This document shows positions 1 through 64,000 of a stretch of 64,000 nt of DNA, in pieces. Within the stretch, counting starts at the first letter, position 1. The number at the start of each line of letters is the position of its first letter. Below the pieces are notes generated by a model, which was not told the origin of the DNA, made no database searches, and worked only from the letters and a program-made list of their open reading frames with translations. The stretch lies in the NCBI GenBank assembly GCA_963422645.2, contig CAXXVO010000008.1, positions 512,001-576,000 of the forward strand, in the 5' to 3' direction. This DNA comes from Alphaproteobacteria bacterium (lineage in GTDB: Bacteria; Pseudomonadota; Alphaproteobacteria; UBA828). A program made the translations under genes and the position numbers.

Positions 1-2
1 TG

Positions 3-926
3 GACCCCGGGGCTGGCGAGGTCCGGATCAGGGTCGAGGCGATCGGCCTCAATCGGGCCGAGGTCATGCTGCGCGAGGGCATCTACCACGAGCAGCCGGT
101 CTTCCCCTCCCGCATCGGCTACGAGGCCGCCGGCGTGGTGGAGGCCGTGGGTGCCGGCGTGACGAGGGTCAAGGAAGGCGACCGCATCGCCACGGTCCCG
201 TCCTTTGCGCTCTCCCAGACCCGCCAAGGCGTCTACGGCGAGAGTGCCACCGTGCCGGCGGAGATCGCCGAGCCTTACCCCGCAGCGCTTTCGCCGGCCG
301 AGGGCGCGTCTCTCTGGATGGCTTACCTCACGGCCTACGGCGCGCTGGTCCACTACGGCAACCTCGGCCCCGACGACGCCGCGATCGTCACCGCGGCGAG
401 CAGCAGCGTCGGCCTCGCCGCGATCCAGATCGCCCGCGCCAGCGGCGCCACCGTGATCGCGACCACCCGGACCGCGGCCAAGAAGGAGGCGCTCCTCGGC
501 CTCGGCGCCGATCACGTCGTGGCGACCGATGAGGAGGACCTGCCCGCCCGGGTCATGGCGATCACCGGCGGGGCCGGAGCCCGCGTGACCTTCGATCCGA
601 TTGCGGGACCGCTGCTGACCACGCTCTGCGGCGCGGCAGCGCCCTATGGCACCATCTACGAGTACGGCGCCCTCTACCCCGGCGAGACCGCCTATCCGCT
701 CATGCCAATGCTGGCGAAATCGCTCACCATCGTCGGCTACCAGGTGCTCGACTTCGTGCGCGACGAGGCCCGCTTCGCGGCAGGGCGCGACTACCTCTTC
801 GAAGGCCTTGAGAGCGGCGCGCTCAAGCCCGTGATCGACCGCGAGTTCCCACTGGAGCAGATCGTGGAAGCCCACCGTCACATGGAATCCAACACCCAAT
901 GCGGCAAGATTGTCGTCACGGTGTGA
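3..926 (+). CDS. MDR-family zinc-binding dehydrogenase / NADPH:quinone oxidoreductase (5'-partial)
   Basis: Frame open from window start (DPGAGEVRIRVEAIGLNRAE); GYEAAG motif, TAASSSVGLAAIQ nucleotide-binding motif, C-terminal GKIVVTV. Confidence 0.9.
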   Translation, partial: DPGAGEVRIRVEAIGLNRAEVMLREGIYHEQPVFPSRIGYEAAGVVEAVGAGVTRVKEGDRIATVPSFALSQTRQGVYGESATVPAEIAEPYPAALSPAEGASLWMAYLTAYGALVHYGNLGPDDAAIVTAASSSVGLAAIQIARASGATVIATTRTAAKKEALLGLGADHVVATDEEDLPARVMAITGGAGARVTFDPIAGPLLTTLCGAAAPYGTIYEYGALYPGETAYPLMPMLAKSLTIVGYQVLDFVRDEARFAAGRDYLFEGLESGALKPVIDREFPLEQIVEAHRHMESNTQCGKIVVTV

Positions 927-958
927 CCGCCACCGCCAATTATCGAGCCTCTTTGCCC

Positions 959-979
959 TTATCGCAATTTTGCTATAAT
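959..979 (+). promoter_or_regulatory. Extended -10 promoter (TGcTATAAT) overlapped by an imperfect palindrome; probable autorepression operator of the TA operon
   Basis: TTATCGCAA-TT-TTGCTATAA at 959-978; TATAAT at 974-979, just upstream of the toxin ATG. Confidence 0.65.
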
Positions 980-990
980 TACGGTGACTG

Positions 991-1320
991 ATGGAGTGGT
1001 CCGTCGAGACGCTGAACGAAACCGTAGACCAAGAGCTTCAGTCTTTGCCCGTCGATATGCGGGCGCGGTTCTCTCGCATTTGCCAGTTGGTTGCCGTCGT
1101 TGGCCTGGACCGCATGGGTGCACCGCATGTTCGGCATCTGAGCGGCCCGCTTTGGGAAATGCGTATGAGCGGCAGGGCCGGGATATCCCGTGCTCTCTAC
1201 GTGGCGAACAAAGAGGACAGGCGCGTCGTGGTGGTGCGGGCGTTCGTGAAGAAAACCCGGAAGACGCCCCGCCGGGAAATCGATTTGGCGTTACGTCGTG
1301 CCAAGGAGTTGACCAGATGA
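991..1320 (+). CDS. higB: Type II TA toxin, RelE/HigB (Gp49-like) family
   Basis: 109 aa; PHVRHL..PLWEMR and AFVKKTRKTP..EI.LA motifs; toxin-first gene order. Confidence 0.85.
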   Translation: MEWSVETLNETVDQELQSLPVDMRARFSRICQLVAVVGLDRMGAPHVRHLSGPLWEMRMSGRAGISRALYVANKEDRRVVVVRAFVKKTRKTPRREIDLALRRAKELTR

Positions 1321-1595
1321 CCAAGGTAGCCGAGTTGCACGAGAAATGGAGCCGGGAGTCGGATTACCGCGAAGCCTATGATCGGCTCGATCCGGCGTTC
1401 GAATTCTCCCGTTGTCTGATTGAGGCCCGCACTCGTGCCAAGCTCACTCAGGCGGAGCTTGCTGAGCGCATGAAGACGACGCAGTCGGTCATCGCCAGGC
1501 TCGAAAGCGGCCGCAATCGACCGTCGACGAGAACACTGGAGAGGGTCGCGCAAGCAACCGGCACCAGGCTTCGCATCAGCTTTGACCCGGCTTGA
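1317..1595 (+). CDS. higA: Type II TA antitoxin, XRE-family HTH (HigA-like)
   Basis: ATGA overlap with toxin stop; LTQAELAERM.TTQS.IARLESG HTH. Confidence 0.85.
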   Translation: MTKVAELHEKWSRESDYREAYDRLDPAFEFSRCLIEARTRAKLTQAELAERMKTTQSVIARLESGRNRPSTRTLERVAQATGTRLRISFDPA

Positions 1596-1694
1596 CGATC
1601 AGCCTAGGAGCATCCCGCGTTGACCGGGCTTCCGTGGCGGTGAGACACTAGGCGCGCCTGGGGGCGGCGCGAAGTCCCCGCGGAGGATGACGCG

Positions 1695-3455
1695 ATGACA
1701 AGCAGCACGAACGGACGCAATGGCGGTGGTTTCGAGACCGACGTGGTGACCCGCGAGATCGTGCGCGGCAAGCTGCTGGCGGTGGCGGACGAGATGGGCG
1801 TGGTACTCGCGCGGAGCAGCATGAGCCCGGTGATCTACGAGGTGCTCGACTTCGCCTGCGGCTTTTGCGACGCGGACGGCGAGCTCGTCTCCCAGACCAA
1901 CGGGATCACGGTCTTCACCGGCACCTTCTCGATCCAGATCAACATCATCAAGGAGAAGTTCGCGGGCCGCATCCGGCCGGGCGACATCTACATGCTCAAC
2001 GACCCCTTCCACGGCGGCACCCATTACAACGACGTCGGCGTTGTAAAGCCGGTGTTCGTGGACGGCGAGCTCTTCGCCTTCGCCATCTCGATCTCGCACT
2101 GGACCGACATCGGCGGCAAGGCGCCCGGCTCGCTGCCGGCGGACGCGACCGAGATATTCCAGGAGGGCATCTGCTTCCCCGGCATCCACGTCTACAAGGA
2201 GGGCGAGCGACAGGACGCCATCTTCGAGATGATCGCCGCCAACGTGCGCCTGCCGAAGATGGCGCTCGGCGATCTCAACGCGGCGCTGGCATCGGTGCGC
2301 ATCGCCGAGAATCGCTGCCTCGAGCTTTGTGAGAAGTACGGCAAGCAGGCGGTCGCGGAGACCTTCCGCCATATCCTGGAGACCAGCGAGCGGGTAAGCC
2401 GCGAGGCCGTCGCCGCGCTGCCGGACGGCACCTACGAGGCCGAGGACTGGATCGATGGCGACGGCATCACCGAGGAGCGCTTCCGTACGAAGGTGGCTGT
2501 CACCATCGAGGGCGATGACATCACCGTCGACTACACGGGCTCCTGCGACCAGCTTCAGGGGCCGGTCAACTGCTCGCGCTCGGCCCTCGTCTCGGCGGTG
2601 AAGACGGTCTTCAAGGCGATCGTCGATCCCCAGTCGCCCTCCAACGAAGGTTGGTTCCGGCCGCTGAAGGTCGAGGCGCCGGACGGCACGGTGTTCACCG
2701 CGACCAAGCCCGCACCGGTCGGCTGGTACTACGAGGGCACCGGCCAGGCCTCCGAGCTCGCGTGGAAGGCGCTCGCCCCCATCGCGCCCAAGCGGGTCAG
2801 CATGGGCAGCGCGAACAGCCTCTGCGTGACCGTCCTCGGCGGCCACGACCGCGTCAAGGGCGAGCCCTGGGTGATGATCGAGCCGAGCATGGTCGGCTGG
2901 GGCGCCACCGACGAGCGCGACGGCAACTGCGTGACCAGCGCCATCACCAACGGCGATACCTTCAACTATTCCATCGAGCTCCTGGAGGCGAAGTTCCCGG
3001 TCCGGGTCAACCAGTATGCGCTCAACACGCCGGGCGGCGTCGGCGCCGGCCGCCATCGGGGCGGCTACGGCTCGATCCGCGAATACGAGATTCTGACCGA
3101 CGACGCCGTGCTTTCGGCAAGCTACGGCCGCTCGATCGAGAAGCCGTGGGCGCAGGAGGGCGGCGGCGAGGGCTCCTGCAACTACTTCGAGCTCCATGTC
3201 GGCAACGACGCCCGCCGGGCGGCGCGGGCACCGACCACGATCATGAAGCGGGGCGACATCATCCGCATGTTCACCGGCGGCGGCGGCGGATATGGAGACC
3301 CCTTCCGGCGGCCTGCCGAGGAGGTGCTTGCGGAAGTCCGCGCGGACTACATCTCCGCCGAGCGCGCCCGCGAGGACTACGGCGTGGTCGTCGCGGCGGG
3401 TGGCCGCGCCGTCGACGAGGAAGCGACCGCCAAGCTGCGCGCCGCAGCCGCCTAG
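1695..3455 (+). CDS. Hydantoinase B / 5-oxoprolinase family protein
   Basis: NDPFHGGTHYND, HWTDIGG, FQEG, GGGGGYGDP motifs. Confidence 0.92.
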   Translation: MTSSTNGRNGGGFETDVVTREIVRGKLLAVADEMGVVLARSSMSPVIYEVLDFACGFCDADGELVSQTNGITVFTGTFSIQINIIKEKFAGRIRPGDIYMLNDPFHGGTHYNDVGVVKPVFVDGELFAFAISISHWTDIGGKAPGSLPADATEIFQEGICFPGIHVYKEGERQDAIFEMIAANVRLPKMALGDLNAALASVRIAENRCLELCEKYGKQAVAETFRHILETSERVSREAVAALPDGTYEAEDWIDGDGITEERFRTKVAVTIEGDDITVDYTGSCDQLQGPVNCSRSALVSAVKTVFKAIVDPQSPSNEGWFRPLKVEAPDGTVFTATKPAPVGWYYEGTGQASELAWKALAPIAPKRVSMGSANSLCVTVLGGHDRVKGEPWVMIEPSMVGWGATDERDGNCVTSAITNGDTFNYSIELLEAKFPVRVNQYALNTPGGVGAGRHRGGYGSIREYEILTDDAVLSASYGRSIEKPWAQEGGGEGSCNYFELHVGNDARRAARAPTTIMKRGDIIRMFTGGGGGYGDPFRRPAEEVLAEVRADYISAERAREDYGVVVAAGGRAVDEEATAKLRAAAA

Positions 3456-3469
3456 CGCGCGGGTCGATC

Positions 3470-5515
3470 ATGGGCCGGCTCGCGTCCGATATCGGCGGCA
3501 CCTTCACCGATCTGGTCTACTTCGACGATGCGCAGGGCTCGCTGCGCACCGCTAAATCCCTCACCACGCCGGGGGACCTGACCCAGGGCGTGATCGATAC
3601 CGTCAAGCTCTCGGACCTCGCGCCCGACGAGGTGGATTTCTTCGTCCACGGCGGTACCACGGTCATCAACGCCATTACCGAGCGCAAGGGCGCCCGGACG
3701 GCGCTGGTCACGACCGCCGGCTTTCGCGACGTGCTGGAGATTCAGCGCGGCAACCGGCCGGACCTCTACAATTTACGCTTCGAGAAGGAGCGCCCCTTCG
3801 TGCCCCGCCTGCTGCGCTTCGAGGTGCGCGAGCGGGTGGATGCGGCAGGCAACGTGCTGCGGCCTCTGGAGAAGTCGGACCTCGGCCTCGTCGTCGCCCG
3901 CTGCCGGGAGGAGAAGGTCGAGGCGATCGCGATCCAATTCCTCCACAGCTACGTGGCACCCCGGCACGAGGCCGAGACCGCCGCCCATCTGCGGGAGCGC
4001 CTGCCGGGCGTGAGCATCACCGCCTCTCACGAGATCACCCGCGAGTGGCGCGAGTACGAGCGCGCCAACACGGCGGTGCTCAACGCCTACGTGCAGCCCA
4101 TCGTTCAGACCTACTTCGGCCAGCTGGAGCAGGCGCTGGGCGGTGCCGACATCCGCTGCGCCTGCGCCGCCATGCAGTCCAACGGCGGCACCACCAGTTT
4201 CTCATGGGCCAAGGAACACCCCATTACCCTCATGGAATCGGGGCCGGCGGCGGGCTGCAACGGCGCCGCCATCGTGGGCAACCTCTGCGACGAGCCCCGG
4301 GTCATCTATCTCGACATCGGCGGCACCACCGCGAAGTGCACCACCATCGAGGACGGCACGCCCAAGGTGACCACCGAGTACCGGCTGGAGTACAGCCGCA
4401 CCCAGTTCGGTTACCCGCTGCGCGTGCCGGTGGTGGATATCGTGGAAATCGGGGCGGGCGGCGGCTCCATCGCCTGGTTCGACAAGGCGGGGCACTTGAA
4501 AGTGGGGCCGGTCTCCGCCGGCGCCGATCCGGGGCCCGCCTGCTACGGGCGGGGCGGCACCGAGCCGACCGTGACCGACGCCAAGCTCATCACCGGCGTC
4601 ATCAATCCCACCAACTTCGCCGGCGGGCAGTTCGACCTCGACGAGGGCAAGGCCCGCGCCGCCTTGGAGAAGATCGCGAGCGGCCTGGGCGTTGACGTGG
4701 TGGAAGCGGCGGTCGCGGTCATCCGCACGGTAGAAGCCAACATGATCAACGCGCTGAAGCTGGTCTCGATCCAGCGCGGCCACGACCCGCGCGACTTCGC
4801 CCTGGTCGTGGGCGGCGGCGGTGGGCCCATGCACGGCGCTCCCTTGGGCCGCGAGCTCGGCGTGAAGGAGATCATCGTGCCGCTCTACCCCGGCCTCTTC
4901 TCCGCCTGGGGCATGCTGGCTACCGAGCCTCGGCGCGATTTCATGCAGACCGTGCTGCGCCGCGACGAGGAGGTGGAGGCGGGCGACGTGCGCGCGGTCT
5001 TCGCCGGCCTCAAGGAGGAGGCGGAGCGCTATTACCAGACCGACGCCCACATGGGGGAGGCGGAGATCGCCTACGAGGGCCGCATCGACCTGCGCTATCT
5101 GGGGCAGGAGCACCCGGTAACCGTGCTCGTGGACATCGAGGCCGCCGAGGTCGACTCAATTCTCGCAGCCTTCCACGACGCGCACGAGAAGACCTACACC
5201 TTCCGCCTCGACGACACCCCGGTCGAGTTCGTGACCTACCGGCTTACCGCGTCCGCCAAGGTCCCGCGGCCGGAGATAACGAGGCTTGCCCCGAACGGGC
5301 GCTCGATCGAGGCGGCAGCGCGGCCCGCGCGCATGGCCGATTTCGCGGAGGACGGGCGCCACGAGGCTGCGGTCTACGAGCGGGACCGGCTGCCGCCCGG
5401 CGCGGAGCTGGCTGGGCCGCTGATCGTGGAAGAGGCCACCGCCACCACGCTCGTGCATCCCGGCCAGACGCTCCAGGTCGACGACTACGGCTTCCTGCGC
5501 ATCACCGACGCCTGA
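3470..5515 (+). CDS. Hydantoinase A / 5-oxoprolinase family protein (intact copy)
   Basis: Starts MGRLASDIGGTFTD; HGGT, ESGPAAG, DIGGTT, SAGADPGPACYG motifs. Confidence 0.92.
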   Translation: MGRLASDIGGTFTDLVYFDDAQGSLRTAKSLTTPGDLTQGVIDTVKLSDLAPDEVDFFVHGGTTVINAITERKGARTALVTTAGFRDVLEIQRGNRPDLYNLRFEKERPFVPRLLRFEVRERVDAAGNVLRPLEKSDLGLVVARCREEKVEAIAIQFLHSYVAPRHEAETAAHLRERLPGVSITASHEITREWREYERANTAVLNAYVQPIVQTYFGQLEQALGGADIRCACAAMQSNGGTTSFSWAKEHPITLMESGPAAGCNGAAIVGNLCDEPRVIYLDIGGTTAKCTTIEDGTPKVTTEYRLEYSRTQFGYPLRVPVVDIVEIGAGGGSIAWFDKAGHLKVGPVSAGADPGPACYGRGGTEPTVTDAKLITGVINPTNFAGGQFDLDEGKARAALEKIASGLGVDVVEAAVAVIRTVEANMINALKLVSIQRGHDPRDFALVVGGGGGPMHGAPLGRELGVKEIIVPLYPGLFSAWGMLATEPRRDFMQTVLRRDEEVEAGDVRAVFAGLKEEAERYYQTDAHMGEAEIAYEGRIDLRYLGQEHPVTVLVDIEAAEVDSILAAFHDAHEKTYTFRLDDTPVEFVTYRLTASAKVPRPEITRLAPNGRSIEAAARPARMADFAEDGRHEAAVYERDRLPPGAELAGPLIVEEATATTLVHPGQTLQVDDYGFLRITDA

Positions 5516-5731
5516 CTAGGATTTCTCACAGGGCTACGACCTGCGTCGCGCGTGACGCAGGCAAGAGATGTTTGCTCGCTATACGCCGAATGGAAGGACG
5601 ATGACCGATGCCGGATAGCACTTCCCTCTTCGAGCGTGCCATTCCCCTGCTCGCCTCGCTGGATATCGGGGCCTCGCTCGACCACTTCAACAAGCTCGGT
5701 TTCGAAGCGCACAACTTCGGCGACAACTACG
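4423..5731 (+). repeat. 1309-bp direct repeat, copy 1 (abuts one end of IS1634)
   Basis: Matches 7655-8963 at offset 3232; both junctions fall exactly at the IS inverted repeats. Confidence 0.95.
5608..5731 (+). pseudogene. 5' fragment of VOC/glyoxalase gene cut by IS1634
   Basis: Matches the first 124 bp of 8840-9235 and ends at the IS terminus. Confidence 0.9.
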
Positions 5732-7654
5732 CCTGACTTCGACGGTTGATTCGCGTAAGTATTTGAAATTGGCCGGTTCTCATTTCCGGCCAGGCACTAC
5801 ATCCGGCGGCGCTGCGAGACCGGGCCGGGTTTCGTCGGCGGTCAGTCGAGCTGGTACGGGGTGATCGTCAGGGGCAGCCCCATGGTCGCATAGATCTGTT
5901 CCGCCGCCGGTGTCGGCTTGGAGGGGATGACGTAGCGGTTGCCTGATTGGCGGCAGCGCAGGACCGAGCATTGGCGGTGGACGAGGGCGGAGCGGATGAC
6001 TTCCGGGGACATCCGCCGCTTCTGGATGGCGACGCGGTAGGCGAGGTGGCGGACGCAGGCGAAGGCCATGAAGGCGATGGCGATGTGGGCGCGGATCCGG
6101 TCCGGGTTCCAGTGCCAGATGGGGCGCACCCGCAGGTCGTGCTTGGTGATCCGGAAGCTCTCCTCGACCTGCCAGAGCCCGTGGTAGTGAGACATCACTT
6201 CGGTGACGCTGGCGTCGCGCAGATTGGTGATGACGCCGGCGAGCCCGTCCCATCGCTCGGCCTCGGCGATCTTCTCCGGGTTCACCGTGAGCCGGGCTTC
6301 GCCCTCGACGGCGATGAAGCGCTTCGCCCCGTGATTGGAGAGCAGCTCCTTCGGATTGTCGCTGCGGGCCAGCCTGTCGAGCAGGCGCTCCACCTGCTTG
6401 CGGCGCTCGTGTGCGTCCGTGCGCGCGCGCACGGGGCAGAAGACGACGATCAGGCGCCGGCCCTTGTGCTCCCATTCGCCGACCCGGCGCTTCTCCGGGC
6501 CCTCCAGCGGGGCATAGGTGCCCGGGTCGAGAATCTGCTTCCGCAGCGCGAGCGGCAGCTTGCGCAGCCGCGCGCCGACGACGTACTCGCCGCCGATCGT
6601 GTCCATGGCGTCGAGGTTGTCGGCGCTCAGCATGCCCCGGTCGGCCACGCACACCGTGCGCTCCACCTGGTGGCGGCGCTGCATGTCCTGCAAGACCGGG
6701 ACCAGGCTGTGCCCCTCGTAGGTGGCGCCGGGAAAGACCTCGTAGCCGATCGGCAGCCCTTCGCGCGTCACCATCAATGCCAGCAGGACCTGCGAGTCCT
6801 TGTGCTTGCCGTCCTTGCTGAAGCCGTGCTGGCGAAGCTCGTCCTCAACCGCGGTCTCGAAGTAGAGCGTGGTGCAATCGAAGAAGAGGAGCGCGACCGG
6901 CTCCGGCAGCAGCGATCGGCTCGCCTCGCCCACCTGCGTGCGCAGACGCTCGATCACGGTCGCGCCGAGTTGGTCCATCATGCGGTAGACCTTCTCAAGG
7001 GGAAGGCTCACGCCGAAGTCCTCCTCGAGCCGGCGCACGCTGCCCCGCTTGCTGTCGGGGTTGGCGATGCGTGCCATCACCACGTGGAACAGCGCGTCGT
7101 GCGAGGCCCGGTAGCGCGATCGCGGCAGCAGCGCATCGAGGCCCAGCAGGCGGTACATCTCGCCGTAGACCTCGTGGACGCCAGTGATCAGGCGCTGCTC
7201 CTCTTCGAGTTGCTTGAGATCGACCGGGAGTTCCTGCTTGCCGTCGCCCTGGCGTCCGACGCGGATCACCTGGTCTGCGATCTTCTCGGGCGCAAACAGC
7301 AAAGGCTGGCGCTGGTCCTCCAGCTTCGCCTTGACGTACTCGCCGAGCTGCCTCAGGCGCTCGATCTCGTCCTCGTCCATGGCCACGCCGATGTGGCGAA
7401 CGATGCGCTGTCGGACCTTGCCGCCGTCGCGCACGGCCTCGACGAGCTGGACCGAGCGTCGCGGGCTGTTGGGCGTGGTCTTGATGCGAACGAACACGGG
7501 GAAAGTGTAGCGCGCGGCGGGGGTATCGACAACCACATATACCTACTAGGCACTACAAAGCGGCTTGACCGCACCGCAACTTCTAAGTCATTGTCTTTGC
7601 AGAAAACTCCAGACGGGAGATCAGCCAAAATCCGGCCCAACCGTCGAAGTCAGG
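5732..7654 (-). mobile_element. IS1634-family insertion sequence (1923 bp)
   Basis: Perfect 17-bp terminal IRs CCTGACTTCGACGGTTG (5732-5748) / CAACCGTCGAAGTCAGG (7638-7654); single DDE transposase. Confidence 0.92.
5842..7497 (-). CDS. IS1634-family DDE transposase
   Basis: Probable GTG start (VFVRIKTTPNSPR); FFDCTTLYFE, GFSKDGK, VADRGM, YHGLWQVEESFR..K..L..RPI.H motifs. Confidence 0.92.
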   Translation of the reverse strand: MFVRIKTTPNSPRRSVQLVEAVRDGGKVRQRIVRHIGVAMDEDEIERLRQLGEYVKAKLEDQRQPLLFAPEKIADQVIRVGRQGDGKQELPVDLKQLEEEQRLITGVHEVYGEMYRLLGLDALLPRSRYRASHDALFHVVMARIANPDSKRGSVRRLEEDFGVSLPLEKVYRMMDQLGATVIERLRTQVGEASRSLLPEPVALLFFDCTTLYFETAVEDELRQHGFSKDGKHKDSQVLLALMVTREGLPIGYEVFPGATYEGHSLVPVLQDMQRRHQVERTVCVADRGMLSADNLDAMDTIGGEYVVGARLRKLPLALRKQILDPGTYAPLEGPEKRRVGEWEHKGRRLIVVFCPVRARTDAHERRKQVERLLDRLARSDNPKELLSNHGAKRFIAVEGEARLTVNPEKIAEAERWDGLAGVITNLRDASVTEVMSHYHGLWQVEESFRITKHDLRVRPIWHWNPDRIRAHIAIAFMAFACVRHLAYRVAIQKRRMSPEVIRSALVHRQCSVLRCRQSGNRYVIPSKPTPAAEQIYATMGLPLTITPYQLD

Positions 7655-8747
7655 CGTGCCGGTGGTGGATATCGTGGAAATCGGGGCGGGCGGCGGCTCC
7701 ATCGCCTGGTTCGACAAGGCGGGGCACTTGAAAGTGGGGCCGGTCTCCGCCGGCGCCGATCCGGGGCCCGCCTGCTACGGGCGGGGCGGCACCGAGCCGA
7801 CCGTGACCGACGCCAAGCTCATCACCGGCGTCATCAATCCCACCAACTTCGCCGGCGGGCAGTTCGACCTCGACGAGGGCAAGGCCCGCGCCGCCTTGGA
7901 GAAGATCGCGAGCGGCCTGGGCGTTGACGTGGTGGAAGCGGCGGTCGCGGTCATCCGCACGGTAGAAGCCAACATGATCAACGCGCTGAAGCTGGTCTCG
8001 ATCCAGCGCGGCCACGACCCGCGCGACTTCGCCCTGGTCGTGGGCGGCGGCGGTGGGCCCATGCACGGCGCTCCCTTGGGCCGCGAGCTCGGCGTGAAGG
8101 AGATCATCGTGCCGCTCTACCCCGGCCTCTTCTCCGCCTGGGGCATGCTGGCTACCGAGCCTCGGCGCGATTTCATGCAGACCGTGCTGCGCCGCGACGA
8201 GGAGGTGGAGGCGGGCGACGTGCGCGCGGTCTTCGCCGGCCTCAAGGAGGAGGCGGAGCGCTATTACCAGACCGACGCCCACATGGGGGAGGCGGAGATC
8301 GCCTACGAGGGCCGCATCGACCTGCGCTATCTGGGGCAGGAGCACCCGGTAACCGTGCTCGTGGACATCGAGGCCGCCGAGGTCGACTCAATTCTCGCAG
8401 CCTTCCACGACGCGCACGAGAAGACCTACACCTTCCGCCTCGACGACACCCCGGTCGAGTTCGTGACCTACCGGCTTACCGCGTCCGCCAAGGTCCCGCG
8501 GCCGGAGATAACGAGGCTTGCCCCGAACGGGCGCTCGATCGAGGCGGCAGCGCGGCCCGCGCGCATGGCCGATTTCGCGGAGGACGGGCGCCACGAGGCT
8601 GCGGTCTACGAGCGGGACCGGCTGCCGCCCGGCGCGGAGCTGGCTGGGCCGCTGATCGTGGAAGAGGCCACCGCCACCACGCTCGTGCATCCCGGCCAGA
8701 CGCTCCAGGTCGACGACTACGGCTTCCTGCGCATCACCGACGCCTGA
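7655..8747 (+). pseudogene. Duplicated 3' half of hydantoinase A gene
   Basis: Translation matches the C-terminal 363 aa of 3470-5515; N-terminal half absent. Confidence 0.9.
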
Positions 8748-8963
8748 CTAGGATTTCTCACAGGGCTACGACCTGCGTCGCGCGTGACGCAGGCAAGAGA
8801 TGTTTGCTCGCTATACGCCGAATGGAAGGACGATGACCGATGCCGGATAGCACTTCCCTCTTCGAGCGTGCCATTCCCCTGCTCGCCTCGCTGGATATCG
8901 GGGCCTCGCTCGACCACTTCAACAAGCTCGGTTTCGAAGCGCACAACTTCGGCGACAACTACG
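7655..8963 (+). repeat. 1309-bp direct repeat, copy 2
   Basis: Matches 4423-5731; begins immediately after the IS IR. Confidence 0.95.
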
Positions 8964-9235
8964 GTATCGCCGTCCGCGAGCACATCGAGATCCACTTCTG
9001 GCTTTGCACGGACAAGAGCGTCGCCGAGAACACCTCCTGCTACGTCCGTGTGAACGACATTCGCGCGCTGCGCGCAGACCTCGCCAGACGCACCGACGTG
9101 GGCGAGGTCGTCGAAACCTCCTGGGGCATGGACGAACTCTATGTGTGGGACCCGACCGGCAGCCTGGTGAAGTTCGGTCAAGTGACGGACAGGCTGATCC
9201 GGGCGGAAGCCGTGAAAGAGGCGCCTTCGGACTAA
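8840..9235 (+). CDS. VOC / glyoxalase / bleomycin-resistance family protein (intact copy)
   Basis: 131 aa; AIPLL, SCYVRV.D, WGM.E.YV.DP.G.L.KFG pattern. Confidence 0.85.
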   Translation: MPDSTSLFERAIPLLASLDIGASLDHFNKLGFEAHNFGDNYGIAVREHIEIHFWLCTDKSVAENTSCYVRVNDIRALRADLARRTDVGEVVETSWGMDELYVWDPTGSLVKFGQVTDRLIRAEAVKEAPSD

Positions 9236-9350
9236 GGCGCGTCCGTCCTTGACGGATGCGCCACAGGCCGCGACCGCGGCCCGCCGCTAATGCGGCGCGC
9301 CCGCGCAGGCACCGGCCCTAGGCCGGCTGCCGTGAGCGACAAATAGCAAA

Positions 9351-9387
9351 AGCGTTTCCGTATGAATCGGAAACGCTCTAGATCGCG
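9351..9387. repeat. Short palindromic repeat, copy 1; possible terminator between convergent genes
   Basis: AGCGTTTCCG-TATGAAT-CGGAAACGCT-CTAGATCGCG; near-identical to 55637-55676. Confidence 0.7.
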
Positions 9388-10973
9388 TCCGGACGGCGGG
9401 CGAGCGCGACCGCGCAGCCCGTAGACAAGAGCTGCCCGGCGGTCACCGCCGCATTGGTCAGCGCCGTCGCCGTCACCCGGGTCGCGTCGATCACGCCGGC
9501 CTCGCGATAGGGGCGAAAGGCGCCCTCGCGTGCGTCGAAGCCGATGTCCGCCGACGCTTCCCTCAGCGTTTCGAGGGCGATGGACGGCTCGCACCCGGCG
9601 GCGCCCGCGATGCGGCGGAAGGGCTCCTGCAGGGCACGGGCGAAGGCGCGGCGCTCGGGCTCCGCCGAACCGGCGGCACCGTCTTCGATGGCGAAGGCGA
9701 CGCGCGCGAGCGCCACGCCGCCGCCCGCGACCACACCCTCCGCCGCTGCCGCGCGGGCGGTGTTGAGCGCGTTCTCGCAGGCCTTGTAGCGCGCCTTCCA
9801 GGCGGTCTCGGTGACGCCGCCGACCCGAAGGTTGGCGACGCCCGAGACGAGCCGGGCAAGCCGCGCCTCGAGCTTGCCCCGGTCGTAGCTCTTGCGCTCG
9901 TGCTCGATGGCGTCGCGAATTTGCGCGGCGCGACGCTCCACCGCCGCCGCCTCGCCACCGCTACCAAAGATGGTGGTCGAGACCCCGTCCACGATCGCCC
10001 GCTTGGCGGAGCCGAGCGCGGTGGCGTCGACCTTTTCCGGCAACAGGCCGGTTTCCTCGCCGACCATGCGCCCGCCCGTGAGCACCGCGACGTCGTCGGT
10101 CGCGACATGGCGATAGATGCCGGACTCCGGTCCCTTCGCCGCCGCGCAATGGACCGTCCCCTCGCGGTGGTTGGTCAGCAAGGCTGCGAGCGCCTGGTCG
10201 GAGACATCCTGCGCCAGCACCAGCAGGCTCCGCTTGCCCTCGCGCGCCGCCTCCAGCGCAGGCACGACCTGGGCCGCTTCGGTCAGCTCGCCCTGGCACA
10301 TCAGCAGGAAGGGCTGGTCGAGCTTGACCTCCGTCTCGCCCGCCTTGAGCAGGAAGTTGCGCGAGAGCAGGCCGTGCTCGAAGGCCATGCCGCTCATGTA
10401 GTCGACCGTCGTATCGACGCCCTGGTGGTAGGAGATGCTGACGACGCCCTCGGGCCCTAGGCGCTCCACCGCCTCGGCCACCAGGCCCGCAATCTCATCG
10501 TCGCCGTCGGCGGCGACACCGGCGAGCTGCGCGAGCATCGCGCGGCCTGCGACCGGGCCGCTGTGCGGCTCCAGTGCCGCCAGGGCCTCGCGCGTGAGCC
10601 GCTCGAAGCCGCGCCGCACCGAGGGCGGATCGATTCCCGCCGCCACCAGGCGCAACCCGGCCTCGGCGAAAGCGCCGGCGAGCAGCGCCGTGGTGGTCGA
10701 GCCGTCGCCCACTGCATCGCGGGTCTTCTTGACGCAGGCCTTCAGCAGCTCCGTGCCGAGGGTCGCGAAGCGGTCCTCGTCCTCGAGGTCCCTGATGGCG
10801 GTGAAGCCGTCGCGGGTGAGCTCGGGGTAATCGTCCGCGCGCTCCAGCACGACGCGGCCGCCGTGAGGGCCGAGCGTCAGCCCCGCGAGCCGGGCGGTGT
10901 GCCCGAAACCCGCCATCAACGCCTCGCGGGCGTCGGCTCCGGTCTTGATGTGCTTGGGCCGCTCGAGCGCCAT
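9378..10973 (-). CDS. Divergent GroEL/Cpn60-family chaperonin paralogue
   Basis: TLGPHG, TRDG, GDGSTTT, EGVVAGGG, GVIDA motifs; 531 aa; no GGM tail and no adjacent groES. Confidence 0.88.
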   Translation of the reverse strand: MALERPKHIKTGADAREALMAGFGHTARLAGLTLGPHGGRVVLERADDYPELTRDGFTAIRDLEDEDRFATLGTELLKACVKKTRDAVGDGSTTTALLAGAFAEAGLRLVAAGIDPPSVRRGFERLTREALAALEPHSGPVAGRAMLAQLAGVAADGDDEIAGLVAEAVERLGPEGVVSISYHQGVDTTVDYMSGMAFEHGLLSRNFLLKAGETEVKLDQPFLLMCQGELTEAAQVVPALEAAREGKRSLLVLAQDVSDQALAALLTNHREGTVHCAAAKGPESGIYRHVATDDVAVLTGGRMVGEETGLLPEKVDATALGSAKRAIVDGVSTTIFGSGGEAAAVERRAAQIRDAIEHERKSYDRGKLEARLARLVSGVANLRVGGVTETAWKARYKACENALNTARAAAAEGVVAGGGVALARVAFAIEDGAAGSAEPERRAFARALQEPFRRIAGAAGCEPSIALETLREASADIGFDAREGAFRPYREAGVIDATRVTATALTNAAVTAGQLLSTGCAVALARRPDAI

Positions 10974-11069
10974 GGGACGATCTTCCGCGCTACTGAGCAG
11001 CGGTCAACGGCAACGGCGCGGCCGGGGCGTTCGCCTCGGCCGCGCCGCGCCTAGTCGAAGGGGAGTGGA

Positions 11070-12428
11070 TCAGGCCGCGCTGAAGCGGTTCCACTCCTTG
11101 ATGTAGCTGGTCACGTGCGTGGGCCACACCATCCAGAACGCGATGTTGGACTGGCGCCGGGTCTTCGGGCCGGTATCGCGGTCCTTGCCCATGTACCAGC
11201 GCCGGTAGTCCTCCACGGTCAGGAAATTGAGCACCGGGTCGGGGCAGGGCGAGTAGTAGCCCTGCGGTGCGACCGCCGAGCCCCACCAGCCGTCGAGGCA
11301 CCAGTCCATATAGGCCATGGCGACCTCGGGCTCAGGCGCTTCGCTGGAGAGGCACATGGTGTGGACCCAGGCAGCGGTGCCTTCGAAGACGTCGACGTAC
11401 CAGCACGGGATGCCGCGCTTCTTCACGTCCTCCACCACCGGGTTCCAGCAGTCCATGCCCCACACCTCCTCGGAGGCAAGCAGGTTCACGGCCTCGCCGT
11501 AGTTGTTCCAGATGAGGCGGAACACGCCGTCGTTCTTGGCGGCGATGAGGTAGTCCACCACACCCGCTATCTCGTCGGGCTCCATGTCGGAGTTGCCGAC
11601 CTTGGGCGGGTCCATGATCCCGTTCTTCCAGAGGAAGCTGTAGGCGCGGGGCGGCCCCATCAGCTCGTCGTTCTGAATCGAGGTCTTGCCGGTCGCATCC
11701 ACGTCGCGCCACTTGCCGGTGTAGAGCAACCCTAGCGAGTCGGGAATCGCGAAGTCCGGCTGCGTGGGCGCGAACTTGTGCGGCAGCACGCCGAGCGCGT
11801 CCATGTTGTAGAACTGCGGCACGCCGTAGAAGGAGTCCTTGTTCTCGTCCCAGTAGACGATGTTGGAGGGCCAGCCGGTTACGTCGTCGGCACCGATGTG
11901 GCCGGGCTGGGTGTAGAGCGAATCGGCGAACTCCCAGTTGGTGATCTTCTCCGCCGGGATCGGCACGATCACCTCGGCCTCCCGCAGCGCCGGCTGGCGG
12001 TAGGCGTTGGTCTCGATCATCGAGTAGGTCTTGTTGCCGCCGGTGATGAACTTGGTGATCATCTCGCTCAAGCCGGCCACCGTCCCCGACACGTCGAGGT
12101 TGGTGTCCTCCTTGAACCTGTTGAAGAAACGCTCCTGCACCGAGACCCCGAGGCCGATGGTCTGCATCGGGTCTTCCTGGGTGATGCCGGCGATGCGTTC
12201 CGCAAGGCCCGCACGCGCGCTGCCGGTGCCGAGCACTGTGCCGGCTGCAGCCGCCGTCGCGCCAGCCGCGGCGAGGAAGGTGCGGCGGTCGATTCCTCCG
12301 CCCTCCGACTCCTCCGCCTCGGCATCGCGGAAGCGCTTGATCGCCTTTTCTTCCGCCGCCATCGCGGTATGGAGATCCATCCGGTCGGATAGACTCTCGT
12401 ACTTCTTCTCGAGATGCTTGCTGTCCAT
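11070..12428 (-). CDS. PotD/PotF-like ABC transporter substrate-binding protein with Tat signal
   Basis: RBS GGAG then MDSKH; IDRRTFLAA twin-arginine motif; follows potABC-like genes. Confidence 0.8.
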   Translation of the reverse strand: MDSKHLEKKYESLSDRMDLHTAMAAEEKAIKRFRDAEAEESEGGGIDRRTFLAAAGATAAAAGTVLGTGSARAGLAERIAGITQEDPMQTIGLGVSVQERFFNRFKEDTNLDVSGTVAGLSEMITKFITGGNKTYSMIETNAYRQPALREAEVIVPIPAEKITNWEFADSLYTQPGHIGADDVTGWPSNIVYWDENKDSFYGVPQFYNMDALGVLPHKFAPTQPDFAIPDSLGLLYTGKWRDVDATGKTSIQNDELMGPPRAYSFLWKNGIMDPPKVGNSDMEPDEIAGVVDYLIAAKNDGVFRLIWNNYGEAVNLLASEEVWGMDCWNPVVEDVKKRGIPCWYVDVFEGTAAWVHTMCLSSEAPEPEVAMAYMDWCLDGWWGSAVAPQGYYSPCPDPVLNFLTVEDYRRWYMGKDRDTGPKTRRQSNIAFWMVWPTHVTSYIKEWNRFSAA

Positions 12429-12493
12429 GGTCTCCTCCCTGTGTAGTCTCCGTTGCCTGTTCGGGCCGGTCCGGGCGCCGCCGGGCCGGCATA

Positions 12494-13375
12494 CTAAACC
12501 CGATGCTCCTCCTGCCCCGTGAAGCGAGGCCGGTAACGGCTCGCGGTCATCAGGTAGCCGAAGATCCCGATGACCGCGAACGAGATCAGCGTGATGATGA
12601 CGCCGACCGCGAAGATGCGCGGCGTGATGCGGATCGTGGTCGCGCCCAGCACGTCCAGCGGCAGCGTGTTCTGCGATCCGGACACCAGAACGGTGCGGGC
12701 GAATTCGTCGAACGAGAGTGTGAAGCCGAAGAGCGCGGACGCCATGATACCCGGCTTCATGATCGGCAGCGTGATGTGCCAGAAGGTGCGCCAGCTGTTG
12801 GCGCCAAGGCACATTGCCGCCTCCTCCGTTGAGCGGTCGAAGCGGCTGAACACGGTCAGCATCACGATGAAGCAGAAGGGGAAGGTCCAGAGGATGTGGA
12901 CCGGCAGCGTGGTGCCCAGCCAGTGCTTGTCGATGCCGATGCCCTGCCAGAAGAGCGCGTGGCCCAGCCCCACCGTGACGCCCGGGATCATGATGCCGAC
13001 CAGGTAGAGGTAGAAGATCGGCCCGGCGCCCAGGAAGCGCGCGCGCATCGCCTGCGCCGCCATCGTCGCAAGCACCGTCGAGATGCACATGACGAGGAGT
13101 GCCAGCACCAGCGAGCGCAGGCCGGCATTGCCGAAGTCGCCCACGTATTCGCCGATGTCCCGGGCCGTGCCCGAGGGGTTGAAGAGCCGCTCGTACCAGA
13201 AAGGGCTTGTCCCCTGCATGGGGAAGGTCGGCCCGCCGTCCTCGCCCTGGAAGGAGAGGATCACCATGACGATGAAGGGCCCGTAGAGCATCAGCACGAA
13301 GACCACCACGTAGACCGCGAGGACGATTTTCACCCAGCCGAACTTGGCGACGTGATAGCTGGTGGGCTCAGGCAC
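12494..13375 (-). CDS. ABC transporter permease (PotC-like)
   Basis: EEAAMCLGA EAA loop; FTLSFDEF. Confidence 0.9.
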   Translation of the reverse strand: MPEPTSYHVAKFGWVKIVLAVYVVVFVLMLYGPFIVMVILSFQGEDGGPTFPMQGTSPFWYERLFNPSGTARDIGEYVGDFGNAGLRSLVLALLVMCISTVLATMAAQAMRARFLGAGPIFYLYLVGIMIPGVTVGLGHALFWQGIGIDKHWLGTTLPVHILWTFPFCFIVMLTVFSRFDRSTEEAAMCLGANSWRTFWHITLPIMKPGIMASALFGFTLSFDEFARTVLVSGSQNTLPLDVLGATTIRITPRIFAVGVIITLISFAVIGIFGYLMTASRYRPRFTGQEEHRV

Positions 13376-13378
13376 GGC

Positions 13379-14284
13379 TCAGAGCTCCCGCCGCAGATTG
13401 ACGAACTGGAAGATCAGCACGATCACCGGGATCGAAACCAGCACCATGACCACCGCCACGGCGGACGCCGCGGGCCACTGCAGCAGGCCTTGCTGCTGGA
13501 TCAGCACGTTTGCCAGCATGGTCGTCTTGCCGCCGCCGATGAACTTCTGGATCGCGAACTCGCCCATCATCACGACGAAGACGAAGAGGACTCCTGTCGC
13601 GAGCCCCGGCTTGGTCAGCGGCACGATGATCTTCCAGAAGGTGGTCCAGGCCGAGGCGCCGAGGTCGCGCGCCGCCTCGATCACCTGGCGGTCGATCTTG
13701 GCCATGGAGAAATAGATCGGCCCGATCATGAACACCGACCAGATGATCGCCATGGAGAACACCATGGAGGGTTCGCTGTAGAGCAGGATCTCCGCCGGCT
13801 CGTCGATGATGCCGAGCCCCATGAGGATCTGGTTGATCAGGCCCTTGCGGCCGAGCAGCGGCAGCCACGCCACCATGCGGATCAGCGCGCTGGTCCAGAA
13901 GGGCACGATGCAGAGCAGCAGAATGTAGAGCTTGAGCCGCTCGCTCTTGACGAAGAAGCAGACGTAGTAGGCCACCGGATAGCAGAGCAGCACCATCAGC
14001 GGCAGCACGATGAGCGCGATCAGGAAGGTGAAGCCCAGGGTCTGCAGGTAGGTCGCGGTGGAGAAGAACTCGATGTAGTTGTCGAGCACGAAGCCCGGCT
14101 TCATGCCGTAGGCCCAGGGCTTGTAGAAGCTGAAGACCACCACCGAGACCAGCGGGATGCCGCAGAAGAGCGCCATCAGGAAGGTCGGCGCGGCGACCAG
14201 CAGAAGGGCCTGGCGCGCGCGCTTCTTGGTCAGCGTCATCCCGGACGAAACGGCCGGGACCGGAGCTTGCGCTACGTCCGTCAC
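13379..14284 (-). CDS. ABC transporter permease (PotB-like)
   Basis: PFWTSALIR; IEAARDLGA EAA loop. Confidence 0.9.
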   Translation of the reverse strand: MTDVAQAPVPAVSSGMTLTKKRARQALLLVAAPTFLMALFCGIPLVSVVVFSFYKPWAYGMKPGFVLDNYIEFFSTATYLQTLGFTFLIALIVLPLMVLLCYPVAYYVCFFVKSERLKLYILLLCIVPFWTSALIRMVAWLPLLGRKGLINQILMGLGIIDEPAEILLYSEPSMVFSMAIIWSVFMIGPIYFSMAKIDRQVIEAARDLGASAWTTFWKIIVPLTKPGLATGVLFVFVVMMGEFAIQKFIGGGKTTMLANVLIQQQGLLQWPAASAVAVVMVLVSIPVIVLIFQFVNLRREL

Positions 14285-14344
14285 CTGGCCTTCGCCCCGC
14301 CCGTCATGGCTGCCCGTGCTCCAGTGCCGGTGTGGTCCGGGCGC

Positions 14345-15427
14345 TCACTCGAACACCACCAACGCATCGCCGGTGTTCCAGCCCACCCTCACCTTGTCGC
14401 CGTGGCCGAGCGCGGTGATCACCGCCGGCGGCTCGTGCTCGTCGACGCGGATCGAATCGCCGCTCGGCAGGTCGACGTTGAACTCGATCTGCGAGGTTTC
14501 GAAGATGGAGAACGACACCTCGCCCTCGACCGTGTTTTCGGGCGTCTCGCCGTTGAGCAGCAGGTTGGTCAGGCTCGCCCGCACCACCACGTGGCAGTCC
14601 TTGCGCGCCGGCGCGTCGTCTCCGATCCGCGCGCGGAAGGTGCCGGCCGGCCCGGTGACGGTGGCGATGCCCTTCTCCACGCCGGTGATATCGCCCGCCA
14701 GGATGTTGTTCTTGCCGACGAACTGGGCGACGAAGAGGTTCTTGGGGCGGTGGGTCACGTCCTCCGGCGGGCCGATCTGCTCGATCCGCCCCTGGTTCAT
14801 GATCACCACCCGGTCGGAGACCGCGAAGGCCTCGGTCTGGGTATGGGTGACGTGCACGAAGGCGACGCCGAAGTCGGTGTTGAGGCGGCGCAGCTCTCGC
14901 TGCATCCGCAAGCGCAGATTCGCGTCGAGCGAGCCCAGCGGCTCGTCGAGCAAGAGCACGTCGGGGCGCGTGACCAGCGCTCGCGCGAGGCCTACGCGCT
15001 GCTGCTGGCCGCCTGAGAGTTGCTGGATCGCGCGGTCGGCCAGTTCATCGATATCCACGGCGCGCAGCATCTCCAGCGCGCGCTGGGTCCGCTCCGCCGA
15101 CGAGACATTGCGCATGCGCAGGCCGAACTCGACGTTCTGCGCCACCGACATGTGCGGGAAGAGCGCGAAGTGCTGGAACACCATGGCGGTGTTGCGCTCG
15201 TGCGGCTCCAGGTGCGTGCAGTCGCGCCCGGCGATCAGGATCTGGCCATCCGTCGGTTCCTCGAAGCCGGAGATCATGCGCAGCGTGGTGGTCTTGCCGC
15301 AGCCCGACGGGCCGATGAAGGAGATGTACTCGCCTTGCGCGATGTGGAGCGTCATCTCGTCAACGGCGAGGATATCCCTGCCGAAGCGCTTGGTGACGTT
15401 GATCAGATCGACGGCGATGTCACTCAT
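14345..15427 (-). CDS. ABC transporter ATP-binding protein (PotA-like)
   Basis: GPSGCGKT, LSGGQQQR, LLLDEP; probable start MSDIAV. Confidence 0.92.
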   Translation of the reverse strand: MSDIAVDLINVTKRFGRDILAVDEMTLHIAQGEYISFIGPSGCGKTTTLRMISGFEEPTDGQILIAGRDCTHLEPHERNTAMVFQHFALFPHMSVAQNVEFGLRMRNVSSAERTQRALEMLRAVDIDELADRAIQQLSGGQQQRVGLARALVTRPDVLLLDEPLGSLDANLRLRMQRELRRLNTDFGVAFVHVTHTQTEAFAVSDRVVIMNQGRIEQIGPPEDVTHRPKNLFVAQFVGKNNILAGDITGVEKGIATVTGPAGTFRARIGDDAPARKDCHVVVRASLTNLLLNGETPENTVEGEVSFSIFETSQIEFNVDLPSGDSIRVDEHEPPAVITALGHGDKVRVGWNTGDALVVFE

Positions 15428-15532
15428 GCCGCTCCCTACCGTCCCCGTGCCTCCCGGCCGCTGCGCGGCCGTGTCTCGTTGGCCCTGTCGCAAGTCATTG
15501 CTGTTATTACATTCTCACTCGGACCAAGGTTG

Positions 15533-15562
15533 AGTCTAACTGCCGTCGAAGCGCGCCGTCAA
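15533..15562 (-). promoter_or_regulatory. Candidate sigma70 promoter for the ABC/groEL-like operon
   Basis: TTGACG-N18-TAGACT on minus strand ~105 bp upstream of the ATPase gene. Confidence 0.5.
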
Positions 15563-15739
15563 CACGAGCGCCCGACCAGCTCCTCACAGGGCCAACGTCA
15601 GCAACAGAAGCGGACGATCAACGTGCTACCAAAATCGGCAGAACACACGTGCCAGGGACAGGCCGCCCGTGGAGGCCGCTTGATCAGGGCCGGAGTCGCA
15701 AGCTAGTGTGCGCCGCTTTACTCAGGGGCGTGGGGCGCC

Positions 15740-16762
15740 ATGACAGCCGTACCGGGTTTCGTCGAACTAATCGGAAACACGCCGCTGGTCCGCCTGCACG
15801 GCCCGTCCGAGGCCACCGGCTGCGAGATCCTCGGCAAGTGCGAGTTCCTGAACCCCGGCGGCTCGGTCAAGGACCGCGCCGCGCTCTTCATCGTGCGCGA
15901 TGCCGAGCGGCGGGGCGTGCTGAAGCCCGGCGGTACCATCGTCGAGGGCACCGCCGGCAACACCGGCATCGGGCTCGCGCTCGTGGGCAACGCACTCGGC
16001 TACCGCTCGGTGATCGTGATCCCCGAGACCCAGAGCCAGGAAAAGAAGGACATGCTGCGGCTCTGCGGCGCGGAGCTGATCCAGGTGCCGGCGGTCCCCT
16101 ATCGCGATCCCAACAACTACGTGAAGTATTCGGGCCGCCTCGCCGACGAGCTCGCCGCCAAGGAGCCGAATGGTGCGGTCTGGGCCAATCAGTTCGACAA
16201 CGTGGCCAATCGCCAGGCCCATTTCGAGACGACGGGGCCCGAGATCTGGGAGCAGACCGGGGGCAAGGTCGACGGCTTCATCTGCGCCGTCGGCACGGGC
16301 GGCACGCTTGCCGGAGTCGGCATGGCACTCAAGGAGCGCAATCAGTCGGTGACGATCGGGATTGCGGACCCGATGGGGGCCGCGCTCTACAATCACTACG
16401 CCCACGGCGAGCTCAAGGCGGAGGGCAGCTCGATCACAGAAGGGATCGGGCAGGGCAGGATCACGGCCAACCTCGAGGGCGCGCCGATCGACGTGCCCTT
16501 CCAGATCCCGGATGCGGAGGCGCTGCCCGTGATCTTCGATCTGGCGCAGAACGAAGGCCACGTCATGGGCGGCTCGACCGGGATCAACGTGGCCGGCGCG
16601 ATCCGGCTGGCCAGGGAACTGGGCCCCGGCCACACCATCGTCACCGTGCTCTGCGACTACGGCACCCGCTATTTCAGCAAGCTCTTCAACCCCGCGTTCC
16701 TGCGCGAGCGCGACCTGCCGGTGCCGCCCTGGCTCGACGACGCTACCGATGCCGCCGACTGA
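15740..16762 (+). CDS. cysK: Cysteine synthase (O-acetylserine sulfhydrylase family)
   Basis: NPGGSVKDR PLP-lysine, GTAGNTG, NQFDN, GTGGT. Confidence 0.9.
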   Translation: MTAVPGFVELIGNTPLVRLHGPSEATGCEILGKCEFLNPGGSVKDRAALFIVRDAERRGVLKPGGTIVEGTAGNTGIGLALVGNALGYRSVIVIPETQSQEKKDMLRLCGAELIQVPAVPYRDPNNYVKYSGRLADELAAKEPNGAVWANQFDNVANRQAHFETTGPEIWEQTGGKVDGFICAVGTGGTLAGVGMALKERNQSVTIGIADPMGAALYNHYAHGELKAEGSSITEGIGQGRITANLEGAPIDVPFQIPDAEALPVIFDLAQNEGHVMGGSTGINVAGAIRLARELGPGHTIVTVLCDYGTRYFSKLFNPAFLRERDLPVPPWLDDATDAAD

Positions 16763-17468
16763 ACTGCTGTTTCGCGCCGAGCCCTACACCCGCACTTGCG
16801 AGGCAAGAGTCAGCGCGGTAGAGGGCGAAGCGGTGCGGCTCGACCGCACGGTCTTCTACCCCGAGGGCGGCGGGCAGCCCGGCGATACCGGGATCCTGCG
16901 GACGGACGACGGCACCGAGATCGCAGTGCGCAACACGCGCAAGGGCAAAGACGCCGATGACGTCCTGCACCTGATCGACCCCGACTCCGCGCCGCCGGCG
17001 CCGGGAAGCCGCGTGGTAGCCGAGTTGGACTGGGAACGCCGCTATCGCCACATGCGCATGCACACCTGCCTGCATCTGCTGAGCGCCGTGATCGACGCGC
17101 CGGTGACCGGCGGGCAGCTTTCGGCAGAAAAGGGCCGCCTCGACTTCGACGTCGACACCAAATTGGATAAAGCCGCGGTCCAGGATGAGCTCAACGCACT
17201 CATCGCGCGGGACTTCCCGGTTGCCGCGCGTTGGATCAGCGACGAGGCGCTCGCGGCGCAGCCGGAGCTGGTGAAGACCATGCGGGTAAGGCCCCCCAGC
17301 GGCCAGGGCCGGGTCAGAGTGATCGACGTCGAGGGGATCGACCTGCAGCCCTGCGGCGGCACCCACGTCGCGCGGACAGGCGAGATCGGCCCGGTCATCG
17401 TCCGCAAGATCGAAAGCAAGGGCCGGCACAACAGGCGCGTCTCGCTCGCGTTCGGAGACCCGGCATGA
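16749..17468 (+). CDS. alaX: Free-standing alanyl-tRNA editing protein (AlaX)
   Basis: FYPEGGGQPGD, HTCLH and CGGTH Zn motifs. Confidence 0.9.
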   Translation: MPPTELLFRAEPYTRTCEARVSAVEGEAVRLDRTVFYPEGGGQPGDTGILRTDDGTEIAVRNTRKGKDADDVLHLIDPDSAPPAPGSRVVAELDWERRYRHMRMHTCLHLLSAVIDAPVTGGQLSAEKGRLDFDVDTKLDKAAVQDELNALIARDFPVAARWISDEALAAQPELVKTMRVRPPSGQGRVRVIDVEGIDLQPCGGTHVARTGEIGPVIVRKIESKGRHNRRVSLAFGDPA

Positions 17469-18331
17469 GCGAGGCCGAGATAGCGCTCATCGTGTCTCCG
17501 GCATGGCTGGCCGCAGAAGGCGGCGCGGGCAGTGCGGTGCGGGTGCTGGACGGCTCATGGCACCTGCCGCCCCTGGCGCGCGATGCGGCCGCCGAGTTCC
17601 TGGAGGCGCACATTCCGGGCGCGGCCTTCTTCGATATCGACGGAATCTGCGATCCCGACTCGTCACTGCCGCACATGCTGCCGTCGCCGGAGCTCTTCGG
17701 GCGCAGCGTCTCGGCGCTGAGCGTCGGCAATGACTCACACGTCGTCGTCTACGACACCTTGGGCCTCTACAGCGCGGCGCGCGTGTGGTGGATGTTCCGC
17801 GTTTTCGGGCACGAGCGTGTTTCGATTCTCGCCGGCGGCTTGCCGCGCTGGCGGGCGGAAGACCACTCGGTGGAGAGCGGGGAGCCCTCGATCGCACAGG
17901 GATCGTTCACGGCGCGGGCCCGTGACGACACGCTGGTTCGCTCGTTCGACCAGGTCCGCGCCACGCTCGGCACAGAGAGCGCGCAGATCGTGGACGCACG
18001 CGCTGCCGCCCGCTTCACGGGCGAGGATCCGGGGCCGAGGCCCGACCTGCCGCGCGGTCACATTCCCGGCAGCCGCAACGTCCCCTTCGACGCCGTCCTG
18101 GACGATGACGACGGCGCGCTGGGCAACGCGGCGGCGATTCGACGCGCCTTCGCCGATGCCGGGGTCGATCCCGCCCGGCCGATTATCGCCACCTGCGGGT
18201 CCGGCATCACGGCGTGCACGCTGGCGCTCGCGCTCGCCGCAATCGGCGCCGAGCAGGTCGCCGTCTACGACGGCTCCTGGACCGATTGGGGCAGCCGCTT
18301 GGACGCCCCGGTCGAAAGCGGCCCAGCTTAG
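17465..18331 (+). CDS. sseA: 3-mercaptopyruvate sulfurtransferase (tandem rhodanese)
   Basis: HIPGA.FFDID, CGSGITAC active site, YDGSWTDW. Confidence 0.9.
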   Translation: MSEAEIALIVSPAWLAAEGGAGSAVRVLDGSWHLPPLARDAAAEFLEAHIPGAAFFDIDGICDPDSSLPHMLPSPELFGRSVSALSVGNDSHVVVYDTLGLYSAARVWWMFRVFGHERVSILAGGLPRWRAEDHSVESGEPSIAQGSFTARARDDTLVRSFDQVRATLGTESAQIVDARAAARFTGEDPGPRPDLPRGHIPGSRNVPFDAVLDDDDGALGNAAAIRRAFADAGVDPARPIIATCGSGITACTLALALAAIGAEQVAVYDGSWTDWGSRLDAPVESGPA

Positions 18332-18342
18332 AGGGGCGCACG

Positions 18343-19302
18343 ATGCTGCTGAGGAGAAGGGACTTCACCATCGGAGCCGCCATGGTGGCTGCGTTGCCCC
18401 TGGTTTCGGCCGTCAGGGCTGCGACGCTGGAGGCCAAGAGCGAGCCCCGGTCCGGCGACATGATCGGCACGCTCAGGCATATCGTCGCCACCTACGAGGA
18501 CACTCTGCTCGATCTCGCACGCGCCAACGGCCTGGGGTACGTCGAGATGATCGCGGCCAACCGCGGCATCGACCCCTGGGTCCCCGGCGAAGACACGCCG
18601 ATTGTGCTGCCCACCGCTCACATCCTGCCGGACGCCGACCGTGAGGGGCTGGTCGTCAACCTCGCCGAGCATCGCCTCTATTACTTCGGGCCCGAAGGCA
18701 CAGAGCCCACAACCTTCCCGCTCGGAGTGGGAAGAGAGGGTTGGGCGACGCCGCTCGGCACCACCGAGATCGTGCGCAAGAAGGAAGGACCCGCCTGGTA
18801 CCCGCCGGACTCCATCCGTGCCGAGAATCCTAATCTGCCCAAGGTTGTGCCGCCGGGCCCCAACAATCCGCTCGGCAGCCATGCGCTCTACTTCGATTGG
18901 CCCCTCTATCTCATTCACGGCACGAACATGCCGTGGGGCGTCGGGCGGCGGGTAAGCCACGGCTGCATTCGTCTCTATCCTGAGGATATCGCGCAGCTGT
19001 TCGAGCTCGTGCCGGTCGGCACCCCGGTCCAGGTCATAAGCCAGCCGATCAAGATCGGCTGGTATGACGGCGAGCTCTATGTGGAGGCGCACCCCGAGGC
19101 CGAACAGGCGGACGAGCTGGAGAGGACAGGGCAGATCGAGAGCGTCGACGTGCGCTCGCGCGCCGACGCCCTCTACCGAATAAAGGCGCAAGCAAGTGCA
19201 GACCAGGATCGACTGGACTGGCAGCTCATCCGCAGGGCTCTAATGGAACGGTCCGGCGTCCCTGTCCAAGTCACCGTGGACCGGTCTACGACTCCCGGCT
19301 AG
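18343..19302 (+). CDS. L,D-transpeptidase (ErfK/YcfS/YnhG type)
   Basis: PGPNNPLG, IHGT...VSHGCIRL catalytic motif; LysM-like N-region. Confidence 0.92.
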   Translation: MLLRRRDFTIGAAMVAALPLVSAVRAATLEAKSEPRSGDMIGTLRHIVATYEDTLLDLARANGLGYVEMIAANRGIDPWVPGEDTPIVLPTAHILPDADREGLVVNLAEHRLYYFGPEGTEPTTFPLGVGREGWATPLGTTEIVRKKEGPAWYPPDSIRAENPNLPKVVPPGPNNPLGSHALYFDWPLYLIHGTNMPWGVGRRVSHGCIRLYPEDIAQLFELVPVGTPVQVISQPIKIGWYDGELYVEAHPEAEQADELERTGQIESVDVRSRADALYRIKAQASADQDRLDWQLIRRALMERSGVPVQVTVDRSTTPG

Positions 19303-19339
19303 CCGAGGATGGGCGGCGAGAGTTGGCCGCCCGCCGGCT

Positions 19340-19627
19340 CTACTTGCGCATCCCTTTCTGGAAAATGCGGTCCGCCTTGTCCGCGGCCGCCTGTGCGGCC
19401 TCAGCCGCAGCCTCCGCCGCCGCTGCTGCCGCCTGCGCGCTCTGGCTGGCGCCATCCACAGCGGCTCGCAGCTCGTCTACGGCGACCAAGGCCTGGTTGG
19501 CCGTTTGCATGGCCTCCGCCGCCATCGCTTCGGCGCCCGCAATGGCGGCTGCCGCTTCCTCTTGCTGCGCGGTTGACTGGCACCCCGCAGCGACTGCCAA
19601 CGGAAGCGCGACAATCGCAATCCGCAT
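19340..19627 (-). CDS. Alanine-zipper Lpp/OprI-like outer-membrane lipoprotein
   Basis: Lipobox AAG-C, Ala-rich coiled coil, C-terminal ...RIFQKGMRK ending in Lys (alternative start 19648). Confidence 0.75.
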   Translation of the reverse strand: MRIAIVALPLAVAAGCQSTAQQEEAAAAIAGAEAMAAEAMQTANQALVAVDELRAAVDGASQSAQAAAAAAEAAAEAAQAAADKADRIFQKGMRK

Positions 19628-19886
19628 GGCCCACGATCTCTTGAGCATAGCCCCCTCCTGGCTCCAATGGGTCGCTGCGGAGTTGACGGCGATTCGGCCA
19701 ATAGTGTCAAGGTGACTCTCCGTAACTGCCCAGGTACCCCCTCTCTCTTATGGAACAAGCCAGTTCCTTTTGCGTCAACGCCCCCACGCCGCGGGGGTGC
19801 CTACTCTCTTGAGCGCGAGAGGATGATGAACGCCGCGTCGCGAACAAGATGAGAGGACAGCGATACTCAGGATGAGCCGGAGAAGT

Positions 19887-21425
19887 TCAGGAGCGCAGTA
19901 TAGGGATCAGCTGCATCGGTTCCGGGTGCGCCAGGATTTGCAGGATGTTCCAGCCTTGCTTTCGAGCGGTGACGATGACGCTGCGCATTCCGGCGAAGTT
20001 GCAGGCGCCTTGCAGGGAGCGGAAGCCGCCTGAGATCTTCTCATGCACTTTGTTCATACGGATGTCACGCTCCGCCTCGTTATTCGTGAACGGCGTGCGC
20101 AGGTCGGTGAGGAAGCGCAGGCAGCCCTCCTTATGCTTTTGAAGGCGGCGCGCGAGGTTGTGGCCGATGCGGCGTTTCTTTCGCCCTCGCTTTGCGATCT
20201 GGAGCGGCGGTTGGGCCTCATGGAAGGCGATGGCTTCTTCGAGGATACGGTCCCATGCCCTTGAGATGCGGGCCACCAGGGAGGCGGGGACTTGACGGTC
20301 TTTCTCACGGGCGAAGCGGGCGGCCCTGCGCGCGCGCTGAAGCAGGCGGTGCATGCTCGCCGCCCATTCCTCCTTCTCGATGTCGATCAGGGCCTGGAGT
20401 TCGCGCAGGTGATGTGCGTTGCAGGCGCCGTGGCGGACGCCCTTGATGGTGAAGTAGGGGGCGAAGTCGTCGTGGACGAGGATGCCTTTCAGGTTCTTTT
20501 CGACATCGCCGCGTCCCTCGCCGATGCGCAGGACGGTGAGCAACGGGGTGCACAGCACATGGAGCCAGCGGGTACGGGCGGCGATACGCAGGCCGGTCTC
20601 GTCGAGGTGCTTGACCGGCGCCTGCGTGCGGATCAGATCGGCGACATGGTCGAGGAAGCCCTCGAAGCGCTGCGCTGTGCGCCGGCCCATGGCGGCGATC
20701 GTGGCAGTGGAGATGGACACCGCGAAGATGTCGCTCATGAGTTCGGCCAGACGCTTCTCGGGCACGAACTGGGCGTACAGCAGGTAACTCACCCAAGCGG
20801 TGATGCGAGGGCCGTACTGGACCGGGGCGGTGACGCCCGGCGGGAAGGCGGCTCGTGTCAGCGTGCCGCATGCGCCGCAGAGGCAGCGATGGGCGCGGTG
20901 TTCGGTGACCTCGAGAGGCTGCGGCTCGGGTACGTCGAAGACCTGCCGACAGGCGGGCGCGCCTTGCCGGTCGGCGTCCGAGAGCTCGACGCCACAGCCG
21001 GAACAGGTGGAGGGGTGGTGATCGACGACACGGTCCGGGCTGTCGCTCCGCGCGAGGGTGGTTCCCTTGTGGCCGGGCTGGCCGCCACTGGGCCCGCCGG
21101 ACTTTCCGCGCTGGCTTTGGGTGCGCCTCTGGGCTCCGCTTTTCTTCTTGAGCCCGTCGCTGGCGGGGGGCTTGCTGCTTGTGGTGCTGTTGAGGGCCGC
21201 GCTGCGCTCGAGTTCGGCGATGCGCTCGCGCAGGGCCGCGTTCTCCTGCTCGAGTGCGGCATTTTCCCGGGCGAGCGCGGTGGCTGATCGCAGCAGCCCC
21301 TGCCCCCATTCCCGGACGGCAACGACGACAGTGGTTGCGAGGGATGATGGCTCGAGAAGCTCCTTCAGGCAGCAGAAGGCCTCGTTACGGGCGGCGAGGT
21401 CTTCGTGCCAGTGCGACACCGTCAC
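19887..21425 (-). CDS. IS66-family transposase TnpC
   Basis: Leucine zipper, NSTTSSKPPASD, CxxC zinc finger, HLDETG, ACNAHHLREL, FTNNEAERDIR; GTG start overlaps MTase stop. Confidence 0.92.
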   Translation of the reverse strand: MTVSHWHEDLAARNEAFCCLKELLEPSSLATTVVVAVREWGQGLLRSATALARENAALEQENAALRERIAELERSAALNSTTSSKPPASDGLKKKSGAQRRTQSQRGKSGGPSGGQPGHKGTTLARSDSPDRVVDHHPSTCSGCGVELSDADRQGAPACRQVFDVPEPQPLEVTEHRAHRCLCGACGTLTRAAFPPGVTAPVQYGPRITAWVSYLLYAQFVPEKRLAELMSDIFAVSISTATIAAMGRRTAQRFEGFLDHVADLIRTQAPVKHLDETGLRIAARTRWLHVLCTPLLTVLRIGEGRGDVEKNLKGILVHDDFAPYFTIKGVRHGACNAHHLRELQALIDIEKEEWAASMHRLLQRARRAARFAREKDRQVPASLVARISRAWDRILEEAIAFHEAQPPLQIAKRGRKKRRIGHNLARRLQKHKEGCLRFLTDLRTPFTNNEAERDIRMNKVHEKISGGFRSLQGACNFAGMRSVIVTARKQGWNILQILAHPEPMQLIPILRS

Positions 21426-22087
21426 GTGTCTTCGGCCTCGACGGCCATCATGGCGGCGAGCACGGCGAGGCGTTCGCCCGGCGGCAAGGCCTGGTAGCGC
21501 CGGCCCCAGTTGGCTGCCTTGCGCTTGATGCGCTGGCGGTCGGTGAAGTTCCGGCCTGCGTGGCTGGCCCAATGCATCCGGTCGGGGGCGTAGTTGAACC
21601 AGACGACCTCGGTTCGCACCAGACCCTGGGTCGTGACCTGCAGCGCCAGCCGGCGCCATCCCGCCAGCACCTCGTCATAGAGCGCCGACGGATGGCCCGA
21701 GATCATGACCTGGCAGGGCAGAGCCTTGAGCAGCGCGAGAAGCGCGACGTGGCCGGCCTCCTCGTACTCGAAGCGGTAGCGCTGCGCCGAGCGGCGGGTC
21801 GCGTGCAGATAGGGCGGATCGCTGTAAACCAGCTCCGGGCCCAGGAACGGGAACGAGGCCAGGAAGTCATGGGCACAGCCGTGAACCAGATCGACCGGGT
21901 AGTCGCAGACGAAGGCCTCGAGCGCCTGCGCATCGCGGTCGATGCCGATCGAACGCACGGCCGGCGGCTTGCGCTTCATCAGCGCCCCGCCCCCAAGGTG
22001 GCTTTCGATGTAGACGGAGTGCGGCGGCATCAGCGCAATCAGCGCTTGGCACAGACCTGCTGTCGCCTTCGAGCCGAAATACCCCAT
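21422..22087 (-). CDS. Dam-like (D12 class) N6-adenine DNA methyltransferase
   Basis: YFGSK motif X, YIESHLGGG motif I, YSDPPY motif IV, MISG, RTEVVWFNY. Confidence 0.88.
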   Translation of the reverse strand: MGYFGSKATAGLCQALIALMPPHSVYIESHLGGGALMKRKPPAVRSIGIDRDAQALEAFVCDYPVDLVHGCAHDFLASFPFLGPELVYSDPPYLHATRRSAQRYRFEYEEAGHVALLALLKALPCQVMISGHPSALYDEVLAGWRRLALQVTTQGLVRTEVVWFNYAPDRMHWASHAGRNFTDRQRIKRKAANWGRRYQALPPGERLAVLAAMMAVEAEDT

Positions 22088-22228
22088 GGACCGCTCCCGT
22101 CACGCGAGAGAGCAGTCCATAGTCCCGCAACTCTATGAGGTCAAGAACCAATCGCGGTGGCAGAACCAGGCCGCGGCCGCCGCCATAATCACCGTCCTCA
22201 ACTCAGGATGGGGTACCTGGGTAGTTAC

Positions 22229-22675
22229 ATGTATTCGCTGTGGCATGTCCGCTGTTGTTGGAAGCATCGGTATATAGAGAATCAAGAATTGATAGGAATA
22301 TTGGCGCCCTCAGAAGATTATTGTGAGGACCAAAGAGAATTATTAGAGAAACATCATTTGTCGACGCACGTGTATGAGGGCTGTGGAGCAACTGTTCATA
22401 TTCCCGGCCACCATATAGCCGGATTCTTGGTGCAGAATGATTGGGGGCGTGTCCGGAGTGCTTTGAAGGATTGCCATTGGGAAATGCTGGAAAGCAATTC
22501 TGGAGAGTTCATTGTCCCTGATAACAGTCGAGCTGGTCTTGTTTTGCCGGTTACGCCGACAATGTGGTTAATGGAAGGAAAGGGCCATCGTATTGTTTCA
22601 AAGCGAGAGTTACACCAAATAAATAGGTTGTTGAGACTCAACAGTAAACAGTACTACTTCGAGCGGCCAATTTAG
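22229..22675 (+). pseudogene. AT-rich, probably 5'-truncated hypothetical gene between two IS66 left ends
   Basis: GC clearly lower than flanks; ORF starts at the IS boundary; ends ...INRLL..NS.QYYF. Confidence 0.5.
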
Positions 22676-22765
22676 TGTTCAGCATATTGGGGATGTAATC
22701 TGTACAGGTCCAGTCAAATAGCGACAACAGGAACTTCTTATATTCAAATGATTACGCGATTTCTC

Positions 22766-23266
22766 GTAACTACCCAGGTACCCCAATCCTGAGTTGAGGA
22801 CGGTGATTATGGCGGCGGCCGCGGCCTGGTTCTGCCACCGCGATTGGTTCTTGACCTCATAGAGTTGCGGGACTATGGACTGCTCTCTCGCGTGACGGGA
22901 GCGGTCCATGGGGTATTTCGGCTCGAAGGCGACAGCAGGTCTGTGCCAAGCGCTGATTGCGCTGATGCCGCCGCACTCCGTCTACATCGAAAGCCACCTT
23001 GGGGGCGGGGCGCTGACGAAGCGCAAGCCGCCGGCCGTGCGTTCGATCGGCATCGACCGCGATGCGCAGGCGCTCGAGGCCTTCGTCTGCGACTACCCGG
23101 TCGATCTGGTTCACGGCCGCGGCCGCCGCCATAATCACCGTCCTCAACTCAGGATTGGGGTACCTGGGTAGTTACGGTCAAGAACCAATCGCGGTGGCAG
23201 AACCAGACCGCGGCCGCCGCCATAATCACCGTCCTCAACTCAGGATTGGGGTACCTGGGTAGTTAC
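22766..23266. mobile_element. IS66 left-end remnants: forward left end with MTase 5' part (22766-23117), then two tandem inverted left ends (23115-23175, 23176-23266)
   Basis: Three further copies of GTAACTACCCAGGTACCCCAATCCTGAGTTGAGGACGG. Confidence 0.88.
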
Positions 23267-23642
23267 GATTCATCTTGATACGAGTTTCCTGATCCGCGGG
23301 TCCCTTTCCGGGTCGACCGAGGACCGTGCACTGCGTGGATGGGTCGGTGCCCGAGAGGCATTGGGCGTCAGTACTGTCGCCTGGGCGGAATTCCTGTGTG
23401 GCCCCTACGAACGGTCGTCATTGGAATTCCTGATCAGCGTCATCGATCGCTACGTCGATTTTGCGTCCGCTCATGCGGAGATAGCGGCGCACCTCTTCAA
23501 TCAATCTGGCCGGCGCCGAGGATCGCAAATGGACTGCATGATCGCGGCCGCTGCCATTGCCGAAAGAGCGCCCATTGCGACCGCCAACGCGCGGGACTTT
23601 CGCCGGTTCGAGAGCGAAGGCCTGACACTCGTACCCGCGTAA
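23267..23642 (+). pseudogene. PIN-domain (VapC) toxin with start codon removed by the IS66 end; no antitoxin present
   Basis: Frame reads IHLDTSFLI...AWAEF...DCMIAA.A......IATAN.RDF; the IS end abuts G|ATT CAT CTT GAT. Confidence 0.8.
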
Positions 23643-23660
23643 GCCGTCGCGGCCGCCCGC

Positions 23661-25283
<1,623 letters not shown>

Positions 25284-25293
25284 ATGCCCCCGC

Positions 25294-26322
25294 TCACCGA
25301 CCGACCAGCTTGCGCGGATCGAAGGCGTCGCGCACGGCTTCCCCGATGAAGATGAGTAGGCTCAGCATGAGGGCCAGCACCACGAAGCTCACGATGCCGA
25401 GCCAGGGCGCCTGCAGGTTGGCCTTGCCCTGGCGCAGCAGCTCGCCCAGCGAGGGCTCGCCCGGCGGCAGGCCAAAGCCCAGGAAATCAAGCGAGGTCAA
25501 CGACGTGATCGAGCCCACCAGGATGAAGGGCAGAAAAGTGACGGCGGAAACCATCGCGTTGGGCAAGCCGTGGCGGAAGATGATAGCGATGTTGCCGACG
25601 CCGAGCGCGCGGGCTGCGCGGATATAGTCGAAGTTGCGGACCCGCAGGAACTCAGCGCGCACCACGCCCACCAGGGCCATCCAGCTGAAGAGCAGCAGGA
25701 TCACCAGCAGGACCCAGAAATCGGGCTCGATGATGCTCGACAGGATGATCAGGACGAAGAGCTGCGGCAGCCCCGACCAGACCTCGATGAAGCGTTGGAA
25801 GACGAGGTCGATCCAGCCGCCGAAGAAGCCCTGCACGGCGGCCGCGGCGATGCCGATAATCGAGGCGAACACGGTGAGAATCAGGCCGAACAGGACCGAT
25901 AATCGGAAGCCGTAGATCACGCGGGCGAGCACGTCCCGCCCCTGATCGTCGGTGCCGAGCCAATTGTCGCCTGAGGGGGGTGCGGGCGCTGGCACCGGCA
26001 GGTCGTAGTTGATGGTGCGGTAGCTGTAGGGGATCAGCGGCCACACCATCCAGCCCTTCTCTTCGATCAGCTCGGCGACGAAGGGATCGCGGTAGTCCGC
26101 CTCGGTCTCGAAATCGCCGCCGAACTCGGTCTCCGCATAACTGAAGAACACCGGGAAGTGAAGCGTGCCGTCGTAGCTCAGGACGATGGGCTTGTCGTTG
26201 GCGATGAACTCCGCGAAGAGCGTGACCAGAAGCAGCGCCAGAAAGATCCAGAACGAGATGTAGCCGCGCCGGTTGGCGCGAAAGTTGTAGAAGCGGCGCC
26301 GGGTGATGGGAGAGAGCGCCAC
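25294..26322 (-). CDS. yejE: Peptide ABC transporter permease
   Basis: LGTDDQGRDVLARVIYGFR, GEAVRDAFDPRK. Confidence 0.88.
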   Translation of the reverse strand: MALSPITRRRFYNFRANRRGYISFWIFLALLLVTLFAEFIANDKPIVLSYDGTLHFPVFFSYAETEFGGDFETEADYRDPFVAELIEEKGWMVWPLIPYSYRTINYDLPVPAPAPPSGDNWLGTDDQGRDVLARVIYGFRLSVLFGLILTVFASIIGIAAAAVQGFFGGWIDLVFQRFIEVWSGLPQLFVLIILSSIIEPDFWVLLVILLLFSWMALVGVVRAEFLRVRNFDYIRAARALGVGNIAIIFRHGLPNAMVSAVTFLPFILVGSITSLTSLDFLGFGLPPGEPSLGELLRQGKANLQAPWLGIVSFVVLALMLSLLIFIGEAVRDAFDPRKLVGR

Positions 26323-26325
26323 CGC

Positions 26326-27435
26326 TCACACCTCCCGCGTCTCGAAGTCGATGCGGGGGTCGATGATCACGTACATGAGGTCGCCGATCAGGTTCACGAC
26401 GAGGCCGAGCAGCGTGAAGAAGAAGAGGGTGCCGAAGATGATCGGGTAGTCCCGCTTGAGCAGGGATTCGAAACCCAAGAGCCCGAGCCCATCGAGCGAG
26501 AAGATGACCTCGATCAGGAGCACGCCGGTGAACAGGATGCCGATGAAGGCGCCGGGGAGGCCTGCGATGATGATCAGCATCGCGTTGCGGAAGACGTGGC
26601 CGTAGAGCACGCGGCGTTCCGTCAAGCCCTTGGCGCGCGCGGTGATGACGTAGTGCTGGCTGATCTGATCGAGGAAGGAGTTCTTGGTCAGCATCGTGGT
26701 GGTGGCGAAGCCGCTCACCGCCATCGCTAGAATCGGCAGCGCCAAGTGCCAGAAATAGTCCTCGATCTGGCCGAGCAGTGAGAGCTCGCCGAAGTCGTTG
26801 GAGACAAGCCCGCGTAGCGGGAACCAGTCCACGTAGCTGCCGCCGGCGAAGAGCACGATTAACAGGATCGCAAAGATGAAGTTGGGGATGGCGTAGCCGA
26901 CGATGATGACCCCGCTGGTCCAGACGTCGAAGCGCTGGCCGTCGCGCACCGCCTTGGCGATGCCGAGCGGGATCGAGATCAGATAGGCGAGCAGCGTGGT
27001 CCAGAGCCCAAGCGAGATCGAGACCGGCAGCTTGTCGAGGACCAGATCGACCACGCGGTCGTCGCGAAAGAAGCTGCTCCCGAAGTCGAAGCGCACGTAC
27101 TGCCCCATCATGTGGAGGAAGCGCTCGAAGGGCGGCTTGTCGAAGCCGTATTCCTTCTCCAGCCGCTCGATCAGCTCGGGGTCGAGGCCGCGGGCGCCGC
27201 GGTACTTGCTCGTATCGGCGCGTTGCGAGATGTCGAACTGCCCGTCCGTCCCGACCTCGCCGGGCCCGGCGCCGGAAATACGCGCCGTGGCGCCTACCGC
27301 GCTGCCGGTGAGCTCCGCGATCGCCTGCTCCACCGGCCCGCCCGGCGCAATCTGGATGATCGCGAAGTTGATCACCATGATCGCGAACAGCGTCGGGATG
27401 ATCAGCAGCAGGCGGCGGACGATGTAGGCGAACAT
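26326..27435 (-). CDS. yejB: Peptide ABC transporter permease
   Basis: [32 protein letters not shown]. Confidence 0.9.
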
Positions 27436-27571
27436 GGCTGTCGCGGCGCGCGGGGGCTAAGCGGTGTGCTCTACTTGCTTCAGCACCCGTCCCCTCTCAG
27501 GATCGGCCGGCAGAGTGGCGAGCACGCCGAAGCCGAAGCCCGGCGCTGTCCCCGGTGGCCCTCTCCGACCC

Positions 27572-29431
27572 TCACGCTCCGCCTTCGCGGTAGGCCCTCA
27601 AGGCGTTGTCCTTCTCCCGATCGACCCACCAGGTGTCGAACACGCCCCGCGCGTAGCGCGGCTTGAGTGCAGGCCGGTCGAACTTGTTCCAGTAGACAAG
27701 GTGGTGCGCTCCCTTATACCACTGCGGGATCATGTAGTGGCCCCAGAGCAGCACGCGATCGAGCGCACGAGCGGCCGCGATGAGACTCGGCCGGTCGGTC
27801 GCGGCAGCGACCTCACCGATCAGCGCATCGACCACAGGGTCCTTGATGCCGGGGATGTTGAACGAGCCGACCTGATCGACGGTGCTGGACGCGAAGTAGG
27901 AGTTGAGCTCGGCGCCGGGCGAGAGGCTGAAGACGAAGCGGATCGTCGTGATGTCGAAGTCGTGGGTCTTGAGCCGCTCTTCGTATTGCGCGCCGTCGAC
28001 AAGGCGAAGGGTCACGTCGACGCCGAGGCGCTCGAGGCTGCGGCCGAAGGCCGCATAGATGCGCTCGAAGGTGGGCTCGAAGTAGAGGAACTCGATGGTC
28101 ATCGGCTCGCCTGTCTCGCCGTTGACCAGCGCGCCCTCCTTCGTCACCCAGCCGGCCTCCTTGAGCAGGGAGCGCGCGGCGCGCAGGTTGCCCCGATTGT
28201 TGCCTGAACCGTCGGTCACGGGCGGCACGAAGACCTTGGTGAAGACGTCTTCGGGCACCGCGCCCCGGTGGGGTTCGAGGAGGGCCAACTCAGCCTCGGA
28301 CGGCAGGTCGCGTGCCGCGAGCTCGGAGTTCTCGAAGTAGCTCGCCATGCGGTCGTAAAGCCCATAGAACTGGTTCTTGTTAAGCCATTCGAAGTCGAAG
28401 GCGTAGGCCAGCGCCTCGCGCACGCGGCGGTCCTGGAACTTGGGCAGCCGCGTGTTGAAGAAGAAGGCCTGCACGCCCGACGGCGTGTTGTCCTTCAGCA
28501 CGTCCTTGAGGAGCCATCCCTCTTCGACCGCGGGGATGTCGTATTGCGTCGCCCAGACCTTGGACGTGTACTCCTCGTGGAAGTCGTATTCGCCCGCCTT
28601 CAACGCCTCCACCAGCACCGTACGATCGCGATAGTAGTCGTAGACGATCGTGTCGAAATTGTAGCGGCCGATATTGAGCGGGAACTGGGCGCCCCAATAG
28701 TCCGGCACGCGCTCGTATGTGACGGAGCGGCCCGGATCGACCTTGGCAACGCGGTAGGGACTGCTACCGAGCGGCGGCTCCATCGTCGTCTCGCCGAACG
28801 CGCGATCCCGGTAATAGGCTTCGGAGACGATGGATAGCCCGCCCACGATCAAGGGCAGCTTGCGGTTGTCGGGATCGGCGAGATGGAAGGTCACCTCGTG
28901 ATCGCCGCTAGTCTCGACCCGGTCGACGCCGGCCAGCTGATTGGCGTAGGCAGGATGGCCCTCGGTGGTGAGGATTTCGTAGGAGAACGCCACATCGCGG
29001 GCCGTAATCGGCGTGCCGTCGTGCCAGCGCGCCTCGGGCCGCAGGTGGAAGCGGACGCTGCGCCGGTCCGGCGCGAGCACGACGCCGGCGGCGAGCAGCC
29101 CGTAGGCCGCATCCGCTTCGTCCGCCGAGCCTTCGAGCAGGCTCTCGAAGGGCAGTCCGGCGCCCGCCGCGCTCACGCCTTTCAACGTGAGGGGATTGAG
29201 AGTGCTGAAGGTGTCGACCGTGGCGAGGTGAAGCAGGCCGCCCTTGGGCGCGTTGGGGTTCACGTAGTCGAAGTGCGCGAAGTCGGGTCCGTACTTGAGG
29301 TCTCCGAAGAGCGAGAGCCCGTGGGCCGCCTCTTGCGCTGCCGCGGGCCCGATCAAGGCCGAGAGTGGCGCCATCGACGATGCAACGGCGACGGCAGAGC
29401 CCTGAACGAAGTGTCTTCTGCTGAGTCTCAT
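27572..29431 (-). CDS. yejA: Peptide ABC transporter substrate-binding protein (Tat signal)
   Basis: SRRHF; FDYVNPNAPKGG; RALDRVLLW. Confidence 0.88.
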   Translation of the reverse strand: MRLSRRHFVQGSAVAVASSMAPLSALIGPAAAQEAAHGLSLFGDLKYGPDFAHFDYVNPNAPKGGLLHLATVDTFSTLNPLTLKGVSAAGAGLPFESLLEGSADEADAAYGLLAAGVVLAPDRRSVRFHLRPEARWHDGTPITARDVAFSYEILTTEGHPAYANQLAGVDRVETSGDHEVTFHLADPDNRKLPLIVGGLSIVSEAYYRDRAFGETTMEPPLGSSPYRVAKVDPGRSVTYERVPDYWGAQFPLNIGRYNFDTIVYDYYRDRTVLVEALKAGEYDFHEEYTSKVWATQYDIPAVEEGWLLKDVLKDNTPSGVQAFFFNTRLPKFQDRRVREALAYAFDFEWLNKNQFYGLYDRMASYFENSELAARDLPSEAELALLEPHRGAVPEDVFTKVFVPPVTDGSGNNRGNLRAARSLLKEAGWVTKEGALVNGETGEPMTIEFLYFEPTFERIYAAFGRSLERLGVDVTLRLVDGAQYEERLKTHDFDITTIRFVFSLSPGAELNSYFASSTVDQVGSFNIPGIKDPVVDALIGEVAAATDRPSLIAAARALDRVLLWGHYMIPQWYKGAHHLVYWNKFDRPALKPRYARGVFDTWWVDREKDNALRAYREGGA

Positions 29432-29656
29432 TGGTCCATCTCCCCCTGACGCTGGCGCGCGGTCCCTGTACCTCGCGCGTACCGCCACCCGGCATTCTCA
29501 CGCCAAGCCTACAGGGCATAACATGAGTCGTGCCATCCGGTATCCCCCATCACAACATCGTGTCGCCCGGCCACCGATCGATCGCGACCTTGCGCCGCCA
29601 CGCCCGGTAAGAGGACGGCTGGACTCGCGGCGAGCGCGCGCCTCATACTCGGGCTC

Positions 29657-30223
29657 ATGGGGCGCTATCCGAACAGCGGCGGCCCGATCGTGCGCAAGGT
29701 GCCCGAGGGCGACGATCGGCCGCGCCTGGTCTGCGATGCCTGCGGCTTTATCCGCTACGAAAACCCGAAGATCGTCGTCGGTTCGGTCGCGACCTGGGAG
29801 GGACGCATCCTCCTCTGCCGCAGGTCCATCGAGCCGCAGGCCGGCTTCTGGACCCTGCCGGCGGGATTCCTGGAACTGCACGAGGAGCCCACCGAGGGCG
29901 CCCGGCGCGAGGCGGAGGAGGAAGCCTGCGCCGAGATCGTGATCGGCGCGCTGCTCGCGGTCTATACGATCCCCCGCATCAGCCTGGTGCAGCTCTTCTA
30001 CCGGGCTCACCTCGCGCATCCAGAGATCGCGCCGGGGTTCGAGAGCCTTGAGGTTGGGCTCTTCGAGCCGGACGAGATCCCGTGGGATTCCCTCGCCTTC
30101 CCCTCGGTGACCTGGGCGCTGCGCCACCATGCCGAGGCGCCGAAGAGCGGCGAATTCGCCCCCTTCACCAATCCCATCGGCGACGTCGGCGACTACCGGC
30201 CGGGCATCCCCGCGCGCCGCTAG
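29657..30223 (+). CDS. NUDIX hydrolase with N-terminal Zn ribbon
   Basis: C..CG.I.YENPK; GFLE..E....GA.REA.EEA Nudix box. Confidence 0.9.
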   Translation: MGRYPNSGGPIVRKVPEGDDRPRLVCDACGFIRYENPKIVVGSVATWEGRILLCRRSIEPQAGFWTLPAGFLELHEEPTEGARREAEEEACAEIVIGALLAVYTIPRISLVQLFYRAHLAHPEIAPGFESLEVGLFEPDEIPWDSLAFPSVTWALRHHAEAPKSGEFAPFTNPIGDVGDYRPGIPARR

Positions 30224-30256
30224 AGCGAGTCGATCAAAGACGGAGGCGCTCCGGCG

Positions 30257-31198
30257 CTATTCGTCGAGGCCCATCAGGGCCGCGGCGAAGGCACGGGCCT
30301 CGAAGGGGCGCAGGTCGTCGATCCCTTCGCCGATGCCGATTGCGACCACCGGCACGCCGAAGCGCCGCGCCAAGGCCACCAGCACACCGCCCTTCGCCGT
30401 GCCGTCGAGTTTGGTCATCACCAAGCCATCGACGGCGATGGCCTCGCGAAAGACATCGACCTGATTGAGCGCGTTCTGGCCGGTGGTGGCGTCGAGCACC
30501 AGAAGGCGGCTGTGCGGCGCGCGGGGATCGAGTTTCTTGAGCACGCGGTCGATCTTCTGCAGCTCGGCCATCAGGTGCGCCTTGTTCTGCAGCCGGCCGG
30601 CGGTATCGATCAGGAGCACGTCGATCCCTTCCGCTCGCGCGCGCTCGAGCGCGTCGAAGGCGAGGCCGGCGGGATCGCCCCCGTCCTGGCGGGCGACGAC
30701 GGGCGCGCCTGCGCGCTCGCCCCAGACCGTGAGCTGCTCCACGGCGGCGGCGCGAAAGGTATCGCCCGCGACCAGCATGACGCGCTTCCCGTCGCGGCTG
30801 AGACGCTGGGCGAGCTTGCCGATTGTGGTCGTCTTGCCCGTGCCGTTGACGCCGGCCACCAGGATCACGTGGGGTTTGGCGTCGTCGTCGATCGTTAGCG
30901 TCCCCTCGACCGGCGCCAGCAGGTCGGCAATCTGGTCGGCGAGCGCCTGGCGCACCTCGGCGGCGGTCACTTCCTTGCCGAAGCGCTGCTGGGCGAGCTC
31001 CGCCGTGAGCTCGGCCGCCGTTGCCGCGCCGAGATCGCCGGCGATGAGCAGCTCTTCGAGCTCTTCGAGCGCGTCGTCGTCGAGCCGGCGGCCGGTGAAG
31101 ATGGCCCCGATGCCGCCGGTGAGGTTGTTCGAGGTTCGCCTGAGGCCAGCCTTGAGGCGCGCGAACAGGCCGCGCCCGCCGCCGTCTTCGCGCGCCAT
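30257..31198 (-). CDS. ftsY: Signal recognition particle receptor FtsY
   Basis: GVNGTGKTTTIGKLA, DTFRAAA, DTAGRLQ, TKLDGTAKGG. Confidence 0.96.
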   Translation of the reverse strand: MAREDGGGRGLFARLKAGLRRTSNNLTGGIGAIFTGRRLDDDALEELEELLIAGDLGAATAAELTAELAQQRFGKEVTAAEVRQALADQIADLLAPVEGTLTIDDDAKPHVILVAGVNGTGKTTTIGKLAQRLSRDGKRVMLVAGDTFRAAAVEQLTVWGERAGAPVVARQDGGDPAGLAFDALERARAEGIDVLLIDTAGRLQNKAHLMAELQKIDRVLKKLDPRAPHSRLLVLDATTGQNALNQVDVFREAIAVDGLVMTKLDGTAKGGVLVALARRFGVPVVAIGIGEGIDDLRPFEARAFAAALMGLDE

Positions 31199-32445
31199 CA
31201 GGCCGCGGTCCCGATCAGACGATCGCCTGCCACGCCGGTGATGCGCGCCTGCACCAGGGCGCCGGGCTCGCCTGCCGGCCGGCCGAACGCGACCTCGGCG
31301 AAGCACTCGTCGCGTCCGTTCGCGGGCTTTTCAAGCAATACCCGGCTGTCGCGGCCGATGCGCCCTTCCAGGAAGTGCCGGCGCGGGCCTTCCGCAGCCC
31401 GCCGCAGCGCTGCGGCGCGGGCGCGGCGCTCGGGCCCCGGCACCTGCGGCATGCGCGTCGCCGGCGTGCCTGGGCGGGGCGAATAGGGAAAGACGTGGAG
31501 CCAGACCAGCCCCGCGTCTTCGATCAGGCGCCGCGTATTCTCGAACATCGCCGGCGTTTCGGTGGGAAAGCCCGCGATCAGGTCGGCGCCGAAGGCGATC
31601 TCCGGCCGGAGCGCACGCAGCCGCTCACACAGCGTCAGCACGTCAGCACGGCTGTGGCGGCGCTTCATCCGCTTGAGCACCATGTCGTCGCCCGCCTGGA
31701 CGCTGAGGTGCAGGTGCGGCATCAAGCGCGGCTCCTCGGCGAAGAGCCGCTCCAGCGCCGGGTCGACCTCCACCGGGTCTATGGAGGAAAGCCTGAGCCG
31801 CGGCAGCTCCGGCACCGCCTGGAGCAGGCGGCGCACCGCCTCGCCGAGGCGCGGCCGGCCCGGCAGGTCGGCGCCGTAATGGCCGAGATCAACGCCGCTC
31901 AGCACCACCTCGCGGTGGCCGGCCGCAACCAGCGCCCGCACCTCGGCCGCGATGGCGCCCAGCGGCACGCTCCGGCTTGGCCCCCGGGCGAAGGGGATGA
32001 TGCAGAAGGTGCAGCGATGGTCGCAGCCGTTCTGCACCTGGACGAAGGCGCGCGAGCGCGCCTCGTAGCCCGCGATCAGATGGCCGGCGGTCTCGCGCAC
32101 CGCCATGATGTCGCCGACCGCCACGCGCTCTTCCGCATCGGGCGCCAGCCCCTCCAGCGTGAGCTTCTCGCGGTTACCGACGACCCGGTCGACCTCGGGC
32201 ATCGCGGCGTAGCCTGCGGGGTCGAGCTGGGCGGCGCAGCCGGTGGCGATGATGGTTGCGTCGGGGTTGTGCCGCCTGGCGCGGCGGATCGCCTGGCGTG
32301 CCTGGCGCTCGGCCTCGCCCGTGACCGCACAGGTGTTGACGATGATGCCTTCGGTCAGGCCGGCAGCGCGCGCCCGGGCGCGCATGACCTCCGACTCGTA
32401 GGCGTTGAGCCGGCAGCCCATGGTGATGACCTCGAGCCCGCTCAT
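31198..32445 (-). CDS. mtaB: tRNA t6A37 methylthiotransferase MtaB
   Basis: GCRLNAYES, NTCAVT, CDHRCTFC radical SAM motif. Confidence 0.93.
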   Translation of the reverse strand: MSGLEVITMGCRLNAYESEVMRARARAAGLTEGIIVNTCAVTGEAERQARQAIRRARRHNPDATIIATGCAAQLDPAGYAAMPEVDRVVGNREKLTLEGLAPDAEERVAVGDIMAVRETAGHLIAGYEARSRAFVQVQNGCDHRCTFCIIPFARGPSRSVPLGAIAAEVRALVAAGHREVVLSGVDLGHYGADLPGRPRLGEAVRRLLQAVPELPRLRLSSIDPVEVDPALERLFAEEPRLMPHLHLSVQAGDDMVLKRMKRRHSRADVLTLCERLRALRPEIAFGADLIAGFPTETPAMFENTRRLIEDAGLVWLHVFPYSPRPGTPATRMPQVPGPERRARAAALRRAAEGPRRHFLEGRIGRDSRVLLEKPANGRDECFAEVAFGRPAGEPGALVQARITGVAGDRLIGTAA

Positions 32446-33263
32446 GCCGGCAGCACGCTCGTGAAGCTCGCGGCGGTGGGGCCGGTCATCTCGACGTGGC
32501 CGTCCTCGCGCCAGACGATCCCCAACTCGCCCCCGTCTAGGACGACTGTAACGCTGCGCCCGGTGAGCGCCCGCCGCGCAGCCGCGACCGCCGCGGCGCA
32601 GGCGCCGGTGCCGCAAGCCTGGGTGAGGCCCACGCCCCGCTCCCACACGCGGAGCCTGAGACGGTCATCGGCAATGCGCTGGGCGACACCGATATTGGCG
32701 CGCTCGGGGAAGAGCGGATCGGTCTCCAGCCGTGGGCCGATCTCGGCCAGCGGCACGGCCTCCGCATCGTCGACGAAGAACACCGCGTGCGGGTTGCCCA
32801 TGTTGACCGCAACGGCGTCCGAGAGCGGCCCGGCGCCGATCGCGACGTGGAGCGTGTCCATCGCGCGGGCCAGGGGGATCTCACGCCAGTCGAGACGCGC
32901 CGGCACCATATCGACGCGCACCTGGCCTGCGCCAGCCTCGTGCGCTGCGAGCGGCCCGGCATCGGTCTCCAGGATCACGCGGTCCTCGCCTGTCTCGTCC
33001 AGCAGCAGCCGGGCTGCGCAGCGGGTGCCGTTGCCGCAGGCCGCAACCTCGCCGCCGTCCTGGTTCCAGAAGCGCAGGTAGGCGTCGGTGCCGCCCTTGC
33101 GCGGCGCCTCCAGGACCACCAGCTGATCGCAACCGACGCCGGTGCGTCGGTCGGCGATGGTGCGCACTTGCGCAGCGTCGAGCGCCATCGGCGCACGGCG
33201 TGCGTCGAACACGACGAAGTCGTTGCCGAGCCCGTGCATCTTGGTGAAGGGAGGCCCCGTCAT
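32442..33263 (-). CDS. dapF: Diaminopimelate epimerase
   Basis: KMHGLGNDF, CGNGTRC, NMGNPH, ERGVG.T.ACGTG. Confidence 0.96.
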   Translation of the reverse strand: MTGPPFTKMHGLGNDFVVFDARRAPMALDAAQVRTIADRRTGVGCDQLVVLEAPRKGGTDAYLRFWNQDGGEVAACGNGTRCAARLLLDETGEDRVILETDAGPLAAHEAGAGQVRVDMVPARLDWREIPLARAMDTLHVAIGAGPLSDAVAVNMGNPHAVFFVDDAEAVPLAEIGPRLETDPLFPERANIGVAQRIADDRLRLRVWERGVGLTQACGTGACAAAVAAARRALTGRSVTVVLDGGELGIVWREDGHVEMTGPTAASFTSVLPA

Positions 33264-33344
33264 GGGTGGGGTTATAGCCCGGAATTCCTGCTCGGTCGCG
33301 GCTCGCGTGGCCTCCAGGCGGCGGAGGACGGACAAAGGGCCGCC

Positions 33345-34232
33345 TCAGCGGTCGGCGAGGAAGGCCAGGATCTCCCGCGCGCACTCCTCCGGCGCCTCCT
33401 CGGGCAGGAAGTGGCCGCAGTCGAGCGCGCGGCCCTGCACATCCTCGGCCCGCTCGCGCCAGCTCTCCAGCACGTCGAGCGAGCCGCCGGTCTGCCAGCC
33501 GGGGCGCCGGGCCATGTCGCCGGCCCAGAGCATCAGCATCGGACAGGCGATCTTGCGGCTCCGGTCCGCCTCGTCGTGAACGAGGTCGAGCGCGATGGCG
33601 CGGTAATCCAGGCACATGCAGCGCAGCGTCTCGGGATCGCTGAAGCAGCGGAGATACTCGGCATAGGCCTCGGGCACGATCGCGCCCTCGACGCCGGTCC
33701 AGTGCTCAAGCAGAAAATCCAGGAAGAGCTTCGGGCTGTTGCCGATCAGCGTTTCGGGGAAGGGCGCGGGCTGACGCATCAGGTGCCAGTGGAAGAAGGA
33801 GAACGCGAGGTCGCCGTCCATGTTCTCGAAGACCGCCTGGGAGGCCACCACGTCGAGCGAGGTGAAGGTGCGGACCTGCGCGGGGTGGTCGAGCGCCATG
33901 CGATGGCCAACGCGGGCGCCGCGGTCGTGGCCCACCACGTGGAAGCGATCGAAGCCCAGCGCCGCCATCACCTCGACCTGGTCTTGCGCCGAGGCACGCT
34001 TGCAGTGGTCGTCTAGATCGTCGGAGGCGGGCTTGCCGCTGTCGCCGTAGCCGCGCAGGTCGGGCGCCACCACCGTGTAGTGCTGGGCGAATTGCGGCGC
34101 CACCTTGTGCCACATAACGTGATTCTGCGGGTAGCCGTGGAGCAGCAGCAGCGGCGGGCCCTCGCCGCCTTTCACCAGATTGATGGCGACGGACGAGGTC
34201 TCGATCCGGGTCTTCGTGAAGCCCTCGAACAT
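33345..34232 (-). CDS. Haloacetate/fluoroacetate dehalogenase-like alpha/beta hydrolase
   Basis: HGYPQ, GHDRGARV, FHW, DYRA, CGHFLPEE. Confidence 0.85.
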   Translation of the reverse strand: MFEGFTKTRIETSSVAINLVKGGEGPPLLLLHGYPQNHVMWHKVAPQFAQHYTVVAPDLRGYGDSGKPASDDLDDHCKRASAQDQVEVMAALGFDRFHVVGHDRGARVGHRMALDHPAQVRTFTSLDVVASQAVFENMDGDLAFSFFHWHLMRQPAPFPETLIGNSPKLFLDFLLEHWTGVEGAIVPEAYAEYLRCFSDPETLRCMCLDYRAIALDLVHDEADRSRKIACPMLMLWAGDMARRPGWQTGGSLDVLESWRERAEDVQGRALDCGHFLPEEAPEECAREILAFLADR

Positions 34233-34255
34233 GTTCAGATCTTCCGTCTGCAACG

Positions 34256-35077
34256 TCACTGCCGCCCTTCGGCGTTCTCGCCGCGCGCGTTCAACAGGGT
34301 TGGATCGGCGCCGCCTCGCAGCAGCGCAGTAGCGGCCTTGCGATCTTCGCTCCCGACCAGATGCAAGGGGGTGTTGCCGCCGACGGGATCCCGCGCATTG
34401 GGGTCCGCCCCCGCCTTCAGCAGTCTCCGGATCACGTCTGTGTCCCCGGCCATGGCCGCATGGTGGAGCAGCGTGTACCCCTCCGCGTCCCGCGTGTTGG
34501 GATCCACACCGCCAGCGATCATCGCGATGGCAACGCGGGCTCGGCCGTCCTGCAACGCGATCTTCGCAGCATGGCCAACATTCGCACCCGCCTCGATCAG
34601 CGCGGCTGCGGCCCTCGGATCGCACGCAAAGCTCAGCGGTGGGCCCGAATGGAAGTCTTCGTAGTGATAGGGCCCGTCATCGCCCGCAAATATGCCGCGC
34701 TCATCATAGTGCGCATGACGCTCGCCCTCGCTTGCGAAGTTCCCGGAGAACACCTTTTCCCTGTTCGGGTCTGCGCCGCCCTTCAAGAGCGCGGCTATCG
34801 TCTTAAGTTTGGTCGATCGTATGTTGTACTTTTGCTTGCCCCGCGCCATGTCGCGTGGGCACATCAGATGATGCAATGGTGTATTGCCACCATCCAGGTG
34901 AACGTCTGGCGAGGCACCTCCCTTCAATAGCTCGGATACGACCCTTGCCGCGCGCGCATCTTCTCGGGGGCTGAAAAACTCTATTGCCGTGAAGAGCGGG
35001 GTTCTCGAACCGACTGCCGTCAGGTTCGGATTCGCACCGCCTTCGATTAACTTCGCGACCAGAATAGGCAATTCTTT
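34256..35077 (-). pseudogene. Ankyrin-repeat lipoprotein, 3' part (gene interrupted by IS66 element)
   Basis: Several G.TPLH / LL..GADPN repeats; joins 37870-38288 in frame once the IS and one TSD are removed. Confidence 0.88.
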
Positions 35078-35162
35078 GTAACTACCCAGGTACCCCAATC
35101 CTGAGTTGAGGACGGTGATTATGGCGGCGGCCGCGGCCTGGTTCTGCCACCGCGATTGGTTC

Positions 35163-35221
35163 TTGACCTCATAGAGTTGCGGGACTATGGACCGCTCTCT
35201 CGCGTGACGGGAGCGGTCCAT
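35163..35221 (+). promoter_or_regulatory. Candidate IS promoter (TTGACC-N17-TATGGA) and hairpin sequestering the MTase RBS/ATG
   Basis: ATGGACCGCTCTC (35187-35199) pairs with GGGAGCGGTCCAT (35209-35221). Confidence 0.6.
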
Positions 35222-35885
35222 GGGGTATTTCGGCTCGAAGGCGACAGCAGGTCTGTGCCAAGCGCTGATTGCGCTGATGCCGCCGCACTCCGTCTACATC
35301 GAAAGCCACCTTGGGGGCGGGGCGCTGATGAAGCGCAAGCCGCCGGCCGTGCGTTCGATCGGCATCGACCGCGATGCGCAGGCGCTCGAGGCCTTCGTCT
35401 GCGACTACCCGGTCGATCTGGTTCACGGCTGTGCCCATGACTTCCTGGCCTCGTTCCCGTTCCTGGGCCCGGAGCTGGTTTACAGCGATCCGCCCTATCT
35501 GCACGCGACCCGCCGCTCGGCGCAGCGCTACCGCTTCGAGTACGAGGAGGCCGGCCACGTCGCGCTTCTCGCGCTGCTCAAGGCTCTGCCCTGCCAGGTC
35601 ATGATCTCGGGCCATCCGTCGGCGCTCTATGACGAGGTGCTGGCGGGATGGCGCCGGCTGGCGCTGCAGGTCACGACCCAGGGTCTGGTGCGAACCGAGG
35701 TCGTCTGGTTCAACTACGCCCCCGACCGGATGCATTGGGCCAGCCACGCAGGCCGGAACTTCACCGACCGCCAGCGCATCAAGCGCAAGGCAGCCAACTG
35801 GGGCCGGCGCTACCAGGCCTTGCCGCCGGGCGAACGCCTCGCCGTGCTCGCCGCCATGATGGCCGTCGAGGCCGAAGACACGTGA
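35220..35885 (+). CDS. Dam-like N6-adenine DNA methyltransferase (same protein as 21422-22087)
   Basis: Identical 221-aa translation; DPPY motif. Confidence 0.88.
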   Translation: MGYFGSKATAGLCQALIALMPPHSVYIESHLGGGALMKRKPPAVRSIGIDRDAQALEAFVCDYPVDLVHGCAHDFLASFPFLGPELVYSDPPYLHATRRSAQRYRFEYEEAGHVALLALLKALPCQVMISGHPSALYDEVLAGWRRLALQVTTQGLVRTEVVWFNYAPDRMHWASHAGRNFTDRQRIKRKAANWGRRYQALPPGERLAVLAAMMAVEAEDT

Positions 35886-37645
35886 CGGTGTCGCACTGGC
35901 ACGAAGACCTCGCCGCCCGTAACGAGGCCTTCTGCTGCCTGAAGGAGCTTCTCGAGCCATCATCCCTCGCAACCACTGTCGTCGTTGCCGTCCGGGAATG
36001 GGGGCAGGGGCTGCTGCGATCAGCCACCGCGCTCGCCCGGGAAAATGCCGCACTCGAGCAGGAGAACGCGGCCCTGCGCGAGCGCATCGCCGAACTCGAG
36101 CGCAGCGCGGCCCTCAACAGCACCACAAGCAGCAAGCCCCCCGCCAGCGACGGGCTCAAGAAGAAAAGCGGAGCCCAGAGGCGCACCCAAAGCCAGCGCG
36201 GAAAGTCCGGCGGGCCCAGTGGCGGCCAGCCCGGCCACAAGGGAACCACCCTCGCGCGGAGCGACAGCCCGGACCGTGTCGTCGATCACCACCCCTCCAC
36301 CTGTTCCGGCTGTGGCGTCGAGCTCTCGGACGCCGACCGGCAAGGCGCGCCCGCCTGTCGGCAGGTCTTCGACGTACCCGAGCCGCAGCCTCTCGAGGTC
36401 ACCGAACACCGCGCCCATCGCTGCCTCTGCGGCGCATGCGGCACGCTGACACGAGCCGCCTTCCCGCCGGGCGTCACCGCCCCGGTCCAGTACGGCCCTC
36501 GCATCACCGCTTGGGTGAGTTACCTGCTGTACGCCCAGTTCGTGCCCGAGAAGCGTCTGGCCGAACTCATGAGCGACATCTTCGCGGTGTCCATCTCCAC
36601 TGCCACGATCGCCGCCATGGGCCGGCGCACAGCGCAGCGCTTCGAGGGCTTCCTCGACCATGTCGCCGATCTGATCCGCACGCAGGCGCCGGTCAAGCAC
36701 CTCGACGAGACCGGCCTGCGTATCGCCGCCCGTACCCGCTGGCTCCATGTGCTGTGCACCCCGTTGCTCACCGTCCTGCGCATCGGCGAGGGACGCGGCG
36801 ATGTCGAAAAGAACCTGAAAGGCATCCTCGTCCACGACGACTTCGCCCCCTACTTCACCATCAAGGGCGTCCGCCACGGCGCCTGCAACGCACATCACCT
36901 GCGCGAACTCCAGGCCCTGATCGACATCGAGAAGGAGGAATGGGCGGCGAGCATGCACCGCCTGCTTCAGCGCGCGCTCAGCGGGTACGTCCAGGATCTC
37001 GGGCGCGGGCATCAGCCCTCGCCCTCGTCGAGGCCTGCGTCGCCGGAGAGGCGGGCGGAGAATGCGGTGCGGCGGAGGCGGCGGGCGATGCGGTCTGCGT
37101 TCATGTCCTCCCAGAGCTGGCGCTCGTCGAGCGCGGCACGGAAGAAGCAGCCGACGGCGGAACTCAGGAGGGAAGTCAGGGACCTCCAGGATGTCCGCGA
37201 CATCGTCAGGGCCAGCCGCAGGGAGACGCCCAAGCACTGCCGGGCCGGCGACCTCGACGAAGCCGAGCAGCTCGATGCCTTGCCCGCGCGCGAGCGCCTC
37301 CTCCTCGACGTCATCCGGATGATCGCCTACCGCGCCGAAACCCGCATGATGCTTCCCGTCATGCAGGCGCAGGGCCACAAGCCCCATCCCCGGAAACTGC
37401 TTCAAGCGCTGCTCACCGCCGATGCCGACATCCTGCCGGATCCTGGCAATGGCCTCCTGCGGGTCCACATTCTTGGCCTCGCAAACGACGCCTGCGACCG
37501 TTGGATCGATGCGGTTCTGAGCGACCTGAACGCCACCGAAACGGTCTTCCCCGGCACCCGTCTGCGCATAGTCTACGACATCGACGGGGCCTCGGAATCC
37601 GCGCGGCTCGTGTCACCTAAAATCAGCAGAGGTCAGGAAGTCTGA
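35882..37645 (+). pseudogene. IS66 TnpC truncated at 36977 and fused in frame to a foreign segment ending in another transposase-like C-terminus
   Basis: Matches copy 1 up to 36977; lacks the TNNEAER segment; 667-bp insert replaces 383 bp. Confidence 0.8.
37160..37645 (+). mobile_element. 3' end of an unrelated putative transposase/IS (unclassified)
   Basis: D.IRMIAYRAET...ADILPD...LN.TET.FPGT.LR.VY, ending GQEV* exactly at the junction (GGTCAGGAAGTCTGA); family recognised from memory; left boundary approximate. Confidence 0.55.
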
Positions 37646-37869
37646 TCCTGCAAATCCTGGCGCACCCGGAACCGATGCAGCTGATCCCTATACTGCGCTC
37701 CTGAACTTCTCCGGCTCATCCTGAGTATCGCTGTCCTCTCATCTTGTTCGCGACGCGGCGTTCATCATCCTCTCGCGCTCAAGAGAGTAGGCACCCCCGC
37801 GGCGTGGGGGCGTTGACGCAAAAGGAACTGGCTTGTTCCATAAGAGAGAGGGGGTACCTGGGCAGTTAC

Positions 37870-38288
37870 AATTCTTTGTCGCTGCTATTGCACTTGAGGA
37901 CTCTGTGCAAGGCGGAATCGCCTCCTTTCCATTCCTTTTCGCGTCGATTGGGGTTCGCGCCGGCCTTAAGTATAATGTCCACAACTTGTAGAGTATCCGG
38001 TGTTAACTCTCTGCAGACATGGACGTGAAGAGGGGTACGTCCCAGCTTGCCATGAACATTCGGATTCGCGCCGTCCTTCAGCGCAACATGCACCATCATG
38101 GGATTGCTGTCGGTACTCAACACGCGTTTCTCAGGTCCGCTCAGCTTGACCTTTGAATACAAGCCACCCACGGGCGCCGCACAGGCGGCGAGAGAAAGGG
38201 CGGCAAGAAGAGCTAATGGCGTTGCACGCGTTGCAAGAACCCTCATTGCCCCATCGTGTGTGCGCTGCATGTATTTCCTCCTGGACAC
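37870..38288 (-). pseudogene. Ankyrin-repeat lipoprotein, 5' part
   Basis: Lipobox LAAC; GANPN and GRTPLH repeats; start uncertain (38288/38270/38246). Confidence 0.85.
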
Positions 38289-38365
38289 TCAGGTCACGTC
38301 ACCAATGCACAGGCCGCCCACACCCTTATGGCCGCGGGGACGGCCCCAACGGGTCTGCCGGTGCA

Positions 38366-38380
38366 GCATAGCAGCTATGC
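38366..38380. promoter_or_regulatory. Palindromic site upstream of DUF1127 gene (candidate regulator site)
   Basis: GCATAGC-A-GCTATGC perfect inverted repeat. Confidence 0.4.
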
Positions 38381-38499
38381 CGGTCGGTGGGGTTCGGTCG
38401 CGCCACGGCCGGACACATATCGGAAGCAGGAAGGGTGTGTGGCTGGCCCGGCATGGGCGCCGGAACACCGGTGACACTCCGGGAACAGGAGGTGAGGAC

Positions 38500-38685
38500 A
38501 TGGACCTTACACCCATCACCCGAACGGTCCGGAAATGGCGGGAGCGTAGCCGTCCGCGGCACGAGCTCCAGCGCCTGAGCGATCTCCAGCTTGCCGATAT
38601 CGGGCTAAGCCGAGGCGACATCGACGCGGTGGTGCGCGGCGACATGGTGCGCGCGCGGCCGACCGGCTTCTATGAGGCTCGGTAA
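38500..38685 (+). CDS. DUF1127 small protein
   Basis: 61 aa; R..R.EL..LSD.QL.DIGL.R.DI signature; GAGG RBS. Confidence 0.88.
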   Translation: MDLTPITRTVRKWRERSRPRHELQRLSDLQLADIGLSRGDIDAVVRGDMVRARPTGFYEAR

Positions 38686-38692
38686 TGAGGGA

Positions 38693-38722
38693 GCCGGGGC
38701 CGGCCTCCGGGTCGGCCCCGGC
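38693..38722 (+). terminator. GC-rich stem-loop after DUF1127 gene
   Basis: GCCGGGGCCGGCC-TCCG-GGTCGGCCCCGGC; no U-tract. Confidence 0.5.
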
Positions 38723-38799
38723 ACCTCGCCTCACATTGAATTTGGCACCATTACGCGCTGAGCGATACTCGCCGGCGGGGTTGGTCCGGAACTGTCTTC

Positions 38800-39936
38800 A
38801 TGCCTACGGTTCTTCAAGTCCTGCCGCGTCTCGGAGGCGGTGGAGGTGTGGAACGCGGAACGCTCGACATCTCTCGCGCGCTAACCGGTGCCGGCTGGCG
38901 CTCCATCATCGTGAGTGAGGACGAGACCGACCGGGCCGCCGCTGCCGAAGTCGGTGCCCGTCACGCGGCGCTGCCGGTGGCGCGCTGTAACCCCCTGAAG
39001 GCGCCGGGTGCGATCCGGCGCTTCGTGCGTCTGATCGCCGAGGAGGAGGTCGATCTCGTCCACGCCCGCTCGCGCTGGCCGGCCTGGCTAGCCTGCTACG
39101 CAGCGCGGCAGACGGGCCGGCCATTCGTCACGACCTTCCACGGTTCTTACTCCGCGGACTGGCCGGGAAAACGGCGCTACAACGCGATCATGACGCGGGG
39201 CGACCGCGTCATCGCGGTCTCAGCGTTCATCGCCCGACACATCGCCGAAACCTATGCCGTCGAGCCCGGCAGGATCAGGACCATCCCGCGCGGCGTGGAT
39301 CTTTCCGCTTTCGACCCGTCGCGCGTGGACGACGGGCGCATCGCCGCTCTGCGTGCTGCGTGGCAGGTGCCGGCAGGCCGGCCAGTGGTGATGCTTCCGG
39401 GGCGGCTTACCGCTCTGAAGGGGCATTTCGATCTCCTGGACGCGTTGGCGCGAGTCGAGACCCGCGTTTGCTGTGTTCTGGTCGGCGCCTCAGACCCGGG
39501 GCACGCGGGCTATCGCGCCCGCATCGAGCAGCGGATCGAAGCGCTGGGCACCACGCACACCGTCCTGCTCGCCGGCCCGTGCCACGACATGCCGGCGGCC
39601 TACATGCTGGCCGATGCCGTGGTCTCGCCGTCGCTCCGGCCCGAAGCGTTCGGCCGCGTCCCCGCCGAGGCGCAGGCCATGGGGCGGCCCGTCATCGCGT
39701 TCGCCCATGGCGGCGCCCTGGAAACCGTGCGTAACGAAGAGACCGGGTGGCTGGTGCCGCCCGGCGATGCGGGTGCGCTGGCATACGCTATACGCGAGGC
39801 GCTGCGCGCAAGCCCCGCCGAGCGCGACCAGATGGCCGCGGCAGGCCAGGCCCATGTGCGCCAAAACTTCACGCTCGAGCGGATGTGCAGCGCGACCCTC
39901 GATGTCTACCGGGAGCTGCTGCCCGCCTCATCGTGA
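38800..39936 (+). CDS. Glycosyltransferase family 4
   Basis: GGVERGT, HARSR, PEAFGR...EAQAMG.PV. Confidence 0.9.
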   Translation: MPTVLQVLPRLGGGGGVERGTLDISRALTGAGWRSIIVSEDETDRAAAAEVGARHAALPVARCNPLKAPGAIRRFVRLIAEEEVDLVHARSRWPAWLACYAARQTGRPFVTTFHGSYSADWPGKRRYNAIMTRGDRVIAVSAFIARHIAETYAVEPGRIRTIPRGVDLSAFDPSRVDDGRIAALRAAWQVPAGRPVVMLPGRLTALKGHFDLLDALARVETRVCCVLVGASDPGHAGYRARIEQRIEALGTTHTVLLAGPCHDMPAAYMLADAVVSPSLRPEAFGRVPAEAQAMGRPVIAFAHGGALETVRNEETGWLVPPGDAGALAYAIREALRASPAERDQMAAAGQAHVRQNFTLERMCSATLDVYRELLPASS

Positions 39937-40022
39937 TCTGGCCGGCGCTGGCTGGACAAGCGCGTGCAGGCGCCCGACACTCCGGTGCGCCAGGGGAGTC
40001 TGAATGCACGCGGGGCGGGGAC

Positions 40023-40784
40023 ATGGACCTCAAGCTGGACGGCAAGAAAGCCATCGTGACGGGAGGCACGCGGGGGATCGGCCACGCGATTGCGCGCAGG
40101 CTCGCGCTGGAGGGCTGCGGGGTCGGCATTTGCGCCCGTGACGGCGCCAAGCTTGACGCGGTGCTGGCGGCGTTTGCAGCCGAGGGCCTCGCCGTGATCG
40201 GCGCCGCCTGCGATGTCGCGGACGGCGACGCGGTGCGGCAATGGACCGCAGCGATGGCGGAGCAGCTCGGCGGCATCGATATAGTGGTCGCCAACGTGAG
40301 CGCGCTCGCGGGCGCACCGGGTGAAGACTCCTGGCGGGCCGCGCTCGAAGTCGACGTGCTCGGCACCGTGCGCACGATCGAGGCGGCCATGCCGCACCTC
40401 GAGGACTCAGAGGCCCCGGCAATCGTGACCGTATCGAGCACGGCGGGCGTCGAGAGCTTCGGCGGGGTCAGGCCCTACAACTCGATCAAGGCCGCCCTCA
40501 TTAACTACACCTCCAATCTGGCCACTGAGCTTGCCGAACGCGGCATTCGCGCGAACTGCGTCTCGCCGGGTACGATTTATTTCGAGGACGGCGTTTGGGG
40601 CACGCGCCGGCGGGAGGACCCGGAGCGCTTCGAGGCGGCGCTCGCGCTCAACCCCACCGGCCGGATGGGCACGCCCGAGGAGGTGGCCGATGCGGTGGCC
40701 TTCCTCGCGAGCCCGCTCTCGGGATTCACCATGGGCGCCAACCTGATCGTCGACGGCGGACTCACCCGGCGCGTGCAGTACTAG
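40023..40784 (+). CDS. SDR-family oxidoreductase
   Basis: TGGTRGIG, YNSIK, VSPG. Confidence 0.9.
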   Translation: MDLKLDGKKAIVTGGTRGIGHAIARRLALEGCGVGICARDGAKLDAVLAAFAAEGLAVIGAACDVADGDAVRQWTAAMAEQLGGIDIVVANVSALAGAPGEDSWRAALEVDVLGTVRTIEAAMPHLEDSEAPAIVTVSSTAGVESFGGVRPYNSIKAALINYTSNLATELAERGIRANCVSPGTIYFEDGVWGTRRREDPERFEAALALNPTGRMGTPEEVADAVAFLASPLSGFTMGANLIVDGGLTRRVQY

Positions 40785-40857
40785 CCCGGCGCCTATCAGG
40801 TTCAGGGGATCGGTAGACTCCCGCCGCACATTCCGCCTAGAGTTGCTTTCGGACATC

Positions 40858-40883
40858 GCAATACCGTCGGGTGACGGTATTGC
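40858..40883. promoter_or_regulatory. Perfect palindrome upstream of the Liv-type ABC operon (operator candidate)
   Basis: GCAATACCGTC-GGGT-GACGGTATTGC, 38 bp before the ATG at 40922. Confidence 0.55.
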
Positions 40884-40921
40884 AGAACGCCCAAATAAGG
40901 CCGTCCAGGGAGGGAACCACA

Positions 40922-42124
40922 ATGCGAAAATTGACACTGCTAGCAGGCGCGGCCGCGCTTGCCCTATCGATCGGCGTCGCCACGCCGACCCACGCTGCCG
41001 ACGACGATGTCGTCATCGGCTTCGCCATCGCGCTCAGCGGCTGGATGAACCAGTACGACGGGCCGCCGTCCAGATCGGCGAAGATGGCGATCAACGACAT
41101 CAACGAGGCCGGCGGCGTGCTCGGCGGCCGCAAGTTCGCCTTCACGCAGTCCGACACCAAGTCGGAGGCGGCCGAGGGCGCGCGGGCCGGGCAGGAGGTG
41201 ATCGCCGACGGCGCCAACTTCATGATCGTCTCGTGCGACTACGACATGGGCGCGGCTGCTGCGACGGTCGCGAACAGCAACGCGATGGTGGTCATCTCGC
41301 TCTGCGCCTCCGACGCGAAGATGGGCGTGCAGGGCATCGGGCCCTACGCCTTCACCATGTCCAACTCGTCGCTTACCAGCGGCGCAGTGATTGCGGAGTG
41401 GGCGTGGAACAATAAGGGCTGGAAGACCGCCTACAACCTGCTCGATACATCGATCGAGTACGACAAGGCGATCTGTGCCGGCTTCAAGACCCGCTTCGAG
41501 AAGCTGGGCGGCGCGATGCTGGGCGAGGACACCTTCAAGCAGGACGATGCCTCCATCGCCTCGCAGATCACGCGCTTCAAGCAGGTTGCGGAGGAGAAGG
41601 GCGAGCCTGACCTCCTCCACGTGTGCTCCTACGGCGCGGGCGCGAACGCCGCGATCCGCCAGATCAGGGCGTCCGGCATCGACACGCCGATCTCGGGCGG
41701 CGATTCGATGGACGGCGACTACTGGACCGAGGCCATCGGCAACCTCAATGACCACTACACCGGCACTTACGGCTCGGTGTTCGGCGACGATCCCCGGCCC
41801 CGGGTCAACGAGTTCTTCGACCGCTACGAGGAAGTGCACGGGGAGCGGGTGTGCTGTTCGTTCGCGCTCTCGGGCTACAGCATCATCCAGGCGCTCGCCA
41901 TCGCCATGGATCGGGCGGGGACCACCGATAGCGACGCGGTGCTGGCCGAGCTCAACAAGTTCGACAATGAGCCGCTGCTGGTGGGTCCCACCACGTTCAC
42001 CCCGGACCTGCACATCAACCTCGAGCGGCCGCAGGCAATCATCGGGATCAAGGGCGGCAAGGGCTACTTCGTCGACCTGATTCAGCTGCCGGAGCCGCCT
42101 CCGCTGCAGCTCATATTCAAGTAG
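40922..42124 (+). CDS. Branched-chain amino-acid-type ABC substrate-binding protein
   Basis: Signal peptide; IN..GGVLGG; GGAGG RBS. Confidence 0.88.
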   Translation: MRKLTLLAGAAALALSIGVATPTHAADDDVVIGFAIALSGWMNQYDGPPSRSAKMAINDINEAGGVLGGRKFAFTQSDTKSEAAEGARAGQEVIADGANFMIVSCDYDMGAAAATVANSNAMVVISLCASDAKMGVQGIGPYAFTMSNSSLTSGAVIAEWAWNNKGWKTAYNLLDTSIEYDKAICAGFKTRFEKLGGAMLGEDTFKQDDASIASQITRFKQVAEEKGEPDLLHVCSYGAGANAAIRQIRASGIDTPISGGDSMDGDYWTEAIGNLNDHYTGTYGSVFGDDPRPRVNEFFDRYEEVHGERVCCSFALSGYSIIQALAIAMDRAGTTDSDAVLAELNKFDNEPLLVGPTTFTPDLHINLERPQAIIGIKGGKGYFVDLIQLPEPPPLQLIFK

Positions 42125-42247
42125 GCAAAGACCCGGTGGGCGGTCCGCGGAACCTAGTCTCGCGGGCCGCCCCCGTTTTCCCGGTCGCGCCGCCGCGGCC
42201 GACGGCCGCCGCATGACGCCGTAACACCGTTCGAGGGGGCCTCTCCG

Positions 42248-43162
42248 GTGCAAGCGGTCGTTCAGAACATCATCGACGCTCTGAGCCTGGGGAGCCTGTT
42301 CGCACTCACCTCCCTCGGCATCGGCCTGATCTTCGGCATCATGCGCCTGATCAATTTCGCCCATGGCGACTTGATCATGATCGGCGCCTACGCGCTCATC
42401 GTGCCGTCCGCCGCGGTGGCGCCGCAGCTCTTCATCGGCGCCTGGCACCCGGCGGCAGTGGTGGCGGCGATCATTCTCATCGTCATCATCTTCGCCGTCG
42501 CCTGCGAGCGGCTGGCCTTCCGCCCGCTCCGCGATGCCGACCCCTCGGTGCTGCTGATCGCCTCCTTCGCGCTCAGTTTCTTCTTCCAGAACATGGTTCT
42601 GCTGATCTACGAGGGCCGGCCCAAGGGCGTGGACCTCTGGCCGGTGCTGACCGATCCCTTCCTGCTCGGCGACATTCGCCTGCCGCGCCTGCAGATCGTG
42701 ATGATCGCCGCGACCGCGGTGCTGCTGCTGCTGCTCGTGCTCTTCCTCAAGCGCACAGCGATCGGGCGCCAGATGCGGGCGGCGTCCGAGGACTTCATGA
42801 TGGCGCGCTTCCTGGGCGTCCGCGCCAACCGGGTGATCGCCGCAGCCTTCGCGATCTCGGGCCTCCTCGCGGCCGTGATTTCCCTGCTCTTCGTCGTGCA
42901 GAACGGCGTACTGAAGTTCGACATGGGTGTGCCGCTGGTGCTCGCGGCGTTCGTGGGCACCGTCGTCGGCGGCATGGGCAGCCTGGTCGGCGCTGTGGTG
43001 GGCGGCTTCGTGGTGGGCGTCGCCAGCGTCTTCTTCCAGATCGTTCTTCCGCTGGAGATGCGGCTTAACCGCGATGCCTGGGTCTACGGCCTGATCCTCG
43101 TCATCCTCCTGCTCAGGCCCGGCGGCATCGTCAAGGTGAAGGCGGTCGAGGAACGGATCTGA
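42248..43162 (+). CDS. LivH-type ABC permease
   Basis: GLIFGIMRLINFAHG, GGMGS. Confidence 0.9.
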   Translation: MQAVVQNIIDALSLGSLFALTSLGIGLIFGIMRLINFAHGDLIMIGAYALIVPSAAVAPQLFIGAWHPAAVVAAIILIVIIFAVACERLAFRPLRDADPSVLLIASFALSFFFQNMVLLIYEGRPKGVDLWPVLTDPFLLGDIRLPRLQIVMIAATAVLLLLLVLFLKRTAIGRQMRAASEDFMMARFLGVRANRVIAAAFAISGLLAAVISLLFVVQNGVLKFDMGVPLVLAAFVGTVVGGMGSLVGAVVGGFVVGVASVFFQIVLPLEMRLNRDAWVYGLILVILLLRPGGIVKVKAVEERI

Positions 43163-43174
43163 CCGTGGTGAGAC

Positions 43175-44980
43175 ATGCGGGTTAGCCCTGCGACTGTCGG
43201 CCGTTACCTGTGGGAGCCCGGGACTCTCGGCTTGGGCCTCCTCGTGCTCTCCCTGATCATTTGGGGGACTGGCGACAAGGTCATCGAGCGCACGCTCACG
43301 GTGGCGCTCATCAACACCGTGATGGTGATCGGTCTCTATATCTTCATCGGCAACTCCGGCGTGCTCGCGTTCGGCCACATGGCCTTCGCGCTGATCGGCG
43401 CCTACGCGGTCGCCTGGTTCACCATGTCGCCCTTCAAGAAGAGCTTCGCGCTCGATCTGCCGACCTTCCTCGCCGAGAACACGCTGCCGCTGCTGCCGTC
43501 GGCGATCATCTCCTCGCTGCTGGCTGCGCTGGTCGCCCTCGTCGTTGGCATCCCACTGATGCGATTGAGCGGCATCGCCGCGAGCATCGGCACCTTCGCG
43601 GTGCTGATGATCTTCTACACGCTCTATTCCAACTGGGATTCCTGGACCTTCGGCGCGAGCACGCTGGTGGGCGTCCCCATCTACGTCGACTTCTGGGTCG
43701 CGCTGGCGTGGGCTCTGGTCGCGCTGATGGTCGCCACCATCTATCAGAAGTCCCGCTTCGGCCTGGCGCTCCGGGCTTCGCGCGAGAACGAGGCGGCGGC
43801 GCGCGCCGTCGGCATCAACGTGCCTACCCAGCGGCTCATCGCCTTCGTGCTGAGCGGTTTCTTCATGGGGCTGGGCGGAGTGCTCCAGGCCCACTACGTG
43901 GGCTCCATCGTGGTGCGCGGCTTCTGGCTCGGGCCCACCTTCGTCGCGCTCGCCATGCTGATGATCGGCGGCCAGCGGAGCCTGACGGGCGCCGTGGTTG
44001 GCGTGATGGTGGTCGCGGTGTTGCAGGAGGTGCTGCGCAAGATCGAGGTCATCATCCAGCTCTACGGGCTGAGCCAGCTCGTCATCGCGTTCCTGATGCT
44101 GACCATCCTGATCGTCCGGCCGCGCGGAATCGCGAAGGGGCGGGAGATCCCCTGGCCCTTCGCCAGTCCGGCGGCGATGGCGGCACCGACGCGCTTAGAC
44201 CGCGCGCCCTCCGCGCCCGCGATCGTGCCCGCCGGCGGCGACATGGAGGAGCGGCTGGAGGCGCATGACGTCTCGGTCAACTTCGAGGGGCTCGCCGCCG
44301 TCGACGAGGTCACGGTGTCCATGGGCCGGCACGAGATATTCGGGCTGATCGGGCCGAACGGCGCGGGCAAGACCACGCTCGTCAACGTGCTGACCGGCTT
44401 CCAGAAGCCGACGCATGGCAGGGTCGTGCTCGCCGGTGTCGACGTCACCGGCATGCCGCCGCACCGGATCGGCCGGAGAGGGCTCGCGCGGACCTTCCAG
44501 GCGGTCAGGCTCTATCCCGACATGCCGGTGATCGAGAACCTGGAGGCCGCTGCCGTCGGCACCGGCCTCGGCCGCCGCGAGGCCTCGCGGCGGGCTCGCG
44601 CAATCCTGGAATGGATGAACTTCGCCGACAAGGCGTACGACCACGCGGACACGCTGCCCTATGGCGACGAGCGCCGGGTCGGCATCGGGCGGGCGCTCGC
44701 GATGGCACCGCACTTCGTGCTGCTGGACGAGCCGGCTGCGGGTATGAGCGATTCCGAGTGCGACGATCTGATGGCGCTGATCTCCCGCATTCCGCAGGAC
44801 TTCGGCTGCGGGGTGCTGTTGATCGAGCACAACATGCGCGTGATCATGGGGGTCTGCGACCGTATCCACGTGATCGACAGTGGGCGCACCATCGGCGAGG
44901 GAACGCCGCAGGAGATCCAGGCGAACCCGGCGGTGATTCGCGCCTATCTCGGCTCGCGCTCGGAGCAGGACCATGCTTGA
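43175..44980 (+). CDS. LivM permease fused to LivG-type ATPase
   Basis: N-terminal TM domain, then GPNGAGKTT, ARTFQ, LDEPAAG. Confidence 0.9.
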   Translation: MRVSPATVGRYLWEPGTLGLGLLVLSLIIWGTGDKVIERTLTVALINTVMVIGLYIFIGNSGVLAFGHMAFALIGAYAVAWFTMSPFKKSFALDLPTFLAENTLPLLPSAIISSLLAALVALVVGIPLMRLSGIAASIGTFAVLMIFYTLYSNWDSWTFGASTLVGVPIYVDFWVALAWALVALMVATIYQKSRFGLALRASRENEAAARAVGINVPTQRLIAFVLSGFFMGLGGVLQAHYVGSIVVRGFWLGPTFVALAMLMIGGQRSLTGAVVGVMVVAVLQEVLRKIEVIIQLYGLSQLVIAFLMLTILIVRPRGIAKGREIPWPFASPAAMAAPTRLDRAPSAPAIVPAGGDMEERLEAHDVSVNFEGLAAVDEVTVSMGRHEIFGLIGPNGAGKTTLVNVLTGFQKPTHGRVVLAGVDVTGMPPHRIGRRGLARTFQAVRLYPDMPVIENLEAAAVGTGLGRREASRRARAILEWMNFADKAYDHADTLPYGDERRVGIGRALAMAPHFVLLDEPAAGMSDSECDDLMALISRIPQDFGCGVLLIEHNMRVIMGVCDRIHVIDSGRTIGEGTPQEIQANPAVIRAYLGSRSEQDHA

Positions 44981-45707
44981 GGTCGACGATATCAGCGTCA
45001 GCTACGGGCGCATCCCGGCAGTGCGGGGCGTCAGCCTCACCGTGGACGAGGGCGAGATCGTGACCCTGGTGGGCCCCAACGGCGCCGGCAAGTCGACCAC
45101 GCTCATGACCATCGCCGGCGCGCTGACGCCCACCCAGGGCATGGTGCGGCTCAACGGTGATGTGATCGTGGGCAAGGGGCCGGAGAATATCGCCCGCCTC
45201 GGCGTCTCCTTCGTGCCCGAAGGCCGCCATGTCTTTACCCGGCTTACGGTGGAGGAGAACATCCGCCTGGGCACCGACATGCGCTCCGACAAGAAGCAGA
45301 TCGAGCGGGACTTCGAGCGCGTGCTCGACTACTTCCCCTTCATGCGCGAGCGGCTGTCCACGCCGGGCGGCAAGCTCTCGGGCGGGGAGCAGCAGCAACT
45401 CGTGATCGCGCGCGCGCTGATGACGGCGCCCAAGATCATCCTGGTGGACGAGCCCTCGCTCGGCCTCGGCCCGCTCATCGTCGACAGGGTCTACGAGATT
45501 CTGAAGTCCCTGCGTGAGGCCGGGAACACGCTGCTGGTGGTGGAGCAGAGCACCCACCGCGCGCTGGAGAACGCCGACCGGGTCTATGTGCTCCGCAGCG
45601 GGCTGATCGAGCTCACGGGCCGGAGCGCCGAGCTCACCGACGAGGAGCTGGAGCGCGCCTATTTCGGCTTCGAAGAGGCCGCCGAGAGCGAAGACGTGCA
45701 TTTCTGA
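44973..45707 (+). CDS. LivF-type ABC ATPase
   Basis: GPNGAGKST, VPEGR, LSGGEQQ, DEPSLGL. Confidence 0.92.
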   Translation: MLEVDDISVSYGRIPAVRGVSLTVDEGEIVTLVGPNGAGKSTTLMTIAGALTPTQGMVRLNGDVIVGKGPENIARLGVSFVPEGRHVFTRLTVEENIRLGTDMRSDKKQIERDFERVLDYFPFMRERLSTPGGKLSGGEQQQLVIARALMTAPKIILVDEPSLGLGPLIVDRVYEILKSLREAGNTLLVVEQSTHRALENADRVYVLRSGLIELTGRSAELTDEELERAYFGFEEAAESEDVHF

Positions 45708-45768
45708 GGAGGGTGTCGGCGGCGGTCGCCCTCTCCTTGCTGGCTCGCGATCCGACGCAGCGTGCGGG

Positions 45769-45915
45769 TTACAACCTGATCCAGCTCGCCAGCTCTTCGT
45801 GCTGGAAGATCATGTTGTCCTGGATGGCCAGGTGCGTCCCGACACCGGCATTCTTGGCCCGCCGCTACATCGCATGGGCGATCGCCACGGCGACGTAGGC
45901 GAGACCCACCGCATC
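45769..45915 (-). pseudogene. Possible C-terminal remnant of an ornithine cyclodeaminase/mu-crystallin family gene
   Basis: Reads VGLAYVAVAIAHAM*RRAKNAGVGTHLAIQDNMIFQH..., with an internal stop; resemblance judged by eye. Confidence 0.35.
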
Positions 45916-45933
45916 GACCGCCGGTCTCCGCCC

Positions 45934-47352
45934 TCAGACGAGGCCCATCTGGCGATAGGAGCGCACGACCTTCTCCAAGGCGAGGGCGAAGGCTGCCGTG
46001 CGCAGGTCTTCGATCGCGTCCGATCCGCGCATGGTTTCGCGCATCGCGCCGTAGGCCTCGCGCATGGTGTCCTCGAGGCCTGACTGGACCAGGTCGAGCT
46101 CATCCACGCCGCGTAGCAGCGGCGCCTTGAGCGCCTCCGGCACCGGCCGGCCGGCAGTGGTCTCGATCATCTCGACAATGCGCCGGCCGCGTTGGATGTC
46201 GAGCTGGCGCGAGAGCCGGCCGAAGCGCATGTGCGAGACGTTGGAGACCCATTCGAAATAACTCACGGTGACGCCGCCAGCGTTGACGAGAAGATCGGGC
46301 AGAATGACCTTGCCGCGCGCGAGCAGCGCCCGCTCGGCCGCAAGCGTCACCGGGCCGTTGGCGGCCTCCACGACGATCGGCGCGCGGATACGTGCTGCGT
46401 TGGCCTCGGTGATTTGGCTCTCGATGGCGGCGGGGACGAGGATATCGCAGTCTGCCTCGAGGACCGATGCGCCGTCGGCGACGAAGCGCGCGCCGGGGAA
46501 CCCCTTGAGGCCGCCAGTGCGACTCAGGTGTTCGGCAATTTGCTTGGGCGCGAGGCCCGCATCGGAGAGCACTGCACCGTCGTGCTCGATGACGCCTGTG
46601 AGGCGCACGCCTTCTTCCTCGGTGAGGTACTTGGCCGCGTGATAGCCCACGTTGCCGAGCCCCTGGACGATCACCCGCTTGCCGTCGAGGCCGCCATCCA
46701 GGCCGGCGCGCGCCACGTCGTCCGGGTGGCGGAAGAGCTCGCGCAGCACGTATTGGACGCCGCGGCCGGTCGCCTCCACGCGGCCCGGAATGCCGCCCTG
46801 GGTCACGGGCTTGCCGGTGACGCAGGCCAGCGCGTCGATGTCCGACGGGTAGAGCTGACGGTACTCGTCCGCCATCCAGGCCATCTCGCGCGCGCCGGTG
46901 CCAATATCCGGCGCCGGCACGTCGCGGCTCGGACTGATGTAGCCGCGATCGGCGAGCTCCTGGGTGAAGCGGCGCGTGATCTGCTCGAGCTCCTCCTCCG
47001 TGTAGTCCTCGGGGCGGATCGCGAGCCCGCCCTTGGCGCCGCCGAAGGGCACGTCCACAAGCGCGCACTTGAAGGTCATCAGCGCCGCCAGCGCCTCGAC
47101 CTCCTGCTGATCGACGAACGCCGCGTAGCGGATACCACCCTTCACGGGCAGGCGGTGATCGCTGTGGACCGCGCGCCAGCCGCAGAAGTTCTCGTAGCGG
47201 CCCCTGAGCCGCACCGGGAAGCGCAGCTGGATGACGGACTTGCACTCGCGGATGGTCTCCACGAGGTCGTCCGGGACGCCGAGCGCACGTGCCGCCCGGT
47301 CGAACATCCCGCGCACGCTGGCCTGGAAACTGTTCTCGGTTGCGGTCGTCAC
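45934..47352 (-). CDS. gdhA: Glu/Leu/Phe/Val dehydrogenase (glutamate dehydrogenase)
   Basis: KGGIRY, PFGGAKGG, VPAPD, TGKP, QGLGNVG, NAGGVTVSYFEW. Confidence 0.92.
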   Translation of the reverse strand: MTTATENSFQASVRGMFDRAARALGVPDDLVETIRECKSVIQLRFPVRLRGRYENFCGWRAVHSDHRLPVKGGIRYAAFVDQQEVEALAALMTFKCALVDVPFGGAKGGLAIRPEDYTEEELEQITRRFTQELADRGYISPSRDVPAPDIGTGAREMAWMADEYRQLYPSDIDALACVTGKPVTQGGIPGRVEATGRGVQYVLRELFRHPDDVARAGLDGGLDGKRVIVQGLGNVGYHAAKYLTEEEGVRLTGVIEHDGAVLSDAGLAPKQIAEHLSRTGGLKGFPGARFVADGASVLEADCDILVPAAIESQITEANAARIRAPIVVEAANGPVTLAAERALLARGKVILPDLLVNAGGVTVSYFEWVSNVSHMRFGRLSRQLDIQRGRRIVEMIETTAGRPVPEALKAPLLRGVDELDLVQSGLEDTMREAYGAMRETMRGSDAIEDLRTAAFALALEKVVRSYRQMGLV

Positions 47353-47545
47353 TTGGCCCTCCGTTGGCGGATGAGACGGATCCGGTGTTCCGACTACATA
47401 TGTTCACATCGCGGCGCGTTGACCAGAGCGCTTTCGCCGGCAGACCGGCGCGATCGAGACGTCTACGCGTCGTCGCCCACTGTCTTCACGCGGTCAACGA
47501 TCGCCGGCTCAGCACCGCGCTTGGCGCCATGGACCGTCTCGACAC

Positions 47546-48793
47546 ATGATGCCGCCTGGGTTCGACACCCGGCAATCCTTGACGCGTATTGCCTGCGGTG
47601 CCAGTACTCGTGAGGCGGAGCGGCAAGCGTGCGGCGGTGCCTCGGCGACTGTGCAAGCAACTTGGGTATCGGCCGTGGTCGATCGTTCATCCGACATCGA
47701 TAGCGCTCCTTCGAACGACAGCGTTGACGACCAAGTCGGTGCGACGAAGACGCCGTTGCTGCGCCTTCGTAACCTGTCCAAGAACTATGGACAGGTTGAA
47801 GCGGTTCGCCCTCTCGATCTCGACATCCACCGGGGCGATTTCTTTGCCATTCTCGGACCCTCCGGCTGTGGAAAAACGACGCTGCTCCGGATGATCGGCG
47901 GGTTCATCACGCCGACCACGGGAAGCGTGGAGATCGCCGGCGCCGACGTCACCGCGCTCGGCCCGGAGAAGCGCCCCACGAACATGGTGTTTCAGGGACT
48001 GGGGCTGTTCCCGCACATGACGGTGCGCCAGAACGTCGCCTATGGCTTGCGAATTGCCAGGCGTCCGCGCGCCGAGATCAACGACACTGTGCAGGAAATT
48101 CTCACTCTCGTCCGGCTTCAGGATCTCGCCGAACGGCGGATCAACGAACTTTCCGGCGGCCAGCAACAGAGAATCGCCCTTGCCCGGGCGCTGGTGCTGC
48201 GCCCCCAGGTCCTGCTGCTGGATGAGCCTCTTGCAGCACTCGACCTGAAACTCCGCCAGGCGATGCAGGAGGAGTTGCGTCGAATTCACCGCTCGATCGG
48301 CGGGACCTTCGTCTTCGTGACCCACGATCAGGGCGAGGCGCTCGGTCTGGCAAACGTGGTTGCGGTCATGGCCGACGGCGTGATCGCGCAGGTCGGAAGT
48401 CCCGAGGATATCTACCTGCAACCCAAGACGCGATTCGTCTCCACCTTTATTGGCGAGGCCAATGTGCTCGCAGGTCGCCGTATGGGCGATGCCGTTACCT
48501 TGCAGGCGGGACTCCAGTTCTCCTCGGCGGGCGCGGACGGCCCGGTCCGCGTGGTCGTCCGGCCTGAAGCGGTGACCCTCGAAGCGCTGCGCGGCGATGC
48601 CGGTACCGGGCTGACCGGCACCCTGCAGGACGTCGTGTTCCTCGGACCCTACGTGAAATACAAGATCGCCCTCGGCAGCGGCGAAGACATCGTCTCCCAC
48701 GTCCCGAGCCTGGACGGAAGCAGCATGTTCACGGTCGGAAGCTCTCTCAAGGTGAGCTGGGATCCCGACACACACCGCGTCCTCGACGACTGA
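47546..48793 (+). CDS. PotA-like ABC ATP-binding protein (true start probably downstream)
   Basis: GPSGCGKT, LSGGQQQR, VTHDQ, C-terminal TOBE-like region. Confidence 0.88.
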   Translation: MMPPGFDTRQSLTRIACGASTREAERQACGGASATVQATWVSAVVDRSSDIDSAPSNDSVDDQVGATKTPLLRLRNLSKNYGQVEAVRPLDLDIHRGDFFAILGPSGCGKTTLLRMIGGFITPTTGSVEIAGADVTALGPEKRPTNMVFQGLGLFPHMTVRQNVAYGLRIARRPRAEINDTVQEILTLVRLQDLAERRINELSGGQQQRIALARALVLRPQVLLLDEPLAALDLKLRQAMQEELRRIHRSIGGTFVFVTHDQGEALGLANVVAVMADGVIAQVGSPEDIYLQPKTRFVSTFIGEANVLAGRRMGDAVTLQAGLQFSSAGADGPVRVVVRPEAVTLEALRGDAGTGLTGTLQDVVFLGPYVKYKIALGSGEDIVSHVPSLDGSSMFTVGSSLKVSWDPDTHRVLDD

Positions 48794-48926
48794 GACGCCC
48801 GACTCCGCGAGACCTGCCCCAGTTATCGCAGCGCCGCGACCGGGGTGAGAAATGCGGGCTCACTTGCGACGGCATCCCGGTAACGCATAATGCCGGCTTG
48901 GTGCGCGCTGCAGGGAGAGGGCGGCT

Positions 48927-49826
48927 ATGAGCGATGCGGAATGCGTCGTGGACTGCAAGTCTTTGCTCGGGGAGGGCCCCCTCTGGTCGCCTGCCGAAAG
49001 GGCTCTCTACTGGACCGACGTTCCCGCCTACACGGTCCACCGCTGGACACCGGACACCGGGGAGCAGCGTTCATGGCGCCTGCCGGAAATGGTCACGTCG
49101 ATGTCGATGCGCGCGCAAGGCGGATTGATCCTCGCGACCACCGGAAGGATCAACAGGTGGGATCCGGATAACGATCGTCTTGAAACTCTGGCGGTCCCGG
49201 AGGCAGACCTGCCGGACAACCGGTCGAACGACGGCAAGTGCGATCGGCGCGGCCGTTTCTGGTACGGCACGATGCAGAACAACCTTAATCCCGACGGGTC
49301 CGACAAGCCCATGACAGAGTCGTCGGGCAATCTCTGGCGCATCGATGGCGATGGCTCGTTCCACTGCATGGATTCAGGAATCGGAATCAGCAACACGTTC
49401 GCCTGGAGTCCGGATAACAGGGTGATGTACTTCGGCGACACGCTTGCCGGGATCCACGCCTACGACTTCGACATCGAGGCTGGCGCGATCGCCAATCGTC
49501 GTGTCTTTGCCAAGACCGAGGACCCGGCACTCGGTGTCCCCGACGGCTCAACCATCGACGCAGACGGGTTCCTCTGGAACGCGCGATGGGACGGCGGGTG
49601 CCTGTTGCGCTGGGCGCCCGACGGCACCATCGACCGCAAGGTCGCGTTTCCCTGCCAGCGCGTGACCAGTGCGATCTTCGGGGGCGCGGATCTCGACATC
49701 TTGTACGTAACGACAGCGCGGTACGACCTGAGCGAGGGCGATCTCGCCGAGCAACCGCTGGCCGGCGGGATCTTCGCGTTGTCGCCGGGGGTTCGAGGGA
49801 TACCGGAGGTGCCTTTTCCCGGATAG
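48927..49826 (+). CDS. SMP-30/gluconolactonase family protein
   Basis: LGEGPLW, RSNDGK.D..GRFW.GTM, PDGST.D. Confidence 0.92.
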   Translation: MSDAECVVDCKSLLGEGPLWSPAERALYWTDVPAYTVHRWTPDTGEQRSWRLPEMVTSMSMRAQGGLILATTGRINRWDPDNDRLETLAVPEADLPDNRSNDGKCDRRGRFWYGTMQNNLNPDGSDKPMTESSGNLWRIDGDGSFHCMDSGIGISNTFAWSPDNRVMYFGDTLAGIHAYDFDIEAGAIANRRVFAKTEDPALGVPDGSTIDADGFLWNARWDGGCLLRWAPDGTIDRKVAFPCQRVTSAIFGGADLDILYVTTARYDLSEGDLAEQPLAGGIFALSPGVRGIPEVPFPG

Positions 49827-50127
49827 GGCCGGAGACCAAGGGTGCGAAATTCGAAGCCGATGACCTGTCACGAAGCCTATCGGCGAGAGGGCGAGTTCTT
49901 ACGCCATGATGTTGTTGAGTTGAACTGACGCTGCGTCGTGCGGGCGTGAACTTTCGTCTGCATTTGCCGTGAAACAGATTCTGGCGAGGGACGCGCGGTG
50001 ACGCTCCAACCCCGAGGTCACGGCGTTGGCTGAGACCGCCAGGGTCGGCGCGGCGGAGACGAGCGGTGGACTTCCCCGATGTGGTCCGAAGCGGTCCCGC
50101 GTAGCCGGCTGACGAGATGCGGGCCGC

Positions 50128-51378
50128 TCAGGCGGCCTTGAGTTCCGCGCCTACGGGCTCGATGTAGCCGTAGCGGCGGAGCATGCGGATCCACCGAGGA
50201 GCGTTGCGCTTGACCATCAGAGCGTCGTAGTCGGCCGTGCGGTCGTAGTAGGGCCTGCCGGTCTTGAGCACCACATAGATGATGCGCAGCATCTTGTGAG
50301 CGCCGGCGACGATGGCGCGCTTGTAGCCGCGCCGGGCGGCGAGGGCGCGGTGATGAGCCTCGAACTGGCACCCCTTGGTTCGGGCCGCGCCGTGGGCACA
50401 CTCGACGAGGCAGGCGCGCAGGGTCTTGGAGCCCATGCGGGTGCGTGCGTTGCGGCGCTTGCCCCCGCTCTCGTTGTTGCCGGGGCAGAGCCCGGCCCAG
50501 GCGGCGAAGTGCTCCTTGGAGGCGAACACGCCGATGTCGGGGCCGATCTCGATGAGGATGGTCGAGGCGGCGGTGCGGTCGATGCCGGGGATGGTGGTCA
50601 GCAGACGGAGCTGCTCCTCCCACGGTGTCATCTGCCCGTCGATCTTCCTGGTGTAGGACGCGATGCGCGCCTCAAGCGCGTCATGCTCCTCCAGCAGGTC
50701 GTTGAGCATGAAGCGGTCGTTGTCGCCCAGGCTCAGGGTGAGCGCCTCGCCGAGCCCCTCCAGCTTGTTCGCAACGTGGCTGGTGAGCGAGGCGAGGATG
50801 ACCTCGCGCGCCGTCCCCTGCGCCAGGCCGTCGAGGATCTTCCGGCCGTTGACGCCGAAGACGTCGGAGAGGATGCCGCCGATGCGCGCACCGGCGCGGT
50901 CGATGATCTTCTGCACGCGGTTGCGCACGGCGGAGCGCTGCCTGACCAGGACGCGGCGCTGGCGGCTCAGTGCGCGCAGCTCCCGGAACGGCTCAGGCGG
51001 AACGTGGGAAGGCGTGCAGAGCCCGAACTGGCACACGCAGGCCAGCCACACGCTGTCCGCCACGTCGGTCTTGCGCCCCTTCAACTGCTTCACCTGACGC
51101 GCATGCACCAGGATCGCCTCGAGCCCGGCCGCCTCCAGGGCCGCGAAGGGCGCCTGCCAGTAGACCCCGGTCCCTTCCATCACCGCAGCCTCGACGCCGT
51201 GACCGGTCAGCCACGCGACCATCTCCTCCAGACCGCTCGGCAGCGTGCCGAAGCAGCGCGTCTCCACCACCGGCTCACCCTCGCCCTCACAGAGGCGAAC
51301 CGTCGCGGTGATCTCCATCTTGTGCACGTCCAGACCCGCCGCGCGCGGCCGGACGACGTGCAAGCCTTCCGTCTTCAT
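50128..51378 (-). CDS. IS110-family DEDD recombinase/transposase
   Basis: GLDVHK, MEGTG.YW, KTD..D, IPGI, NESGGK; RBS GAGGAGG before MKTEG. Confidence 0.93.
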   Translation of the reverse strand: MKTEGLHVVRPRAAGLDVHKMEITATVRLCEGEGEPVVETRCFGTLPSGLEEMVAWLTGHGVEAAVMEGTGVYWQAPFAALEAAGLEAILVHARQVKQLKGRKTDVADSVWLACVCQFGLCTPSHVPPEPFRELRALSRQRRVLVRQRSAVRNRVQKIIDRAGARIGGILSDVFGVNGRKILDGLAQGTAREVILASLTSHVANKLEGLGEALTLSLGDNDRFMLNDLLEEHDALEARIASYTRKIDGQMTPWEEQLRLLTTIPGIDRTAASTILIEIGPDIGVFASKEHFAAWAGLCPGNNESGGKRRNARTRMGSKTLRACLVECAHGAARTKGCQFEAHHRALAARRGYKRAIVAGAHKMLRIIYVVLKTGRPYYDRTADYDALMVKRNAPRWIRMLRRYGYIEPVGAELKAA

Positions 51379-51429
51379 CGCCTTCCTCCTCATTTGCGCT
51401 CTCGCCACGGCGGCGTACGATCACGCCGT

Positions 51430-51700
51430 GGCATCGCCACGGTGGAGGCGGGGACAGCGGTCGGAAGAACACGCATCCGACGAGCGGGTGCGGTGCAATT
51501 TGCCGCGCGTCCACGGCCACGGGCCGGGTACAATACGGGGTGCGGAGCCGGCCGCCGGAAGCAGTTTTGTCATCGGGAACTACGTCACCGATATAACGAC
51601 GCTCACACGTCCCCACCTCCGCCAATACCCATCCTGACACGGCAAATGGGTGCAAGCGCAAGGAAAACGTCAGCCGAACCGCTCCTGTTTCATGCCACGG
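51430..51700 (-). ncRNA. Candidate bridge RNA in the IS110 5' non-coding end
   Basis: Position typical of the IS110 group; two hairpin/internal-loop modules with short matches to the element junctions; ends not defined. Confidence 0.5.
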
Positions 51701-51784
51701 GGTGGCTCAGAACCGCGGGGACCATGACTGTTTTGTGCAATCAACGCGGACCATGTTCCGCCACGCGAAGAGGGGATTCCTGAG

Positions 51785-52927
51785 ATGAAAAAATCCGGTC
51801 TGATGAAGGTGCGCACCATGGCACCTGTAACGCGTCGTGGCTTCAATCTCGGCGCACTCGCGGCAGCGAGTTCCGCCGCGCTTGGAGCCGGATTCGGTGC
51901 CGGTTCGGCCCGCGCCGCCAGTGAAGTGGTGTTCCTCGGCTGGCAGGGATACGACGAGGCACTGTTCGTCGGCGGGTTCATGGAACGGGAAGGAATCGAG
52001 CTCGCCACGACCTACATCGGCAATAATGACGAGATCGTCACCAAACTCCGAGCCGGCGGCATCGGCACCATCGATATCGTCACGCCTTATATGGGCTACG
52101 TGCCGCTGCTGGCCAGAACCGGTCTGATCGCGCCGATCGACACGTCGATGGTCCCGAACCTCGCGGACGTCATGCCGATCTTCAAGGACGACATGAATCT
52201 CAACCTGGACGGGAAGCTCTACGGTGTACCCTTCACATGGGGTGCCTTTCCAATGATGTACAATCCCGCTGTGGTACCTGAGGCACCGGGCTCCTGGCAT
52301 GATCTCTTCAATGCCGAGTACGAAGGCAAGGTCGGCATGATGGACGATGCCCTCGGTAACATCATTCTGGCTGCCCAAATCGTCACCGATGCTGAATCGA
52401 AGACGATCCTCACCCATGATCAGTTGCGGGAATCCGTCGACTACATGATCAAGCTGAAGGAAAAGCAGATCCGCATGGTTGCCGTCAGCTGGGGCGAGCT
52501 TTCGGATGCCCTTTCCCGCGGCGATGTCGTCGTGACCTACGGGGGCTGGGAGGCCATCAAGAAGTTCTCCGCCGACGCCGGCGCAGTGATCGAGTACACG
52601 TACCCGAAGGAGGGAACCTTCGCCTGGCTCGACAGCTATTGCGTCGCGACCGATGCTCCGAACTGGGAAACCGACCACGCGCTGTGCAACCAGATCATCG
52701 GCATCGACGCTCAGGTCAAGATCGGGACGGAATACGTGCAGGGGATCGTCAACACCAAGGCGGTCGAGGCGCTGGATCCCGCCTCTCGGGCGCTCTATCC
52801 CTATGATGATCCCACAGGCTTCGATGAAAAGTTCACGTTCTACACCTTCCCACCGTTGGTGGATGACGGCGTCCACGCCACGTTTGAGGACTGGGTAAGG
52901 GAGTGGGATCGCTTCAAGGCAAGTTAA
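51785..52927 (+). CDS. PotD-like ABC substrate-binding protein (Tat signal)
   Basis: TRRGF; YGVPFTWG; PKEG...W.D. Confidence 0.9.
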   Translation: MKKSGLMKVRTMAPVTRRGFNLGALAAASSAALGAGFGAGSARAASEVVFLGWQGYDEALFVGGFMEREGIELATTYIGNNDEIVTKLRAGGIGTIDIVTPYMGYVPLLARTGLIAPIDTSMVPNLADVMPIFKDDMNLNLDGKLYGVPFTWGAFPMMYNPAVVPEAPGSWHDLFNAEYEGKVGMMDDALGNIILAAQIVTDAESKTILTHDQLRESVDYMIKLKEKQIRMVAVSWGELSDALSRGDVVVTYGGWEAIKKFSADAGAVIEYTYPKEGTFAWLDSYCVATDAPNWETDHALCNQIIGIDAQVKIGTEYVQGIVNTKAVEALDPASRALYPYDDPTGFDEKFTFYTFPPLVDDGVHATFEDWVREWDRFKAS

Positions 52928-53010
52928 TCCTGTCACGGACTGTGCGGTCGTTCCCATGCAGGGGGCGACCGCGCAGTAACATCAAGAAGCCCAGGCGCCG
53001 CCCCTGACTC

Positions 53011-53847
53011 ATGGAGAGTCGGCGAAGAAACTACCTGCTGGTCGCTCCCTCGGCCGGCCTCTACGGTGTTCTGTTCATCGCACCCTTTCTGTACTTCGTT
53101 GTAATCAGTTTCTGGGATGTAAAGAACTACCAGCTTACGCCGGACTTCACCGGGGCGAACTACGTCGAAACTTTCGATCGTTACGCCGGGATCTTCTTCT
53201 TCACCATCGAAATGGCATTCCTGATTGCGCTGCTCACGACAGCGTTCGGGTTCGTTTATGCCTATATCGCGCGCTTCAAGGCCGGACGGTGGGGAACGAC
53301 GCTGCTGCTGATCGCGCTCGTCACTCTGTTCGGCGGGTACCTGATGAAGATCTACGCGTGGAAGACGATCCTGGGCAACGAGGGCGTTCTGAATTCTGCG
53401 CTCTTGACGCTTGGCATCGTGGCTCAGCCGCTGACGGCCCTTCTCTACAGCCCGGGCGCTGTCGTCGTGACGCTGGTTCACTTTCTGCTGCCTTTCGCGA
53501 TCCTGCCGATCTACGCAAGCCTGCGCGGCCTCGACGATGTCTCGCTCGAGGCGGCCCGTGACCTCGGCGCGCCGCCCTGGCGGATACTGGTCGGCATCAT
53601 CATTCCGCAGTGCAAGGCCGGCCTGATTGCGGCCTTCACCTTCTGCTTCCTGCTTCCGGTTGGTGACTACGTGACGCCACTCCTGGTCGGCGGCAAGGTC
53701 GTCATGATCGGGAATATGGTGGCGACGCAGTTCGGCAAGTCCTTCAACTGGCCTCTCGGGGCTGCGATGGCTGTTTCGATCCTCGTCTGCGCGTTCGTCA
53801 TCGTGGTCGTCATGAACTGGGCGATGTCGCATTGGCGGCCCCGCTAG
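53011..53847 (+). CDS. ABC permease (PotB-like)
   Basis: LEAARDLGA; GDYVTP.L.GG. Confidence 0.9.
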   Translation: MESRRRNYLLVAPSAGLYGVLFIAPFLYFVVISFWDVKNYQLTPDFTGANYVETFDRYAGIFFFTIEMAFLIALLTTAFGFVYAYIARFKAGRWGTTLLLIALVTLFGGYLMKIYAWKTILGNEGVLNSALLTLGIVAQPLTALLYSPGAVVVTLVHFLLPFAILPIYASLRGLDDVSLEAARDLGAPPWRILVGIIIPQCKAGLIAAFTFCFLLPVGDYVTPLLVGGKVVMIGNMVATQFGKSFNWPLGAAMAVSILVCAFVIVVVMNWAMSHWRPR

Positions 53848-54620
53848 ACAGGACCTCCACCCTCTTTTGGCGGGTGATCGCAGGCGCGTTCGTCCTCTTC
53901 CTGCTGTCGCCCCTGGTGCTCGTGGTGCTGTTCTCGTTCACCGATCGCGGGATCAGCGCCTTCCCGATCGAGGGTCTCTCCATCCAGTGGTGGGTGGCGA
54001 TGATCGAGCACCGGCAATTCGCGAGCGCCCTCTCGAACAGCCTGATCATCAGTGGCGCCGTCGCCCTGATCTCGGCTGCGGTCGGCACGATGGCGGCGGT
54101 CGGCCTCGCCCGCCTGCCTCCCAAGCACGCCAATATCGGGATCGCCGCTCTCTGCCTGCCGCTCATGCTCCCGCCGCTGGTGCTCGCGGTTGCGTTGCTC
54201 TCCGCGTATGTGGCGGCGGGGATGAAGCTCGGGCTCCTGACCGTGATCCTGGCTCACCTCCTGTTCACCCAGCCCTTCGTGATCCTGGTGGTCTACGCCC
54301 GTATGGTCACCTTCGATCACGCCGTGGTGGAGAGCGCGCGCGACCTCGGAGCATCGCCGCTCAAGGCGTTCTTTACGGTCACGCTGCCGATCATCCGGCC
54401 CACGGTCATCGGCGCCGCCCTGATTGCGGCGGCGCTCTCGCTCGACGATTTCATCATCACCTTCTTCAACATTGGCGGCGGCAACACGCTGCCCACCTTC
54501 GTTTGGGGATTCATTCGCACCGGGTTGCGACCCACGGTAAACGCGATCGGCACCACGATTCTCGTGATGACCGTGGGTGCGACGATCATCGCGCTCTGGC
54601 TCACACGGTATCGGGGGTAG
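53832..54620 (+). CDS. ABC permease (PotC-like)
   Basis: ESARDLGA; LSLDDF; start codon uncertain. Confidence 0.88.
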   Translation: MAAPLDRTSTLFWRVIAGAFVLFLLSPLVLVVLFSFTDRGISAFPIEGLSIQWWVAMIEHRQFASALSNSLIISGAVALISAAVGTMAAVGLARLPPKHANIGIAALCLPLMLPPLVLAVALLSAYVAAGMKLGLLTVILAHLLFTQPFVILVVYARMVTFDHAVVESARDLGASPLKAFFTVTLPIIRPTVIGAALIAAALSLDDFIITFFNIGGGNTLPTFVWGFIRTGLRPTVNAIGTTILVMTVGATIIALWLTRYRG

Positions 54621-54646
54621 CGCGTGCCTAGAACGGGAGAGGCCGG

Positions 54647-55447
54647 ATGACGGAACTGGAAGGCAAGATCGCGATCGTGACCGGCGCCGCATCGGGCATC
54701 GGGCGCGCCGGCGCAGAGCTCATGGCGGCCGCGGGAGCGCTCGTCGTGGCCGCCGACATCGACGAGGCTGGCGCTGCACAGGTGGCCACCGACATCGAAG
54801 CTCGCGGCGGGCGAGCCGTCCCGTGCCGGGTCGACGTCCGGGACGTGCAGTCGGTCCGCGATATGGTCGATTCAACCGTGAAGCAACACGGGCGGATCGA
54901 CGTGCTCTTCCACAACGCGGTGAGCGTGCCGCTGATCAACAAGCACGACAACCGGGCGACGGAGCTCGACGACGATATCTGGGATCAGATCATCGGCCTG
55001 ATTCTCACCGGCACCTATTACTGCGCCAAGTACACCTGCCGGCACATGCTGCGCCAGGGTGAGGGGTCGATCATTCTGACGGCGACGACCGATGCGCTGA
55101 TCGGCCAGGCCGGAATCGACGCCTATACCGCCGCCAAGGGTGGGGTCGTTTCGCTCACGCGCTCGCTCGCGGCCGGGGTCTCGCCAGAGGGCGTTCGCGT
55201 CAACGCGATCTGTCCCGGCTTCGTCGACACGCCTCACCAGGCGGGGTTCCTGAGCGTTCCGGAGGAACGGGCCAAGCTCGAGGAGCTTCACCTGATGCCG
55301 ATCCTGGAGCCGGAGGACATCGCCAACTTTGCCGTCTATCTGGCCTCGGACCGGGCACGCTACATGACCGGCGGCATTCACGTCGTCGATTCCGGCTACA
55401 CGGCGTTCAAGGGACGCCTCTCGCTCCAGGACACGATCCGGCTGTAG
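54647..55447 (+). CDS. SDR-family oxidoreductase
   Basis: TGAASGIG, YTAAK, NAICPG. Confidence 0.92.
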   Translation: MTELEGKIAIVTGAASGIGRAGAELMAAAGALVVAADIDEAGAAQVATDIEARGGRAVPCRVDVRDVQSVRDMVDSTVKQHGRIDVLFHNAVSVPLINKHDNRATELDDDIWDQIIGLILTGTYYCAKYTCRHMLRQGEGSIILTATTDALIGQAGIDAYTAAKGGVVSLTRSLAAGVSPEGVRVNAICPGFVDTPHQAGFLSVPEERAKLEELHLMPILEPEDIANFAVYLASDRARYMTGGIHVVDSGYTAFKGRLSLQDTIRL

Positions 55448-55636
55448 CGTGAGGCGGTCTTTCCAAGTCTTTAGGCGCCATCGAATCCTGGAACGACCGG
55501 CGCCGGTAACGCGGAAACTCGCCTATCCCACCTGTCCCGCCCAATCCCGGCGAATCCCGCACTAAAATTCGCTGTTGGGTATTGTCCGGGGCGCACGACG
55601 GCATGCAGCACGCGACCTCGGCGAGATGTCCAGGCG

Positions 55637-55676
55637 AGAGCGTTTCCGTACGAAGCGGAAACGCTCTAGGATCGCG
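55637..55676. repeat. Short palindromic repeat, copy 2
   Basis: AGAGCGTTTCCG-TACGAAG-CGGAAACGCTCT-AGGATCGCG. Confidence 0.7.
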
Positions 55677-55703
55677 CCCGACGATTCCGCAAGGGAGGCA
55701 AGG

Positions 55704-57008
55704 GTGGATATCGCGGCGCTGCGCGCTGCCGGCGCGCGTCATCTGATCCAGGGCGAGCTGCTCTCGGACGTGGTACCGGCTGCGGACGGGCCCGTCTTCG
55801 TCCGCGCCGACGGAACGGAAATCTTCGATTCCGAGGGCCGGGCCTACCTGGACTTCAACTCGGGCCAGATGTGCTCGGCGCTCGGCCACAACAACCCGCG
55901 CGTGACCCAGGCTGTGCGGGAGGGCCTGGGCACGCTCACGCATGCGAGCTCGGTCTATTTCAACGAGCCGCAGCTGCGCCTTGCCGCGCGCTTGGCGGAG
56001 ACCATCGACGCGCCGCTCAGCCGCTCGCTCTTCATCCAGTCCGGCGCCGATTCCAACGAGGCGGCGGTACTCTTCGCCCGGCGCGCGACCGGGCGCAACG
56101 GCATCGGCGCGCTGCACCTGAGCTTCCACGGCTACACCGACGTGACCCGCGCCATCAGCTTCGCCGCGACCACGGCCGGCAACGGCCCCTCGATTCCTGA
56201 CGTGCACGCGATCCCCGCGCCCTACGGCTACCGCTCGCCGGTGGGCGCCGAGGGTGACGATTGGTGGGCGCCGCTGCTCGCCATCGCCTTCGACCTGCTC
56301 GACCGCGAGTGCCCGAACAATCTGGCGGCGGTCATCGCCGAGCCGCTAATCAGCGCGGGCGGGGTGATCGAGATGCCGCCCGGCTACCTCAAGGCGCTCA
56401 AGGCGGGGCTGGAGGCGCGGGGCGCGCTGCTCATCCTGGACGAGGCGCAGACCGGGCTCGGCAAGCTCGGCACCCTCTACGCCTACCAGCAGCATGGCAT
56501 CGTGCCGGACATCATGACACTGTCGAAGCACTTCGGCGGCGGCCTGCCGATCAGCGCCATGGTGACGACGGACGCGATCACCGCGCGCGCGCTCGACGGC
56601 GGGCTCACTTTCGGTCATTCGCATTCGTCGGATCCCATCGCCTGCACGGCCGGCCTCGCCAGCCTCGAAGAGATCCTGGTCGAGGACCTGCCCGCCAAGG
56701 CGCAGGCGATCGGAACGTATTGGCGCGCCCGCATGGATAGCCTGCAGCAGCGCTTCCCCATGATCGGCGACGTGCGCGGCAAGGGCTGCCTGCAGGGGGT
56801 CGAGCTGGTGCGCGACCGCGCCACCAAGGAGCCCGCGAGCCGGGAGGCGCAGGAGATCTACCGCGATTGCCTGGCGGACGGGCTGCTCTTCTCGGTGCGC
56901 GGCCAGCACCGCAACGTGCTCCGCTTCGTGCCGCCTTTCTGCACCAGCGAGGCGCAGATCGACCGCGCCGCGGCGATCCTAAGCCGCGCCCTTGAGCGCC
57001 AAGCCTGA
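55704..57008 (+). CDS. Class-III PLP aminotransferase, 2,2-dialkylglycine decarboxylase-like
   Basis: LDFNSGQM.S.LGH, DEAQTG, TLSKHFGGG; GTG start after GGGAGG. Confidence 0.8.
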   Translation: MDIAALRAAGARHLIQGELLSDVVPAADGPVFVRADGTEIFDSEGRAYLDFNSGQMCSALGHNNPRVTQAVREGLGTLTHASSVYFNEPQLRLAARLAETIDAPLSRSLFIQSGADSNEAAVLFARRATGRNGIGALHLSFHGYTDVTRAISFAATTAGNGPSIPDVHAIPAPYGYRSPVGAEGDDWWAPLLAIAFDLLDRECPNNLAAVIAEPLISAGGVIEMPPGYLKALKAGLEARGALLILDEAQTGLGKLGTLYAYQQHGIVPDIMTLSKHFGGGLPISAMVTTDAITARALDGGLTFGHSHSSDPIACTAGLASLEEILVEDLPAKAQAIGTYWRARMDSLQQRFPMIGDVRGKGCLQGVELVRDRATKEPASREAQEIYRDCLADGLLFSVRGQHRNVLRFVPPFCTSEAQIDRAAAILSRALERQA

Positions 57009-57062
57009 CGCTGCCATGACCTTCGGTCACTCTCTGGCGGCAGCCGCCGCGGAGCCGCACGC

Positions 57063-58265
57063 ATGAGCCGGCCCGCCACGGGCGTGCTCGCGGTCGTCCT
57101 TTGCGGGGCCCTGGTGCTCACGATCAGCAACGGGCTGCGCTCGAGCTTCGGCCTCTTCGCCACGCCGATGAGTCTCGATCTCGGCACCTCGCGCGAGACA
57201 TTCGCGCTCGCCATCGCGATCCAGGGCATCGTCTGGGGGATCACCCAACCCATCTTCGGCGCGTACGCCGACCGCCACGGGGCGATACGGGTGGCCCTGT
57301 TCGGGACCGTGGTCTACGTCGCGGGTCTGCTCTGGATGGCCTGGGCCGACAGCGCTCTCGGGCTGCATCTCGGTCAGGGCGTGCTGGTGGGGATTGGCAT
57401 CAGCGCCACCGGGTTCGCGGTGGTGTTGGGCCCGGTGGGGCGCGCTGTGCCGCCGGAGCGGCGCAGCATGGCGCTCGGCATCGCGGCGGCCGGCGGTTCC
57501 TTCGGGCAGTTTGCGTTGGCGCCTGTGGGCGGCGCGCTGATCGACGGCGTCGGCTGGTCCATGACGCTCATCGCATATTGCGGAATCGCGGCAATGATGG
57601 TGCCCTGCCTCATCGGGATGCGCGGCAGCCACGTGCCGCCCGAAGGCGACGCCCAGACGCTGAGCGAGGCGCTGATCGAGGCCCGTGCCCACAGTGGTTT
57701 CTGGCTGCTCTGCGGCGGCTTCTTCGTCTGCGGCTTCCACGTCTATTTCATTGCCACCCACCTGCCGTCTTTCCTGACGGACGCGGGGCTTGCCCCCATG
57801 CTGGGGGCGACGGCGATCGCTGTGATCGGGCTCGGCAACATCGTCGGCACCTTCGCCGCCGGCTGGCTCGGCGACCGGCACCGCAAGAAGTACGTGCTCT
57901 CGCTCTTCTACCTCGGCCGGGCGGCGGTCCTCGGCATGTTCCTCGTGGCGCCGGTGACCGAGGCGAGCGTGCTGGTGTTCTCCGCGCTGATGGGCCTGCT
58001 CTGGCTCGGCACCGTGCCGCTTACCAGCGGCCTCGTCGCCCAGATCTTCGGCCCCCGCTACCTCGGTGCGCTCTTCGGGATCGTGTTCTTCAGCCACCAG
58101 CTTGGATCTTTCCTCGGCGCCTGGCTCGGCGGCTACGTCTACGATACGACCGGCTCCTACGATGCGGTGTGGGCGGCCGCGGTGGCGCTGGGCGTGGTGG
58201 CGGCAGTGCTGCACTGGCCGATCCGCGACCGGCCGCTGGTGCGCCAGGAGGCCGGTGCCGCGTAG
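57063..58265 (+). CDS. MFS transporter
   Basis: 400 aa, multiple hydrophobic segments; GFFVCGFHV; HQLGSFLGAWLGG. Confidence 0.9.
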   Translation: MSRPATGVLAVVLCGALVLTISNGLRSSFGLFATPMSLDLGTSRETFALAIAIQGIVWGITQPIFGAYADRHGAIRVALFGTVVYVAGLLWMAWADSALGLHLGQGVLVGIGISATGFAVVLGPVGRAVPPERRSMALGIAAAGGSFGQFALAPVGGALIDGVGWSMTLIAYCGIAAMMVPCLIGMRGSHVPPEGDAQTLSEALIEARAHSGFWLLCGGFFVCGFHVYFIATHLPSFLTDAGLAPMLGATAIAVIGLGNIVGTFAAGWLGDRHRKKYVLSLFYLGRAAVLGMFLVAPVTEASVLVFSALMGLLWLGTVPLTSGLVAQIFGPRYLGALFGIVFFSHQLGSFLGAWLGGYVYDTTGSYDAVWAAAVALGVVAAVLHWPIRDRPLVRQEAGAA

Positions 58266-58330
58266 TGCGGGATGGGCAGGCCGCAACGAAGATGCTTGGC
58301 GCGGCAGCCACCCCGGGTTTAGGCTGGCGT

Positions 58331-58771
58331 ATGGTGCCCTGGAGCCGCTGCCTGCGATGCCTGCCTGCAATGGCGCTCGTGCTGCTGCTCGCCCTTGGCA
58401 CGACGGGGACCGCCTTGGCCGATCAGAACGACCCGGCGCTGGACGGCCTCTTCCGCGACCTCAAAGCCGCGCAGAGCCCGCAGTTGGTCCGTCAGATCGA
58501 GGCGCAGATCTGGGCCCGCTGGTTCGAAACCGGCTCGGAAGAGACGGACCGGATGCTCCGCGCCGGCGATATCGCGCTCGCCAGGGGTCAGTACAATCAC
58601 TCTTACGCGCTCCTCAACGGGGTTATCGAACTCCGGCCCGACCTTTCCGAAGGCTGGAACCGGCGGGCAACGCTGCGCTATCTGATGGGCGATTACGAGG
58701 GCTCCATCGCCGACATCGACGAGACCCTGGCGCGCGAGCCGCGCCACTTCGGCGCGCTCTCGGGGCTCGGC
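58331..58771 (+). pseudogene. Exported TPR-repeat protein truncated by insertion at 58772
   Basis: EGWNRRAT...TL..EPRHFGALSGLG, then an abrupt switch to non-homologous sequence. Confidence 0.8.
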
Positions 58772-58969
58772 TGTAGGGGGACGAAAGTCATTGCGAATCC
58801 GGAAGATGCCGGGAAGAAGGCGGAAGAGGGCGGACGGTCAAGGGGTTGGCGGCGTTTCCGGGGTCTGGCGGGCCGGACGAAAGTCTTTGCGAATCCGGCC
58901 CGGAAAGGGCCGTGAATTGGCTGGAAACGGTGATTTTCGGGGCGTTTCAGGGGTGCTGAAAGGCCTGTA
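58772..58969 (+). mobile_element. Terminus of a Mu-like/Tn7-like transposable element
   Basis: Begins TGT at the TPR breakpoint; 24-bp repeat GGACGAAAGTC(A/T)TTGCGAATCCGG at 58779-58802 and 58875-58898. Confidence 0.65.
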
Positions 58970-59088
58970 TGTTGTTAAGCGTGGAAAAGTGACCCCCTAT
59001 TGGGGGTGATCGGCGTCCAAAATTGACCCCCTTGGATTTGTGTCCATGAACACACCTCGTCGTTTGGACGGACGGGGTGGTGGGGGAG

Positions 59089-60603
59089 ATGCTGGTTGTG
59101 GAAACGATCGCGAAGATCCGTCGGGATCATCTGGTGAAGGGCGTTCCGATCAAGAAGCTCGCCCGGGATTTGAGGGTTTCCAAGAACACGATACGCAAGG
59201 TGGTGCGGGGCGATGCGACCTCGCACAGCTACGAGCGCAAGATCCAGCCGATGCCGAAGCTTGGGCTGTGGGTGGAGGAGCTTGAGCGCCAGCTGAAGGC
59301 CAACGAGAAGAAGGCACGCAAGGATCGGCTGTCTCTTCTGCGGATTCATGAAGACCTTGTGTCGCTGGGCTACAAGGGCGGCTATGACGCGGTTCGCCGC
59401 TATGCCAGGGCCTGGCGGCGCCGGTGGCGGCTGTTGTCGCCGGCGCAGGCCTATGTGCCGCTGATCTTCGATCCCGGCGAGGCCTACCAGTTCGACTGGA
59501 GCCACGAGTACGCGCGTCTGTCGGGCGCGACGACCAGGGTGAAGGCGGCGCACATGCGGCTGTGCCACAGCCGGATGTATCTGGTCCAGATCTTTCCCCG
59601 CGAGAGCCAGGAGATGGTCTTCGAGGCGCACGAGCGTGCCTTCCGCTTCTTCGGCGGGGTCTGCCGGCGGGGCATCTACGACAACATGAAGACGGCGGTG
59701 AGCACGATCTTCGTGGGCAAGAAGCGGGACTACAACCGCCGCTTCCAGGAGCTGTGCTCGCACCATCTGGTGGAGCCTGTGGCGTGCACGCCAGGGGCTG
59801 GCTGGGAGAAGGGGCAGGTCGAGAAGCAGGTGGGTGACCTTCGCGGCCGCCTGTTCGTGCCCATCCCGCGGGGCCGCTCCTACGCCGAGATCAACGAGTG
59901 GCTGATGGATCGGTGCATCGAGGACGCCAAGAAGCATCCGCATCCGACAATCCCGGGCAAGACGGTGTGGCAGGTGTTCGAGGAGGAGCAGCCCTTCCTG
60001 ATGGCGTATCGCGGCCCCTTCGACGGCTTCCATGCCAGCGAGGTGTCGGTCTCGAAGACCTGTCTGGTGCGCTTCGACAACAACCAGTACAGCGTCGCGG
60101 CCCGCGCCGTCGGCCGGCCGGTGGACGTGCGGGCCTATGCCGATCGGATCGTCATCCGCCAGGACGGCGAGACCGTTGCCGAGCACCCCCGCAGCTTCGG
60201 GCGCGGCCGGTTCGTCTACGATCCGTGGCATTACGTGCCGATCCTGACGCGGAAGCCCGGCGCGCTACGCAATGGCGCGCCCTTCAAGGACTGGCAGTTG
60301 CCCAACGCGCTCGGCCGCCTGCGAACCCGGCTCGCGGGCCACGACGACGGCGACCGGCAGTTCGTCAAGGTGCTCGCGGCGGTGCTGGAGGACGGACTGG
60401 AGGCGGTTGAGGCGGCCTGTGCCGAGACGCTCGACTGCGGTGCCTGCAGCGCCGACGTGGTGCTCAACATCCTCGCCCGGCAGCGCCAGCCGGCACCGCC
60501 GGCAATCATCCCGACGCCCGAGGGCCTGCAGCTTCGCCACAAGCCGGTAGCCGACTGTCAGCGCTACGACAGCCTGAGGGAGGCCGGTCATGGAGCGTCA
60601 TGA
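59089..60603 (+). CDS. istA: IS21 transposase IstA
   Basis: N-terminal HTH; [21 protein letters not shown]; [12 protein letters not shown]. Confidence 0.95.
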
Positions 60604-61318
60604 TGTGCTGGAGATGATGACCCAGCTGAAGCTCGCAGGTATGCGCGCCGCTTACGACGACATCCTTGCCGACGGGCTCAAGCGCCGCCATCCGGTGCAA
60701 CAGATCATCGGTACGCTGCTGCAGGTCGAGATCGCCGACAAGAGGGCCCGCTCGATCAAGTACCAGATGGCCTCCGCCAAGCTGCCGACGGTCAAGGAGC
60801 TGGCCGACTTCGACTTCGCCGCCTCGCCGGTCAACGAGCCCCTGATCCAGGAGCTCGCCGGCGGCGGCTTCCTCGAGGGCAAACGCAACATCGTGCTGGT
60901 CGGCGGCACCGGTACCGGCAAGACCCATCTCGCCGTCGCCATCGCGCGGTCCTGCATCCGCAAGGGCGCGCGCGGCCGGTGCTACAACGTCGTCGACCTG
61001 GTCAACCTCCTCGAGGCCGAGCTTCGCGCCGGACGCCAGGGCCGCACTGCAGACCAGCTCGTCCGCCGCGACTTCGTCATCCTCGACGAGCTCGGCTACC
61101 TGCCCTTCGCCCAGGCCGGTGGGCAGCTGCTCTTCCATCTGATGAGCCGGCTCTACGAGCGCACCTCGATCGTCATCACCACAAACCTCGCCTTCGGCGA
61201 ATGGCCATCCGTCTTCGGCGACCCCAAGATGACCACAGCGCTGCTCGATCGCCTCACCCATCATTGCGAGATCATCGAGACCGGCAACGAGAGCTGGCGC
61301 TTCAAGAACCGCTCCTGA
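60590..61318 (+). CDS. istB: IS21 helper AAA+ ATPase IstB
   Basis: [24 protein letters not shown]. Confidence 0.95.
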
Positions 61319-61520
61319 CCCGCCGCCGGCCTCCCTTGCGGCCCGGTTGCCCCGGTGGGCCAACAGGGACCCCCCACGCGGCTTCGCTCCGCGTAGCGCA
61401 GGGCGCCACACGAAGCCGCGCGGGTCCCCCCTATTGGCTACCGGGACAACCTCCGCCGTGCCACTCAGGGGGGTCAATTTTGCACGCCGATCGGGGGTCA
61501 GTATTGAAAGCCGATTGACA

Positions 61521-64000
61521 GTCTGGGCCGGGCCAGCGGTCGGCGGCTTCATCTCGGACGCCCTCGGCCTCGGCCTGACGGCGGCCCAGTCCACCGCGCT
61601 CGGAAGCTCCCTGATCATGGTGGGCGGCACCCTGCTGGTGAATGCGCTCGTGCCGCCCGCGATCCCCGAGGTCACCCGGGCCTCCCTCGCCCGGCCCGAC
61701 CCGGTCTACTCGATCTCGGGCGGGCGGAACCCGCAGCGCCCCTACCAGCCCTTCCTGCTGGTCCTCGGCGAGCACCGCATCTTCCCCGACCTCGGCTCCC
61801 GGCCCTACACCGAGTACGTCTCCGGCGCCGACGAGCAGCCCGACCACATCCTGCGCCAGATCTTCCACTTCGGCCTCGGCGCGATCGAGGTCGCCGAGGC
61901 CGATCTCCGCATCGGCGACACCCCGATCACGGACTACGAGCACCTGACGCCCGCGCCGCCGGCCGACGCCCGCGGCCTGATCGACTGGCGCCCGGGCGGC
62001 GAGGTCCACGGCATCGCCGGCAACGTCGACACCGAGGCCGGCGGCGCGCTCGCCTGGCCCGGGGACGGCGGCGCGCCGGTGGCCGCCGACGACCTCGGGG
62101 CGGACGACGGGTGGGTGACGCGCACCACCGCCGACGACACCTACCGGGTCGGCGTGGACATCGCCGGCGCGCTCTACGGCTTCGACAGGCAGGGCAGGCC
62201 CGAGCGGCGCGAGGTCGATATCGTCGTCGAGGCCCGCCGCGCCGGCGGCGGCGCCTGGACGCGGCTCGGCGCGGAGACGCTGGGCCACGACGAGACCGCG
62301 CCATTCCGCTGGGGCGCGGCCTGGGATCTCGCGGGCGAGGGAACCTGGGAGGTCCGCGTGCGCCGCACCTCCGCGCCGGCGGACGACGACCGCTCGGGCG
62401 ACGATCTGACCTGGGCGGCCCTCAGGTCATACCAGAGGGACGCGACCGACTACACCGGCCAGCGGCGGCTGGGCCTGAGCATCCGCGCCTCGGGCCAGTT
62501 CTCCGGCCCCGTCGACCGGCTGAGCGCGCTGGTGCGCCAGAAGGCGCCCCGCTGGAACGGGCGCGCCTGGTCCGCCGCGCCCGCGGCGTACTCCTCCAGC
62601 CCCGCCGCCGTCATGCTGCTCTACCTGCGCGGCATCCGCGTGCACGGCCGCGTCGTGGCCGGGGTCGGCCTGCCCGACGCCCGCATCGACCTCGCCGGCC
62701 TCGGCGCCTGGCACGACTGGATCGCGGCCCACGACCCGCCGCTGCGCTGCGACCTGGTGCTGGACCGCGCAATCGGCCACGCCCGCGTGATCGAGACGAT
62801 CGCCCGCTGCGGCCGCGCCGCGCCCACCTGGCAGTCGGGCCGGCTCGGCGTCGTGTGGGACGCCGCCGACAGGCCGGCGACGGCCATGATAACCCCCGGC
62901 AACATCGTCGCAGGCTCCCTCGAGGTGGACTGGGCCGCAGGCCGCGGCGCGGACGAGATCGCCTGTCGCTATATCGACCCCGATCTCGACTGGCAGTGGA
63001 ACACCGTGCGCCGCACCGTGCCGGACGCGGAATACCCGCCCGCGTCCACCGCCACGCTCACGCTCGCCGGGGTCACGACGCGCGAACAGGCCGCCCTGGA
63101 GTGCAACCTCCAGGCCGCGCGCCAGCGCTACCACCGGCGGCGGATCGCCTGGGAGACGGGGCCGGAAGGCCTCTCCATCAGGCGCGGCGACGTGGTCCAC
63201 CTCAGCCACGGCCTGCTCGACGGGGGCCGCACGGGCCGGCTCGTCGCCCTGCACGACGACGGATGCACCCTCGACCGCGCCGTGCGGATCGCCGGCGCGG
63301 CGGGGACCGACTGGCTGATGCTGCGCCGGCCCGAAGGGGCGCTCGAGACCGTGCGCGCCCATGCCGGCCCGCCCGGCTCCGGCGCGCGCGCGAACGGCGC
63401 CGAAACCGCCCGCGTGTGGACGACACCCGCGCCGGAGGACGGAATCGGCGAGCCCGTCGACACGCTCTGGCGCCTCTATCCCGCAGGCGCCGGGCCGGCG
63501 AGGGTGAAGGTCGTGGGCGTCAGCCCCAGATCCGGGGACCGGGTGCGCCTCGAGGCCGTCGACGAGCTCGGCGCCTACTACGCTGCCGCCACCGCCGACC
63601 TCTCGGTCGATCTGCCGCAGATACGGCGCAATCTGCCGCGGGTCCTGCACGCCACCGTCACCGAGACCCTGATCCGCGTCGGCGCCGCCTTCCTCGTCGA
63701 GATCGCGCTCTCCCTCACCGTCGCCGGCGACTGGCGCGGCGCCGAGGTCCGCGCGTCGTGGGAGCGCCGGCCCATGCGCACCGTCGCCAGCCTCGACGGC
63801 GGCGACACGGAGGCGCGCTGGACCAGCCCGCCCGAGGGCTGGATCGAGATCGTCGTCCTGCCCCGCGGCGGCGGCCCGCGGCACCGCATCGCATATACGA
63901 TCCGCGGCCTGCGCACGCCCCCCGGCGCCGTCGGCGAGGCCCACGTCGAGCGCCTCGGCGACGGAACCCGGCGCTTCCGCTGGGCCGAGCCGGCCGACCC
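61521..64000 (+). pseudogene. Phage tail-tip / host-specificity (J-like) protein, 5'-truncated by IS21, open to window end
   Basis: Not in the ORF track (no stop in window); frame reads VWAGPAVGG...YSISGGRN..RPYQP..LVLGEHRIFPDL...IRASGQ.SG..D...YIDPDLDWQ. Confidence 0.8.

Follow-up and report, generated by a model that had tools for sequence, protein, structure and literature searches.

We analysed a window of 64,000 nucleotides, the whole stretch of DNA considered here. An intact hydantoinase/oxoprolinase A-type gene was located at 3470..5515 on the + strand, with Pfam matches to PF05378 (Hydant_A_N), PF01968 (Hydantoinase_A) and PF19278 (Hydant_A_C) and a caprolactamase-alpha-like NCBIfam match under the cut-off; the ATG at 3470 was the sole in-frame start near the domain. 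The 3' 1094 nt of this gene lay inside the left copy (4423..5731) of a direct repeat whose right copy occupied 7655..8963. The two copies were 1309 bp each and 100% identical, and this perfect identity over 1.3 kb rules out a chance repeat. The nearest other similar sequence in the genome was one 75% identical paralogue on a separate contig, and there were no further ones.

An insertion sequence (IS) of 1923 bp filled the interval between the two copies (5732..7654), and its transposase of 564 aa was encoded on the - strand at 5842..7536. Inverted-repeat and direct-repeat searches showed 17-bp terminal inverted repeats at 5732..5748 (CCTGACTTCGACGGTTG, transposase-stop side) and 7638..7654 (transposase-start side). 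The inverted repeat as detected was 20 nt long and 100% complementary (5729-5748 / 7638-7657), with 17 nt belonging to the element and 3 nt representing a chance extension into the flanks. The borders of the repeat coincided to the base with those of the element, which starts at 5732 and ends at 7654; an earlier sequence-only reading of the window had described this 1309-bp duplication abutting 17-bp inverted repeats, and it proved exact. If the G at 7654 is left out of the element, the repeat becomes 1310 bp (4422-5731 = 7654-8963). We preferred 1309 bp, with this G as the last base of the element, because 9/9 genomic copies end in ...CAGG.

A small intact ORF of 131 aa was found in the ORF list at 8840..9235 (+), and the 92-nt spacer 5' of it lay within the right repeat copy. 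It showed sub-threshold BLMA-family matches, with 49.6 bits for the NCBIfam bleomycin-binding (glyoxalase-fold) model, whose cut-off is 140, and a Pfam search gave no match. In empty sites of relatives this ORF is contiguous with the hydantoinase gene. The left repeat copy carried, at 5608..5731 (+), a truncated 5' fragment (124 nt) of the same glyoxalase/bleomycin-binding-like ORF, which runs into the element and whose first 30 nt equal the intact ORF start at 8840. The right copy carried, at 7655..8747 (+), a 5'-truncated duplicate of the hydantoinase A gene that retains the C-terminal 363 codons, and its Pfam matches begin at position 116 of the Hydantoinase_A profile.

Loss of a gene requires both breakpoints to lie within it; the two breakpoints in the window fall in different genes, so both genes survive. 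The sequence-only reading had claimed an intact hydantoinase A upstream, which the Pfam domains and the ATG at 3470 bear out, and an intact "VOC gene" downstream, where the intact ORF stands and the VOC identity comes only from sub-threshold NCBIfam matches. It had also proposed that such insertions could be non-disruptive and duplicate genes. The insertion was indeed non-disruptive at the window locus, but not in general, since both breakpoints fell inside one ORF in 3/9 genomic insertions and split the gene. Likewise, truncated duplicates were made, but no whole gene was duplicated at the window locus or at the longest duplication found in a relative (1318 bp).

Family assignment of the element

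The transposase matched PF01609 (DDE_Tnp_1) with 53.4 bits (cut-off 23, E 3.8e-14, residues 238-491) and the IS1634-family equivalog model NF033559 with 346 bits (cut-off 100, residues 41-555), which upholds the family named at first sight of the sequence. The IS4, IS701, IS1182 and IS1380 models all remained under their own cut-offs, and a search of solved structures with the transposase sequence gave 0 hits at E up to 1. A table in PMC2266710 lists a length of 1500-2000 bp and the terminal consensus C-----YT for the IS1634 family. The 1923-bp element with its single 564-aa ORF falls within this length, and both of its ends, CCTGACTT, fit the consensus. The terminal core GACTTCGACGG was kept across the wider clade described below.

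The family norm is a target of "5 to 6 bp AT-rich tracts", as PMC2266710 words it in its entry on the family. The present element departs from this norm, with target-site duplications (TSDs) of 46-1318 bp in 34/34 copies from this genome and its close relatives. Long TSDs do not bar membership of the IS1634 family, because IS1634 and IS1549 are already accepted exceptions in the same source (PMC2266710), and long repeats that vary from copy to copy, the behaviour of these two elements, were found here as well.

Insertions in the genome and its relatives

The genome contained 9 copies of the element, which were 99.95-100% identical, had the same ends and showed 9 different duplication lengths between 85 and 1309 bp. 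Codon 58 of the transposase was Ile in the window copy and Leu in the 8 other copies. Seven of the nine copies had exact flanking repeats (1309, 751, 376, 279, 228, 133 and 85 bp). The remaining two had exchanged flanks that cross-matched over exactly 478 bp (the left flank of one copy against the right flank of the other) and 187 bp (the reverse pairing). On the evidence of these matches, the exchange is best explained by IS-IS recombination that followed two long-TSD insertions. The same genome is rich in other repeats: the end of a different IS occurs about 97 times, and a ~2.5-kb element is also present in many copies.

A 92-93% identical element was present in three congeners (G008, G009 and G011), and 25/25 examined copies had flanking repeats of 46-1318 bp: 22/22 in G009 among the matches listed, 2/2 in G008 and, in G011, the only full copy. 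Of these repeats, 20 were exact and 5 were near-exact or shifted by 1-2 nt, and some had diverged to 96.9-99.8% identity between copies. We combined the 9 genomic and 25 congener copies into a close set of 34 copies, which we counted as 32 independent events because two locus pairs (L021/L023 and L121/L122) have common flanks; copies within one genome and in related genomes are not fully independent. The 32 events had a median length of 230 bp, and 7/32 were above 514 bp.

Unduplicated empty sites were found for three events. G005 (94% identity) and G009 (90%) each carried the window segment once and uninterrupted, and overlapping matches showed one copy only of the 376-bp segment in at least 9 congeners. 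The 751-bp segment lay inside another multicopy IS, whose intact copies carry the segment once. The sequence-only reading had read the window repeat as a giant TSD, and the long flanking repeats at 9/9 genomic and 25/25 relative copies agree with this reading, as do the empty alleles that it had proposed to look for. Short or absent TSDs at other copies, which it had named as evidence against itself, did not appear in the close set, where the shortest repeat was 46 bp. These comparisons support the view that long duplication would be the usual insertion mode of this element and not a one-off accident.

We then extended the comparison to a wider clade (transposase 45-96% identical). The results showed that 44/60 complete elements had repeats of 16-814 bp, comprising 40 anchored repeats and 4 accounted for by reciprocal flank swaps, while junction inspection and anchored matching detected no repeat, long or short, at the other 16/60.

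The edges of the duplications shared a weak target signature, 5'-G/C|A-purine, in mirror orientation at both ends. Among 128 boundaries of 64 events, A was found at +1 in 92 (binomial p 1e-28), G/C at -1 in 102 (p 3e-6) and a purine at +2 in 109 (p 2e-16). The AT content was 0.52-0.55 in the first 10 nt within the segment versus 0.42 in the flanks, and five additional exact G009 events all began with A and ended with T. The duplication lengths followed a log-normal distribution around a geometric mean of 162 bp (n=75; Shapiro p 0.92 on log10), with 23/75 events below 100 bp. A Rayleigh scan of the lengths over periods of 9-12.5 bp (n=66) revealed no helical phasing; the best Z was 2.2-3.8 and was matched by jittered controls in 21-84% of trials.

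Two further candidate features of the target were rejected. Promoter targeting was not apparent in the clade, where a TANNNT hexamer lay within 10 nt of either boundary in 5-6/64 events versus 3-5/64 at control positions 200 nt off. End-target microhomology had been suggested by repeats that seemed to continue for 3 nt into the element, but this effect was a product of a one-mismatch scoring rule; of it, the preference for G at -1 alone holds.

Origin of the long duplications

Taken together, the repeats, borders and empty sites indicate that the 1309-bp repeat is very probably a genuine TSD that arose by insertion of this IS1634-family element. The symmetric signature, the log-normal lengths and the lack of helical phasing suggest that two separate, sequence-selective strand transfers took place and that gap repair followed. 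In such a process, the two 3'-OH ends of the element would join opposite target strands at two independently chosen sites, each consisting of 5'-G/C|A-purine followed by ~10 AT-enriched bases. A distance of tens to over 1300 bp, with a 5' stagger, would separate the two joins, and the interval would be copied on both sides by host repair or by strand-displacement synthesis that starts at the two free 3' ends of the target. Events with a 3' stagger would give no simple insertions, which may account for duplications alone being seen.

Each boundary resembles half of the short AT-rich target typical of the family, so that recognition of the half-site seems to be kept while the spacing of the active sites seems not to be fixed. 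A rigid complex that traps a loop of protein-free DNA is hard to reconcile with the absence of helical phasing and the many repeats below 100 bp; a flexible or sequential attack of the second end close to the first join would fit the lengths. Beyond two distant staggered joins and repair, we infer the mechanism, including polarity, order and host factors, from products that survived selection. A stronger statement, which we regard as evenly balanced between true and false, is that each transposon end in this clade still recognises its normal half-site (5'-G/C|A-purine and a stretch rich in AT), whereas nothing any longer governs how far apart the two strand transfers fall; a single transposition could then duplicate anything from ~16 bp to at least 1.3 kb.

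We weighed other origins of the repeat against this evidence. Two short-TSD insertions in the same orientation, 1.3 kb apart on sister chromosomes, could give the order segment-IS-segment after unequal crossing-over. IS-IS recombination is real in this genome and its relatives, as the reciprocal flank swaps show, and at one locus the product would be indistinguishable from that of a single insertion. Two insertions could even place the signature exactly at both outer segment edges, but they would not explain its universality: the same recombination would be needed at all 34 copies, whose minimum repeat of 46 bp leaves the required short-TSD precursor absent, and no short TSDs were found among the 16 repeat-less elements of the wider clade either. 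This origin is therefore very improbable. An assembler could also have doubled the flanks around a multicopy repeat, and the abundance of repeats in the genome described above would favour such an artefact.

The public read data bear on this last point. We examined short-read contigs of four public runs (X1, X15, X18 and X19). The contigs broke at the element ends, and none extended 31 nt or more to either side of a junction (5731/5732 or 7654/7655), so that neither junction was bridged. In X1 and X18 a contig crossed 8963/8964, and the segment depth was about equal to the flank depth. In X15 one contig ended exactly at 5731 and the next began at 8934 (~30 nt before 8963), with a segment depth of ~1.45x the flanks. 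These contig ends fit an assembly-graph branch at the segment end, which is a weak hint only against an artefact. The X15 depth pattern might reflect a polymorphic insertion; the contig depth was only 5-28x, and we did not count it as evidence. Other runs, labelled as sponge or reef metagenomes, had only small shares (0.14-0.23), and we make no habitat claim from them. Against an artefact stand the same architecture in several separate assemblies and organisms (including G008, G009 and G011), the repeats at distant members of the family on plasmids of cultured strains (48 bp in Rhodococcus and 58 bp in Actinomyces), and the divergence of some repeats, which would not be expected of a doubled flank. 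We consider misassembly exceedingly improbable.

A variant of the mechanism concerns the substrate of the joins. Instead of intact duplex, the transposase could attack a replication fork, a single-strand gap such as those between Okazaki fragments, or an interval opened after the first join; how long the repeats are would then depend on the host intermediate and its size, not on how far the transposase can reach. The log-normal spread up to 1.3 kb, the lack of periodicity and the 23/75 events below 100 bp would suit such a substrate and are hard to match with looping of a stiff duplex. However, the sequence preference is equal at both boundaries and lies on opposite strands, which two equivalent transposase joins on duplex DNA fit at least as well; we judge this variant unlikely.

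Significance and comparison with known systems

TSDs normally have a fixed length of a few bp, which the geometry of the transposase complex dictates. IS1634 and IS1549 already provide examples of long variable repeats, and what is new here is the wider range, up to 1.3 kb. Long duplication in 34/34 close-set copies, and 75 natural events when the wider clade is included, constrain any model, which must meet the symmetric preference at both distant joins, the log-normal lengths and the lack of helical phasing. In such genomes, long perfect repeats beside an IS should not be taken for misassembly or recombination scars. Insertions of this kind can spare both interrupted genes, as they do here, yet leave behind truncated gene copies and 1.3-kb repeats on which recombination can later act. 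If control of distance has been lost, elements of this clade would routinely generate tandem duplications of segments, promoters and gene fragments in a single step in IS-rich genomes, and, with 75 natural events known, these elements would be the best available system for the origin of long TSDs. A cloned active copy would offer a simple system for uncoupled strand transfer.

The closest known systems are IS1634 of Mycoplasma mycoides subsp. mycoides SC and IS1549 of Mycobacterium smegmatis, for which the 2008 review gives long variable direct repeats of 8-514 bp and, in its passage on them, notes the lack of any proposed mechanistic model (PMC2266710). The "tens to a few hundred bp" given in the sequence-only reading agree with these figures (PMC2266710). 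The present element shares with IS1634 and IS1549 the transposase family by HMM, one long DDE transposase gene, a size of ~1.9 kb and length-variable flanking repeats. It differs in its close-set range of 46 to 1309 and 1318 bp, against 8-514 bp in that source (PMC2266710). One recent IS1549 insertion, as described in PMC10066036, made a 13-bp duplication, which is shorter than any in the close set. The hosts also differ from those of IS1634 and IS1549, being GC-rich (67%) Proteobacteria known only from assemblies. In a limited literature search, we found no report of TSDs beyond 514 bp for such elements.

Short-TSD members of the family offer a second comparison. ISGka5 of Geobacillus kaustophilus gave a 6-bp repeat in the transposition recorded in PMC8024623. 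Elements of this type have the family and an AT-rich target beside the joins in common with the present element, but they keep their two joins a constant half helical turn or so apart, whereas the spacing in the present element varies freely across two orders of magnitude. Among distant plasmid members (transposase 28-32% identical; 5 loci examined of 125 matching records), 2 had repeats of 48 and 58 bp, 1 had a repeat of 4-6 bp and 2 were without a clear repeat. The 4-6 bp repeat, with a TAAC core, belonged to a Sulfitobacter plasmid element (28% identical), whose termini are ACCCAAGTTCGACAG, in contrast to the CCTGAC-type termini of the long-TSD elements, a difference drawn from very few elements.

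The IS4 family (IS50/Tn5 and IS10) shares the Pfam domain DDE_Tnp_1 with the present transposase, which scored 47 bits against the NCBIfam IS4 model (cut-off 115). IS4-family transposases act by 3'-OH attack on staggered target phosphates, and the chemistry is presumably the same here. The IS4 family nevertheless makes fixed duplications of 8-13 bp, as listed in the table of PMC2266710, whereas those of the present element are long and variable.

The element and its repeat at the window locus

We compared the two flanks of the insertion sequence and found 1310 bp of identity between positions 4422-5731 and 7654-8963. The G at 7654 could be assigned either to the start of the repeat or to the end of the element. 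Because all nine copies of the element in the source genome (G000) share the terminus ...GTCAGG regardless of the sequence that follows, the element was placed at 5732-7654 (1923 bp), between exact 1309-bp repeats at 4423-5731 and 7655-8963. Both repeat copies abut the element, whose termini are perfect 17-bp inverted repeats, CCTGACTTCGACGGTTG, bearing out the coincidence noted in the sequence-only reading.

The sole long ORF of the element, at 5842-7536 on the minus strand, encodes a 564-aa transposase with a DDE_Tnp_1 domain (Pfam). It scored 346 bits on the NCBIfam IS1634-family model (cut-off 100) and fell under the cut-off of all four sister models (IS4, IS701, IS1182 and IS1380). Element length, single ORF and terminal bases C-----YT also agree with the family description in PMC2266710, and the assignment to the IS1634 family was thus upheld. 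Among 72,556 plasmid records searched, the closest transposases reached no more than 32% identity, and almost every match listed carried the annotation 'IS1634 family transposase'. A sequence search for solved structures of the transposase detected none.

The left edge of the repeat lies inside a hydantoinase A-type gene (3470-5515, start codon at 3470, assigned by Pfam domains), and the right edge lies 124 nt into a 131-codon ORF, intact at 8840-9235. On the left, the hydantoinase gene is therefore whole and the small ORF is reduced to a stump, while on the right the hydantoinase copy lacks its 5' part and the small ORF is whole, together with its upstream spacer of 92 nt. A gene is lost only if it contains both breakpoints; here they fall in two genes, so both survive, as the sequence-only reading had stated. 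The small ORF that it named a VOC gene is intact there but only weakly similar to bleomycin-binding/glyoxalase-fold proteins (49.6 bits against a cut-off of 140), and a Pfam search of the ORF gave no match.

The 1318-bp case in a congener (G008) had the same outcome, with a 467-aa gene intact on one side. A GC3-based ORF screen of the source genome placed both breakpoints in one ORF at three of nine events (376, 751 and 228 bp), so those ORFs are split; insertion without disruption, as first proposed, holds at the window locus and not in general. Neither kilobase-scale case (1309 or 1318 bp) duplicated a whole gene; both left truncated duplicates together with long direct repeats.

At loci L004 (G008) and L005 (G017), compared with window 8748-9377, the downstream region directly follows the hydantoinase gene and the small glyoxalase-like ORF is absent, indicating that this ORF is a variable insertion/deletion within the genus. 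A hydantoinase A paralogue at G000:C13:80651-81736 is 75% identical to the duplicated segment, and each congener has several such paralogues at 66-77% identity. Directly downstream of the small ORF, at 9237-9382, lies a dispersed repeat of about 145 bp, perhaps a REP- or MITE-like element, of which G000 has 39 copies measuring 120 bp or more and congeners have many at 82-91% identity.

Long repeats at other copies and unduplicated sites

The source genome (5.9 Mb, 23 contigs, 67% G+C) contains nine copies of the element. Eight are mutually identical, and the window copy differs from them by a single base change (codon 58, Leu to Ile in the window copy). Exact direct repeats of 1309, 751, 376, 279, 228, 133 and 85 bp abut the element ends in seven copies. 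The remaining two have no repeat of their own and have exchanged flanks: the 478 bp left of copy one exactly match the 478 bp right of copy two, and the 187 bp left of copy two exactly match the 187 bp right of copy one. Homologous recombination between two copies, each with a long duplication, would leave this pattern. Resolving the swapped flanks as two long target-site duplications (TSDs) therefore gives long duplications in all nine insertions. At G000:C8:44783-44805, a lone 23-nt sequence with no element attached matches the transposase-start-side end (17-nt inverted repeat and six further bases); it may be the remnant of a deleted copy.

A 92-93% identical element was found in three of 20 other searched genomes of the genus (G006 held only a fragment), and we examined every listed full-length copy: 22 in G009, two in G008 and one in G011. 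Exact flanking repeats were present in 20 of these 25 copies, with lengths of 46, 66, 84, 101, 113, 118, 137, 138, 151, 175, 178, 217, 233, 258, 339, 426, 439, 664 and 978 bp in G009 and 1318 bp in G008. The other five had repeats with small blemishes: 572 bp with a single mismatch, 608 bp exact but one base off the element, the G008 counterpart of this 608-bp insertion with repeats 96.9% identical, 250 bp with repeats 98.8% identical, and a second copy of the 217-bp locus in which the first six bases differ. Since two locus pairs share flanks, this close set represents 32 independent events (median 230 bp, range 46-1318 bp, seven above 514 bp), placing the 1309-bp repeat in the upper tail of a continuous distribution, below its maximum.

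The insertion common to two species, L021 in G009 and L023 in G008, has a 100% identical element, a right flank 99.8% identical and a left flank only 96.8% identical, which accounts for the 3% divergence of the 608-bp repeat copies in G008. The pattern resembles the outcome of recombination or transfer in which the breakpoint lay within the element or close to it.

Unduplicated sites were found for the 1309-, 376- and 751-bp events. In two other species of the genus, G005 (94% identity) and G009 (90%), left flank plus repeat and repeat plus right flank fall on one continuous stretch, the 1309-bp segment is single-copy, and the hydantoinase gene continues directly to the small ORF. At least nine congeners have such a site for the 376-bp event, with matches to the two flanks that overlap by 370-377 bp. 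In the 751-bp event the target was a different element, about 2.5 kb long and very abundant, whose intact copies contain the segment a single time.

Two ordinary insertions close together could, through unequal crossing-over, give the same segment-element-segment picture at a single locus. This route cannot account for the long repeats at all 34 of 34 copies, none of which is a short-TSD precursor. Public short-read contigs over the locus end at the element's borders. Misassembly of the flanks is excluded in practice, as the same architecture occurs in separate assemblies and in finished plasmids, and some repeat copies have diverged in sequence. The long repeats at all 34 close-set copies, together with the empty sites, support the reading of the 1309-bp repeat as a giant TSD.

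The source genome is heavily loaded with IS elements. The 2.5-kb element, one copy of which was struck by the IS1634-family element with duplication of 751 bp, has a very large number of near-identical copies, and its full-length matches, dozens in all, are spread across most contigs; it was seen at L106:1621-2500 and 4424-6808 (G000:C15), and a 526-bp fragment lies at about window 37121-37645. Adjoining one IS copy, at G000:C15:325316-325632, is a stretch of about 317 bp with about 97 genomic matches (99-100% identity). This stretch forms the end of an abundant IS, which may be the 2.5-kb element, and 104 bp of the stretch lie inside the 187-bp duplication.

The wider clade and the target boundaries

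A scan of species-representative genomes gave 75 loci, mostly in metagenome-assembled Alpha- and Gammaproteobacteria, with transposases 36-96% identical (45-96% where the element is complete). Several record titles include names such as Candidatus Poriferihabitaceae and Candidatus Spongiihabitans. The terminal-repeat core GACTTCGACGG is kept throughout, and a pair of ends with this core defined 60 complete elements. End-anchored direct repeats of 16-814 bp were present in 40 of these, and four formed two pairs with reciprocal flank swaps (79 and 107 bp; 114 and 334 bp). Junction inspection and an anchored-match search found no repeat, long or short, in the other 16. Of five distant family members examined on plasmids of cultured bacteria, two have repeats of 48 bp (Rhodococcus) and 58 bp (Actinomyces), a third has an ordinary 4-6 bp repeat (Sulfitobacter), and two have no clear repeat. 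On the Rhodococcus sp. DMU1 plasmid, the left terminal repeat of such an element occurs twice (L105:3718 and 3888, 170 bp apart), both pairing with a single right end, which may reflect duplication of the left end or a second, partial insertion.

We read 128 boundaries of 64 events from outside to inside on the strand giving 5' to 3'. Left and right boundaries showed the same pattern: G or C at position -1 (102/128, binomial p 3e-6), A at +1 (92/128, p 1e-28) and a purine at +2 (109/128, p 2e-16), with AT making up 0.52-0.55 of the first 10 nt inside the segment and 0.42 of the flanks. Five further exact G009 events agreed. The shared pattern indicates that, on its own strand, each transposon end joined on the 5' side of an A, and both join sites appear to be picked by the same rule, facing each other across the segment. 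The usual family target is described as an AT-rich tract of 5-6 bp in PMC2266710, and each long-TSD boundary looks like half of such a target.

Repeat lengths were log-normal (n = 75, geometric mean 162 bp, SD 0.40 log10 units, Shapiro p 0.92). A rigid complex capturing a loop of stiff duplex should produce phased lengths and steer clear of very short intervals. Such a complex fits worse, because no helical periodicity of about 10.5 bp was found (n = 66) and 23 of the 75 repeats were shorter than 100 bp; flexible or sequential attack by the second end fits better, as does a target that replication or repair has opened. We infer two spatially uncoupled strand transfers with a 5' stagger, after which fill-in or strand-displacement synthesis would cross the interval. 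Joins with a 3' stagger would give no simple insertion, and the lack of the opposite polarity may be survivorship. Promoter targeting was tested and not found in this clade.

Comparison with IS1634 and IS1549

Long, variable direct repeats of 8-514 bp are the described peculiarity of IS1634 and IS1549, according to the review PMC2266710, which also states that a mechanistic model had yet to be proposed. No reports of repeats above 514 bp or of a mechanism were found in the literature searched, which leaves their absence unproven. This study adds long TSDs with complete penetrance, in every close-set copy examined, a clade with conserved termini in GC-rich Proteobacteria, and a symmetric half-site signature and length distribution for long TSDs. 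Compared with IS1634 and IS1549, the range of the element is about 2.5-fold wider, up to 1.3 kb. The phenomenon is known; its scale, regularity and mechanistic constraints here are new and testable.
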